The notes under the pieces: generated by a model | Databases searched by the model: none | The model's input: only the letters and a program-made list of their open reading frames with translations | Told to the model about the DNA's origin: nothing | Translations under genes and position numbers: made by a program | Source: Harriotta raleighana | Taxonomy: Eukaryota | DNA length: 64,000 nt | Assembly (NCBI GenBank): GCA_050575255.1 | Contig: JBNZDD010013724.1 | Coordinates: 7,857,146-7,921,145, forward strand | Direction of reading: 5' to 3' | Part shown: positions 1 to 64,000 of the stretch, piece by piece | Layout of the letters: each line of letters starts with the position of its first letter | How positions within the stretch are numbered: position 1 is the first letter of the stretch

Positions 1-2189
1 ACTAACTAACTCCGTATAAAACATTGCTAAAGTAGCTCAATGTTACTAGGTTTAGTGCAGATCTAATATATTGAGAATTAGAGCTACAGCCTTGGCCGGT
101 CAACACTCCCTCCTCTCTTCCAGATACTTATCATTAGTTTACCTTCCCACAAGAGAATGAGAACATTCAGTGGATTTTCACAACACTTATCTGGAATGAA
201 TGTAAACCAGACCAGGGTTACCAGCAATCTTGTCACCCCCCTCTACCGCCCCCCAGTCTTTCCACGTCCTCTCTGATCCCTCACATAACATAGTGGCTTC
301 TGCCTCTGCACAATCTATTTGTGTAGGATTTATCTAGAAATAACAGTGGTTCACTCACAACACCCAGATACGATGAAAGAAGGAAAAACACTGGACTCAA
401 GCTTAGATTACAGCACTACAAAAGGATTCCAACAATGCAGACGTATTCTCTGTTTATTAAGAAAGCAAGTCAAATCAAATTCATATGTTTCTTTCCTCTA
501 TATAATCACCAATCCTCCTCTTATCCATCTGCAATCGGCCACAATTGTTCCGGAACACAACGAGAACGCGGACAGAAATTTGCATGACTTTGATCAAAGC
601 ATACGGAGAGGAAAACCAAATCCTTCCCTTGTCATGCCTCATTAGTAATGTAACTCCTTCCATTCAAAGGTTCACACACTTTCCTCAAAAATTCCAAACT
701 TACTAAAACAAACAGAGCCCGTTAAAGTCAGATCTAATTCATTCCAGGTGAGCTGATCACATCAAGTGTCCTTAGCTGAGATACCCATGCTGGTCTTGTT
801 AATGACACACATAATCTTATATTCTCGTCTCTCCCTTTCTATTAGATGCTGCCCCGCTTAATGTACTAAGCTTAGTTTGCTACCCAGAAGTTTAGTATCA
901 GGTCTCATAAAAACCACTAGAAGATGTATGTGTGCAAAAGTGATCCAGATTGACACTTCCTGCAAAAACGAACAAAGCTGGCACAAAACCGGTTACTTTT
1001 TTTGACTGTGCTTTTGGTAATCTTCCTTCTCTCCTATTCTAGGGTCCCATATCCCTACTACCTGCCCCATCCATCCCACAACTCAGGCTCCCAGTCAAAT
1101 GCTTTTACAAGTTCTCCTGACATGAAAACATGAAAGGCAATGTATAAATGCAAAATGTTGTTCTTGTTTTCCCATGTCATTCTGATCACGGCAGAGCTAT
1201 TCATAATTAAGCATTATTCTGCTCAACTAGTAAATCCCCACATTACAGAGAGTAATGGCAGCAATTTATCTCTGAAAGTTCCATGTGTGGGTGCGACGCA
1301 TAGGTTTCCCAGCTTGGTTTGGATACTGTTAAGCATGGTGATAGGTTTCCCAGATACCCAGCGGACCAAACCCCTCCTCCCCAAAAAAACTTGCAGGGAA
1401 TAATGACAGGACATGGCAGATTATTGGGAGATAAACTATTCAGATGCGATGGTCAATGCATTGCCATAGCACTCGTCAGCTCTCAGAGGAGTGAATCAGC
1501 TTGTGATGAACTCGCATTTCTCGCCACTTCCTGTATGTCTCACACCCAGCTGCAACTCTCCCTTTACACCAATTATATGGCAAAGAAGTTGGAGACATGT
1601 TATGTGAAAAGTGAGACATGTGAAACATCGGCCTTCAGGCACTGTCTCGGAGTGAGTTATCTCAACTCATTCCCGTTGATATATTTTCCATTACAGGTTT
1701 CCCCGTTGCTGCACAAACATTGAGGATTGAGCAAAGCAGTGTGGGCCAAGAATACAAGGCAAGACAGGCCCACACAAGACCAGAGAACAAATAGGAAAGA
1801 AACAGGAAGTGAAGTGAATAATAGACTAACAGAAGTGGACTGGGCGGGGGCCGGGCAATGGGGTGAGGACGCAGTTAAGTATATCCATTAACACAGAAAC
1901 TGTAAACAAGGTCCAGACAATGAACACAAAACACTATCCTTGTGATACACAACAGACACTGGGGAGTGGTGGGTTAATGAAAATTGACAGTGATATCAGG
2001 CAAATAGTGTATATTTTCACAAATCTCTTTCCCTACTCATTGGGGTGGAGTATTCTGTTGCAGATGTTACCGCAAATCCAGAGACTAAATTAGTCAGTTT
2101 ACATGAATTTCCATAGAAACAGATTTAGAAACAAATATTAGTGCCAGAAGCAATGGACAGGTTAACCACTGGCTGTAGGGTATAATCCT

Positions 2190-2412
2190 GGGGAGTGCTA
2201 CAATGTCAGAAGAGGAATTATATCAAGGTTCTGCCTGTTCGGGTGCGAATTAAACATTCCATGACGCGATATGAAAAGAGAAGGGAGTTTCTCATAGTGT
2301 TTTGCCCAATGATCCTCCAAATTAATTAATTATGTACATGCAAATCCCTGACTGTCCAGCTCCTTGGGAAGTTCTCCCGGTTTGAAAGGCACTACGCAAA
2401 TGTAATTTGTTA
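2190..2412 (+). mobile_element. Decayed Deu-domain SINE (SacSINE1/AmnSINE1-like) remnant
   Basis: gggagtgctacaatgtcaga...aagggagtttctc...tgaaaggcactacgcaaatgtaa resembles the Deu core plus an L2-type tail. Confidence 0.5.
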
Positions 2413-2929
2413 TCAATGCTATTGATGCATCATTGTCGATAGAAATGGTTACTGAAATACAGTCATTTTCAAATTCTAATCTTCCAATCTTTGGAATTCC
2501 TTCCCTCTCCCTTGTCCCTGATCTAACTTTGTTTAAGTTCAATCTTAAAATCTTTCACCATGCCTAAGGTGACTTTACCTTCTCGTCGCCCACACCTGTT
2601 TGGTGTTCAACCCTGTACAGTGCTATAAAGCATTATCCTATGTGAAGGCAAGCTTGATAGAAATGAGCTGTGAAATGAAATGGGAAGACGTTTTAGCATG
2701 CAAGCTGTTTCTTTACTCTGGGCAGATTCATGAAGCCCATTTAGGACACAAAGCGAAATAGTGTCAAAGTGAACACATCTCCCTCCTGAAGACTCTGGAT
2801 CGTGCTGAGAATACACTCTTAATCTGTGCGCAACAAATGCTCTCGTCTACTTTATCCAAGTAGCTGCTCTCCAGACAGTAAAATCTCGGAACAGTACAAC
2901 CCTCAGAGTCAGGTGATAGAAAAATAATG

Positions 2930-3188
2930 ATAAGAATCCTTGCACTTGATTTAGCATCTGATCACATAGTTGAGGCAAATCAAAGCGTCTCACAAAATAC
3001 ACTGTAAAGTGAATTGACTGTATAATTGGTGAGCGAAGTGTGGAAGTCAATTTCACACAGCAGTGTCCCACAAACGGTCGTGGATTGAGTGAACACATTT
3101 TTGAAAAAGGTTTAGTCCTGCCCAGGAATCAAACTCGTGTCCTCTCCCGGGTGAGGCAAATTCTCTAACCAATACGCTACAAGACTCC
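2930..3188 (-). mobile_element. Short tRNA-derived SINE with Deu-like 3' part and L2-type tail, full length
   Basis: Minus strand has an A box (tagcgtattgg), a B box (gagtttgattcc), tttgtgggacactgctgtg and an L2 tail. Same family as the copies at 36.4k, 41.3k and 51.7k. Confidence 0.85.
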
Positions 3189-3339
3189 ATGAACAAAAAT
3201 CTTTTAAAATTTTAATTCCCACCATAAATGAGGGAAAGGGAATAGAAGGGGAGTGAGGAAAGGAATTTAAAAAGGATGGCATCCTACTTGGAGGCTTACA
3301 AACACTGGCATTGGGTAGTTCGTCTGATTTATCAATTAC

Positions 3340-3411
3340 AAGCTGAAGCGCTCTGAGACGCCATCCGGCGTGGAGGGCAATATATAAATTGATGTTGTTG
3401 TTGTTGTTGTA
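3340..3411 (+). mobile_element. L2/SINE 3' tail with (TTG)n end
   Basis: tgaagcgctctgagacgccatccggcgtggagggcaatatataaat followed by (gtt)n. Close to 51410-51483 and to the reverse complement of 50330-50388. Confidence 0.8.
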
Positions 3412-3829
3412 GCAGTCTATGTCTATGTAAATACGTGAATTTCTTAAAGGTATTGAATGAATCCTTTTTGAATTTTGTGAAGCTTTTTAAAGAAAAAAAT
3501 GTATCCTAGGCCTGCTTTTCTACTATTCCATAAAACATAGCAGGTCCAAACTTCAACCGTTTCACCTCTTTAATCTAAGACTCCCATAAGAGAGATTAAG
3601 CTGAGTGTCAGTTTTATAACCGTGTCCCATCAGCATCTGTACACTTCACACTGCAAGCTAACAACTTGTTCACGTTTTCCCAGCTGCTCCGCACAGTAAA
3701 TGGCAAAAGCATGTGCAAGCAAGCTGAAGACAGACTGTTAAAAGGCAACTGGGGATTTATCCCAGCTTCTGGGCTGAAAGTGTTTCTAAAGATTCCTGAC
3801 ACACAGGTAAAATCTCGTTATGGTGAAAC

Positions 3830-4205
3830 ATCTACAGGATCATGGGAGACAAGAGAGGAAGAACTGACTGATACCAGAGGAGCGTTCCAGGCTTGGAAAT
3901 ACAATGGTATTGTGACTGCACAACATAGTGTGAATGAAAATGAGAAACACAGAGATAAAGAGGAGATTGACAATGGACCTGAGAATGACAAATATTCAGG
4001 AGATAGAGTAGGTAAATAATGGTAGACGATATGGGGAGCTGAGTAGAGATGCTAGAATGAATAACACAGAGGTACATGAGGGTGAGATATACATTATGCT
4101 GTAGCAGGTACATGAAGATGAGAGATACAATATGGAAGTTTGGAACATTAAAGCCTCCCTTGGTATCAAGCCTATTAAGGAAGAGATAACTAAAGAAACC
4201 CATCC
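3830..4205 (-). mobile_element. Highly decayed L2 reverse-transcriptase fragment
   Basis: Purine-rich plus strand like the other L2 copies. Minus-strand FFSYLFLNR resembles the L2 RT motif WFSSYLSxR. Confidence 0.4.
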
Positions 4206-6161
4206 ATAGCTGAATGAATCACTGTTCTGAGATTTTGCCTCTGGTTGGAACTCACTTCAACCTTGCTACTTGTAGAAGGTCAGTCATCAAAGAGAGGGGA
4301 AGTGGAAGATAAGGTGGGGGCGGTGGGGAGATCACTTTACTCCCCAAAGACAATGTATTATCTGCTGGCAAAATCCACCTGCTTTCTTGGTAGTGAGGCT
4401 TAGTCACTTCAGCATCTACACCACTCCATCCATTTCCACACACTCTTCAGTGACTATTAATACCAGCAGGCGAAGCTACCCGTCCAGTGAGGGACCAGCC
4501 ATCTAAGTGAGGGCTTTTAGTTTCCCTCTGATTGTTTGTTTATTCTTGGCTCTGGTATATCAAAGGGAGGATACTATTAAACTCATCTATCACATTCGCC
4601 TAATCCCAGAATCTCCTCCCACTTTCCTTTGAAGATCTCACTCTCAGAGGCCCTACTAGCATGGCTTGATGGACTCATCACAATATTTTGCATTCTGGCT
4701 TGGTTTCTCTCTCCCATTCATTTCTTGTAATTGAACTGTTTGCACTCTTCAAACTGTGGTTTAGAAAGGCATGGGGACAAATCATGAAACACAGACAAAT
4801 AGACTTACCCCACAAGAGAAATTGAATGCCCAAAGCAGGAAACACTCTCCTTCCTAATGATTCCTCCACAGATATACCAAACTCATAATTGGAACTTAAT
4901 TTCATTGTGGCACCAAAGAATTGGAGCTTGTGCGCAGTTCACTATAGTAGTGAGGAGCAGGATTTATACGCATTTGACTCAGGTTAGCCTTGCAAGCCTT
5001 AAAAGGTGTTACTAGATGGCCAAACAGCAGAAAGCTTGCAAAACAGTGCTCTCTATCCCACATTATGTGTTTTCAGCTGATTAAACTGCAGCTGTATCCC
5101 AACACACACTTCGGGGTCTTCTAGCCTCTTGCTAATCTGTGCCTAATAGTCTCCTGGATTAGGTTGGCAAACTGCATACCTCCAGAAAGAAGGTGTGCAC
5201 TCCTTTCCCGATACAGGGAAGTTTCCATGTGTAGGTGACATGGATGGAACTCTCAGCCTGATATAGATACTCGTAAGTATGGTGATGGATTTTACACGGG
5301 TCAGGTACTTAGGCTGACCAAAAAGGGTGAGTGGAGCAAGACTGCTCATTTGTATTTGAGTGTGCTGCCAATTCAAATCAGTGGTGTAAAATTGTGAGAA
5401 AAATTGGTATGTAAAATGTGATAATTATCACTGGCAATGATTGTTATAACCTTGCTAAACACAGTCGAGAAAATCAACAATTAAAAGCTGCCTCACTGGC
5501 GGGCAATCCCTCCCCTTTCCTGTCTTCTTGACAAATGTCCCTTTCCTGTCTTCATGACAATGTTTGAGTGTGACATCTCCTTTGACCACTATTAGATTTA
5601 GTGTTTATTGATCTTATTCATACTTGAATGCCAGTTGCTTACAAAATGTAGTCACTACACCTTCCAGTAAATCCTGCAAATCTCTTTAATACATCCTTCT
5701 GACTGGTACTATTTCAAATGCCAAGATTATTATTATAATTTGAGGAATAACAATTTACCTCTGATTTTGGGGGTTGAGTTTAAGGCAGTTGGCAAAACAC
5801 GGGGAGGTCACGAACGATGATATAACCGAATACCGCACATTAATCAAGTGCTCACATATTTGTAAACAATAACTGTTGTATTCAGCTGGAAAAAACCTAT
5901 TCTGTTCAGGAACAAATTGAAACTTTCATGAGTGCAGTTTGTGATTGAGTTTACTAGATCCAAGATAATCTCTTTGGCACAAAAATGCGAATCCTCTTCC
6001 CAACCGATGCTTTCTATCTCGACTGTGTAGCTGGTCTGAATCTTTTGAGTTCCTGAGCTCGGCTCAATGGGGCAGAGGGCATCTGCCAAGGAATTACAAA
6101 GTGAGCACACCAGATGTTGCATGCACAACACATGACAAGAGTAAGGAAGCATAGGGCTTAC

Positions 6162-6306
6162 ATTTCAGTGATCGTCTCCGGGAGATTGATGGGTATCTCG
6201 GTGAGACCTTTGCCACGACAATCCACAATACTGTTGCTGCACGTGCAGACGGCAGGACAAGACTTCGAATGGACGCTGCACGATTGTGTGAGGGAGCTCT
6301 GGTGGC
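6162..6306 (-). CDS. SLIT2: SLIT2 coding exon (exon 9 equivalent), linker plus LRRNT of D2: (G)[47 protein letters not shown](I)
   Basis: 145-nt phase 1-2 exon with cag| and |gtaagc. The LRRNT motif [33 protein letters not shown] matches SLIT2. Confidence 0.97.
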
Positions 6307-6539
6307 CTGCAGCAGGGGAAACACATTACAGGCTTTACATTTGATCATTCGAGATTCTCAGGGATCTGGCTCCCTTGCTCACGCTGGATATTGTAAAACT
6401 CACACAACTCTTTTCTAAGCAATCTACCTTTCATGTGAATTGCATCAATAAACAACCATAAATATACACCGAATGCTAATCGCAGTGAACAGACAAGTTC
6501 CATAACAGTGAGATAAAATCTGGGTTCTGTTTTGCTCAC

Positions 6540-6563
6540 CACTTCCTTTCATTTTCTTTTCCA
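6540..6563 (-). CDS. SLIT2: Weak candidate 24-nt SLIT2 cassette exon (adds VEKKMKGS)
   Basis: Sense strand reads tctaat...catattccag|TGGAAAAGAAAATGAAAGGAAGTG|gtgagc. In frame, purine-rich and without a stop, but the pyrimidine tract is mediocre. Confidence 0.22.
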
Positions 6564-6989
6564 CTGGAATATGATTCACAGGTACAGGGGGCCCCATTAG
6601 ACTTTGTCCTTATTGAACATGAATACACTGATAACTCATGTCCACTGTTGACCCAGGGGTATTTAAAGGGCTTCCCTTGTTAAAAATACAGCCCGTCTGA
6701 GTTATTAGGTTGCCACTTCTTGCATATTTACATTATGCGCAAAAAGCACTTTGCAAAGGAGGTGATATCTAATGCATAGTGCACGGGCTGGATGTGATGT
6801 CAGCGATGGGTTCATGAACCGACGGTTATTTGTCAGCACTCCATTTCACCACTAATGGACCTATACCATTATGTTATAACGGGCTGCCCCAAAATTTATC
6901 TGCGTTGCTATTCAATCAAAATCAAAATCTATTGTTCATACATGAACCGTTGAAAGTTATTTGAACGTGGGGGGGGAGAGAATCACAAC

Positions 6990-7192
6990 AGCTAATGTTG
7001 TCCCATCCCCAAACCTATTTCCAGAAGGGGTCCCTGAATAAATTCTGAATGATTTTCCCTGCGATGCTGAAGTCAAATGAAGCACCTTCAATTTGGCCCT
7101 AGCAAAGATCAGCTAACTCAGCACAGTCCAGGAATCAAATCTAAGCCACCGTGGTCCGTATGGTTCCCCTACAATTACCGAACCAGAGGAAG
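6990..7192 (-). mobile_element. tRNA-derived SINE family B, 5' part (tentatively AmnSINE2-like)
   Basis: gatcagctaactcagcacagtccaggaatcaaatc is shared with the copies at 17.2k, 27.2k, 33.4k and 61.0k. Confidence 0.65.
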
Positions 7193-7934
7193 AAGCTTCA
7201 TTTCAGAAGAAAATTATGACTTCTATTCAAATTGAAATTAGGTGGAAGAGGAAGAAGGAGATTGCTTTATCCCCAGCGTTTAATACTAAGTTGTAAAAGC
7301 CTCAAGGGATGTACTTGGAACTTTAAATCTGTCGTTTACACAAATGAGTTCAAGTACTAACACAGCTACATTTCCTGCGTGCAATGTGGGTCATATAGAA
7401 CAAAACATTAGAATCAGCACCTGAGATCATCCAACTAAACAGATGATACTGTATCACACACATAAACCCAGCAGACTGAATTGACAAAGGGGATTGAATG
7501 ACTTTCTCTTGAACACTACTTCATTCAAATTAAAAATTCACTCTGGTTAAATGGATGCAGCATTTTTTTGTGTGTATATTTCATCCACATGACTAGTAAC
7601 CATAACAGCATGTCTTCCCAGTCTGTCAAGGACAAAAGCTTGCTGTCAAGTCCAGAAAATGGTATTCTGAGAGAAATAGAACCTAGCCATAAAAATAGTG
7701 TGTGCATATCCCAGTATGACTGGTGTCTGACAAGTTGTAGTAATGCCCTAACAAGTATTATTGACATGTCTGTTCTCTCCCTGCATGACTGTGTGAGAAG
7801 AGTGGATCTAAATTATGGGGTGATTAACAATATAAAATATGATATATGGGCAAAATATGAAATTTCTCTGTACGTCATCTCAAGAATAACTACTGTACAT
7901 GAACCCACACAAAAGATGGTTTAATGAGTAAAAA

Positions 7935-8382
7935 CACCGCCCGGTAAAGCACTAAAACAATCCGGGTTCTAATCCCATCTAATCTAAATGATCTGATCAC
8001 AGATAAGAAAGTATTTGAGCGTGCTACAAATGACTTTGACATTCTTGAGTTAGGGAGGTAAAAATTAGACAGGCATTCATTCTTCTTCTGATCTAGATTC
8101 TACTAGTGATTGCATGTATGCGAATGTCAGGTGAAAGCAGGATTAGATTTGGCTGCGATATCTTCTGTAATACTAACACTCCCTGTCAAGGTTCGCACAT
8201 GAATATAACAAAAAAATTACACTTGTACAGCATCTTTCACATCCGGAGGATGTCCCAAGGTGCTAAACAGTCATTGTTTTAGTGGAAATTTGGGAAAGAT
8301 ATGATTGGCCACCTATGGAACCACAACCCAAGAGAAGGAAAGAAGAAGCCAAAATACTTTCAGAAGAGGAGGGGAGAAAAAT
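7935..8382 (+). mobile_element. SINE family B, near full length, with a nested inverted L2 tail at about 8206-8275
   Basis: Carries the family motifs tagggaggtaaaaattagacagg, caggattagatttggctgcgat and ttcagaagaggaggggagaaaa. Interrupted by acttgtacagcatctttcacatccggaggatgtcccaaggtgct. Confidence 0.7.
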
Positions 8383-8856
8383 TGATGCAAATAGAAAATA
8401 TATATATATTTTTTAAAAACACAAGCAAATTGGAATCACACAATAACATTTAGCTAAGTTATCTTTAAAACTGCTCGAAGATCAAAGCGCACTTTTAGCT
8501 GTCCACAGAAATGCAAGGGGTCTAGAACAGTCTGTATAAATGCGAGGATAATTTACAACCTTTCAAATATTGGGAAGCACAATGGGCAACTCTGAGTGAA
8601 TCAGAAGAAAGAAGATCAACTCTTTCAAGTCATGTGCTAAACCTAAGAGCTTTGCTCTTGTGCTCTGGGACATCCAACAGCGGGCTGAAATTCTGATCGG
8701 TGCTATGTGTAGCACCTTTGTTGATGCACAAGTGTAATGTGGAAATCCGATCCAAATCCAACATTGTCAAGTACACGTTGGCTCCAACATTCTCCAACAA
8801 ATCCAGCACCAACACACTTTACAGTAGATCTTATAAATTGCTTTGAGATATTTCAA

Positions 8857-8966
8857 TTCTGGTTGATGTTTTATATCATAGCATTCTAATCATACATATA
8901 CATAAATACAAAACTTCCCTGCATTTAATATGATTATAATGCTTCGATATAAAACATCAACCAGAA
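8857..8966. repeat. Inverted repeat: 38-bp arms (8857-8894 and 8929-8966), 35/38 complementary, 34-nt loop
   Basis: TTCTGGTTGATGTTTTATATCATAGCATTCTAATCATA ... TATGATTATAATGCTTCGATATAAAACATCAACCAGAA. Confidence 0.92.
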
Positions 8967-9273
8967 GTTTAGCCCTTATGATTCTTCAATTAAAATACTT
9001 GCTCTCAATTCACTGAGGAGTACCTATTATCAACTTCTGGGCAGAAGCCCCATGCCTTCTACATGGTGATGGATGAGGGTGTTAAACAGCGACAAGTAAA
9101 GTAAACGCAATTGTTCAAAGCCAGTTTGTACAAGCGGGGGTGCCAATGTGATCCAGGTATATTCTAAAAAGCTTTACAATCTGTCGAATGTTGCATACTC
9201 CTGCATAGCAAAGAGTGGACCCATGAACACATCTTACGCAACGTACAGAATACAAAACAGAAATAAGACTTGC

Positions 9274-9285
9274 CTTCATCCTCAT
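9274..9285 (-). CDS. SLIT2: SLIT2 alternative 12-nt microexon ATGAGGATGAAG encoding DEDE in the D1-D2 linker; GC-type donor
   Basis: Sense strand reads cactaat (branch point), then gttttcttttctctctcccgctttccag|ATGAGGATGAAG|gcaagt. Phase 1-1 and in frame. Corresponds to the known mammalian S->SDEEE isoform insert. Confidence 0.88.
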
Positions 9286-9468
9286 CTGGAAAGCGGGAGA
9301 GAGAAAAGAAAACACAATGAGATTAGTGCCATGCAAGTACCTTCCGCAGACTGCAGGCAAAGGCGTGTAGTTAACATTCCAAGCAATCGGTTACGGGTTT
9401 CCTTAGACAGTAAGAAAAGCAGTACAAAAGTAAAGCAATATAAACACAAAGACTTGCCTCATACTTAC

Positions 9469-9474
9469 CAAAAC
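9469..9474 (-). CDS. SLIT2: Candidate 6-nt SLIT2 microexon GTTTTG (adds GF)
   Basis: Sense strand reads catcttttcccctcag|GTTTTG|gtaagt. Frame-preserving, 183 nt upstream of the DEDE microexon. No transcript evidence available. Confidence 0.45.
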
Positions 9475-10384
9475 CTGAGGGGAAAAGATGTCTAAGAGCA
9501 ATTTGCTAGTCAACCGCAGTAATGAAAAGCAAGCACACCGGGACTACCAACAAGCAGGTCATGGAGCAACCTTTCACTATCCGATGCCTGAATAAATATA
9601 CACTTTGGCAAGATCGAGACACAATCTCAGCAAAATCACATTCTATGCATGCCGTGAAGGGCCACCTTACGAGAGGAATTGCAAATCTAAAGTGTTATGT
9701 TTTGATTTGTTAGCAAGATTAAAATAAAAAACAAGACATTTTAATTTACGGAGGTGGTTCTATTCTCCGGAGATGTGATAGAATCAGTGGTATGGGTCCA
9801 CTTTGAAGACCAAAAGAAACAGCAAGCTTAGAACCAACACAAAATTATAGTTACAGAGGTAACGCTGTGATGTTCGGTCCAATATCTCTGGGATCACCAA
9901 GAGAAGTAACGGTGAACAAACCACAGCAACTATTAAAGCATCCATCCTACAGTTTTATTGAGATCAAAATAGGAGGAAGTAAGCTTAGACAGTCAAGCAA
10001 GATGTTAATTTAGAAATGTTCTAAGAAAACGGGTATCATACAGCAACATAAGTCAAGAATAAGCATTAATAAAAAAACACATGTAGAACCGAGTGGTCAT
10101 ATTCAAATAAGTGTATATTTGTATATTTATACATTTCAAATCTACACTGAAAAATTCAACTAATGTTAAACACTGATACATTAGTAATACAAACCCCAAT
10201 CCTCAGTGATTCTTTCTATAAACGCTGCTGTGTGCTTCTGCCTCACACCTGTCCCATACAGACTTAAATGAAAATATAATAAAAGTGGCTTTTTACAGAT
10301 TCGAAAAGAAGCAGGTTAGCACGGCACGAGTGCCTCGGGCAACTAATTTCTCTTAGTTTTAACATAGTTCTTTCTCACTCTTAC

Positions 10385-10548
10385 CGGAGCAAATGAACTC
10401 CCTCTTTTGCACCTCAGCAACGTTATGACCTCTCAGGTGTCCCGGTCCAATGCACTGTGTGTACAGCCCGACTCGCGGACGCTGCCGCAGCCAATCAGAG
10501 AGCCAGGCCAAGTGGCAATCGCAGTACAGGTTATTTGAATGGAGCCGG
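10385..10548 (-). CDS. SLIT2: SLIT2 coding exon (exon 8 equivalent), LRR C-terminal cap of D1: (F)[54 protein letters not shown](G/D)
   Basis: 164-nt phase 2-1 exon with a long pyrimidine tract, cag| and |gtaaga. Contains the LRRCT motif CDCHLAWL. The residues [10 protein letters not shown] and [15 protein letters not shown] point to SLIT2 rather than SLIT1 or SLIT3. Confidence 0.98.
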
Positions 10549-11969
10549 CTGAAGAAGAAAACGACGACGAAGAAGAAGGAATAAAGTCAATACATTGAAA
10601 TGAGCAAAGGAGAGCAAGCAGCACAATTTCAGAGACCCGAGGTTAGTGTAATAAGGAGAACAAATGAGGAATCAATCCCTTAAGCTCATCTGTAAATTTA
10701 AAGCTCCTTGACAGGACCATTTCCAATAGTTGCAAGTTTTTTTTTAGCAACACTCCTCTGACAGCAGCCTTTTAGCTGGAGATTAATTAATTAATAAAAG
10801 TTGGCTCAGCCGTCACAAAATCAATTCAGAGCGTTTCCCCTTGACTATATTACAGGCTCAGCAAACATGTGAGAGCCAAAAAACCAATTATGGAATTCGG
10901 AAGCTTAAGTCTAACAAAAGACAAGAAAAGTAAATTGCATCTCAGTGGTAACATACTGTCAGCAAGAAAAAAATAATGCTAATAGAAGCTTTGGCTCCCA
11001 ATTATAAATACCAATAAGTCTAGTCATTATTAGCCTCTATAGAAACTGCCTCCAAAATCCTTTTAGCAAATGACATTTCTTTTCTTCTAAACAAGATAGA
11101 ATGATAATTCAATATAAAGTACTCCTTTCATATCCTTTTCCGAGTTCCTCCTTTTTTTGTTTAATCACAGAGAAAGGATTAACAGATTTCTTTCCCTCGA
11201 GACTCGTGCTCAGTGCAATCTGTGAAATTAAAAGACGCAAATGGCAGCGAGCAGGGGAATTAAGTCAGTTACTTCTCCAGGCAGGACCTTCATAGGAATA
11301 TGGCTCCCTTCCAACAAGCAAAAAGCACCTCACCATCAATAAAATATCAGATAAATGTATCCCTTAAATTAGGTAAATTACTTTAGACTGGCTTTCCTGT
11401 TTCTCAAAGTAAAATAAAGGACGCCAAGAACCATAAATCAAGTTGCCTGCTCGTAACGCTTCTTTGACTATGTAATGTAATTTCATCAGATCCTTTTAGT
11501 CAATGCATTCAATCCTAACAAAATACACCCTAATGGGTATTGAAGCATTGGCCGCAGTCTAGCATGCTAATTTTCCACTATGGAGAGATGATTGGATAGA
11601 CAGTTACTTTTAATTAAGTATTGTACCTTGCAATATAGGCATCCCAGTCAACTGAGTTCAAACATACATCAATGCAGTGTATTAATACTTAGCATTTTGC
11701 ATCAAAGTAGTATAAAGAGTGAACATCTTAGATGAAAGATATTTTCATTGGGTTTTGTACAAACCATTCTATTTATTCTGACCACTCCAATTTATATCTT
11801 TAGGAGATAATCTCTAGGAAGCAGCTACAACAAGATTTAAACCCAAACAAAGATTGTACAAGCTGATACAGTTTCTAGTTTTGTTAGTTGTTTCTATTGT
11901 GAAGCATATTATTTTACTCTCTGTGATTCAGTTCGTACAAGTAAAAATAGTTGACTTTTTTTTACTTAC

Positions 11970-12041
11970 AAGGTTCTGAGCCTGGGCATATGGTTGAAAC
12001 TCGCCACTGAAAGCCGGGAGATGTTGTTATTGTTAAGGGTG
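11970..12041 (-). CDS. SLIT2: SLIT2 coding exon (exon 7 equivalent): (L)[23 protein letters not shown](F)
   Basis: 72-nt exon with cag| and |gtaagt. Matches SLIT2 [24 protein letters not shown]. Confidence 0.97.
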
Positions 12042-14484
12042 CTGTAAAACAAGAGATGCTGAAATTTCACAAGGTTATCAAAGTCTACCTGATATTGGGT
12101 TTATTCTAGAGGTTTCTTTGCTGACAATAAAGCTGTCTATGACTAGCGATGGAGGGAAAAAAATGTATTCTCATTTTGGGGAGGTTCAAAGAACTTTGAT
12201 CGAACTGTTTTTAAATACCCTCGCTTTGTACAAAGACTGAGTATTTAATATAAGATCATTATTCATGACTGTATGCTTCATAGCAGAATGGAAATGTGGG
12301 CTTTCAAAAGGCAGACAGGGCAGCCTTCTAACACCAGCAGCAATTGTGCACTATCTCACTTTGAAATGCTGATAGCACTTGCTTGCCTTCACTGAGTGCC
12401 TGCCTGCTCTGTTTAACAATTAAATTACAATGCACGGCAACATTTAGATGCAAATCATAAAGGCAAACGGCTTGGACAACTTTGTTTTCAGTGTTTCCAG
12501 TGAATAATAACAGTCTGTATGTTATCAAGCAAACTACTACAAAAATCTGTGACATTTTATTAAATTTTATTTTCAAATGAAGTTCATTATGTATGCCCTT
12601 GCGTGAAATGTGGTAACCATTAAAGATACCAGCCTTTAAAGAGGTTTCTGACCTTGGTTTATTCATTACCTGGTAAGTTTAGCTCCTGTGCTTTCTGAAA
12701 AAGGCAAACTCCATATTGTCAGATGAATGTACCAAATGAAGTTGCAAAGGAAAGCATCTAAAATTCAGGTCAGTAAAATAACCGTGTCTTCAAGCAACTT
12801 CATTTTGAGTCACTTGGGAAGATGAACCGGCTGAAAATAATAGGATCAGAATAACAGCAGAATTTTGCCTTCGGAATAAATTCAACCTACCTCTGATGGC
12901 CAGGTCACCTCCCTGCCCACCATATCGACAGCTGTTCTCTCTCTCTCACTCTCTCTCCCTCTGACATTCTTGCAAGAAGCTTACGGACATTTTTGGAGAA
13001 GAATCTCACTGAACTCCGAGAGTTATCACAACGGAATTGATACAGTGATGCCTGAGCTCACTAAGATTCCTTCTCTCTAAGCAGTCACTGCAATTTACAG
13101 CCGTTCAGTTGGATTACACAGAGGGACCGTGCTCCTCAAGGACATTGCACAGCGTTTCCATTTTACAGCCATTTTATGAACTAGAGGGCTGGAAACTGAA
13201 TGCAATTTTCTTTGACCTTTTATCCTGTGGAGCTCCAGCAAACCTATAGTTGCCTGTTGAGATATCTTAAACGTAATGTTAAAGGACAGCTAGCCAAGGA
13301 TTTAAATCAATGCTTTGTTTTGATAAATAAGAGAATTCGGTATGAACTGCACTAGATTCAGCTTTGTGAGCAGAAGGGACCCAGACTCCCCCCACCCTAA
13401 TCCAGAGCGGCAAAGAAAAGCACCACAACCCTTCCCCCAAAGAACAGAAGAAGCAGACATTTTAACTGCATGCAGTAAATCAGGTGCTTGGAAACCCTTT
13501 ATCTGAGCAGCTTAACGTGAGTTAATATGTGCCATTTCCTGCAAGGCTCCTTCTTCTACGTCAAGAGTTTAGAATTAATTGACTTGATCTTTGACAGCTA
13601 CTGAAACCAAAAGGTTTAACCTTTCTCAAATCAATGGAGCCAAGGAGCTACTCTAGGGAAGACTTCCACCCTTTTAATTGAGGAGCGGGATAGCCTTTGT
13701 TTCAAATATTTGGGTGATTAAAATACTTCCAAAAAGAGGAACTTAATCTTAGTTTCCTCACATACCTACCAGTACCCAAAGAATGTAAACCACTGAGTCA
13801 CAAGGTCAAAGATGACAGGGATGTGTAAAGTGCTCTAGATTTTCCCAGCCTTAGCTTTTCTCTTCATCAGATTCTATTGAACTGACAACTCCCTATAGTT
13901 TCTGTTGCCAGCTGTTAAGTACTGTTCATAAACTCTCTTCAGTTTTGTGAGTGACTCTAACTAATGCTTTCGGTATATGCTCATTGAGCTTTAGTCTAGG
14001 ACTGACATTAACCTTTTCATCACAAGTACAGTTGACCCATAGAAGACGTCTGTGGGCAACTCACGTTTTGTCTTACTTTGAAATCTGAAATCAATGTCAC
14101 TACATGGGACAGCAATAAATATGAAGCATTTTGAGTCATTAATTGATACGATGAGGTGGGCTAAAAATGAAAGTCCATTCTTTTTCTTTGATCTGCCATC
14201 TCTGGTCAGGTAGTGTGAGTATCACTTTGCCTTCAATAATACCTTACGTGCATGCCTACTCACCCCTGCATGGGCAGTTAAACGAGAAATGTAGCAGTCA
14301 TCTCTTCAGTATGTGGGATTTTTGCAGAGCATTAAATGTGGAGTGAGAATTGTTCTTGAATATATCATAAATCTTTTACAGCCCTCAGCCTAACACAAAA
14401 GCACTGCAAACTTTAGATAAACTAACATGTCCGTTATCCCTGACTGAAGGGCTGCTTTCACAGCCAGATTGAAGCAGTACTCAC

Positions 14485-14556
14485 AGCACTTCCAGGTCTC
14501 GCAAAGCTCTGAACGCTCCATCCTCAATGCAGCTGATTAGGTTGTAATCCAGTTGC
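14485..14556 (-). CDS. SLIT2: SLIT2 coding exon (exon 6 equivalent): (L)[23 protein letters not shown](L)
   Basis: 72-nt exon with cag| and |gtgagt, in frame with its neighbours. Matches the SLIT2 [28 protein letters not shown]. Confidence 0.97.
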
Positions 14557-15360
14557 CTGTTAAACAGATTAGCAGGATAAACGTAAAGAAGCAGAACATT
14601 AGCAGTGTTAGGTATCCCATAGCCTCCATCTACCCAGACTCTGTAACCAGGCCTGCAACCGTGTTCTTACAGGTGCTCTCTCTCCTCCCCACCCCCTCTC
14701 TCTTTCTCTGTTACCAACAGATACACAAGCACACACACTCCCACTGTAAAATACCTCTGGCCTTAGAATTGTTTTGATGTCTGCACCGATCACCTGAAAA
14801 CGTTTGTCCTTCCCGAGAGCTTTGCAGCAAGAGAAGTGCAGGAAAGCTCCAGTAAATAATAACCGTGCCTTATATTAAATGCCGACGGAATGCAATTTCA
14901 TTACATCAAGAAAAGCTATCCATTAAAAGCTTTCAGCATCATCTCACTGAAACAATTTCATTAAGGAAAAGGACTGTAAATCACTTAATGTCACAGTGTT
15001 CCCCTCGGTGACCTAACAGAATCCATTTATCAGAGGAGCACAGCTGCATGCTAATTCCACCATCCTTGGCGAGACCAGGAGAATTCTCTCATTCAAACTC
15101 AGCCCTCGATATCAGTCTCTGGTAACCACTATCAAACAAGTAAAAGCACAGAGGACAAGCAAATTTCACTTTGCCAAGCACTCAAATTTATCATCAGATA
15201 CAAAATGGAACGCAAAAAAGCAGCCCTTTCAGAAACCTTTTAACTGATCATTTCTCCTTGCTAAATATAAATTCTGCTTGACACCAACTTTTAAGTGGAA
15301 GTGATTTGAAGCATCAGTCTCTGTTTTTCTGTTTAAGAAGTGTTTGGATACTCAGGAGAG

Positions 15361-15557
15361 CTGGCTGTAGAACACGGAGGAAAGTAGCAGCTTCTGTGCA
15401 CAGCATCCAGCGACAAAGCAAGTTCTGTATCTTTCAATTTACTCAAATCACTATGGATNCTGGCTGTAGAACACGGAGGAAAGTAGCAGCTTCTGTGCAC
15501 AGCATCCAGGGACAAAGCAAGTTCTGTATCTTTCAATTTACTCAAATCACTATGGAT
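15361..15557. other. Assembly false duplication (98 bp twice, around a single N at 15459)
   Basis: The copies differ by one substitution (cagcgac/cagggac) and abut an N. Confidence 0.85.
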
Positions 15558-15916
15558 GCTGGATAGCTGGATAGTGGTTACCAGTGAAATAGAGACACAA
15601 GTCAATGGAATTCGAGCATTCCAGAACATTTTGCTCTGTGTCTTTCTCTGCCAAAATTTTTCAACAAACATTTTTAAGCAATATCATGGTCCTGCCCATA
15701 ATTTTAAAATGGCCTTCAGTCCTGAAAGGGTTTCACCTTCAGTGATTTTCTATTGAATTTAAGGGAATAAATATGAATTTCTAGCTCTGGAACGAATGGA
15801 AGATCATGGGTCTTAAAACATGGTGCTAAAATCTGGTCACTGATGCATCAGTTTCCTTAAACAATATCCTATTGGATGGTCTCCTAATTGTTTTCTGGAC
15901 ACTAAGGCTTCAATAC

Positions 15917-16890
15917 AATGCAATATTACATTTGTGAAATGCCTTTTACGTCCGCAGGACATCCCAAGGTGCTGATTAATCAGAGATTAGGATCTGAGCG
16001 GTTGGATAGGGGGTATTAGGATCAAGGAAGGAATGGTAGGAGGGGGCTTGGCCATTGAGGGCCTTGAAGGTGAAGGCAAGGTTTTTGAACTCGATCCTCT
16101 GAGAGATGGTGAGCTAGTGGAACATAGTCGAGCTTCGATATTATGAAGGCATATATGAAAAGATGGAGTTGGGAGGTAAAGAGAGGGATAGTGATGGGGT
16201 CAAGGGAGCAGGTGGTGGGCTTTGTGTAGGTTATATTGGTGGTTGGAGAGTAGGGGAAGACAGATTTGAAGGTGTGGAGGGTGGCATGCATAGGGGATGC
16301 AGTGTGAGGGAGAGATTGAAAAGGGGTGGCATTTGGGAGGACTGAGGTGGCAGAACAGATCCCCTCCATTTTTGGAGACATGCTGGGATGGATGGAGGAG
16401 TCAGTTGGCAGTGGAGAAGAGATGCTTGGGTTTGTCCTTGGTCTCCAATATTATCTTGGAATAGAAGGACGATTTAGAGGAGGTGAGGGTAGAGCAGCAA
16501 ATTGTTATGTGGCCCAGCCAGATCTGTCAGTGGACCATTAAATTGGATTTGAGCCAGGTACGTTCAGTGGAATGCACCGGACCCTTCAGTGAGCAGAGAT
16601 GGCTTGTGTACCAGGGTGGGTTGTGTGAGTAGGAGGTGGTTCATAAGGTGATGGGGCAAGGCTATTGAGAATGGGGGAGAGGAAGATTTGGAGGAGAGTG
16701 ATCAAGGAAGATCAGTCGGCACGGGAAGTAGGCCAGAGGGGAAGAGTTCAAATAACTCCAGTGGAGAGGGGGGGAATTTTTTTTCCAGGAATGCTAGGAG
16801 ATGGAGGTGGGTTGGGTGGTGGTGGGGAAAGGCATTGAGGAATTAAGGGAGATGAAATGGTGATCTGAGATGGCTTTATCGGTGATAGTA
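15917..16890 (-). mobile_element. L2 LINE, decayed and internally deleted
   Basis: 3' tail at about 15920-15975. Minus-strand peptide KPTTCSLDPITIPLFTSQL joins directly to AFIISKLDY, both L2 ORF2 motifs. Confidence 0.85.
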
Positions 16891-17049
16891 AGTTCCGGAC
16901 TCCCTCAGCCTTCCTTCTCCTCCTAACTACCGACTATTAAACCCAAATTTGCCATTAACTAACCATTTTTAAAATTATTTTGATTTCTCTCCTACATATT
17001 CCTGGTGGAGTCCTGCCTTGANTTGATTTCTCTCCTACATATTCCTGGT

Positions 17050-17365
17050 GGACCTGGCCCTTCCCCTAAATCTCTTAAATAAAGTGAGGCTGGTGAACAA
17101 ACCTTGACAGTGCTAGGAGGCATCACACCCCAGGATTATCAACAAACACCCAGATGTGTGAACCATCAAGCACAATTCATTGGACAGCAAATAGGAATGC
17201 TGACTTACTTTCTCATCCCAAGGCCAGAGGTGCTGAGGCTATGTGTAGGAGTTTACTGACACCCCAGCTCAGATCAACTAACTCAACACACACTGCAGAT
17301 CCAACCTGGGATTTTCCCAGTTTGCTCAGCGCAGCTACCGCAGTGGATATTGCATTTACCCATGA
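17050..17365 (-). mobile_element. SINE family B copy
   Basis: ccagctcagatcaactaactcaacacacactgcagatccaacctggg...tgcatttacccatga. Confidence 0.65.
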
Positions 17366-17694
17366 AGGAGAATAGTGATTATGTCGAGTTTCAAAGGGTG
17401 ATTGATATTCACGCAAAAGTTCTCTTATGGAAAATGAGTCAACATCTTCTAAAAAAAATGTAACTCCAAAAATCATGACTAATGACACCATTTGACATTT
17501 CAATTGGCTGCACTTTGCTTACAATATTTTGATGTTTGCTGACAATGTAGCATTCATACAGCAAATTATAGATAATAGCAGAACTTCACTGCATTCTGCA
17601 CTGAGAACACAAATTCAGTTAACATATTATAAGCAGCTGAATTGAGTTATCTTCGGCATTTCTCGCCTTTGCATAAAGATTGGTTCACAAGTAG

Positions 17695-18215
17695 ATGATG
17701 CAGATGATTATGGCACTGGAAAGGGTGCAGAGGCGATTCACAAGAATTCTTCCAGGAATGGGAAACCTTAGCTATGAGGACAGGCTGGAGAAGTTAGGAC
17801 TTTTCCCATTAGAGCAGAGAAAATTACGCCGGGTCCAGATAGAGGTCTTCAAGATCATGAAAGCTTTCGACAGGCTAGATAGGGAAAAGCTGTTTCCGCT
17901 GGTAGGTCTGTCTGTGACCCGAGGTCACAGTCTTAAGATATCTACCAAAAGAAGCAGATGGGAGGTTAGAATAATTTTTTTCACTCAGGGAGTTGTTCGA
18001 ATTTGGAATGATCTGCCCGAAAGGGTAGTGAGGTCCGATTCGATAGCAGCTTTTAAGAGAGAACTGGATAGGTATCTGGAGAAGACGGACTTGCAGGGTT
18101 ATGGAGAGAAAGTTGGTGATTGGGGTTAATAAAAGTGACATTGCTCTGTCAAAGAGCCGGCACAGACTCGATGGGCTGAATGGCCTCCTTCTGTGCTGTA
18201 ACATTCTATGACAAT
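17695..18215 (+). mobile_element. CR1 LINE 3' fragment (ORF2 C-terminus plus 3' UTR), relatively young
   Basis: Uninterrupted 144-aa frame LERVQRRFTRILPG...YEDRLEKLGLF...FFTQGVVRIWNDLP, followed by the CR1 tail gatgggctgaatggcctccttctgtgctgtaacattctatga. Confidence 0.95.
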
Positions 18216-18899
18216 GACTCTATCAGTAGGCTATGAGTGATACTTGGAACAAAATCCCAAACTAGCAAATTTACATCAATAGATATTTCCAATTACAGTA
18301 GAACCCCGTTTATCCGTGACTCGAATAATCAGAAAACCCGTTCAACCGCCACTTCAAAAAAAAAATCCCGATCCGATTAACCGGAAGTTATCTGGAGACG
18401 CATTTAATATTGGGTCTAAATTCGTTCCAGTTTTTTTTTTTACCTTTTTTTTTACCTTGTTCAGATGTGCCTGTCGTTGGGAAGTTAAGTACTGAATACA
18501 TAATAAATACTGCTGCAGATAGCGACTAGAGAGAGAGGGAGGGAGTGGGCGGGGGTGGAGGGGGGGGAACAGAGAGAGAGAGGGAGTNATCCCGATCCGA
18601 TTAACCGGAAGTTATCTGGAGACGCATTTAATATTGGGTCTAAATTCGTTCCAGTTTTTTTTTTTACCTTTTTTTTTACCTTGTTCAGATGTGCCTGTCG
18701 TTGGGAAGTTAAGTACTGAATACATAATAAATACTGCTGCAGATAGCGACTAGAGAGAGAGGGAGGGAGTGGGCGGGGGTGGAGGGGGGGGAACAGAGAG
18801 TGAGAGGGAGTGGGGGATGGAGAGACAGAGAAAGAGAGAGTGGGGGGGGGAATGAGAGAGGGGGGATAGGGAGAGAGAGAGAGATAGGGGAAAGCATAA

Positions 18900-19020
18900 T
18901 GGAGAGAGAGAGTAATGGTAGGCAGGTTGATGCAGAGAGAGAGAGATAGTAATGGCAGGCAGGTTGATGCAGAGAGAGCGAGAGAGAGTAATGGCAGGCA
19001 GGTTGATGCAGAGAGCGAGA
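18900..19020 (+). repeat. Three tandem copies of (ga)n-gtaatggYaggcaggttgatgca within a GA-rich tract
   Basis: Visible directly in the sequence, inside the MITE. Confidence 0.85.
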
Positions 19021-19126
19021 GAGGGAGGGAGGGAGAGAGAGAGGAAAGGGATGGGTGTGGGGTGGGGGGGTTAGGATTGTGGACAGAAATTATATGATGG
19101 ATTCAGACTGAATATCTTTTGAGGGT

Positions 19127-19152
19127 CTGTGTCTGTCTGTGTGTATGTGTTG

Positions 19153-19188
<36 letters not shown>

Positions 19189-19354
19189 NNNNNNNNNNNN
19201 NNNNNNNNNNNNNNNNNNNNNNNNNNNNNNNNNNNNNNNNNNNNNGGGGGGGGGGGGGGGGGGGGGGGGGGGTTAGGATTGTGGACAGAAATTATATGAT
19301 GGATTCAGACTGAATATCTTTTGAGGGTCTGTGTCTGTCTGTGTGTATGTGTTG

Positions 19355-19396
<42 letters not shown>
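19127..19396. repeat. (GT)n microsatellites, N gap (19189-19245) and poly-G; the flank is duplicated across the gap
   Basis: Visible directly in the sequence. Confidence 0.9.
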
Positions 19397-19398
<2 letters not shown>

Positions 19399-19871
19399 GC
19401 CGTTAGGTCTAACCTCGTTGCTTTTTAAAGTCGCGTTTTTTACCTCCCGTCGAATCAGTGCTGCAATTGCGAAGTTAAGTATAAATAATAATGTACTAAT
19501 AGAATATTCCATTATTATTTAGTCCATTATTAATATGGTATGTGTTAAAATAATTTTGAATTAAAAAAAATTATGTTAATTTTTAAAAATATAAATCTGT
19601 TCAATCGGAAAAACGGTTTAACCGCTACTGGCCAGATCTCTTGGGTGTCGGATAAATAGGGTTCTACTGTAGATACTAAACTGAGATCCCATTTACCTAT
19701 TCTGGTGTATGTAAAAGATCCTGTGGCACTATTAAATTTAAGAGTTTCACACAATGTCCAACAATAATAATCATTTTGTTTCATATACGTTGGGAGCACA
19801 TTTCAAAGAACTTCATGAAACATACTGTAAAGTGAAATGACTGTGTATCTTGTGGGTGACCGCGGAAACCA

Positions 19872-20915
19872 ACAACGACAACAAAATTCTATTTATACAG
19901 CGCTTTTCCTGTCGGGAGGACATCCCAAGGTGCTGAACAGGTCGGGACCTAAGCAACAGGGAGAGAAGATGGGAGGGAGAGAATAAGGAGGAGAGGGAGA
20001 GTTGGGAGGGTAGCAGAAGGCATGATCGAAGAGGAGGATCTTGAGACCAGCTTTGAAGGAGGCAAGGGAGGAAGTGAAGCAAAGTGACTGAGGGATGAAG
20101 TTCCAGAGTGTGGGGACAGAGAGGCTGAAAGTCCATCTGCTAATGGTAGGGCAGGTCAGGCAGGGGACATGGAGCAGACTGGAGCCCACTGAATGGAGTG
20201 GGCAGGCAGGTTCAAAGGGAGACAGCAGGTCAGAGAGACAGTAGGTGGCAAGGCTATGAATGGACTTGAACGTGAGGACGAGGATCTTCGATCCTCTGGG
20301 GGATGGGGAGCCAATGGAACCGGGCGAGCGAGGGAATGATGTGGTCGCAGAGCTGCGGGAGAGGACATGAGCTGCAGAGTTCTGGATGATCTGATGGAAG
20401 AGGATTGAGGAGGCAGAGGAGTCCGGGTCACAAATGGTCAGGATATAATTTGTGACCTTGTTCAGAGCAGTTTTCATATTGTGGGCAGCACGATTGGAGG
20501 GGCTTATGGCGAGGGTGGGATGAGAAAAAGGCGCAAAGCTGGGAGGCAATGACTCTTTCAAGGACCATTGACAGAAAAAGGAGGTTGGAGATGGGCCAGT
20601 AGCTTGAAAACTGCTTTGCATCAAGGGAAGATTTCTTAAGGATATGGGTGATAGTGGCTATTTTGAATGGGATGGGAACAATGCTGACTGAAAGGGATAA
20701 GTTGATTGTGTAGGCGAGTAGTGGGGCAAGGAGGTGGAGCTGGGAGGTAAGGAGAGGGGTGGGGATGAGGTCCAGGGAGCAGGTGATGGACTTCATGAAG
20801 GATGTGGTGGTGATGACAGAGGATGGGGAGACAGGTTCAAAGGTGTGGAAGGAGGGGTGGGTAGGAGTCGGAGTGCGGGAGGGAGGTGGGGAGGGGGTGG
20901 AAGTTGGAAGACTGG
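19872..20915 (-). mobile_element. L2 LINE fragment with 3' tail; RT core deleted
   Basis: Peptides TCSLDLIPTPLL, PFKIATITHILKKSSLD, YWPISNLLFLSMVLERVIASQL, IQNSAAHVL and APTLWN-like VPTLWNFIP. Tail at about 19880-19935. Confidence 0.92.
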
Positions 20916-23900
20916 TGACAGCTATAAATATTGCACTTGCGTACAGTAATATCCTGAAAACAGCCATAAGTGAATCAGCAATTTTATTTGGGGGATTATA
21001 AACCAGGACACCAGTAGAAACAATAAAATGGCCATAGCAACAAAAAGGCTTGTCTTTAATGATTACGATATAGGGAGCTCAGCTTTGTCACAATGCTGAG
21101 AACCAAGTTACTGAGGTTTACTTTACAGCACATAGTGGGATAGATTCATATTAGTTCAATCATTTCCCTTCTGAAGCTCACAAGTGAATTGCTCCTAGTA
21201 TCAGTATAAAAAGAGAATCAGCATTTGAAATGAAATTGATTTGCTATTTAAGCGGGGGTGGTGAGGGAGGAGAGGAGAGGGACAGCTAAAATAAGATGAT
21301 CAATTGGATATGACTTTTACCCTCAAAGCCCACTGGGGTAGCCTCTCATTTCCATGCAGCTGCCTCCAGCTTGGTGGACAAAGTGGTCCAGGTCAGAGAA
21401 GGCTACATGATCAATGTCAGCTTCATTGCACAGCAAATTGAGTCCATAGTAAATGTGCTAAAGTCTCCAGTCACTAAGCTGCCTTTGAGCCTGCAACAAT
21501 ATTTACAGAAGTTTCTCTCAAACTCCGATGGAAGATTTGTTTTTCTGATGGAAGGAAATAATTTAACTGAAAACCATGGAAACGATATGCGGGTCTGTGA
21601 AGGTTCACTTGGATTTCATTATGAAGCCTTCAAAGAGACTCGCTCTCCGCTAAATGTGTTGCTGTGCTGTTCAGTGACTTGCTGATTTGGAAATTGCCAT
21701 TCGGTACAGAATGTAATATCGACTCTTCCAGATGCTGCTATTTACACAGAATCAAACTAAGTACCTCCCTACCTTACACTCACTGCCTGGTTCTTCTTTC
21801 TTTACTATCTGCACAGAATCAAAGTAAGAAGGAGAGATGCCAAGCAAAGGCATTGTTCCATGATCCACTCGACTCCCGAGTATAGGCTCAATAAACATGA
21901 GATTAAGGAAGGATAAGGAAAGAGGTCCGAAATCCCACACTGATAGAATTTACCTAGGACCTGCCATACAAAGGGTCACTCAAGACTCGAACCTGCTTAG
22001 TTTCAGTATTAGTGGACACCAGAGACACAGAATTCTACCTGTTTGACCATTTTGTCTGAAAATCTAAGATTTTAAGTGTAGAATTGAAGTGCAAAATTGT
22101 GATGTCTTCATCTTTATTAAAACCCTGTTTTTAATAACTCTTAAAGTAAGTTTTCCAACTTAAGATGAGGTTTTTAAGAAATTTCCATAAGGTTTGCACA
22201 ATCTAAAATTTTGAGATAAATTAGCCTTAACAAGGTTACGATTGAGTGCAATTTCAAGCCTCAGCAGAGGTTGTGCTGCATATAACAGATGGAAGCAGCT
22301 GATCCTGTCTTGATACCTGGTCTGTGAATCTGTAAACCTGCAGCTCAGACAATGTTCCCATAATAATAATGTGCCCATTTCAGAAAACAGTCCTGTCGAT
22401 TATTGCTCACTAACTTTTCCTGACAGATCATCTCCTCCAATCATCCCTGCTAACCTGATTCTGTGCACCCAACTTCACGTAATTCCAGTCTATCGCAACT
22501 CTGGTCTCCTGGACGAACCTTTTTCTCTGTAAGACTGCACTGATTTCTTGAAAGGGACTCTTGCAGATTTTATCGTCAAAATCATGATGAGAAAGGTGTG
22601 TCCCAAAACACTAGGATTAACTATTACTGTACTAGGATTAGCTGGCATACACAGAAATTAAAGATATTTTAGTTCCTGATTAATTTATCAACAATTGAAT
22701 AATAGTTCTGGATTTCAGTAAAGCAGTTGAAAAAAAGCAGTCCACCACCACTATTCTGTCACTTACGTACCTTCAACTCTTTCAGCAAGGGCGAAGAGGA
22801 CAGCTCCTGAGTAGCATCTAGTAATGTTTCTGGGAAATAGATTGGCTAAAAGCTGCCGAATGTTGGTGCGTAAGACTGTTTGCCAATTATTTTCCTGACT
22901 AATGGCAGGGGAGGGCGGGTCGCTTTGATGTAACTTTCCACTTACGAATGAACAAAGTGAATTGCCATCAATTTCAGATAGATATAACCTGAATGTCTGT
23001 GAGGCTGGTGTTCCACTGCCAGCACTATTGGGCTGTGCTTGTTGTTTCAAATAACCTTGAAGCATTTCTTCGGCAGCATTGGCCAACAACCAGGGTTACA
23101 TTGATTCAGATTCTCTAACCCTCTGCTGAAGACATTCTTTAGCGTTACATGAGTGTGGTTTATCACCAAGGATTGTAGCCCCAGTTTCCAATTTCATTAT
23201 ACTTAATTTTTTAACAAGGCTATTTTATTAATAATTTAGTTAATAGCTTTTATATATTTGATGTCATAAGATTTATCTATAACATTATTCTTTCACCTCA
23301 TGCTCAATTTATCAAAGTAATTTAAATTACGACAACGGCACAAACTCTACTCCTGACACAACACAAAAGAGAAATTGTTACTTGACAAATTGGAAAATCT
23401 CGTAATACCATCAAATTTGCCTAATGCGGTCTGCAGGTTAATTTGGAAAAGGGTGAATTGCATGTTGGTCTATATCTCATTTTCCTGAGCTGTCAATGTA
23501 TAAATCAGTGCTGACACAGCTCTGGCTGTGCTCTTAAATCATCTCCACTACCTAGGTGCGGTGGTGGAGGAAGAAGCTATTGCGGATATGCTTGGACTTA
23601 AAAACAAAAATACAATTCTCATAATGTTCCCCCCTACTATCCCTAATTTCCTAATTTTATTTTTAAAAGCTTGTGTTCCTTTTTGGTTCATTTCTATCTT
23701 TAACTTTATGGCATTTAATTTATTTTGTTCTGCTGCTCTCGCTCCCTTGCCGTGAGAGTGATAAAGAATACAGAATGTGCACCCAGGAATGAAAATGATT
23801 TATAGGCAATGATGAGAAAGAGGGAGAGATGCTGGTATCATTGCCTGAAACATGAGGGGGAGGAAATCTAATATTTGGTGCGTGTTCATTTAACTCTGCA

Positions 23901-25056
23901 CTGTTCTCAACTTGGGTCATGTCTAAACCCGTGACCCACAATGACTGAATTGTTCTATTTTTAACCGGAAACTGCAGCCCTCATTTCCTACCCTACATTT
24001 GAACACCCCACCACCCACCTTTGGGAAAAACGGGGAGAGATGGTGTGAAAACATGTATTTTCGCGACCGGAAGGTCAAATGGGAAAACAAAGATTTCCAA
24101 ATTGCTGGCTTGCTGTAGGCAAGCTGTTGGTTTAACAATTGGTCCATCCGTTTAAAAAACAGTCCTTCTGCTGAATTATACAGAACAGATGGCGTGTGAC
24201 ATGTGGGAGGTCAAGACCAGGTGTTGACAGTGCAACAGCCTTTAAAGCCTGAAAAGTTTAAACATGGACGTGCCAGTAGGCTGGTCCTGAAAATCAGAGA
24301 TCTTTGTTTAATCAAAAGGAAAAACAAATTCTGTGACAAGAATGTCACACATCTGAAACTCCCTCATTATTCTGAGACAGTAATAGAATGCTATTGGAAA
24401 AATCTTCAGGGAAACTATGGAACGAGGCTATTGACAGTGAAGATAGGTTTCATTCTCGTTCAATGACTCGGGAAAAAGGATGAATGTAAAACTAGAATGC
24501 CTCAGGCTACAAAAACTTCAACACGGAAGACCCATTTCGGTTTTCCACAGTGGGGATTCAATATTGTATTATTCTCCCAAAAATCAGAAAGGCTTAAAGC
24601 ATTGTTAGCACATTCATCTGTTCTGCCTTAACTTACACCAGTTCTTTCACTAAAATGCTCTCCGGGTATTACGGAAAGTTAGATCATGGGCCTGAAATCA
24701 CAAAACTAGGCACAAGGGATATATAAACTAATGATGAAACACAGTGAAAACAGCAACTAGAAAGCATCACCACATTGTGAACCCAGTGCAAGCCACATGG
24801 TTCAGGAAATTTATCTGGAGAAACCAGAGCAGAAAACAGAACAAATACATAATGTACAACAGATACTATCTTTCTTGTAAAGGAATTATCAGTACAGTAC
24901 TAAGAAATTGGCCACACTGCATTTCCCAGATTTATCTTTACCCACACAATATACAGTAGTTCGCCTCCAAAATCAGTTACTCCACTCTGCAGTATCTCCT
25001 GTGAAGAGCTTTAAGAAGACTTCCTGACATGACATGACAAAAGTAGAGATTATTTA

Positions 25057-25298
25057 TTTTCTGGACACATTTTGGTCCAATGTTCCCGTACCTATTCTGC
25101 ATCACATCTCCACGTTTTTTTTTAAAAATCCATAGGAAATATTACACTATTGACTATAATAGATGGTGGTGGTTGGANTTTTCTGGACACATTTTGGTCC
25201 AATGTTCCCGTACCTATTCTGCATCACAGCTCCACGTTGTTTTTTAAAAATCCATAGGAAATATTACACTATTGACTATAATAGATGGTGGTGGTTGG
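25057..25298. other. Assembly false duplication (about 120 bp twice, around N at 25178)
   Basis: Two near-identical copies with allele-like differences, abutting an N. Confidence 0.85.
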
Positions 25299-25909
25299 AG
25301 GGGGGGGAGCAATGTATACTCTGGGTCCTGAAGCCTTGACTTTTCCCCACCTGTGCCTAAATAACTCTAGGAAAATGCACATAATGGAACTGACGTGTAC
25401 TTTGGTTGTTGAAGGTTAGCTATGCCTGAACAGTTCCCAAGCTGCCGTAATGTACTTCTCTTCTTTTATACCACATTGGAAGGACTCCGAACACTCCAAT
25501 AGTGGCCCATGGCATTTGCTGAATAGTAAATATCACACATGTAGAATTCTTGGTCTCTCTGTTTGTAGTTTCTTAAGCATGTGGATAGGTTTCCACAGAC
25601 TCTTGGCTGACCACAACAAAATGCAGATGCATTGGAAAAGAAGTGCTAATCAGCAACAGGCTTATTTACACAAGCAAACATAGCAACTGACTATGCACAT
25701 AACAGCCATTAAGCCCAGATATAAAACGTAGCTATGTGTTAATGCCATTTTTGCACGCTATCACATACATATGCAATGTGGGGCCATAAAAGGAGGAATG
25801 TTTGAATTCAGGCTTGCAAGTTGTGACTACATGTTTTTCATTTCTGAAGTAACAAATAATGCCAAATCGGGATTTCTTAACAAAACAAGTCCGCCATAAA
25901 GGTACTCAC

Positions 25910-25981
25910 AGGTTTTTAATGTCGACAGCTCCACGGAAAGCCTTCCTTGGAATAGCGTGGATATGGTTTTCACTCAGGTCA
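25910..25981 (-). CDS. SLIT2: SLIT2 coding exon (exon 5 equivalent), one LRR of domain D1: (L)[23 protein letters not shown](L)
   Basis: 72-nt phase 2-2 exon with tag| acceptor and |gtgagt donor. Translation is near-identical to the recalled SLIT2 segment [25 protein letters not shown]. Confidence 0.97.
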
Positions 25982-26894
25982 CTAGGGTAAGAGAAGGAAA
26001 CAAAAGATCAGATCTATTTGTGTCTCATTGAGCAGATGCTGAAGTCTGACAACACAACACTGGAGCACATACAGGAGGCAATGCAATGCAGTTGAAACGC
26101 TTCAGTTTAGACTCTTACTTTCTTCACGGACTTCTTTATTTGCATCATATCAACAACAGCACAGCTTGCCTTATTCTTGCTGAATATGCGCATGTTTCTT
26201 CAGTCCTGCCGTAAAGCGTGGAAATTAATTACATTGGTACATGCATGGATCATCTGGCCCAAAAGGAAAAGATTGAGGAATGGCAGTGTGAGCCTTTAGC
26301 ACGTTTGAAACATAAAAGTAAGCTACAAGTTCGAATTTGTAATATTATTACATGGAACACTCATGTTTATGATTTGCCGCAGAACCTCCAAGAGACAAAG
26401 TGAACTGTAAAAGTCTGGTTCACTGTGCAGTTTTGCTGTGATGAATGTGTAGAGGAAGATGGGACCTATATGCTCTTATTCAATTTTCAATGCACTTTAA
26501 GTAATCTGTAAAATGGAATATGACTGCAGTGGCCCTGACAGTAAATCCTGCACCGTCAAATGAAATAAAACAGTCATTGTTACAATAGCTCAAGGTAAAA
26601 TAATTTAACCCTTTCCGTGCTGAAACATTGTCACAGGGACAAAATATTTTTACAGGTTTCATGCTTCAATTCAAAAAAGGGAATTAACCCAATCTCTTTT
26701 TCAGATAAAGGTTTTCATTTCTTGCTAACACATTTCACATAAACAATTGTTACAAAGCACTTGAGTACATTTTGAAACAAATTCACTCAATGTGAATATG
26801 ACACACTTTGCTCTGAAGCACAAAATATCCAGTGTAACCTTCATGATATACGTGCAACAAAAGTAGCACGTGTTTGTTTTAAGTCCTGTTTCCT

Positions 26895-27300
26895 CTCTCT
26901 CCAGTCCCCTACCCCCATAAATATCTTCACTTGAAGGCACAGGCGCCTGATGGTGTATTTCTTCACAGGTGCTGGCCACCCTGTGGTATCTATCTCAGCC
27001 AATGCCATTCTCCACGTGGATGTCTACACAAGGAGTCTTGGCCGGCTGAGTGGCTGTGGAGGTATTCCAGCCAAGCCTAATCCTGTTCTAAATGACATCC
27101 ATACTCATGAACTTTCTGGCAGGGATCACTGGTTGGTGAGAACGCTTGCTGATTTCCTTCCTCTTGGACGCAAGGCTGATGGTAACAATTCACTGCTGGC
27201 TGAAATCATCTAGCTCAGCACAGGCTGGGCATCTAACTCTCCTGGTTGGCTCGATACCACAGACAGTTGTGTACTTGCCCACTGGTTATTGTGGTGAGCC
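26895..27300 (-). mobile_element. SINE family B, near full length
   Basis: cagccaagcctaatcctgttct...tgaaatcatctagctcagcacaggctggg is collinear with 60705-61075. Confidence 0.7.
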
Positions 27301-29024
27301 AAATAAATCTGTGATTGAATGAGGCCAATGCTAATAATGACAGCCAAGGCTCAGTGCACTCCTATAGTAGTGTACAATTAATTTGCCCCAAACCTCGGTA
27401 CACTGGAACACTTTCAATGGATTAGCTAAAAGAGATCAGCGTCATGTTTGCTGATATAATACAATACATAGTGATTCAGTAGAGAGGTCTGTAAATGTCT
27501 ATGGAATCTGGCCATGTGAACCTTAAATAAGAAAATTCCAGTTAAGAATAAAACATTCTCAAATGGCAAGATCCATAAATTTATCAAGCTATAGAGTAAC
27601 CCCTTATCGTACACCTAATACACAATACCACACTGTCTACACAGGAAACAGCCATTGACAGAATGGTACTGTTAAAAGGCAGCTCTGTATTCGATCATTG
27701 TGTGGAGACGATGATTGCCTAGTTACATAGAGCGTCAGGATTCCCAAAAAAGAATGGACTTTGCTATTTACACAATGACAACAGGTGCTGGGAATATGCC
27801 TCCAGCACAGGGTGAAGTGGCCTGTTGGAATCCTGACTCCAGAACTGGACTCCTCTCACTGTTCTGCTGAACGACAGACCTGCCTGAGAGGCTTCAGCCC
27901 CATCCTTTAAATGCTCATTATGAATTCTTCCTGATTATTAATCATCCAATAAAGTGATTGACCTTTCAGACAATACCTCCCGAAACAGAAACGCACAACT
28001 ATTTGGGGAGATACTGACTGGTTACTCTGACATTATCTATTCTTTCCTCATTCGGGGTACGGGGAAGTCCGATGTTGTCTGGTCACTCGTTTGCATTCAG
28101 TTTCCTATATTGGTCTGTGCCAAGTGAATCTCAAATAAACTTTATTGTCTTTTGTTTCATGCATATCATATTGCATTTCTAAAACAAACACTGCAGTTAT
28201 TTTCCAGTATCCTATGTCAATGTCACCCGACTGCTAATAAATTGTTACTACTTTGACTGCAACTTATACAGCACCTTTCATGTCGGGAGGATGCCTCAAG
28301 GTGCCAGGAAGACTTCCCAAGGCACTGTAACAAGACTTTGCATTCAGTAGGTCACTAAAGCAACAGATATGAATGATATCAGAGACTTCTGAACATATAT
28401 GCTTCATTCTGTAAGGTACAGGTATTTGTGGAGTTGAGGAAAAATAGCTAAATCTTCTACTGGATGGTAGTTTTAGCATTGTATCCTATTTACTATACCC
28501 AGACTTTGCATGCTCCCTTTCAACATAAAATGTCTATGATCACCTTCCCTTCCTCTTGCTCCCCATCACTGTGAAGTGCTCTGAGACTCTATCCTATGCT
28601 ATATAAATATAAGTTGTTGTCTGGATGATGTCAGTAAGAGCTGTGGAGAGCAACGTTGTTCAATGAGTTTATATCTACTTGAAAAAGGCTGTGATTTGAA
28701 TTGAGTATGTCTGTGAGTTTGATTTGAATCAGATTCAGATCCTCAGTGCTCTACTATCTAAATAAATAATTGTGCGTTTATTTAGAGGCAGGGGTGGCTT
28801 CAGCAAATACGGGCTGCATTTTTCTGGAACAGAGAGTATCCAAAGTCTCTGTGGATTGAGTTTGGTCCAAATAAGATTATAGCCTCCCCCTATGCATGGA
28901 TCTGCTGAAGCTAAAGATCAGCATAACTTATTTCTGGATATGGTGTAAAGATGAGTCACCTTGTAAAAAGGCAGGTTTCACATCAAGATGTTGTACTGAA
29001 GAAAATGTTCCACTTAACCTAAAG

Positions 29025-29275
29025 AACTGTAGAAATTTACAACACAGAGGAAGATCATTCGGCCCATCCTGTCTGTGCTGGCTCCTTGAAATTGCAACCC
29101 ATTTGGTTCCATTCACCTGAATGGTATGTTTCCACATACCATTGCAAATGATTCATTTATAGGTATCTACCTAGTTTCCTCTTGAAAGCTAACATGGATC
29201 CTGCCTTGTCCCTGGCTCACACAACAGGGCCTTCCACATCCCAACAACTCTTGGCAAAGAAATTACTCTTACACT
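29025..29275 (-). mobile_element. CR1 3' end fragment
   Basis: tagaaatttacaacacagaggaagatcattcggcccatc is the reverse complement of the CR1 tail at about 18170-18210. Confidence 0.75.
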
Positions 29276-32200
29276 CGCTTTGTTTCCTTCTTACATATGT
29301 GCCCTGTATACCTATTATCAGAGAAATGGGTTGCTGCAGCAGTGGTGGCTGGGATATGGCTGCCCTACTAGTCCATGTGACTCAGGTGCTCTGAGCTTGT
29401 TAATATGATCATTATGCACCAACATCGCATTCTAATAAGGGAGCCTTTCCTAACTGTGAAAGCATTTGGTGGTGGCTCCAATCCTAAGGGAGTTTGCCTG
29501 CATACCACTCAGTCAAATTAACATTTTATTCCTGCCTTTCCATAAGGTGACTCATTTTCACACCTTGCTCAGTGCTTCGGGATGTCCTCCCTATGTGAAA
29601 GATGCTATTTAAATGCAATTTATTGTTGTTGGTTTAAAAGACCAGATCAAGAATCTTATAAGAAATCATTTTTAACCATCACAATATGTTTTAGATCCTC
29701 TCCGAAATGCTCTTTGGAGGCTATACAAAAGGAAGGGTGTTATCAGAAAGGATTTGAGAACATTTCTCTGGCAGAGAGGGAGTCATAAACAATAAGCTAG
29801 TTCAAAGCATATGCACATGGAAAAGCAGTGAAGTTATCACACACTGTATTTGAACAGAATTGATCGAAATGTGCATAGCTGCCTTGTGGCTTCTTAATAC
29901 CCTATCTTAAGTGCAGGTAATAGAAAAGCAATCCCTGAAATTATAGACTTTCAAGAAGAATCTTATTGTGTTCTTGTCAGTTCAACCCTCCGGAAATGGA
30001 GATTCTCACAATACTTGTATTGAGTATCACTGAGGATGCATTGGCTACCAACACTGCCTTGTTGTCCTTTGAACTCAGTAGTAATAAATCTTGTGTAGAT
30101 GGCACCATGCTTGTAAATTTAATTACTGGTAATTTTATTTTCCTCCAAGGCAACGCTCCCTGAACTCAGTATGACGCAACTATAAATCTCCACTGCTATC
30201 GACCCTTTTCATTAACTACCTTTACTAAGCTAAGCTCCTTAAAATAAATGGTAACGGTATCTACAGCACAATAGGAAGGGACTACAGAAAGCACAGTGGG
30301 AAAAAGAGAACTGGCCAAATGCTCAGCCAGCTACTCAAAGGAAGGTGCCAATTTAGAACAATTACTGGACTCAAATAGCCTTAGTGTAATATGTTTTGTG
30401 GCAAAGAGATAAATGAGCTGGGATAAAGATATTTCCCTGTGGTAACCTCTGCACTGCTTTTCCCAATCAATACTGCTTCAATGTAGTTATTCCATTTAAT
30501 CTGGAATGTATTAATATAAATATTTCCCTATTGATCACTGGGAGGCTGAGAGCATCTTCAAATGAGCTGCATGTTAGATCAGGCCAAGTTTGCAATCTGC
30601 AAGACAACTGCTGCCTAAAGCTCTGCTATTTTAAGGGGGATGATGCTTTGAATGACTTGACTTGTAATGTATAGCAGTCACCTGGTTGCTGCAATCTGCA
30701 TTTTGAGAAAGTTACTAAACAATGAGTGAGCTGAGGGTAACAGGGAATGAACTAAAGCCAACTGAAAGTACAGCATTTGTGAACACAGCACTGTAACCTG
30801 CCAGTTCTGATCAGCAAGCCAATTTTGAGTCCTTAAATTGAGGATTATCACCGAAGGAAACAATGTTGGTTTTACACAGATGTTTGTTAGTGTGGAATAT
30901 TTGCCCCAACAGGCTGTTAAAGACCACAGAAACGTATACTGTAAAAGGGAATTGGATGGGATTAGAGCACATATTTCCAGGGCAAACATAATGGCATAAT
31001 GGCAAGTGTTGCAAACTTTCTTTGATTCTATAGAACTATGTACCGTAGCTTGTAATAGCAATCCTTGCATTTCATATTGCGTTAATGGTGTTGACATCTC
31101 ATTTAGATCAAAGCACTTCACAAAGTTTCTGTAAAGTATACTGATGTATCGTTGTAAGAAAATTTAGTAGCTAGCTTGTGCTCAGCAATGTTAGAATAAA
31201 AAAAACCTTGCATTTGATATAGTGCCTTATAACACTAGATGTCTCAAATCGCTGCACAGAGTGTACTGTAATGACTATACATTTTGTGGGTGAATGTTCA
31301 TAGAAGTGAAGTGAATGTATAATTTTATATGGGGAAGAGAATATTCTACGAATCAGCCAGGTTGACATCTAACTTCTTACATTCATAAAAAGAACTGGCA
31401 TTTGTAAAGCACTTTGTCATCTCAAAACATTTCAAAATTCTCACAGATGATTAGTGTGAAGTGAGAATATGTCTCTGGAAAATGTGCAACTTTCTCTTTT
31501 CTTCTATTAAGGCACAACTCCATAGAAATCCTCTAATACCGCACTCAAGTGAGGAACTGGAAGATTTTATGATACAGTTTAGATGTGATTCTTGACATTT
31601 GTGCAAACGTAACATTAGAGTCAAGCAATGGAGTTTACTGATCTGTCACTGACGGCTGGAAGTTTGGAGCAATATCATATAAGCACTTTGAGACATCTAG
31701 AAGATGTGAAAAGGGCTATAACAAATGCAAGGATTGTTATATATTATAAATATATAATAATTATAATGCAACAATGGAGCAAGATGGCTCAAATGTAATT
31801 CTATAATTGGGCAGAATATAGTTTGGGAATATTTCTCTACTGTTTGTCAAAATTTACAGATCACATAATCCCTCCTCCCCATGTCAATACTGCATATGCT
31901 TTCATATGTATGTTCAAAGATACATACTGTACAGTACAATTGTGTGGAATAGATACATCTAGACATTTTATCTTTTAATCATAGATCTTATTGTGACACA
32001 TCTGATACACTGTGCCAGGACAGAAGTGAATGTTCTACTATTACTCTGAACTTAATTTCTCCTTCTTAATATCGTGTCATATTCTGACAGTGATGAAAGA
32101 TGACATATACAATTACTGGTGCATAAGGGTGGTGGAAGAAAGGAATTCACTCTTTGACAGCCTACAAATAGATTGTATTCTCAATCATCGCAAACCACCA

Positions 32201-32439
32201 GTGTTTATCTGTTGTGTATCTCATCACACTATTAATTATTTGATACCACCATAGTCAGTGACACTATTGGAAATAACCTTGTGATATAGGGGTGAAAATG
32301 TGGTATGTGGAAACGATCACGGATGATAAGTATCATACTGTGGGTCATTCCATTCTTGGAAATGTCCCAGTTGATAACCACTGTGAGGAACATCCTTTTA
32401 TCTTGTTAAAATGGTTTTGCCCAGAAGCTGTTGGTTGCA

Positions 32440-32682
32440 GCTATTGAGCTGACAAGCAACCCGTTTGCTCCTATCACTGTACAGATCCAAGGAGATTGCA
32501 GGGCTGCTTCAGGGAATATCAGCGTAACTCAACTGTTAAAGCTAACAATCACTGCCAAGACTTGCGCATGAATAGTGATCACTTGGGTGAGGTTCAAGAG
32601 GGAGGCAGATGTCAGGGGTTCCATGCACCAGTGAAAGCAAAAATAAGTCAAACACTTTCGAGAGCAGAGTGGGAAGGGGTAA
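32440..32682 (+). mobile_element. SINE family B, 3' part, decayed
   Basis: cactgccaagacttgcgcatgaatagtgatcacttgggtgaggt...cactttcgagagcagagtgggaag. Confidence 0.5.
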
Positions 32683-32847
32683 GATTCCAAATCAGTATCA
32701 AATGATGGAAACATTTATGTAACTCATGATGTCTGGATTTAATAGGAATGCCATTTCAGTTGCTGTACAGCAAACTGTGGATGGGAAATACAGTGCTGTA
32801 CTATTAATTCTTTAGAGAAAAATAATGAGATTACTGTCCTAGGAAAC

Positions 32848-33225
32848 TACAACAACTTTGATTTATATAGCGCCCTCCATGTTGAATGGTGTCTCAGCGA
32901 GCGTTTCACAATAACAGATCCCGGGCCCAAACCAGAGGGAGGGGGAAAAAGGTTACCGAAGGTACGGTCGACAAGAAAGGCCTTTAACAAAGACCTGAAC
33001 TAGAAAGAGAGGGAACGAGGAGAAGGGAGTGAGGAAGGGAGTTCCAGGGCTTTGGGTCGTAGTGGCTGACGATGGTGGAGCGGAGGATTCAGGGGACAAG
33101 GAGGAGATCAGAACCAGAAGAATGAAGGCAACAGGTGCTGTTTTGGGGAGAGAGGAGGTCATAGAGGTAGAGGATGCAGAGGAGTGGAGAGATTTGAAAA
33201 CGAGTGAATCTCGATCGTGGATCTA
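32848..33225 (-). mobile_element. L2 LINE 3' fragment
   Basis: Tail caacaactttgatttatatagcgccctccatg...gtctcagcg, followed by L2 ORF2 C-terminal sequence similar to 45430-45660. Confidence 0.88.
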
Positions 33226-33309
33226 GATTCCCTTAAGTAAAACTAGGAAATAATCTGGATGTGCTGTAAGCACGAGTTGTACATTTGTTGAGAACTCATC
33301 CCTCATGGT

Positions 33310-33575
33310 TGTGTTCCAGCTGGTGCAGTACTATTCATTCATACAATAGTGTGATCAGTGTCCAGATCAAAATGATCTCTAATCATTTAGGCACATCAGT
33401 TTCCTCCCCACCTAAAGCTACAGTTGTCAGATAACTTAATACAGGCCAGAGATTGAACCAGGGAGTTTCTGGTTCAATATCAGGCATGGACAAGATAGTC
33501 TGTTTCTGTGCCTTACTGATCTTTATATAACCACTACATTATAGGTGGGTTGCGTTTATCCACTGAGCCATGGCA
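33310..33575 (-). mobile_element. SINE family B, 5' part
   Basis: cagataacttaatacaggccagagattgaaccaggg...tgcgtttatccactgagcca (B box and A box on the minus strand). Confidence 0.55.
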
Positions 33576-34444
33576 TGCAGGAAGGGAGCAGTTGAATGGA
33601 AGAGTCCAAAATATTGAGGATTTTTAGCTACCAGATGGAAAACTTTTCTCAATACTGCTCACTCGTGAAAGCTAATTTGTTTTACATGTAGAATTCTGAC
33701 AGCCGCACAGACAGGCTGGGAAGATCATCTGTCCACCTGCACCCGCTTTCAACAGGGAGGCAACGAGGCACACTGGCTGGTTGTTTGATCAACAACCACA
33801 CAAGGCCTAGTGCTCACTTTTCTTCATAAACGTCCAAACTTGTCAAAATAAATGTCAAGAGGCAGACGCAGCGGAATTTATGAGGCCATGCCATGCAGTG
33901 TCAGCTTTGAGCTTGTACAGAAATCCTGAAACATAAGGTCTTTTTCATGAGACAGCACTCGGAGCCATTATTCTTTGCCTGTCCAAAGAACCATCTTGTA
34001 GTCCTCATTCACAACAGCTTGAACTTCAAGCCTGCTCTGGAAAGTCATGAACCCTATCATGTTACACATGAACAGCCAAAATGTTACAGGAGGTCTAAAC
34101 AGGCCTCACTCTATTTTATGAATATTGTATGGAGTAAACATACCAAAGATAAACATATCTGTAAGTAAAGAAAAGAAGGCACATGTTTTGAAGAAGATAA
34201 GTCATTAAGAGTTAATCTTGTGATATATCCAATGCACAGTGGAGACTTGTTACAATGCTTTTGCTGGGAATGGAGCGGGGCTCCAAAGAAATCTCAGCTG
34301 ATAGTAAAATGCAAGGAGGCAGAGACCTGCCGATTGGTGCACAGGAAGTCAAAAGGGCTGACTTCTGATTCATCAGAACACCACTAATGTCGCTTCCAGT
34401 ATGCAGTGAAAACAGTAGATATTGAATTTATTGGGCAAGTAAAT

Positions 34445-34672
34445 GCTGGGTTCCAACTTCCCAGAGTACCTCCAACTTGTTCCCCTTCTTCCCTTTATCA
34501 AAGCACATCTCGAAAAGGACCTCTTTGACCAGACTTTCAATTCATCTTTCCCTTCTTTTCCCTCCTCACCCCCTCAGTTCCCACTCTTAAACCAAGATGC
34601 CTATCTAGTATTGTGAAGTGCTTTGAGACATCCTCACAACGTGAAAGGCACTATATAAATATAAATTGTATT
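34445..34672 (+). mobile_element. L2 3' end
   Basis: ctcgaaaaggacctctttgaccagactttc...gtgaagtgctttgagacatcctcacaacgtgaaaggcactatataaat. Confidence 0.75.
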
Positions 34673-34789
34673 CCCTTGTAACTGGATTTGCATTAGATTG
34701 AAGTGCTTTATCACAGGGCACTACTGTATATCACATTAAGTGTACTTGAGATTGATTACCCTCTTCCCTCCACTCCCCCATGCCCCTAC

Positions 34790-34815
34790 CACATACACAC
34801 ACACACACACACACA
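34790..34815 (+). repeat. (CA)n microsatellite
   Basis: Visible directly in the sequence. Confidence 0.9.
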
Positions 34816-35880
34816 TTGGACTACTAGATTTCTGGTTCATGGCACTGATTAACCAGTTAACATGGTTATTGTTAACTGAGAATTAAAGCAGTTTTTAAGG
34901 TGCAGCACAGCAAGGTAAATGCCCTGTGAGTGTGACCTATTGTACATCACATTGACTCCTTGACCTTAGTACACATGAAGTTATTCATGTCTCTTTCTTC
35001 ATTCACTGGATTAAATAAATCAAGATAAAAAGGTTCCCTAATCCAGCTCATCCATTTTGAGATATGTTCTTGATATGTTTTCTCTTGGAGAACAAATTAA
35101 TTCAGGAATTTCAACATCTGCCTCTCCACTGTCACATTAGTCATTACTTCAGCAGCTTCATTTCTTCCTAATAGAACTGCAGAAATGAGCGTGTATGTTA
35201 GTAGCTCTGGCCTGAAGCCTTCACCCACAAAGCTGCTGTTCGATTTGAAATAAAATATTTTGTGTTCCCACAAGTTTCTGCAAGCATCATTTTTGCAAAT
35301 AACCCATTTGTAGAGAAAAAAAACATTTAGAAAATCTCCTGTTGAACTGTAGAAAAGAACACTATTTTTGGCACATCACCAAAAGTCTTCTGAATAGCTA
35401 CACTAACTGGGTTTAGCGGCCCAGGGTACTTGAGTGATATAATGGAGTAGAGTGGATGGTGTGAGATGCTGTGAAGTGTTCTTGTGGCTTTGGGGTCCTA
35501 TCCAGCACTAATTCCTATCTGTTCCATTCAATTTATTTCTATGAGGGAATAATTGTCCTACTTTATATTAAAAAAAGGTGAATTGCTAAACTTCCGTGCA
35601 TTTAAGGAGTGTTTCTATCCTCACTGTTAAGAACTGTTCACAAAAAAAAATGCCCCGAAAAACCCATGGTATCTGATTGTGGACCTCGCCTTCTGTCCCT
35701 TCTTTGTCTCAAATGTTCTTTTTAATTGTGTGTATACCATTCATCTTGATTTCTAATGAATTATATTTTGCAAAGCACTTCAAGGATGTTTATTTTACAT
35801 GAAAGACACTTTGTAATGCAAGGTATTATTATAGTTCTATATACATTGACATCCCTCTGCTACTAAGTGGTCACTAACCA

Positions 35881-36056
35881 ACTTTGTATGATGTACATGG
35901 CCTTGGGTCCAATATTCCATAAACTGGATTATGTGACTTTCTCATTATCAGTTCATGCATCACTGATGGTTGTCAAAGAGCTGACTATGGCCNACTTTGT
36001 ATGATGTACATGGCCTTGGGTCCAATATTCCATAAACTGGATTTTGTGACTTTCTN
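35881..36056. other. Assembly false duplication at N 35993 and N 36056
   Basis: actttgtatgatgtacatggcc... is repeated immediately after the N with one substitution. Confidence 0.8.
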
Positions 36057-36411
36057 ATTATTAAGCAAAGAGTTAAAAAGGGTATCTTACTTCATAGCAC
36101 AGCTCTTATTTTTTTTAACATTCAAGCAACTAATTAAAACCTTTAGCTGAACAGTGTCCTTTGCAGGTCTTTGGCAGTGAGCATAGGGAACCAGAGAGCT
36201 TCTGAATCAAAATGAGCTTTAAACTAACATACTGAAAGGCTGAGTAGAAAAGAGATAGATAGCCTTGATGAAACTAAATATGTTACTATATGAACCGTTA
36301 CTTCTGCCACTTGCCCAAACAGTTCTTGGGAGATGGCGCTAAGCCTTCCATTGATCATTGAAAAGAAGGAAAAAAGGTTTAGTGAATTGCTTTCAGTGAA
36401 GACAGTAACAT

Positions 36412-36728
36412 ATAATAATAATAATACTTGTATTTGATGTAGCACTTTTCACGTCTTCTAGACATCTCAAAGCGCTTCACAGAATATACTGTAAAGTTAA
36501 TTGACTGTATATTTGTGGGTGGAACGAGGCAGCTAATTGCGGACAGCAGTGTCCCACAAACAGTCGTGGATTGAAATGACCAATTTATCACTGTTTTTTT
36601 TTCTTGAGGGATTATTATCAGGTGCGTGGAGTAACAAAACTTGCCCAGGAATTTACCCTGAGCTGTTGGGAATTGAACACAGTTCTCTTGTTTGTGAAGC
36701 GACGGCTCTAACTACTGAGCATATAACA
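36412..36728 (-). mobile_element. Short tRNA/Deu SINE with L2 tail, full length
   Basis: Has an (AAT)n tail, ctcaaagcgcttcacagaatatactgtaaag, cagcagtgtcccacaaac, and A/B boxes at about 36665-36722. Confidence 0.88.
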
Positions 36729-36764
36729 GGAATAAGAAGATATAGCTATGAGCATAGATTTTCC

Positions 36765-36950
36765 ATATGTGCTGGTCAAGCTGAAATCATAAGCATATTT
36801 AGAAGGAAACTGGAAAATCATTTAATGAATAGCAATATCAAATGGTAATGAGAAAGTAAAATGGGATTAGTTAGCTTTTGTGGGTGAACTCCCATCAGTT
36901 CAGGCTCAATGAGCCAAATAGCCTCCTCCTTTGTTATCTATTGGTGCTAT
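36765..36950 (+). mobile_element. CR1 3' end, decayed
   Basis: catatttagaaggaaactgga...caggctcaatgagccaaatagcctcctcc. Confidence 0.6.
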
Positions 36951-37069
36951 TGTCATAGAAGATAGTCATCAACTCACATGTTTCTAATGAAAGTTGTTTG
37001 TTTTTCTGTCTATTCAAAATCTAATTATTTCTGAAAATAATAATTCATACATTTAATACAAAGTAATAG

Positions 37070-37355
37070 AATCACAATATCAAAATGTCTAAAGGCCCTC
37101 ATGGAATTTTTACAGTAAAGTGTAGTGATTATGTTTTTTGTAGGTGAATACATCAACATATTTGCACACTGCAATGTCCCATAAACATCCATTCAAATGA
37201 ATCATTAATTATTTTCTGGAGGATTGTAGGCCAATGCATTGGGAGAAACTCCCTCATCTTGTTGAATAGTCTCATGGAATTTATAACATCCATCTGAACA
37301 AGCTGACAGGTACTCAGATTAATTCCTCAATCGAAAGATGGGATCTCTGACAATG
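37070..37355 (-). mobile_element. Long Deu-SINE (SacSINE1-like), decayed
   Basis: tttgcacactgcaatgtcccataaac...gagaaactccctcatcttgttgaatagtctcatgg...aatcgaaagatgggatctctgacaatg. Confidence 0.7.
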
Positions 37356-40300
37356 AAACTGAATGCTAGTGCTTTACTGAAGGAAATGCTGAGTTGCATT
37401 GACACAGATTTGAAAATGACAAGACAGTTGAAAAGCCTCAGTGTGAACTAGTGAATCCTGGCAAAGAAAACACACGTTACACTATTCGTGAAAGGAAACA
37501 GGAACAGAAAAGTCAAACAATGTCATTAAAGTGGATTGAATATTTCTTAAAGGGAAAACTGAATTATTTTTCAGAAAAAAAGCTGATCTAATAATCGAAT
37601 AAAAAAGGCATTTCCCAGAGATATTAAGCCTCTCCCTGCCTCCTTCTGTCATACACTCATCCATACATTACTGCACATTAAATTGTAAAGTGTGTTCAAT
37701 CTTACAAAGTTGTGCCAGAAATATTTACTCCAAGTGGTTTATATTAGATTTAATACAATAATTTTTGAAGAATCCCCAGTTCTTTGTTGGAGCTCTGGTT
37801 AGGTTGGAAGTTAAGACTTTCTAAGTACAGTATATCCATTTGCTATTCCAAGAGGCTCTATACTCAAAGGGAAAACAATAGAAAATGGTTGTGGTGGACA
37901 TGCTGTATTCCTGCTGCATATCCCATCTTCTGTCTCTCGTGCAGTCTCAGCAGAAACAACGGATATTAAAGAGGTCACATCGCTGCTTTGCCAAATGAAA
38001 CAAAACCCATTGCAACAATTTTCTGGGGTACTTTATCTTCGCTCTGACAGAGACTGTGGAGTCAGAAAGCTGACATACAGCAGCAGAGATTTACTGTCCC
38101 TGCTGATGTTCAGCACTAAGATCTTTTAACTGGTATTAGCTCTGCAACCTTTAACGTCAATCAATAGCACAAAAGTACCCTTTCCTATAAGCCATCATTA
38201 GTAAAAGAAGATGCTTCCCTGAGGTTTTGACCTATAGCCCAGTAAAGGAAGTCATGTCCGGGATGACCTTGTCACGGCAGCAGATTAGATTTATTCACTC
38301 ATCCTGCCTCCTTCACTACATCATCAACGTCAAGCACAATTCTAAAAGAGCAGTTTTATATACTGCTTTTTTCACGTTAAGAATTATTGGATGAGTAAAA
38401 AATGTATTAGATCACGCTGGTGGTTCTGTTGCATAACAGTGCTTTCTGTCTGACTCCCTCTCTGCTTTAAAACACAATGCTTTTAGTTCTTCAACTCCCG
38501 TCAATGAACAGGTTTGCCATTTATCTTTGCTGCATTATTTTAACAAATGTATAATCAACATAGATATACTCCTTTAATCTAAGGACACCACACCCTCGTT
38601 TGGTATTTCAGTTCCTCTCTTACAGCATTGCTCTTCACTGTGAATTGCCATTAACCTAAAAGTACAATACAATCTTGGTTCCCGTTGCTGTCTAGCTAGT
38701 TTTGTGTGTTAAAGATGGACCATCTTCCAGGTCTTTAGGTCACCACTAATGCCACTTCTTACACACTTTGCCTGTGATCTATAAAACTATACGTGTGATT
38801 TATGCAGAAAGTGTTGCTGATATCCCTTTGTGGGAGAAGTGAAGTATGCGATTCTTTTTGCATATAGCGTGCAGACAGAAACGTCAATGATTGTTTAGGA
38901 GTCAGACATTTTCACCATTTCATTCATATCACAGCCACGGAGATATTGGCCCCAGAAGACAGCATTAGAACAAGATTCCCCTGGGCCTATGCATGGAAAT
39001 CAATGCATTTAAAACTGCTTCACACAGCCTGGGATTCATTTAACTTGCATCCAAAGTAAGCAGGGACCACTTTATTTAGATTTGTTTTCAATCAAGGTTG
39101 GATAGCATTTTCAAAGCCATTTCATATCCACATTTGGTAAAAATTAAAACACTAATGGATACTGAAGAATATCATCTGCCAATTTAAAATGTTTTATGGA
39201 AACAGGTTAAATATTCCTTAGGTTTGAAAGCAAAAATTGCTTGAAAATGTATCATTGTGTTCCTATCTTTTGACCACATGAACTTGAGGGTATTGATGTG
39301 TAGCTCAAGGGAAAATCAGTTTGACAAACTCTTTTGCACAAGAATGGTGCTTGGTTAACACATGCCTTTGCTCAGCTGTAAGAACCACAGTGAAATTAAA
39401 TACAGTTCATCCAACTGTGTTGGCCAAAGCTTGTGCTGGTGTACAGTGATCCTGCTTGTCTTAGAATGCTGTTTATCACAGAGCTGTGCAAAAGAATGTC
39501 AAAGCTTTTAACGCACCCTCACCTCTTCTACCAAAGACAAAAGGGTAACATGATTTTTTTTAACATGTGCACTTCTGACACAGAATATTGCGGAGAGGAA
39601 TTTGAGAAATGTGCCAAGCACCGAACATCTCTTAATCCATAAAGCTCTTGGAATTAAATTTATGCTGCTTTATATTGAAAGGGTTCTGCACAGCTACTTC
39701 AATTAGAAGCAGCTTTACACATACCCTGAGCTGCCGCATGTATGGAATTCAGCCCATTTGCACGGCGGGGCGCTTTGACAGTATCAAGAGCTGCACAGAA
39801 GCAACACAGAATTGCAAGGTGGTTTAAAAGTTGCTTTTGTGATTTTTGTTTTCTGGGATCAGAATAAAATAACAGCATGGGGAGTACTTCATTAAGACCA
39901 CATTGTTCGTATAATTACAATTTATTCATGCAAGACCACCTTGTTCATATTATTCAGATGAAATCACCTCATCCAGAATAAAATACACGTTAGCGCTTTA
40001 ATTTGTAGGATTGAAGACAGATCTGTACCTCATCTGAAGAGCCAAATTGGCCAGTCAATCATCAGCAATTCTTTGGATATCTGTGCATCTAAAGTTAATA
40101 CATTGACTCTCCATTTACATGCCCCATATATATATATATACACATATAGAAATGCACACAAATATACATATTGGACACACTTGAAATTGAACCCTAAATG
40201 TTCTGATCAAAAGTACTCAACCAATTAAGAGCTACCAAACTTTCCTTGATCTACTTTGGGAGTTTGATAATAGGTCATAATTTGAAAAGAAAACTTTCAA

Positions 40301-41274
40301 TGGTTTGTATAGCCAGATGGCCCACGTCAAATCAAAATGACAGCCAAAAGCAGGAGGAAGTAACCTTCACCTTCCTGCCCAGTTTAGAGGGATGGAAGAA
40401 ACTATTTGGGGCAATAGTTGTGTTGTTTCCTTTCTTTACAACATTCCTGTCAGTTGCTGCTCCCCAAGATTAATAAAGCATACGTGCAGAATAGTGCAAC
40501 AGTGGTGAGGTATTGCGGGACTAATTTCAAGACTCCTTACTGCTCTAGCACTTATGAATTCCATCATTCACATGAATAAATACTCTCCCAACATATCAGC
40601 GGTACAATGCCATAGGTATTTAATAAGGGGCGATTTGAAATTTGTTGCTGTGTTTGACTGGCACATTTAAAGTTTTGTTGGCCCATTAAAAGTTAATTGA
40701 TCATGGATAATCAATGCAATTTAACTTTCACTTCAAGTAATGTTCATCTTCCTGAGGCAAAGTACCATCAATAACATAAACAAGCGTTGGCTGGTGCTAA
40801 ATGCTCTTGTATCCAACTGTAAGCAAAACTGAGGCTTTGTTTAGTATTTAAGTGCCAGGTAATGCTGGCAGTACTGTAGCACGCTATGTGTTTGAAAAAT
40901 GTTTATTTCATGCTGTATGTTATAATGCATGATGGTGGTGGGATGGGGGGTGGAGAAACGAGTCAGAAGACATCAACAACAACAAAATTACACTAAGTGG
41001 AGGCTATGTCAAGCCATGGGAACCTGTGGCTAAGGCTAACAAATAGTTGTTAAAATACTTGTCGCCGAAAATGATAAATGCAATAAATAAAGACTGCGTA
41101 CCGCATCAGTAAAACTTGAAATTTCATCAAATAAATTTGGCTTAACAGTCAAGATAGCGCAAAAATGTTGACTTGTCTAATTTGGAAGACAATTCTCTTC
41201 ATGAACTGTGGAAAACAAACTGAAAGGAACGTCTTTTTTGAGAGTTTGTTCAATGTGTTATCATCTTTGAGGAG

Positions 41275-41648
41275 GAATAATAATAAAAATAATTCTTGCA
41301 TTTCGCTTTTCACATCTTCTCAACGTCTCAAAGCACTTCACAGAATATACTGTAAAGTGAATTGACTGTATTTGTGGGCGAAACACAGCAAANCAGAATA
41401 TACTGTAAAGTGAATTGACTGTATTTGTGGGCGAAACATGGCAACCAATTGTGCACAGCAGTGTCCGCACAAACAGTTGTGGATTGAAATGACCAATTTT
41501 TATTATTGTGGGTTTTTTGGATGGATTATTATCAGTTGTGTGTGTGGAGTAAGGAAACTTGCCCAAGGTTTCGCCCTGAACCTGCCTGGAATCGAACACA
41601 GGTCTCACGCTTGTAAATCGAGTACTCTAACCACTGAGCTACAGTAGC
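41275..41648 (-). mobile_element. Short tRNA/Deu SINE, full length and well preserved (contains a small false duplication at N 41393)
   Basis: Minus-strand head tgtagctcagtggttagagtactcgatttacaagcgtgagacctgtgttcgattccaggcagg, then the Deu-like segment and L2 tail. Confidence 0.9.
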
Positions 41649-42509
41649 TACGTTTGTTACTCGTGTTTGACCAAGAAAGGCCTCACCATCACTGAACAGG
41701 CCCTGAACCAGCCCAGAGTTTAATCCCTGCCGTTGTTAGCGGAGGAAATGCCACACACACAGTAAATCGTCTCCCACAAAAAAAAAAAATTCTGAGATAA
41801 ATTCAATAAGATTTTCTCCCCAGATTACTGGGCGCAGTTGGGATTCAAGGAATTCTCAAGTTGGGTTTGAAGACTTTTAAGCAATAATGATGGGTTTCTG
41901 TATGTGTGTGTGAGTGTAATCCAGCCCCCACTTATTGAACGTTGAAATTAGTTTTTCCAATTACAAAATTCCCATTAGAACTCAATTACAAATTGTCATA
42001 ATGAACTTGAAAATGACAGTGCTACAGTCAAGGAAGCTTCACTTTTAAAGTTAGTTTTCCCTGACAGAGAGTGTATGGTGCTGACACTGGTTCAAGATCG
42101 CTGAAATGTTTCACTCTCAGCACCAGCAATCTCTGAAATGATGAGCACAAAATGTACTTCTATATTAAAAAAATGTTGACAGAACTCTTGCTGGAATCCT
42201 GCAGACTTCAGAAATGTTCTCATGTCTATGTCACTTGGAATGAAAACCTCAACTAACATGACAGGAAATGAATTCACTCTTTTCCAGCAATCTATCCACT
42301 CCTGGTTTTTGGGATGTTTTGATATGCTCTACATAGAAACCCGAATGGGAATGCCCAGGATTACAGTGGTTTACAATGCCTCACCTATCATCATCAAAAT
42401 ATGACATTTCTACAAAACAATTTAAGAGCTTTCTATGTTTTGAAAAATATTTATAGTCTTTTACCAACATTCGGAATTCAACAAATCATTGAATTATCGT
42501 TTCCAGGTG

Positions 42510-42685
42510 TGATAAAATCCAGTCTGAAGACCTTCCTCTTCAACTATGCCTTCAGCCACATTCCCATGCCCTCCTTCACTTCTGACTCAAACTCCCAGCT
42601 TGGATCCAAAATTCCTAATTGTCCACCACCCTGGGCATCCTTCCATCATGAAGGCCCTTATACAAGTGTAATTTATTGTTGTTAA
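42510..42685 (+). mobile_element. L2 3' end, decayed
   Basis: KSSLKTFLFNYAF (L2 ORF2 C-terminus) followed by a tail ending in attgttgtt. Confidence 0.65.
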
Positions 42686-44587
42686 GATCAGCCTGTTGGA
42701 TCTTTTTACTCTATTTGAAGTGGACATGCTGTGAAACTGGATGTACAACTGAACCATCGATTTAGTTTTCTCTAATTGTCTAAAGCACTATTTGGGAACA
42801 CAAGCAAGGTGATAGAACATGCATATGACACCAGCCTCACAAGGTGAGCGATTGCTTCTGTGTAGAGGGCAAAATAATGTTAATATCCCCAGCTAATAAA
42901 TTTGTGTTAACTTGATGGAGATGGGTCTCCAATGACTCAAGCCCTTTCAAGCCAATAATGTAAAGCACATCTCAAGACATGTCTATTTGCCTTGTACTCC
43001 AGATGTGGAAGGGAAATAGCAACAATTAATAAAGGAGAGTTTCAATACTTGTGACAACAAGTGCACAAGGTCACAGAACAACACTTCCAGGAATAGGAAC
43101 CAGCAACCAGATGATTCACAGATCAAGTGGTACAAACCATTGTAGTCCATTGCCTGCTAACAAACCACATTGCTGAATCAAGAGCCTTTTGACGGATACC
43201 GACATTGTCCAACAACTTGCAAAGTAAGATGTATAAAATCTCCAACAAACTCTTATCTAAAAAACAAGACTGTCTGAGCACAGCTGGGACTCTTGTCATT
43301 CACTGCCTCTAAATTATTAATAACTGCTGACCTTTTCCCTTTTCCATTTCATGCTCATACACTGCTTGACATTTCTCATTCTGACTGATCTTACAAAGCT
43401 TGCTCAACCAAAGATATATTTCCAGGTCAAATGCCCCTATATCTGGTCTAACATAAAGACAAATCGAATGACCCAACAAATCCCTAAACACATTCCCAAA
43501 GAGTTGGTTTGTTCATTTGTTGCTGAAATAATTACAGTAATTGCTTCAGTGCAGCGCAGGTGACATGTGACATTCAATGAGTGACTGTTCATTATACCGA
43601 AAGTATGGAACTTCCGGTCTCAATGTAGGGGTGCTGATAGTTACAGCCTTGTGATTTCCAAGAAACATCCTGACATATTCAATACCCTGGCCTCTCTGTA
43701 ACCGCACTGTAACTAATTCCCCAGGTACCTGCCATAAGTAGTGGACTGTCCCTAATACGAAGGCATTTGCCATTACAGGTGGTACTTTATACCTTTATAC
43801 CAAGAGCTGTTGTTTCCAGTGGAAGGTACATAATGCTCCAAGGGCTGGTAATATTGAAAAGGACTCCATTTAACAAAAGTCCTGGATTTTCCAGAGGAAA
43901 TGATTATATCTCAATTACTTCACCATTTCCACCAAGGCTGGGTTGCTGGACTAAAAAAAATTCTTCCGTCAGCGTGTGGCACCTGCACGCATCACTGCAC
44001 TATTCCCCACTACAGAAGCTGCTATAATATTCATGAGACCAACATAAAAGCAAATGATTTCAAGACTGCAGTGTGGGAGAGCTTGGAAACATATGAATCA
44101 ATTTGTACATTAAGTACAAATTGGTGGCTGAAAATGGAACACATGGCCTGCACATGTACTGCATACATGACATTCCTGCCAGACACGGATACAGTCACAG
44201 ACCCTAGGGATCTGCTGTTTTAATCATCAGATGGACAATGCAATTATAGGAATGTTTGAATTGGAGACTCTTATTATCCTATTGTAAATATTTTCATAGT
44301 TCCAGTTAGCAGTCTTCAGGAAATTAGATAAAGGGAGCATAGCATTAAAGCAAAAACGTTCAGCCTTTTGAAACAGGACCGAGCATTATCTGGACCTAAA
44401 AGTAAAGGACTAGAGGCCCCTATGTCTAGGGTTGAAAGAATGGGATCAGATGTGGACCTTTGTTCTATCTCCTCAACTTTCATTGCACTCTAGTGAATGG
44501 CGAACACAACCAGTTTAGTTTGATGCCACTTCTTAGTGTGAGGTGCAACACAAGCTTGTCTAGCAATCGTTACCTTAGCTCAGCAGA

Positions 44588-44850
44588 TATTAACAATCTT
44601 TGCATTTGAGTGCCTTAAGACGGCGTTGTTCAGCCGTCTCAAAGCCAGAATATGTACAGAATATATTGTAAACTGTGCATTTTATGAACGAAACTCAGCA
44701 GTCAATTGCGCATAGCGGTGTCGCACTAACAATCGTGGATTTTTTGACCATTTATTACCGCCAACAAGCAATCCTCCAATCGACTGACAACCGGGTTCCT
44801 ACTTAATGCTAGATAAATAGGGGCATGTGGATGATGAATAAGATGAGGAA
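44588..44850 (-). mobile_element. Deu-type SINE fragment
   Basis: tctttgcatttga...gtctcaaagc...cagaatatattgtaaa...gtcaattgcgcatagcggtgtcgcac. Confidence 0.65.
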
Positions 44851-45184
44851 CCTTTCTATAGTATGTTCCAAGTACCTGTCAAACCCAGAGTAGTTTTGGT
44901 GGCACCATGTGTGGTTGGAAATGTGCTGCTGCTGACAGTGATAGTAAATTCATGAGAACCTAGCTTGGAAAAACAATGCTAGCCTGCATATTTTCACAGG
45001 ATGATGAGAGCAATTGACTCTTTATAATGGGAAATAAAGAAATAGGAAATTGTTTTTTTAACAATCAGTGTAATCATAGTCCGTACCCCTGCCCTCCAAC
45101 CTCAATCTTCACATCACTTACAACTCGGTATACTTTTCCAGTGAAATCCTGTGAAGCGTTCAGATGTTCTCCCAATGTAAAAAA

Positions 45185-46690
45185 CAACATTGACAACTTG
45201 CACTTATATAGTACCCTCCACACAGGGTAGAGTCTCAGAGTCTGGTCTACGTAAGTAGGCGGACAGCAGAGTTCTGAAAGAACTGGATTTTTTGAATAGT
45301 GGAAAAGGGTAGACTGGTGAGGAGTGTGTTTGAGTAATCCAGTGGGAAGTAAAAAACGCATTCATGAGAGTTTTGGCTGCATTTGGGTTGAGGTATGGTC
45401 GGAGGCGGGCAAAGGCATTACCTGAAAATGAGGAAGGAGGAGGCAAGGCGAAGGAAGTGAAGCAAGGAGTTTGGGGGCATAGTGGCTGAAGGCATGGCTG
45501 CTGATGGTGGAACAGAGTATTCGGGGGACAAGGAGGATGCCAGACCAAGTCGGGCGAAGGCTGGTATTTCTGTGAGGAGAGGGGTAGTTAGAAAGATAAG
45601 GAGTTGCAGAGGAGTGGAGGGATTTGAACACAAGAGTGAGGATCTTGAAATTGATTCGCTCTGAGTCAGGGAACCAGTGAAGTCTGGCAAGGACTGGGGT
45701 AATTGGGGAGCAAAGTTTGGTTCAGGTGAGAATGTGGGTTGTGGAATTTTGAATGAGCTGGATTTTGTGAATGGTGGCAGAGGGGAGACTGGCAAGGAGG
45801 GCATTGGACTACTCCAGCCGAGAGGTGACAAAGGCATGGATCAGGGTTTTGGCAGCTTTAGGGGTGAGATATTGACGGAGACAGGCAATGTGACGGAGAT
45901 GGAAAAAGGCAGGTGAGGGACTGGATATGGTGGTGGAAGGATAATTGGGGGTCGAAACTGACGCCTAGGTTGTGTATGGGTTTGGAGGGTTTTAGGGGCA
46001 GGTCGAGTAGGTGGAGGAGCTGAGAGCTGTGGAACTGAGCTGTGAGAGCTGAAGACATCGATGAGAGCTAAAGAGTATGCCTTCTATCTTGTCAACATTT
46101 AACTGCAGGAAATTTGCGCTCATCCAGCTCTTGATGCCCGACAGACAAGCTGACAGAATATTAGGGGAATGGAGGTTGCAATTTGAAGTGGAAAAGTAGA
46201 GTTGGGTGTCATTTGCATACATGTGGAAGTTTACCCTATGTTTGCAGATGACATCACCAAGAAGGAGCATGTAGATAAGGAAGAGAAAGGGGTCAAGGAT
46301 GGATCTTTGGGGTAGCCCGCAGGTAACTTGGCGAATGCAAGTAGTGGCTAGGGCTTGAGGGATCTAGGTTTTTTTAAGGAGGGGGCTTATGACAGCGGTT
46401 TTGAGGGGAGCAGGAGTGATCCTGAGGAGAGGGTCTGATTTATGATGTCTGCTAGCAGTGGGCAGAGGAGAGGGAGCTGAGGGATCAGCACATTCGTGGG
46501 AAGGGGGTCAAGGCAGCATTTGGTGGGTTTTATAGTGGTGATGGTAGATGAGAGGGAGGAAGGAAAGATGGGAAAGAAAGAATGTAGGGTGGGAGTCATG
46601 GTAGGAGCTGATGATAGGATGGGTGAGGGAGAAGGAATGGGGGTGGTGGTGGGCGACAAGAGGCAGGAGGATGAGGTTGCTAGGTGATAA
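45185..46690 (-). mobile_element. L2 LINE, longest copy, with a decayed RT domain
   Basis: Peptides KPTKCCLDPLPT, FHMYANDTQLY (YADD-equivalent), IKSWMSANFLQLN and NLGVSFDPQLSF, with frameshifts. 3' tail at about 45190-45240. Confidence 0.95.
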
Positions 46691-47924
46691 ACACTATATA
46701 AAACACAAGGATTATTATTATACAGTATTATTAGAATTGTAATTCTATCAATCCTGAATCTTTCATTGTGATACGCTGAGTAACTTGTCTCTTTCAGATA
46801 GCAGCTCGCTATCACAGATGAAATGTATTCACTGAGACATCTCGGCTACTCTGTGGCTATTGAAAAGCCTGGATTAATGTATTGAAAATAAAACAGGCTA
46901 TCTAACTGCTGATGCCATTTAAAATTCAGCTATAAACTTGCTGACTGGTGAATACAACTGAACTCGATAGAATAAAATGAAAATAACCTTCAAGAACAGC
47001 TCAAGGCAATATATTACTGTCCTATGCTGTAATAAAACCACTGAGACTTTCTCATGTACTGTAATAAAATGAAATTGTATCAGGCTCATTAAAAAAACTT
47101 TCTAAAATTAAAAATGTTTCAAAAAGCTAATTTGTTATTGTAGTAGCCAGCAATGCTTCTAATTTTATTTACAGACATACTGTGGTAATCGGATTTATGT
47201 GGAAACATTAATCCTCGTCTTTCACTGACTGTGAATCATTTAAACCTAATTCATTATGCACACACAAACATGATCTGTCCATTGCAAAGTCCTGAGTCTG
47301 CAGGGAGATGGGTGCTTATCCTGTAAGACAAGCATAATTCCACGTGTGGGATCCTTAGTCCATGCCAATGAATTGTGGCTTCCAACAACAACCTCAACAC
47401 ACACAGTGCAGTGTTAATCACTCAATACTCAGATTTCCTGGTTGTATTACTCTTGTGCTATGAAACACTGGGGCTGGTTTTCCAACTTGTGCTGTCATGC
47501 CCTGTGCTGGCCAGTCATGAATGCCTTTTCAAACTTAGCTACAAATATGAACTTTTGTTTAGCGTTGCAAGGTACAAAATAGAAAGCTTGTCTGGGGCAA
47601 ATGGGATAAGAGACAATCGTTCAATTGAGAAATGTCCTCAAACATGGAACACATGCAACCTCTGACCTCCTAACATAATTCTGTCAATTAATTCTCATAA
47701 ACCAATACTAAGCACTAAATAATAGCAAGATTTTGCAATCCCCTTTATTCTTAGTGAAATTTTCCAACTTTACACAATGTCTGTCTATCATAAAGGTAGC
47801 TCGTTTTATTAAGACTAAATTTACCTCCCATATAACCTACATTTAAATCAACCTGCTAAGCCCACACTTCATTTGGTAAAAATTACAACAAAATTACATT
47901 GCATTATAGGCATATGTTTTGGGC

Positions 47925-48135
47925 TAGAGTTGGGGGTTTGGATCAGGAAGAATGTAAAGAGGGTGTCCAAAAGCACAGTCGAAGTGAAGGGTCTTGAACG
48001 GATCTTGAAGGTGGCAAGGGAGGGGACAAGGCAGAGGGACTGTGGGATGAAGTTCCGAAGATGGGGGCAGAGTGGTTTAAAGCTCGCCCACCAGTATGAA
48101 ATGTCTGAGTTGAAGAAGCGAGCAGGTTAGTAGTG
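47925..48135 (-). mobile_element. L2 3' fragment, decayed
   Basis: gaagtgaagggtcttgaacggatcttgaaggtggcaagggagg...gatgaagttccga resembles 20025-20110. Confidence 0.65.
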
Positions 48136-50729
48136 GATTAGGGGGTTGCAGAGGTGGGGGGGGGGAAGATACCCTGGATGATCCGAGGCAGGAGGGTTCT
48201 GTCAGAATGGTTCCCCCCTCATCAAAGGTCGCAGAGGAATTGGTCTCTCCAGCTTATTTGGCAAAGACTGGAAAGACAGAAATTTGTTCCACAAACAATG
48301 TCTGGAGTGCCTTGTAGTTTATTTATAAAGGCTTAGTTAAAAATAAAAAGAGTCATGAGAGTGATTTACAGGCAAGTAGCTTACCATGCACTGTACTCAA
48401 CCTGTATGTGCTGCCTCCCTTAAATCAGTGTCCTCTGAATAACACTCCTGCTTCCCAAGCACTTGTATTATTCAGAGACTCGAGATCCTTCCTCCTTTAG
48501 GACTGAGGAACTCAGACAGATTAAAAACAACCCACGCCTAGCTCAGCGCTCTCAATTTGTATCAGTTTGTATCAGTCAACAAATGACTTTACTTAAAAAC
48601 TACCTGTATGTCATTCTCATTTGATGAGAGGTCCCTGTCTACCATGATGGGCAAAAGCCACAGATTCTCCTAGACACAGAGCTGCAGGAGTGACTGAAGT
48701 CTTTAACATACTGATCCCCATGATCTTTTAAACTCAGGCGCAATGTTTATGAAATTAAGAACAAATATCTATCGGCCAAGTGTAACCCTAGGATCTGTGG
48801 GGATTTGAATGTAGGAGTGCACTGTGGCCAATAAAACAAACCAAATCCAGATGATTATGTAGAGATCACAGGGCTGTCAGGAATTTAGGAACAGGCAGAG
48901 TAAGTCATTTCTCATCTGGATCTGCTTCTCTACATTTACCTCCTCTGCAATGTCCCCAGACATTTGATGCTGGCTCACTCACTGACGGCAGACAGAGTTG
49001 TGGAAGTGCTGAGAGATGAATATTAAAAGATTTGCTGTAGTCAGAATCCTAAGAGTTCTTTTATTGTTACAATTACACACCACAGTATGTTCTTTGGGGG
49101 TGAATCCTGAATTAAAGTTTGATTTTACTGTCGCTTTGGTGCATTAAATTCCATCACCCACCAACATGATGAGCTTTTCTCACAGCCTTTCCGAGGGCTG
49201 CTCTTTCAGTCAGGAATCCATTTGTGAAGTGCATTCTAAAAATCATATTTGCATGTCACTCTCACTATTGTGCAATCTGTTATGCCTAATGCAATTTATT
49301 AGAGAATAAATCTGTACTAAGCAATTTTTACTGACAGATATGAGGGGGAGGCGGGAAAGTAGTAGAAATAGCATTGCTTTTTTTCCTCTTTATAGTGCTG
49401 GGAATGTCACTTGATGTTCATGTATCGATCTATATGTATTCCATTGGCAGTCCTGTGCTGTTAGTGGTGCCCATGAAATTAGCAGTGTTGAGAGGCCACT
49501 AGCCTGGTCTTGGGGGCAGAATGCAGAGACTAGCATTGAATTTCGTCCTATAAACAAGTGCAACAGGGGCTATTTTTACCCTCACTTAGTTATTCATATT
49601 ACAAATAGACAAATATTAATAATATTACTGCTTGCATTTGATATAGTGTAATTCGCATCAGGAAACAACTCAAAGCACTTCAGAAGGTTTATTGCAAAGT
49701 GTAGTGACTGTATTTTACAGGCGAAGGCGGCAGTCAATTGGTATACCGCAATATCTGTCACATCAATGACGAATAACAAAATGGGAGCTAAGTCTTAAGA
49801 AAGTAGAAATATTCTTTGCACCAAAAAAAACTATTTCTGGAACTCAGAAACAAGCAGCAAGGAGATTCATTCATGGCCTTTACCATGCGCTGTCCCCACT
49901 TGCTGATACATTTGCATTAATGTAATTAAAAATAAGCAGCTGGATGTCAGGAAAGAAAATAAGACAAATATTCCATTAAATGGAATGTGTGACTTTTTTT
50001 TAAATGTCTTTTTAATCTTTGATAATACTGCCCTGATTACTGAAGAAATGAAGGCTATCCTTTAATTACAGGCACAGTTGATAGGATGAAAATCTCTAAT
50101 GGCTGTAGGACTGCTATGTACTGTATAATGACTGAAAGGACAGGGCTAATCCACACAGCACGGTCTAATCCCCCGAATGGTCTGCATCACCAAATAAATT
50201 GAATTAAAATCTCCAAAAGTCCTACTCAAGGTGCACAGTACCTTAGCAAGACCCCACTTGGTGAATGGCAGACACTTCTAGTCACCGCAACATTAAAGGG
50301 GCACTCAAGCTCTACAACAACAGCAGCAACAACAACAACTTTGATTTATATCGCGCCCTCCATGCCGGACGGCGTCTCAGAGCGCTTAAGTTCTAGGAGT
50401 TGAGGAGACCAAGTCACTGGTGTGACCATCCCCCAAAACTCTGGCGCAATTATTTTGTTGTTGCATTCGGAGTTAAGACAGTATCCCACAATCAGAAAGT
50501 CAACCACATGCCAGAAATCCATGGAGACCAATGGCAGCTTCAGATTCAACCAATGTGTCAGAATCCGGGTGTGTGTGTAAATGCGGAGGGGGGGGTCACA
50601 TTCATGGCAGAATATTCTGAGATATTTATCACCAGTGCTAATTCACACATCATAGGTTGCGGTATTTCGCCCAAAGCAATAGCCAGCAGCTGTGGCAAGT
50701 CTAGCCATATAATGCCTTATAATGCCAAA

Positions 50730-51180
50730 AGCAACACTGCAGAACACTTCAGTCATCTAAATAAATCCTACACTCCTTCAGTTCTTTGTATACCTCAATT
50801 AACCAAATAACTATCTAATTTTCTCTTGAACTTGCTGACACAATCTTCTTCCACCACCTCCTGTGGTGTTCATGAAATCTAAACGGTCTCTTCCCTTCCC
50901 TTTTCCAATCTTGAAATTTGCATTCAACTTTGTGCAGAAATTGTGACTACTTTAAACATATCAGAGTTCAGTTTACGTATATCCTTCAGATTTCAAATGT
51001 TTCAATAAAAAGCCATCTCTTCTCTAGTGTGAACGTTCCCATCTTCTGCAGCCGCCACTTGTAACTGATGCCCAATTCCATCAACAGTATTAATTTAGTT
51101 ACCTTCTATTGTACCTTCTTCCAATTCCATTCTGTGTGCATATGGTGTCATAGCTTCATGCCCCGTCCCAGCAGAAGCAA
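50730..51180 (-). mobile_element. Old CR1 3' fragment
   Basis: ctatctaattttctcttgaa...ttccaccacctcctgtgg...ttagttaccttctattgtaccttctt, typical antisense CR1 ORF2 C-terminus. Confidence 0.5.
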
Positions 51181-51344
51181 TTTTGAATCACAACAAATCT
51201 GATATTAACTGAATCCAGCAGATCCGTGCTAATTCCTGATTGTGCATGACAGACACCAGCAAAGCCAAATATTAGCCAACAATGCCTCTGTCCAAAGAAT
51301 GTGCTCAATGCAACTTCTTTGAAAATCTGAACAACAACAGCAAC

Positions 51345-51618
51345 TTTGTAGAATATTACAGCTTAGAAGATTCGGTCCATCGTATCTGTGCCAGCTACCC
51401 AAACAGTCCCCTACTTGAAGCGCTCTGAGATGCTGTCCGGCGTGGAGAGCGCTATATAAATCAAAGTTGTTGTTGTTGTTATTTCCCCATATCCTTGCAA
51501 ATTGCTTCTTTTCAAACACCTATCCAATTACCTTCCAAAAGTTGTTATTAAATCTGTTTCCACTACCATTTCAGGCAGTGCATTTCAGACAGTAGCAACT
51601 CTCTGTGTGAAAAAAAAA
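51345..51618 (-). mobile_element. CR1 3' fragment interrupted by a plus-strand L2 tail (51414-51483)
   Basis: The CR1 tail tagaatattacagc...attcggtccatcg resumes after the insert as ttccccatatccttgc...actctctgtgtgaaaaaaa. Confidence 0.8.
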
Positions 51619-51699
51619 TCATTCAGGACCCCAGCCATGCCCTCTGCCTCCAAAAGAAGTTTTCCATTTTGATCTCTAATCAGCCGCACCCTTCCTTTA

Positions 51700-51951
51700 C
51701 TAATAATAAGAATCCTTGCATTTGATATCGTGCTTTTCACGATGACTGTATATTTGTGGGCGAAACACTGCTAATCGCACACAGCAGTCTCCCACAAACA
51801 GACATAGATTGAAATTACCAATTCATTATTGTCTTTTTTTCTTGAGGGATTATTAGTAAGGAAAGTTGCCCAAGAATTCACCCTGCCTGGAATCGAACCC
51901 AGGTCTCTCACTTGTAAGTTGATAGTTCTAACCATTAGTCTACAGGACTCC
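51700..51951 (-). mobile_element. Short tRNA/Deu SINE with an internal deletion
   Basis: Head ggagtcctgtagactaatggttaga...gacctgggttcgattccaggcagg. About 40 nt of the tail region is missing compared with the 41.3k copy. Confidence 0.88.
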
Positions 51952-52344
51952 ATCCTTTTACTCTTTATATGTTTATAAAATACTTTGGTGTTCCCTTTTC
52001 TGTTACACGCTAATCATTTCTCATGCACTCTCTTTTCCCCTTATTCATTTCACCACTGTATTCTGCTTGATTCTCTGGTGTATTTTAAACCTGACATTTA
52101 TCATATATAACAAACACTGCTCAAGTAGAATAACATCTCAGAGTACTATTTTACAATGCTTTTATTTTTATTTGTAATTCATCTCCTCCCTCTTTCTAAA
52201 TAAGGTAGAGAATATACAATCACTGGACTTTACAGTAAACCTGTGAAGCACTCTGTGATGTCCTCCTGACTTGAAAGGTACTATATAAATGTAAATTGAT
52301 ATTGTTGGAGCTTTCTGTGCTCATACTGTTGTGCTGACTTACAA

Positions 52345-52825
52345 GACATACAGTCCTTCAGGTGAGATGTTAAAACGTGGGTTAACCATTCGGGTGGACA
52401 TTAAAGATCCCAAGACACAATTGCATAAAAGAGAGAAATTTAAAATTGATCATTCACTTCATGGCTGCAAAATAACCTGTGAATTTAATAAACCATCTTT
52501 TATGTCAGGAGCTTGTACCAAAATGCCTCACATAATGATTTATTGTAAAGCACAGTGCCTGTGTATTTTGTAGGGAAATGCGCAGCCAATTTGCACACAG
52601 TAATTTCCCACAAATAGCCATTAAGTAAACGACCAATTTTGTTTCTGGGGAATTGCTGGCCAGGACACTGGCAGAAACTCCTTTTTCTTTTCAAACAGTA
52701 ACATTGAACCTTAGATGTAAACATGAACAGGCAGAAAGGATCTCAGCTTAACGTTTCATCTGAAGAATGGCACGTCCAACAGTGCAGCATAGCACTGGGT
52801 ACTGCATTGGAGCATCAGCTTGCGT
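52345..52825. mobile_element. Two long Deu-SINE remnants in opposite orientation (plus at about 52345-52460, minus at about 52520-52825)
   Basis: Plus copy: ggtgagatgttaaaacg...gggtggacattaaagatccca. Minus copy: gggaaatgcgcagccaatttgcacacag...ggccaggacactgg...ttaacgtttcatctgaag...cagtgcagca. Confidence 0.75.
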
Positions 52826-55279
52826 TTCGGAGGCGGGAGGGGGTGGTGGAAGAATGTGGTCAAAGGGGATTGGTGTGTGTGTGGCAGAAACTCAGGGTGG
52901 AACTCTACTGTATTGTCAATCTCACTCAATCATTAAGATACACTGGGGCGGTACCTGTGACTGAACGACTGCTGTCGTCGTCTTTTTATCCTCTAATTAC
53001 AGTTTGCCATCTGCTTGCACAGCACGTGAGCGGTATAGCTGAGTGCAGCCTCGGACAAAAAAACAATTCCAAACCATGTAGCTAAGGCAGAAATACCCCC
53101 AACCAAGAAAGCATTGAGAAGCTTTTCAGAGCACTCAATTGTCTGTTGAAGTGCTACATTTCTAAACTTGTATCCCAAAATGTGTCTTTTAAAACTTTTC
53201 TTCTTTCTTCAGCCCATAGACAGAATAGGACTCTGTTGCTAACTCCACCTCCCCAATTGTTTCCCCCTCCCCCATGTGCAATAGGCCAGCAGGAATGCAG
53301 TAAGTGAAGAAATTTTTCTGCTAAAAAGCTGAGCAGCTTCATTAGAGAAGTTCCTGCTGTTTTTTCTGCCTGATATGGAGTGTGGTCACCCTACGCCTAG
53401 CCCAGGTCTGTTCCCTGACAATTTCTGGGAGCTTTGATCAACCTGGTGGCTCACGCAAGATTCAGATACAAAAATATGGACAGGAACTATGAAGCACTCC
53501 CAGCTGGTTATCCGCACCACCAAGGCATACCACACACAATCTCATAATATATTACAGTCTTTAGAAATCGTCTCTTTTCCAGTTCATTCAAAAGTTCTAT
53601 TCAATGGACAAAGAGAAACAGTGGGTTCTAACATCGTTCAATTTGTGTTGGGTATTACTTCCACATTTTGAGCTGAATCGCATTTTAATAAAGAACATTT
53701 CCAGCAATGCCTCGGTTTCCAATGGCACCGACATTTCAGTAGAAACAAGGCCAGCTTTCAACAGCATGACTGAAAAGTTCTTGTGAATCCAAGGGGGTCT
53801 TCACTGGCCAAGAGGTAAGTGCTCTCCTCTGTGCAAACCTTTCCGTCGCCCCTCCAGTGTGAAAGAATAAGAGAAGAGAGAGAGGCAGATACAAACGGAG
53901 AAAATACAGAGAGAGAAAAAGAGAAAAGAGCAAGAAACGCTGCAGTACAGAATTAATACTGTGAGAGATTTTTTCAAGTTCAACGTTGATCAAGGACGGC
54001 CTGAAAGCCTTTACCTAATTTCCCACACATATTCTGACCCCCTTTGTTCGTCTTTTCTCAGAAGGATTTTGCCTGTTTTATTGCAAACCAAGCAGTAAAC
54101 TAATTATCTTGTTCAAATCCCTTTGTAACGCCTTTAATCCTATTAGTTATAAGAATGTGTGAATGCCAATTGTGCATCAGAATATTTCAGACTGACACGA
54201 TCCAGGAGTACACTTCAGCTGATTCATTTGACAGGGACTTGAGTGGACACCCACGGTTACTTGTTTTTGAAAAACAAGGAGGGAAAAAAGGGCTCAGGAA
54301 TATAAGGGAGAAAGGCAGCACAGAGCTTTCTGTCACAGTTTCCTGCAGTCATTTACATCTACTCGAGTGTTACAAGCATAATCACAAATAGCCCTGAACT
54401 CTTTTACTTTCGGCAGACCCTCCTGACCTTCGACCCCGATTCACAGCCAAACTGATCTTTTTTCCCTTACGAACATTTTAATGAAGTGGGTGACAATATT
54501 ACAATGTGTTAAAGGCAACACAAAGCGCAGGAAATGAATAAATGTTAACACCAGTCTCCTCGGACCCTTTTGAGTCCAAATTTCTTTTCTTCATATAGTC
54601 CTTACAAATTTTGACTAAAGGGCCCTCTTGCCTGCTGAAGATGCCGTGGCTGTTGGCTCTTGCTGTCCAGAACGGAGTGCACTTTAATCACTTTTTCTTT
54701 CACACAGCTTGATGAAAAGCCCATAGTCAGAGTGGGCGCTGAAGAGCATGAAATCCATCTGACTTCCATAAAAGACGAGACCTGCCTCTCCATTCTCCCT
54801 ATTACTGTCCCGGCTGCTTAGGGGATGGCTATACTTGAGCTTAAAACAAATATTTGCTTTAGTCTTGGATGGCTAATGCTTCCTAGGAGAATCCATTCCC
54901 CCTCTCCAATACCGGAACCAGCCATGAAGGGTTTGACACTGATGTCCCATTGACTATTCAGTAGATGCTGCTTGCATCAGTTTTGTTTCCCACAAGTCAT
55001 CATTTCACCTCAAGGTGAGAAGGCTAGAAGCTGCTCTAACAGATGTGTGTATGTCTGTCAGTGGTTCCCATGGAAACTCAGTACTCATCAGTACTCCTCA
55101 CATGTTTAATACACATACACACTCACAGAGGGTGGACCCAATGCTACAATAAAAACTAAACTAAGAAATCTCCTATTACATTGGCTGAGGCATAGGAGTA
55201 GGCTCAGTGCTTTACGGTTCATCGAAATGTGTACAGGATGGTGGAGAGATATCCAAAGGGAGAAATGACTGACGCTAGC

Positions 55280-55634
55280 ATACACCCTATGAGGCGGACA
55301 AACGTTGCAGGACATTGCTGTGCACAATTTACGCATCACAAACAGCGAGCGAAATGAATGATCAATTTTTATTTCAGGGAATAATGGCCAAGACACCAGG
55401 AGAAACTCCCTTCTCTTTTTGAATGGTGTCATAGCATTGTTATTGACAGCTCCTTGGTTTAATGCCTCACTGGAAGGATGGCACCTCAGCGAATGCAACA
55501 CCCTACCACCACCCCTCACCCAATAGACCACTTGAATGTCATCCTAGACAGTGAGCTCAAAACTTCAACACGGGGCTTGAACTCTGAACCTACTGACTCA
55601 GAGGTGAGGGCGCTAACATTTGAGCCAGGCTAAC
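55280..55634 (-). mobile_element. Long Deu-SINE (SacSINE1-like) including its tRNA-derived head
   Basis: Minus-strand head ggctcaaatgttagcgccctcacctctgagtcagtaggttcagagttcaagcccc, then Deu core gaggtgccatccttccagtgaggcattaaaccaagg and ggagtttctcctggtgtcttggcca. Confidence 0.85.
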
Positions 55635-55994
55635 TCACAGATAAATAATTTAAACGTATTTGATTTAAACAATTCTTCCTTCAATCTAAAGAAGCTCTGT
55701 ATTTCAAAATATTCATCTCCAATTAAAGTACGCCCTGGGAGAAAAAATACAAACACTTTACCGAATTGTCAATTTGAAGTCAATGTTACTTTAGATTTAA
55801 ATTTATTGGAGAATTTATTTTTTATTTAGGTATACTGTATATCAAAATTATTAAGGCCTGAAGAAAATAAGATTCAAATGCCAAACTCAGAGATAGGATC
55901 TTTATGGCAAATCAAAACTCTAACATTAGAGAGTACAAATCAGTATACCTTTTTTAAAATGCCAAACTGGACCTAAATTTGTTTAAAAATATGC

Positions 55995-56095
55995 AGTCAC
56001 CACACTTTACAGTAAATCTAGTGACATGCTTTGAGATATCCTCCCAATGTGAAAGGCGCTATATCAAGTGTAAAGATCATTATTAATAATACAGT
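55995..56095 (+). mobile_element. SINE/L2 3' tail
   Basis: cactttacagtaaatctagtgacatgctttgagatatcctcccaatgtgaaaggcgctatatcaagtg. Confidence 0.75.
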
Positions 56096-59000
56096 AATAA
56101 TAAAAATGAAGTGCTCTCCCACTGCCAATGTCTTTAGGAGAAGATAGCAGTTTAAACTATGGGATATTATTACCTTACTATTAGAGCAGGAATGGGATTT
56201 AAAATATGTCCATCTGACAATTAAACGCTCCCCCACCCCCCCGCCCCCACAACCCCACCCCGCCAAAACACCCTCAGAGACATTCCAGAGTGCAAGAGTT
56301 CATTTTACATTTCTTTTCTGTGTACAGTTATAAACCCTGAAACCACTCACGAACTGGGTGCAAAACGTGAAGATTCCATCTACACGTGACAGAGTCTGTG
56401 TGACAGAAACAGCCGCGGCATTTGCTCCCACTGTCAGCCTGCTATTCCATATCCAATCTGATTCCCAATTCATCCCGACAGCTGCAATGATGAGACTAGA
56501 TTAGAGGCATAAGTAGGAGTAATGATAGACTGCCGCTTTCCTGTGTCACCCATTTCCAGATTGCAATTAACACAGACACCTCGGAGTCTCGGAGTGCTGT
56601 GACATCTTGGAGCAGTGATAGCACTGGCTTGATACCAGTGTTGCCTGAAAACGCAGTGCTCCCATCACCTGATGGAGCAATCGCAAGATATCAAAAGGTT
56701 AAATACCTGGCAGGGGACATGCGGATTGAGCTGTGCATGTCAGGGCTGCGTTTCCTTTCCTGCCACCAAGAGGCGCTCAAACGCCTTGAAAGAAGTCGAC
56801 CACTGCGGAGTTTGCCCTTCAAACTGCCGCGAGGGTACCACATGGGCAATGTGGCACAAGTTTATTCCATAAGTTTGAGTGCAGCCAGAATTTTTTTCCA
56901 CACAGCCAGTTTTTTCCTTTTCCTTACATTCACCAAAAAGCGCAAACAAAATAAATATAAATGACACGGGGTGATTCGATAGTGATAGGTTTGCAATGTT
57001 CCTGAATCAACACTAAGGAGATTATATCAATGAATGAAGACAATGAGGTTTAAATAGATAAAACACGTGAAACTGTTCTTCGTTAACTCTATTCCTTCGT
57101 GAATTTGTTTCTGTTTGATCAAGGTCAAATTTAAGTCACCCAGAATCATGGCCAGAATTTTCCTTAACAGTATACATATTGCCTGTTAATGTATGACAAA
57201 ATAAGGGGGGAAAGTAAGCAAGTACATGTTGGGAGATTTTGTCAGAAAGTTGTGCAGAAACTGGAGAACAGATGAGCTAGAAACTGCAGGACTGGAGTAA
57301 AACTGGCAAAGAGCATAGTATCATCTCACATTACACACAGTGCCTCATTACATTAGGGTAGTATCATATACTCTGTGTTTATTATCTCCATTAGCAAGAC
57401 AGCTTCCATTTGGTGCTTTAATTGCATGTGGTGCTAGTTTTGTTTTGGCTACTTAATGCTCTATTTGAAATCCTAACAGTTGGACAGTGAGGTGCCAAAC
57501 AGCTGTGCATTCTCCGAATCCTCATTACTGCATTGCTTAATCCACAAGCTCTTGTGTTAAACCCAAGGCTGCAAGCCCTGCTTCAATACACTTCCATCCC
57601 TCTTACCTCACATTAAAAAAACACTATGGAAACCCAAAAATATTCTCCCTTTGAATATTTTTCTGCTCTTTAGCCCAGGCTAACGTTACTTAACAAGCAA
57701 ACGCCAGACCTGCTGCTTTCCCCCTGTGGCCAACTTCACTTGTTCAAAGGCTCTCGTAATCTTGGGAGCTCTGCATTAGCTTTCAAAAGAACTGTTGCCT
57801 GCAGCTGTTATTAACTAGATTTGGCTCCATGGACTTCCATTGACAAGCAACTCACATACAGAGGTTAAAAAATTGCTAACACATGCTTCCAACTTTTTTT
57901 TCGCCTACAATGTCAAGCAAGTGACTCCCTGCCTTCAGCAGGACATTGCTGTTCCCTTTAAAGCATTCCCACAGACATTCAGCGTCTTGACAAGGAGTCT
58001 AAAGAAATCCTAGCATCATGGTTGCCAAAGCCACACTGCCTTCCAAACTCATTACAACCCTGTGAATTGATGGGAACATAAGGAAATTCCAATTGAGAAA
58101 TCTTCTCGTACACTAAATGACTGCTTTCATTGTACTATTGCTCTTTTCCTCAAGCTTTCTTCCAAATATCAGACGTTGAATAGATGTTTGACCTCAAGCA
58201 ACCAGCACTTAAAAACTATCCGTTTGCTTTGCAGCTGACTCCATAACAATTAATGATTATGTGGCTTCTAAACCATACATTGAAGCCTGAAGATAGAGAG
58301 CACCCTTGCAGTAAAACTGAAAATCCAAGATGAATTAAAAAATAATCTACAGGCCTCTTGCACACAGGGTAGAGTGTCATTCCTACAGTAGCAAAAACTT
58401 TATCGGCTGAACGGTGAAAATCCTCTCCATTCCAGACACACCACAGTTCCCACAGGAAACCCAACTATACCATTGCTTTTGTGTGTGTTCCACTCAAGAC
58501 GGTAGTGTTTCTGTTTTATTTATGTTGCTCTTAATACATTGCAATAAAGTGCCAGGCCAAGAGTACAATGGGATTAAATGATAGCATGAATACCAACACA
58601 GCTAAGCAGTAGTGATCCAAAGCATTGTTGAAATATTGTTCTGATACCTTCTAATTATAACAAAACCTTTTCCCACCTACTAATTACCTCATATGTCTTC
58701 CTCACCTCTCCAATTAGGCACTTAGCTCCCGGAGTGGGGTCTAATACATGCTGTTAGCTGACCTGAGCAAACGTTGCATTGCTAGGAATCCCAGTATGAG
58801 AAAGGCTTGCTGGCATTAACAAACAATGTGCGTTAAAGCACAATGTAGCACTTCATCCACAAAACGTGGAAACAAGGTGACTGGACAGCATATTACCCTA
58901 TTTATCATCTCCTCCTCAAAACATGGCCTGCTGATTTTCTTCTTGTCATCTTAATTTTTAAGTTTATTTTACTATCACGTCCCACCACCCCCATTACACC

Positions 59001-59999
59001 CCCTTTCCCCCGCTACTAAAACGTCCTGTCAGTGTTTCAATTCCGCATACATTGATAGCCAGACCGCCAGAAACATTGAACATGTTGTTAGTCCTTATCC
59101 CAGGAGCGCTGGGAACAATCATAAAATCCCTCCACTGCCCAAGCTGAACATCAGCTGAACAGGAATCAATTCTCAGGCTTCTTGAGACCCCTAGCTATCA
59201 TTATAATATCCAAGCAATCTGGTACCATTCAAAAGGCATTAGGGTTTATGAATCTCTCATTGGGAAAACAGCAATGTAAGAATAAGCCCTTCGGGATATA
59301 AAGTGTATCTCCTGCAAAGAACCACGTGTGGGTTACACCAACTTGCAAGAACTCGGCTCCAACTCAAGAACTTGTTGGGAGTCAAGTTCTACATAGTCGA
59401 CATTACATACAAGAGGTTCCCTGGAGGAGATGCACTTCACATCATGAGGTACTTTTTCCAGTACTAGGCACCGCCTGCACTACCGTTTTCCTGATGAACG
59501 CTTTTTCAACCTCCCAGTTGCAAATGTTAACCATACCTTGAGTGTTCAAAGCATTAAATCAAGCCCCGAGACCACAAGATTTATTGCCAGGTTAACCTGT
59601 TGCACAGTTTAAAGAAAAAAACTGCTCAAAGCTCTCATTGATTCCCAGTCACACAGCTGTACTTCACAGTGACAGAAAACTGAATCCACCGCAGAACTGG
59701 TATAGAAGTGGCAAAAGTCTAAGTAATACAGCCCTAGGAAGGAGGTTACATTGACAAAGACACATGTAACACCCAAAAGTCATTTGGAATGGAAGAGTTA
59801 ATCTATTCTAATATAATTTGCATATCTGTAATACAGCTACGAGTTACGAATGCATATAGTGGCTGATCAGGTCAGGAATCTGCGTGAGCTATTGGTATGA
59901 AGTCACCCTCTCCCTTAACTACACCAAATCTGTTGACCCTCAGTCCCCTTATCCCCAAATATATGTGTTACTGGGTTGGATTGTAGAAAATGAGTGGGT

Positions 60000-60116
60000 T
60001 ATAATAAATAATAATAATCCTTGTATTTGATATAGTGCTTTTCATCTCTTCTGAAAGTGTCAAAGTACCTCACAGAACATATTGTAAAGTGAATCGACTG
60101 TATATTTGTGGGCAAA
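60000..60116 (-). mobile_element. 5'-truncated short Deu-SINE (tail part)
   Basis: ataatccttgtatttgatatagtgcttttca...cacagaacatattgtaaagtgaatcgactgtatatttgtgggc. Confidence 0.8.
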
Positions 60117-60704
60117 ATTATCCAGGTTGAGAAAAGCAGGGAATGATTATGATCTAAAATCCAACTGAAAATTTCAGGATTACAAGGAACATTATTAGTG
60201 AACAGGTCAAACTGTTAAACAGAATGTCCTACAGAGCTGGCAATTACACAGCTCAAACCAGACTTTGACAGCGATGGGCTCATTTCCTGATTGGGATAGG
60301 ATTTAATCAGCAAGTCCAGCACTACATAGGTCACCAGCACCCTAGAGACTTAATAAGGGCTCTGGTATTGACACATCATGCAAGTCTGCCTATTTACCTG
60401 CAAGTCAATAGACTCCTAACAAGAAGAAATAATTGAACAAGCTGTAGCTGCTGAACTCAATATAATGATCATTATTTAATTATGCGTGTACCTTCACCTA
60501 CTCCGTTTAGCTTGAAAAATCTGAAGAATGTTACAGATCGGTTGACCTATGAGGGGGTGGCTTTGTAATTGACCACTGGGTGTTCTTGAGCTATCTTGTT
60601 CCATTGCTTCCTGCAGACAAGTCATGACTGAATCACGGGGGTGACTTTTTTTAAATTTAGTGTGTGCAAATATGTTTCTAATTGTCTCCCCAATTACATA
60701 TACC

Positions 60705-61075
60705 TCTCTGCTCCTGGCCCATAGGCTCCTCTTGCAGGGTTGTGGTTCCACAGGCACTGGTTGTCCTGTACTCCGCACAAATGGTCAATGACATGTGTGA
60801 GCCTTGGCAGCAATTGTTGGCCAGTCACTCCACTGGATAGGGCATCGCAGCTCAACCAGACCTCTACCCACACATCAACCCAACTTCTATAGAGTATGCT
60901 GGAGAGGGACCAGAAGCAGGAATCCTGCCTGATTTTTCCCTCTCCACCCCTGGGAATCAGTGGCCAATTTGGACTCCTCAAGCAACCCTGGTTGAGACCA
61001 GCAAACTGAGATTCGAACCCTCGAGCTCCTGGTGTGTAAGATGCAGCTCCATCCACTCCACCCTCAGGGCTGTCT
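60705..61075 (-). mobile_element. SINE family B, full length and best-preserved copy
   Basis: B box gggttcgaatc on the minus strand. Also cagaagcaggaatcctgcctgatttttccctc and gggttgtggttccacaggc. Confidence 0.75.
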
Positions 61076-61754
61076 CTCAGGTGATATTTCATAACAGATT
61101 CAAAGTGGCACACACATCTATCACATCAAATCATTGATGAAATTATTTCCAGCCATACCCAAAGACGGGCAATGCTCAATTTTCCACTTTTACGTATTTG
61201 AAAAAAGAATTACTGCAATCTTTGAATTGAAGAAACTGGTGCAAGCTTTTTTTAAAAATACTAGAACAGAATTTGGGCATCGTAATTTAGCCATATTTTC
61301 CTTCCATTGTCCATTTAACTGAGAATTCCCCTGTATCAATCATACATGGAGAGTGGTGCTTAGTTAATTTAAACACAAAGTACAAACGTAATTCATCAAG
61401 TCAATTTCTTTCTACAATAGAATCTACTGTATCACAGACTTTCTCCACAATTTAATCTTCCAGGGACCGTTTCTACAGAAGTTCTATGTCGACCAATTTA
61501 AGATAAGACAAGTGAAACTCCAGAATATTGTTTAAATCAATCGTCTTGCATTATTCTCCAGGTCGCTCCCCGCGTGATAAGGGCACTATATAAATGCAAG
61601 TTGTTGATATTCAAACTGGATAGATTGTTTTCCTTCAAGTGACAATTACGTTCCTAGGGGCTCAATAGCAATCATTTACCACAAAACATTCAGTCATTCC
61701 CATGTATTATTGACCAAATACTGTATTCCTCAATCTCGTTCCTACCTAGATAGT

Positions 61755-61912
61755 TATCATAGAATCTTACGGCACAAAAGGAAGCCATTCGGCCCATCGA
61801 GTCTCTGCTAGCTCTCTAAAAAGAGCAATTTAATCCCACTCCCAGTTCTCTCCCCATAACCTCGCAAACCCATCCTCCCCAAATAAATGTCTAACATTTT
61901 TTTTAAATGTTG
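61755..61912 (-). mobile_element. CR1 3' end
   Basis: tcatagaatcttacggcacaaaaggaagccattcggcccatcgagtct is the reverse complement of 18160-18212. Confidence 0.88.
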
Positions 61913-63179
61913 ACAAGTAAAAATTCCACCTGGGTCTAGATTTACTCTTTAGCTTTGTGAAGTGTCCAGCATTTGGCAAATTCTTAAAATTAAGACCAAC
62001 TACTAAGAATCCAGTTTTCTGTAAGTTCTTTTAAGAACCACTGATCAATGGCTTCAAAGTTAAGACTGCATTCACCAATTTACCAAATTCCAGATGCTCT
62101 CAATTGCAACGAAAATAGAAGAAATCTAGTCCTGGGTAAAATTTCTCCTCCAAATATTTCATTTGCATCACTGCCATATATTATTGTCAGAAAGGAGATT
62201 CCTGATATCAATTTTTTATACTCATCTTTTATTCTGTCCTGTATAAAGTAACTAACTTCTTTGCTCATAATATTTTAAAACCCAGAATCATGTCCCAATT
62301 TCAATCATTGTTTCTCTACTGACAAGAATGAATTGTATTTAAAAGTAGAGCCTCAAATAATCACCCATTTTTCTCTGAATCCTCTCCCAAACAAATGGGC
62401 ACTTTTAAAGCTATAATGCTGAAAATTAGACCTAGAATTCCAAACATGTCCCCACCAGTGATTGCAAGATTGGAATGGATGAAGAAGGCCTTTCAGCCCA
62501 TCTGATCTTATCTTTGCTGAATACCCATGCTACTGTCTTCCAATCAAGGCATCAAGCTATATTTTAAATGACGACTATGCACAAATAACTAGTATTGCAA
62601 ATTGTAGTCAAATGTCACTGAGATGTAGCCTATATATCATTAGCTTTGTTGATCCGACAAAAAATGGGTGCCAGCAAAGGTCTTTGGCTGAACCTCTTTG
62701 TTATGCTCCCCATGGTATGAAAATATATGACTGCCCACCCTCTTGCCTGGAAATGATGTGTAGTGCAGGGGAGTCCCAAGAGAGAAGAGAAAATAATGAG
62801 AATGAACTAATAACACAAGACATGGTTTGTGAAGGTTTACTTAGCAGCAGACACCTGAATGCAGAGCAAAGTCTCCCTGGAAGACCTGGTGGCTTTAAAG
62901 CAGAGCTTTCACAGCAGGCTGTTCCTGGTTCTTGTGAGAAACAGAGCCTGCTCCCAAAATTCCCCGCTGAGACGATAACACTCCATTAAAGCCACAGTGT
63001 TCCAAACCAGCTCAGTCTTTATACTAAAGTGTAATAAAACCCCTACATTTTGTTTATACAAGAGAACTCTTGGTAATAAATCGCAGACAAATTTAATATT
63101 TAATAAACCTTTCAGAATCACAAAGCAGAGTGGGTCTGGAGAAACACGTCAGACCACTGAACCCTTTCTCTCTAACATC

Positions 63180-63312
63180 AGTAATAATAATCTTTGCATT
63201 TGATATAACGCTTGATCACATTGTTGAGATGTCTCACAGTGCTTCACAGAATATATTGGAAAGAGGGTTTGACTGTATATTTTGTGGATTTATTGTAAGT
63301 TGTGCACAATAT
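63180..63312 (-). mobile_element. 5'-truncated short Deu-SINE (tail part)
   Basis: taataataatctttgcatttgatataacgc...gtgcttcacagaatatattg...tgactgtatattttgtgg. Confidence 0.78.
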
Positions 63313-64000
63313 TTTTCTTGAATGGATGTAACAATGTTCCAAATAAGGCAACCAAGATGGTCATTCAAAAATGCTTCTTTGAATCTTGCCTGTTGTTCAT
63401 CATTCCTGACCTCGCAATGTTTTATGATGTGAGAGGGAGTTTTTTTAAAAGTGTATCTGGTGTGTTGCAATGAGCAAGGAGGTGCGTCCCAGATCTCCAG
63501 GTTTGATTATGCCATATCTCCAAGCCAGTCCATTAGTAGAGCCTGGGAGACAATCAGTGCAGAACTCTTGATAAGCGAAGGCTGTTTTTTATCATCTCAA
63601 TTTGCCATGATTAGCTCAGAGGCAATATCACTGATAGACTGCCTTACCCATTCTGGACACAGCTAAGATCTGTCAAAAACAAAAGAAGAAATTCCAAAGA
63701 GGGCTATAAAATGTTTAATATCTTCCGCTCTCTGTTACAGATTGCTCTGATAAATATTGTGTTACTAAGTATTTAAGTTGTTCAGCCCTGTGTGACCTTT
63801 TTTGACTTCATTTTTCAATAGCGTTAAGATAACATCGGTCTAACTTTAATTCCTTCTTTTACTGTGTTCCAGTATTTCAGTGAGGGGTCTGGTCGCAGAC
63901 AGTGATGGGAGAACCCAATTTCACTGCTTGTCTTTCCACTGAGCTTGCAATTACATTGTGCTTCTTCAATGTGGATTTGCAGTTCTGGGATTGAGTCAAT

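Follow-up and report, generated by a model that had tools for sequence, protein, structure and literature searches.

A probable pseudo-microexon of six nucleotides beside a genuine 12-nt microexon in slit2 intron 8 of Harriotta raleighana

Introduction

The described systems that come closest to the six bases considered here are the microexons controlled by SRRM3/4, the small exons of vertebrate Slit2 itself, and the vertebrate recursive splice sites and RS-exons, reportedly described by Sibley in 2015, together with Hoppe-type lariat sites. In SRRM3/4 targets, the pyrimidine tract and the branch point are distant from the AG; UGC lies in the intervening stretch in 74-79% of the targets and is absent in 21-26%, and donor strength is the main correlate of microexon inclusion, as reported in the available part of that study (10.1101/2024.09.17.613571). 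One such exon is carried by Slit2, namely the 27-nt exon MmuEX0043693, which is SRRM4-dependent in mouse according to the accessible portion of PMC4387716. In addition, vertebrate Slit2 has a 12-nt microexon in the linker between leucine-rich repeat (LRR) domains D1 and D2, and its tandem exons of 24 and 18 nt in the D2-D3 linker show that a single linker between LRR domains can hold two small exons. As for recursive splicing, the accessible part of PMC10156609 places minimal-motif sites in introns with a median length of 3.4 kb and high-confidence sawtooth sites in introns above 170 kb.

Here, we mainly focus on the stretch GTTTTG in slit2 intron 8 of the chimaera Harriotta raleighana, analysed within a 64,000-nt stretch of genomic DNA (the window), which a preliminary description had put forward as an undescribed 6-nt neural microexon or a recursive splice point. 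We regard it, with a probability of about 0.62, as a cryptic, normally skipped pseudo-microexon, possibly what remains of an ancient local duplicate of the adjacent 12-nt cassette.

The slit2 locus and intron 8

On its minus strand, the window covers slit2 exons 5-9, numbered in what we take to be the scheme of human SLIT2. The peptide of exon 8 (10547-10386) is 100% identical to five Callorhinchus milii Slit2 records among the 120 matches listed, and the gene, the strand and the neighbouring DEDE exon had all been named correctly beforehand. Intron 8 (10384-6307, 4,078 nt, phase 1) falls where LRR domain 1 ends and LRR domain 2 starts; the D2 fragment of known structure, 2v9s, starts just past the D1-D2 linker. 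The positions of the relevant features are collected in Table 1.

No Rfam family was found within 6100-12200, and folding of 9540-9240 gave no telling structure in a single fold without a shuffle control. A peptide RFGDGTTLAVV (about 7020-6985, minus strand), considered as an antigen-receptor J segment, was rejected as a chance resemblance, with no adjacent recombination signal or donor. Intron 8 also holds a short, high-copy repeat at 8205-8283, where contig depth is very high, and intron 5 holds a reverse-transcriptase-like LINE fragment at 17695-18126, presumably CR1-like. At about 15336-15683 and 18283-18750, near-exact local duplications lie beside N bases and are possibly assembly artefacts.

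Table 1. Features of slit2 around intron 8, in transcript order (positions of the window)
Feature	Position	Strand	Basis
slit2 exon 8, closing LRR domain 1 (...KREFICS), phase-1 donor	10385..10548	-	peptide identity with C. milii Slit2
UGC / YGCY motifs at 9535, 9531, 9518 and 9500, all upstream of the pyrimidine tract	9498..9535	-	
Putative branch point TTGAC (matching yUnAy), 5′ of both competing AGs	9509..9513	-	motif scan
Second upstream AG, 31 nt from the 6-nt candidate; absent from the preliminary description	9506..9507	-	
Competing AG, 17 nt upstream of the 6-nt candidate (-2.6 bits); 23-nt frameshifting exon	9492..9493	-	
12-nt pyrimidine run, then AG; acceptor TCTTTTCCCCTCAG	9475..9488	-	9.6 bits
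Putative 6-nt exon GTTTTG (would add Gly-Phe)	9469..9474	-	sequence and translation in context
Consensus donor GTAAGTAT	9461..9468	-	9.0 bits
ATGAG+GCAAGTCTT, look-alike of 12-nt exon end plus GC donor; second possible donor (17-nt frameshifting exon)	9449..9462	-	
Real 12-nt microexon (S-DEDE-G), acceptor 14.1 bits, AG-free zone 55 nt	9274..9285	-	relative's spliced contig and 32 proteins
GC donor GCAAGTCTT of the 12-nt exon	9265..9273	-	sequence; mouse table row
Next constitutive exon after intron 8 (exon 9; GHQ..., start of LRR domain 2)	6162..6306	-	
24-nt exon AKEQYFIP and 18-nt exon GIHHFGC, splice sites intact	downstream of window		
33-nt exon EIPGPCGFLVP and 27-nt exon AANLNEVEK, splice sites intact	downstream of window		

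Splice signals and reading frame of the 6-nt candidate

The elements on which the proposal was built, namely a pyrimidine tract ending in CAG, the bases GTTTTG and a consensus donor, were all located on the minus strand at 9488-9461. Translation in context bears out the proposed frame FICS-GF-(DEDE)-GHQ, with GF, GF+DEDE and DEDE as the in-frame options. The candidate shares several properties of SRRM3/4-dependent neural microexons, being within 3-27 nt, keeping the frame, lying between AG and GT, and containing no stop; its 5′ splice site is also strong, with GTAAGTAT matching U1 in full and scoring 9.0 bits against a median of 9.8. The competing AG 17 nt upstream had likewise been foreseen, and the frame shift of the resulting 23-nt exon was verified; this AG limits the AG-free zone of the candidate to 17 nt. 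Among the alternative exons, a frame shift results from those of 17, 23, 34 and 37 nt; one of 48 nt contains stops. YGCY occurs on both sides of the candidate and TGCATG lies 134 nt downstream, motifs that we take to be those of MBNL and RBFOX, respectively.

Expectation by chance

Splice-site matrices were derived from slit2 and one paralogue in the H. raleighana genome, which together supplied 45 acceptors and 43 donors, after misplaced boundaries (3 acceptors and 6 donors) had been removed by eye and one donor corrected. Scored with these matrices, the candidate reaches 9.6 bits as an acceptor and 9.0 bits as a donor, the medians of the real sites being 10.4 and 9.8. Equal-or-better sites of 3-30 nt number eight in 926 kb of control strands, counted without the candidate and without the real 18-nt exon, and two of these eight are in frame. 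The expected number of in-frame sites this good is about 0.14 per 64-kb sense strand, which is unremarkable for a scan of this kind, but about 0.01 in intron 8.

A stricter pattern, Y10-N-YAG-N6-GTAAGT, has at least 27 matches in the whole genome, where base composition predicts about 21. The same pattern with other exon lengths gave at least 23 matches genome-wide for 5 nt, at least 26 for 7 nt and at least 27 for 8 nt, falling at longer spacings to at least 18 for 9 nt and at least 11 for 12 nt, and reversed-pattern controls gave 41-76. No in-frame excess was seen, the lengths 6, 9 and 12 totalling 56 matches against 76 for frameshifting lengths (lower-bound counts). Most sites of this kind are therefore background. 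Comparable sites also occur close by: slit2 intron 9, about 1.4 kb beyond the window start, holds an in-frame 6-nt look-alike (GAGGTT with gtgagt, 9.6 and 8.9 bits), and the antisense strand carries a 6-nt look-alike that scores better than the candidate. The candidate stands above chance expectation only modestly. If it is unused, it would serve as a caution that good splice signals six bases apart occur at background rate.

Comparison with SRRM3/4-dependent microexons

The candidate resembles SRRM3/4 microexons such as the 27-nt Slit2 exon in being very short and in frame, in having a strong 5′ splice site, and in residing in an axon-guidance gene that already carries such an exon, but its 3′ layout is different. 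The preliminary description had cited upstream UGC motifs as the element used by SRRM3/4; such motifs are indeed present, but their placement is wrong, as the nearest TGC is at -26, past the competing AG and upstream of the tract. The tract itself abuts the AG, with no UGC between them. The AG-free zone of 17 nt also differs from those of the annotated Slit2 exons of 12, 24, 18, 33 and 27 nt (55, 42, 117, 105 and 37 nt, respectively), and only one of 45 constitutive acceptors has a zone as short. The UGC test is weak, however, because 21-26% of the targets lack the motif and because the SRRM4-dependent 27-nt exon has no TGC within 60 bases upstream in this genome.

These features outline how the six bases would be skipped. 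An exon of six bases would fall below ordinary exon definition, so that its inclusion would need dedicated help, and the candidate lacks the layout of SRRM3/4 targets, its tract being not distant from the AG and UGC missing in between. Scanning from the likely branch point would reach two other AGs before the candidate AG. With an exon this short, a layout of the wrong kind and earlier AGs, exon 8 would then be spliced onto the 12-nt exon or straight onto exon 9, the candidate being bypassed except for low-level noise.

Evidence on use of the six bases

Evidence on splicing comes from a relative, protein records and a published table. In the relative, a spliced contig of 3,098 nt (depth 99.7) joins exon 7 to exon 8, and exon 8 to the 12-nt DEDE exon and exon 9, so a form with the 12-nt exon alone does exist in that species. 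The six bases are absent from the exon 8-9 junction of this contig, which represents one sample of another species, with tissue not stated and a run not on record as RNA, and, as contigs drop rare forms, shows presence rather than absence. An intron 8 contig of the relative differs from this genome at 186 letters over 8493-10077, the two being about 88% alike. The run that yielded this contig gives no splice joint over intron 8, and a third run leaves the site uncovered, neither of which bears on use.

A total of 419 proteins were collected, of which 298 were Slit2 with a readable junction, while 102 without the junction and 19 Slit1 were set aside. A Gly-Phe insert occurs at none of the 298 Slit2 junctions; 252 have no insert, 32 have a four-residue insert, one has EE, and 13 are otherwise occupied or mis-modelled. 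The set covers 14 records from elasmobranchs and 7 from C. milii, and a shark cluster was seen for 15 of its 103 members. The 12-nt exon itself appears in just 1 of the 14 elasmobranch Slit2 records, which indicates that annotation misses such small exons, and for sharks the protein-junction test is weak.

The same outcome was obtained from published material. MicroExonator searches for GT-AG microexons from 3 nt up, and its mouse table of 2,988 rows lists Slit2 transcript rows of 23, 24 and 27 nt, with no 6-nt row in intron 8 in the part available (PMC7821500). A 6-nt Slit2 exon is not described in the mostly open-access literature searched, and none is named in the accessible portions of PMC7720527, PMC12308364, PMC12358039, PMC6687390 and 10.64898/2026.09.05.749416.

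Against this background, a real 6-nt cassette microexon restricted to chimaeras or cartilaginous fish, included in some cell types and placing Gly-Phe alone or with DEDE in the D1-D2 linker, is unlikely. It would account for acceptor and donor scores close to the median values of genuine sites together with the full U1 match, for a frame kept without a stop, and for a site of which only about 0.01 would be expected in intron 8; the 183-nt intron to the 12-nt exon suffices for joint inclusion, the neighbouring microexon is genuine, the gene has five small exons, two of which (24 + 18 nt) lie in tandem at the next linker, and YGCY on both sides and TGCATG downstream point the same way. Its absence from the relative's contig, from the 298 protein junctions and from the accessible mouse table (PMC7821500) argues against it, as do the short AG-free zone and the lack of an in-frame excess of the strict pattern genome-wide. 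For a used neural microexon, all observations lean against. If used nonetheless, the six bases would represent one more microexon beside five small exons, in one lineage and with two linker residues, and would be relevant to microexon birth, more so if derived from the 12-nt neighbour.

The two donors and three AGs raise another reading, in which the GT and the copied GC donors would act as decoy U1 sites, or would give rare 17- or 23-nt poison exons, tuning inclusion of the 12-nt exon or the level of slit2 mRNA. The donors are 11 nt apart and score 9.0 and 10.7 bits (the latter scored as GT), every combination save the 6-nt one shifts the frame or has stops, and the cluster adjoins an exon with a weak donor; yet the upstream AG scores -2.6 bits, and such clusters arise by chance or decay. 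A regulatory role of this kind appears improbable.

Possible origin as a tandem copy

The GT donor of the candidate is followed directly by ATGAG+GCAAGTCTT, which resembles the sequence 184 nt downstream where the 12-nt exon gives way to its GC donor. Local alignment of the candidate flank with the 12-nt cassette scores 44, exceeding every one of the 7,382 control windows (which average 17.9 and reach 42) and all 1,000 shuffles (mean 23.5), and the 10-mer at the GC donor occurs just twice in 528 kb of strands, in the candidate flank and at the 12-nt exon. Anchored on GTAAGT, the candidate flank is the best of 252 G[CT]AAGT sites (67.5, next 63). When the two units are aligned globally from their GC donors, the resemblance is weaker, as 8-88 of about 2,440 controls score at least as high; the flanks are both rich in pyrimidines, and intron 8 also contains an exact 12-mer repeat attributed to chance. 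Judged from these alignments, descent of the candidate from the 12-nt cassette as a decayed tandem copy is only a suggestion, a fair guess rather than an established result.

A further reading starts from the pairing, in the alignment, of the old exon body with the new donor: a young 6-nt microexon would have arisen when the ancient 12-nt exon with its GC donor was duplicated in tandem, taking a new GT donor from the exon body and a new AG in the old tract. We consider this a long shot. The candidate and the 12-nt exon share intron, phase and the GC-donor motif and lie 183 nt apart, but the 12-nt exon is spliced in the relative, is found in 32 proteins and has a 55-nt AG-free zone, and nothing of this kind was seen for the candidate. 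Likewise, the tandem 24- and 18-nt exons are found in proteins of sharks, sturgeon, bichir, frog, lizard or teleost, whereas Gly-Phe is found in none. If the reading is true, chimaera Slit2 could have linkers of 0, 2, 4 or 6 extra residues just before the Robo-binding domain.

Scarcely credible is a recursive splice site, also raised in the preliminary description, in which exon 8 would be joined to the candidate AG and the following GT reused as donor. In its favour, the candidate has a YAG followed by GT after a pyrimidine tract, as vertebrate recursive sites, RS-exons and Hoppe-type lariat sites do, and is the sole match to the minimal motif Y5+N0-4YAGGT in intron 8, and such sites have been reported in introns with a median length of 3.4 kb. 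Against it, that motif is common, with 99 matches in 528 kb (on either strand, about 1 per 5.3 kb), high-confidence sawtooth sites come from introns longer than 170 kb, this intron measures 4 kb, and no donor consensus follows the GT; the regenerated donor CCG|GTTTTG scores -3.8 bits, the 10th percentile of real donors being 6.1, and a stronger, consensus donor would rival it 6 nt on (intron lengths of reported sites from the available part of PMC10156609). The skipped pseudo-microexon remains the reading that we prefer.

The 12-nt microexon and other small exons of Slit2

The GC donor of the neighbouring 12-nt microexon is a firmer result than the 6-nt site. In mouse, the corresponding exon has GCAAGT at the same place, and the 23-nt row of the MicroExonator table, the sole row for this intron and called 'novel', represents the DEEE exon extended past its GCAAGT to a GT further on (both from the accessible part of PMC7821500); the GC donor is therefore common to mouse and this genome, and tools restricted to GT-AG misreport the exon. 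We found no paper that brings together slit2, GC-AG and a microexon in the literature searched.

The residues encoded by the 12-nt exon vary among groups, with DEEE in birds, mammals and Xenopus, DEDE, DWDE, DGDE and others in teleosts, and DDDK in Scyliorhinus; the exon is missing from all 7 of the 7 C. milii records examined. Small Slit2 exons of 12, 24, 18, 33 and 27 nt in this genome are supported by protein records. Those of 24, 18, 33 and 27 nt are not found in the C. milii Slit2 model where the alignment is visible, and the 18-nt exon has no row in the available part of the MicroExonator mouse table (PMC7821500). Unusual inserts also occur at the Slit2 junction occupied by the 12-nt exon, namely EE in Poecilia reticulata and DFNS in Xyrauchen texanus.
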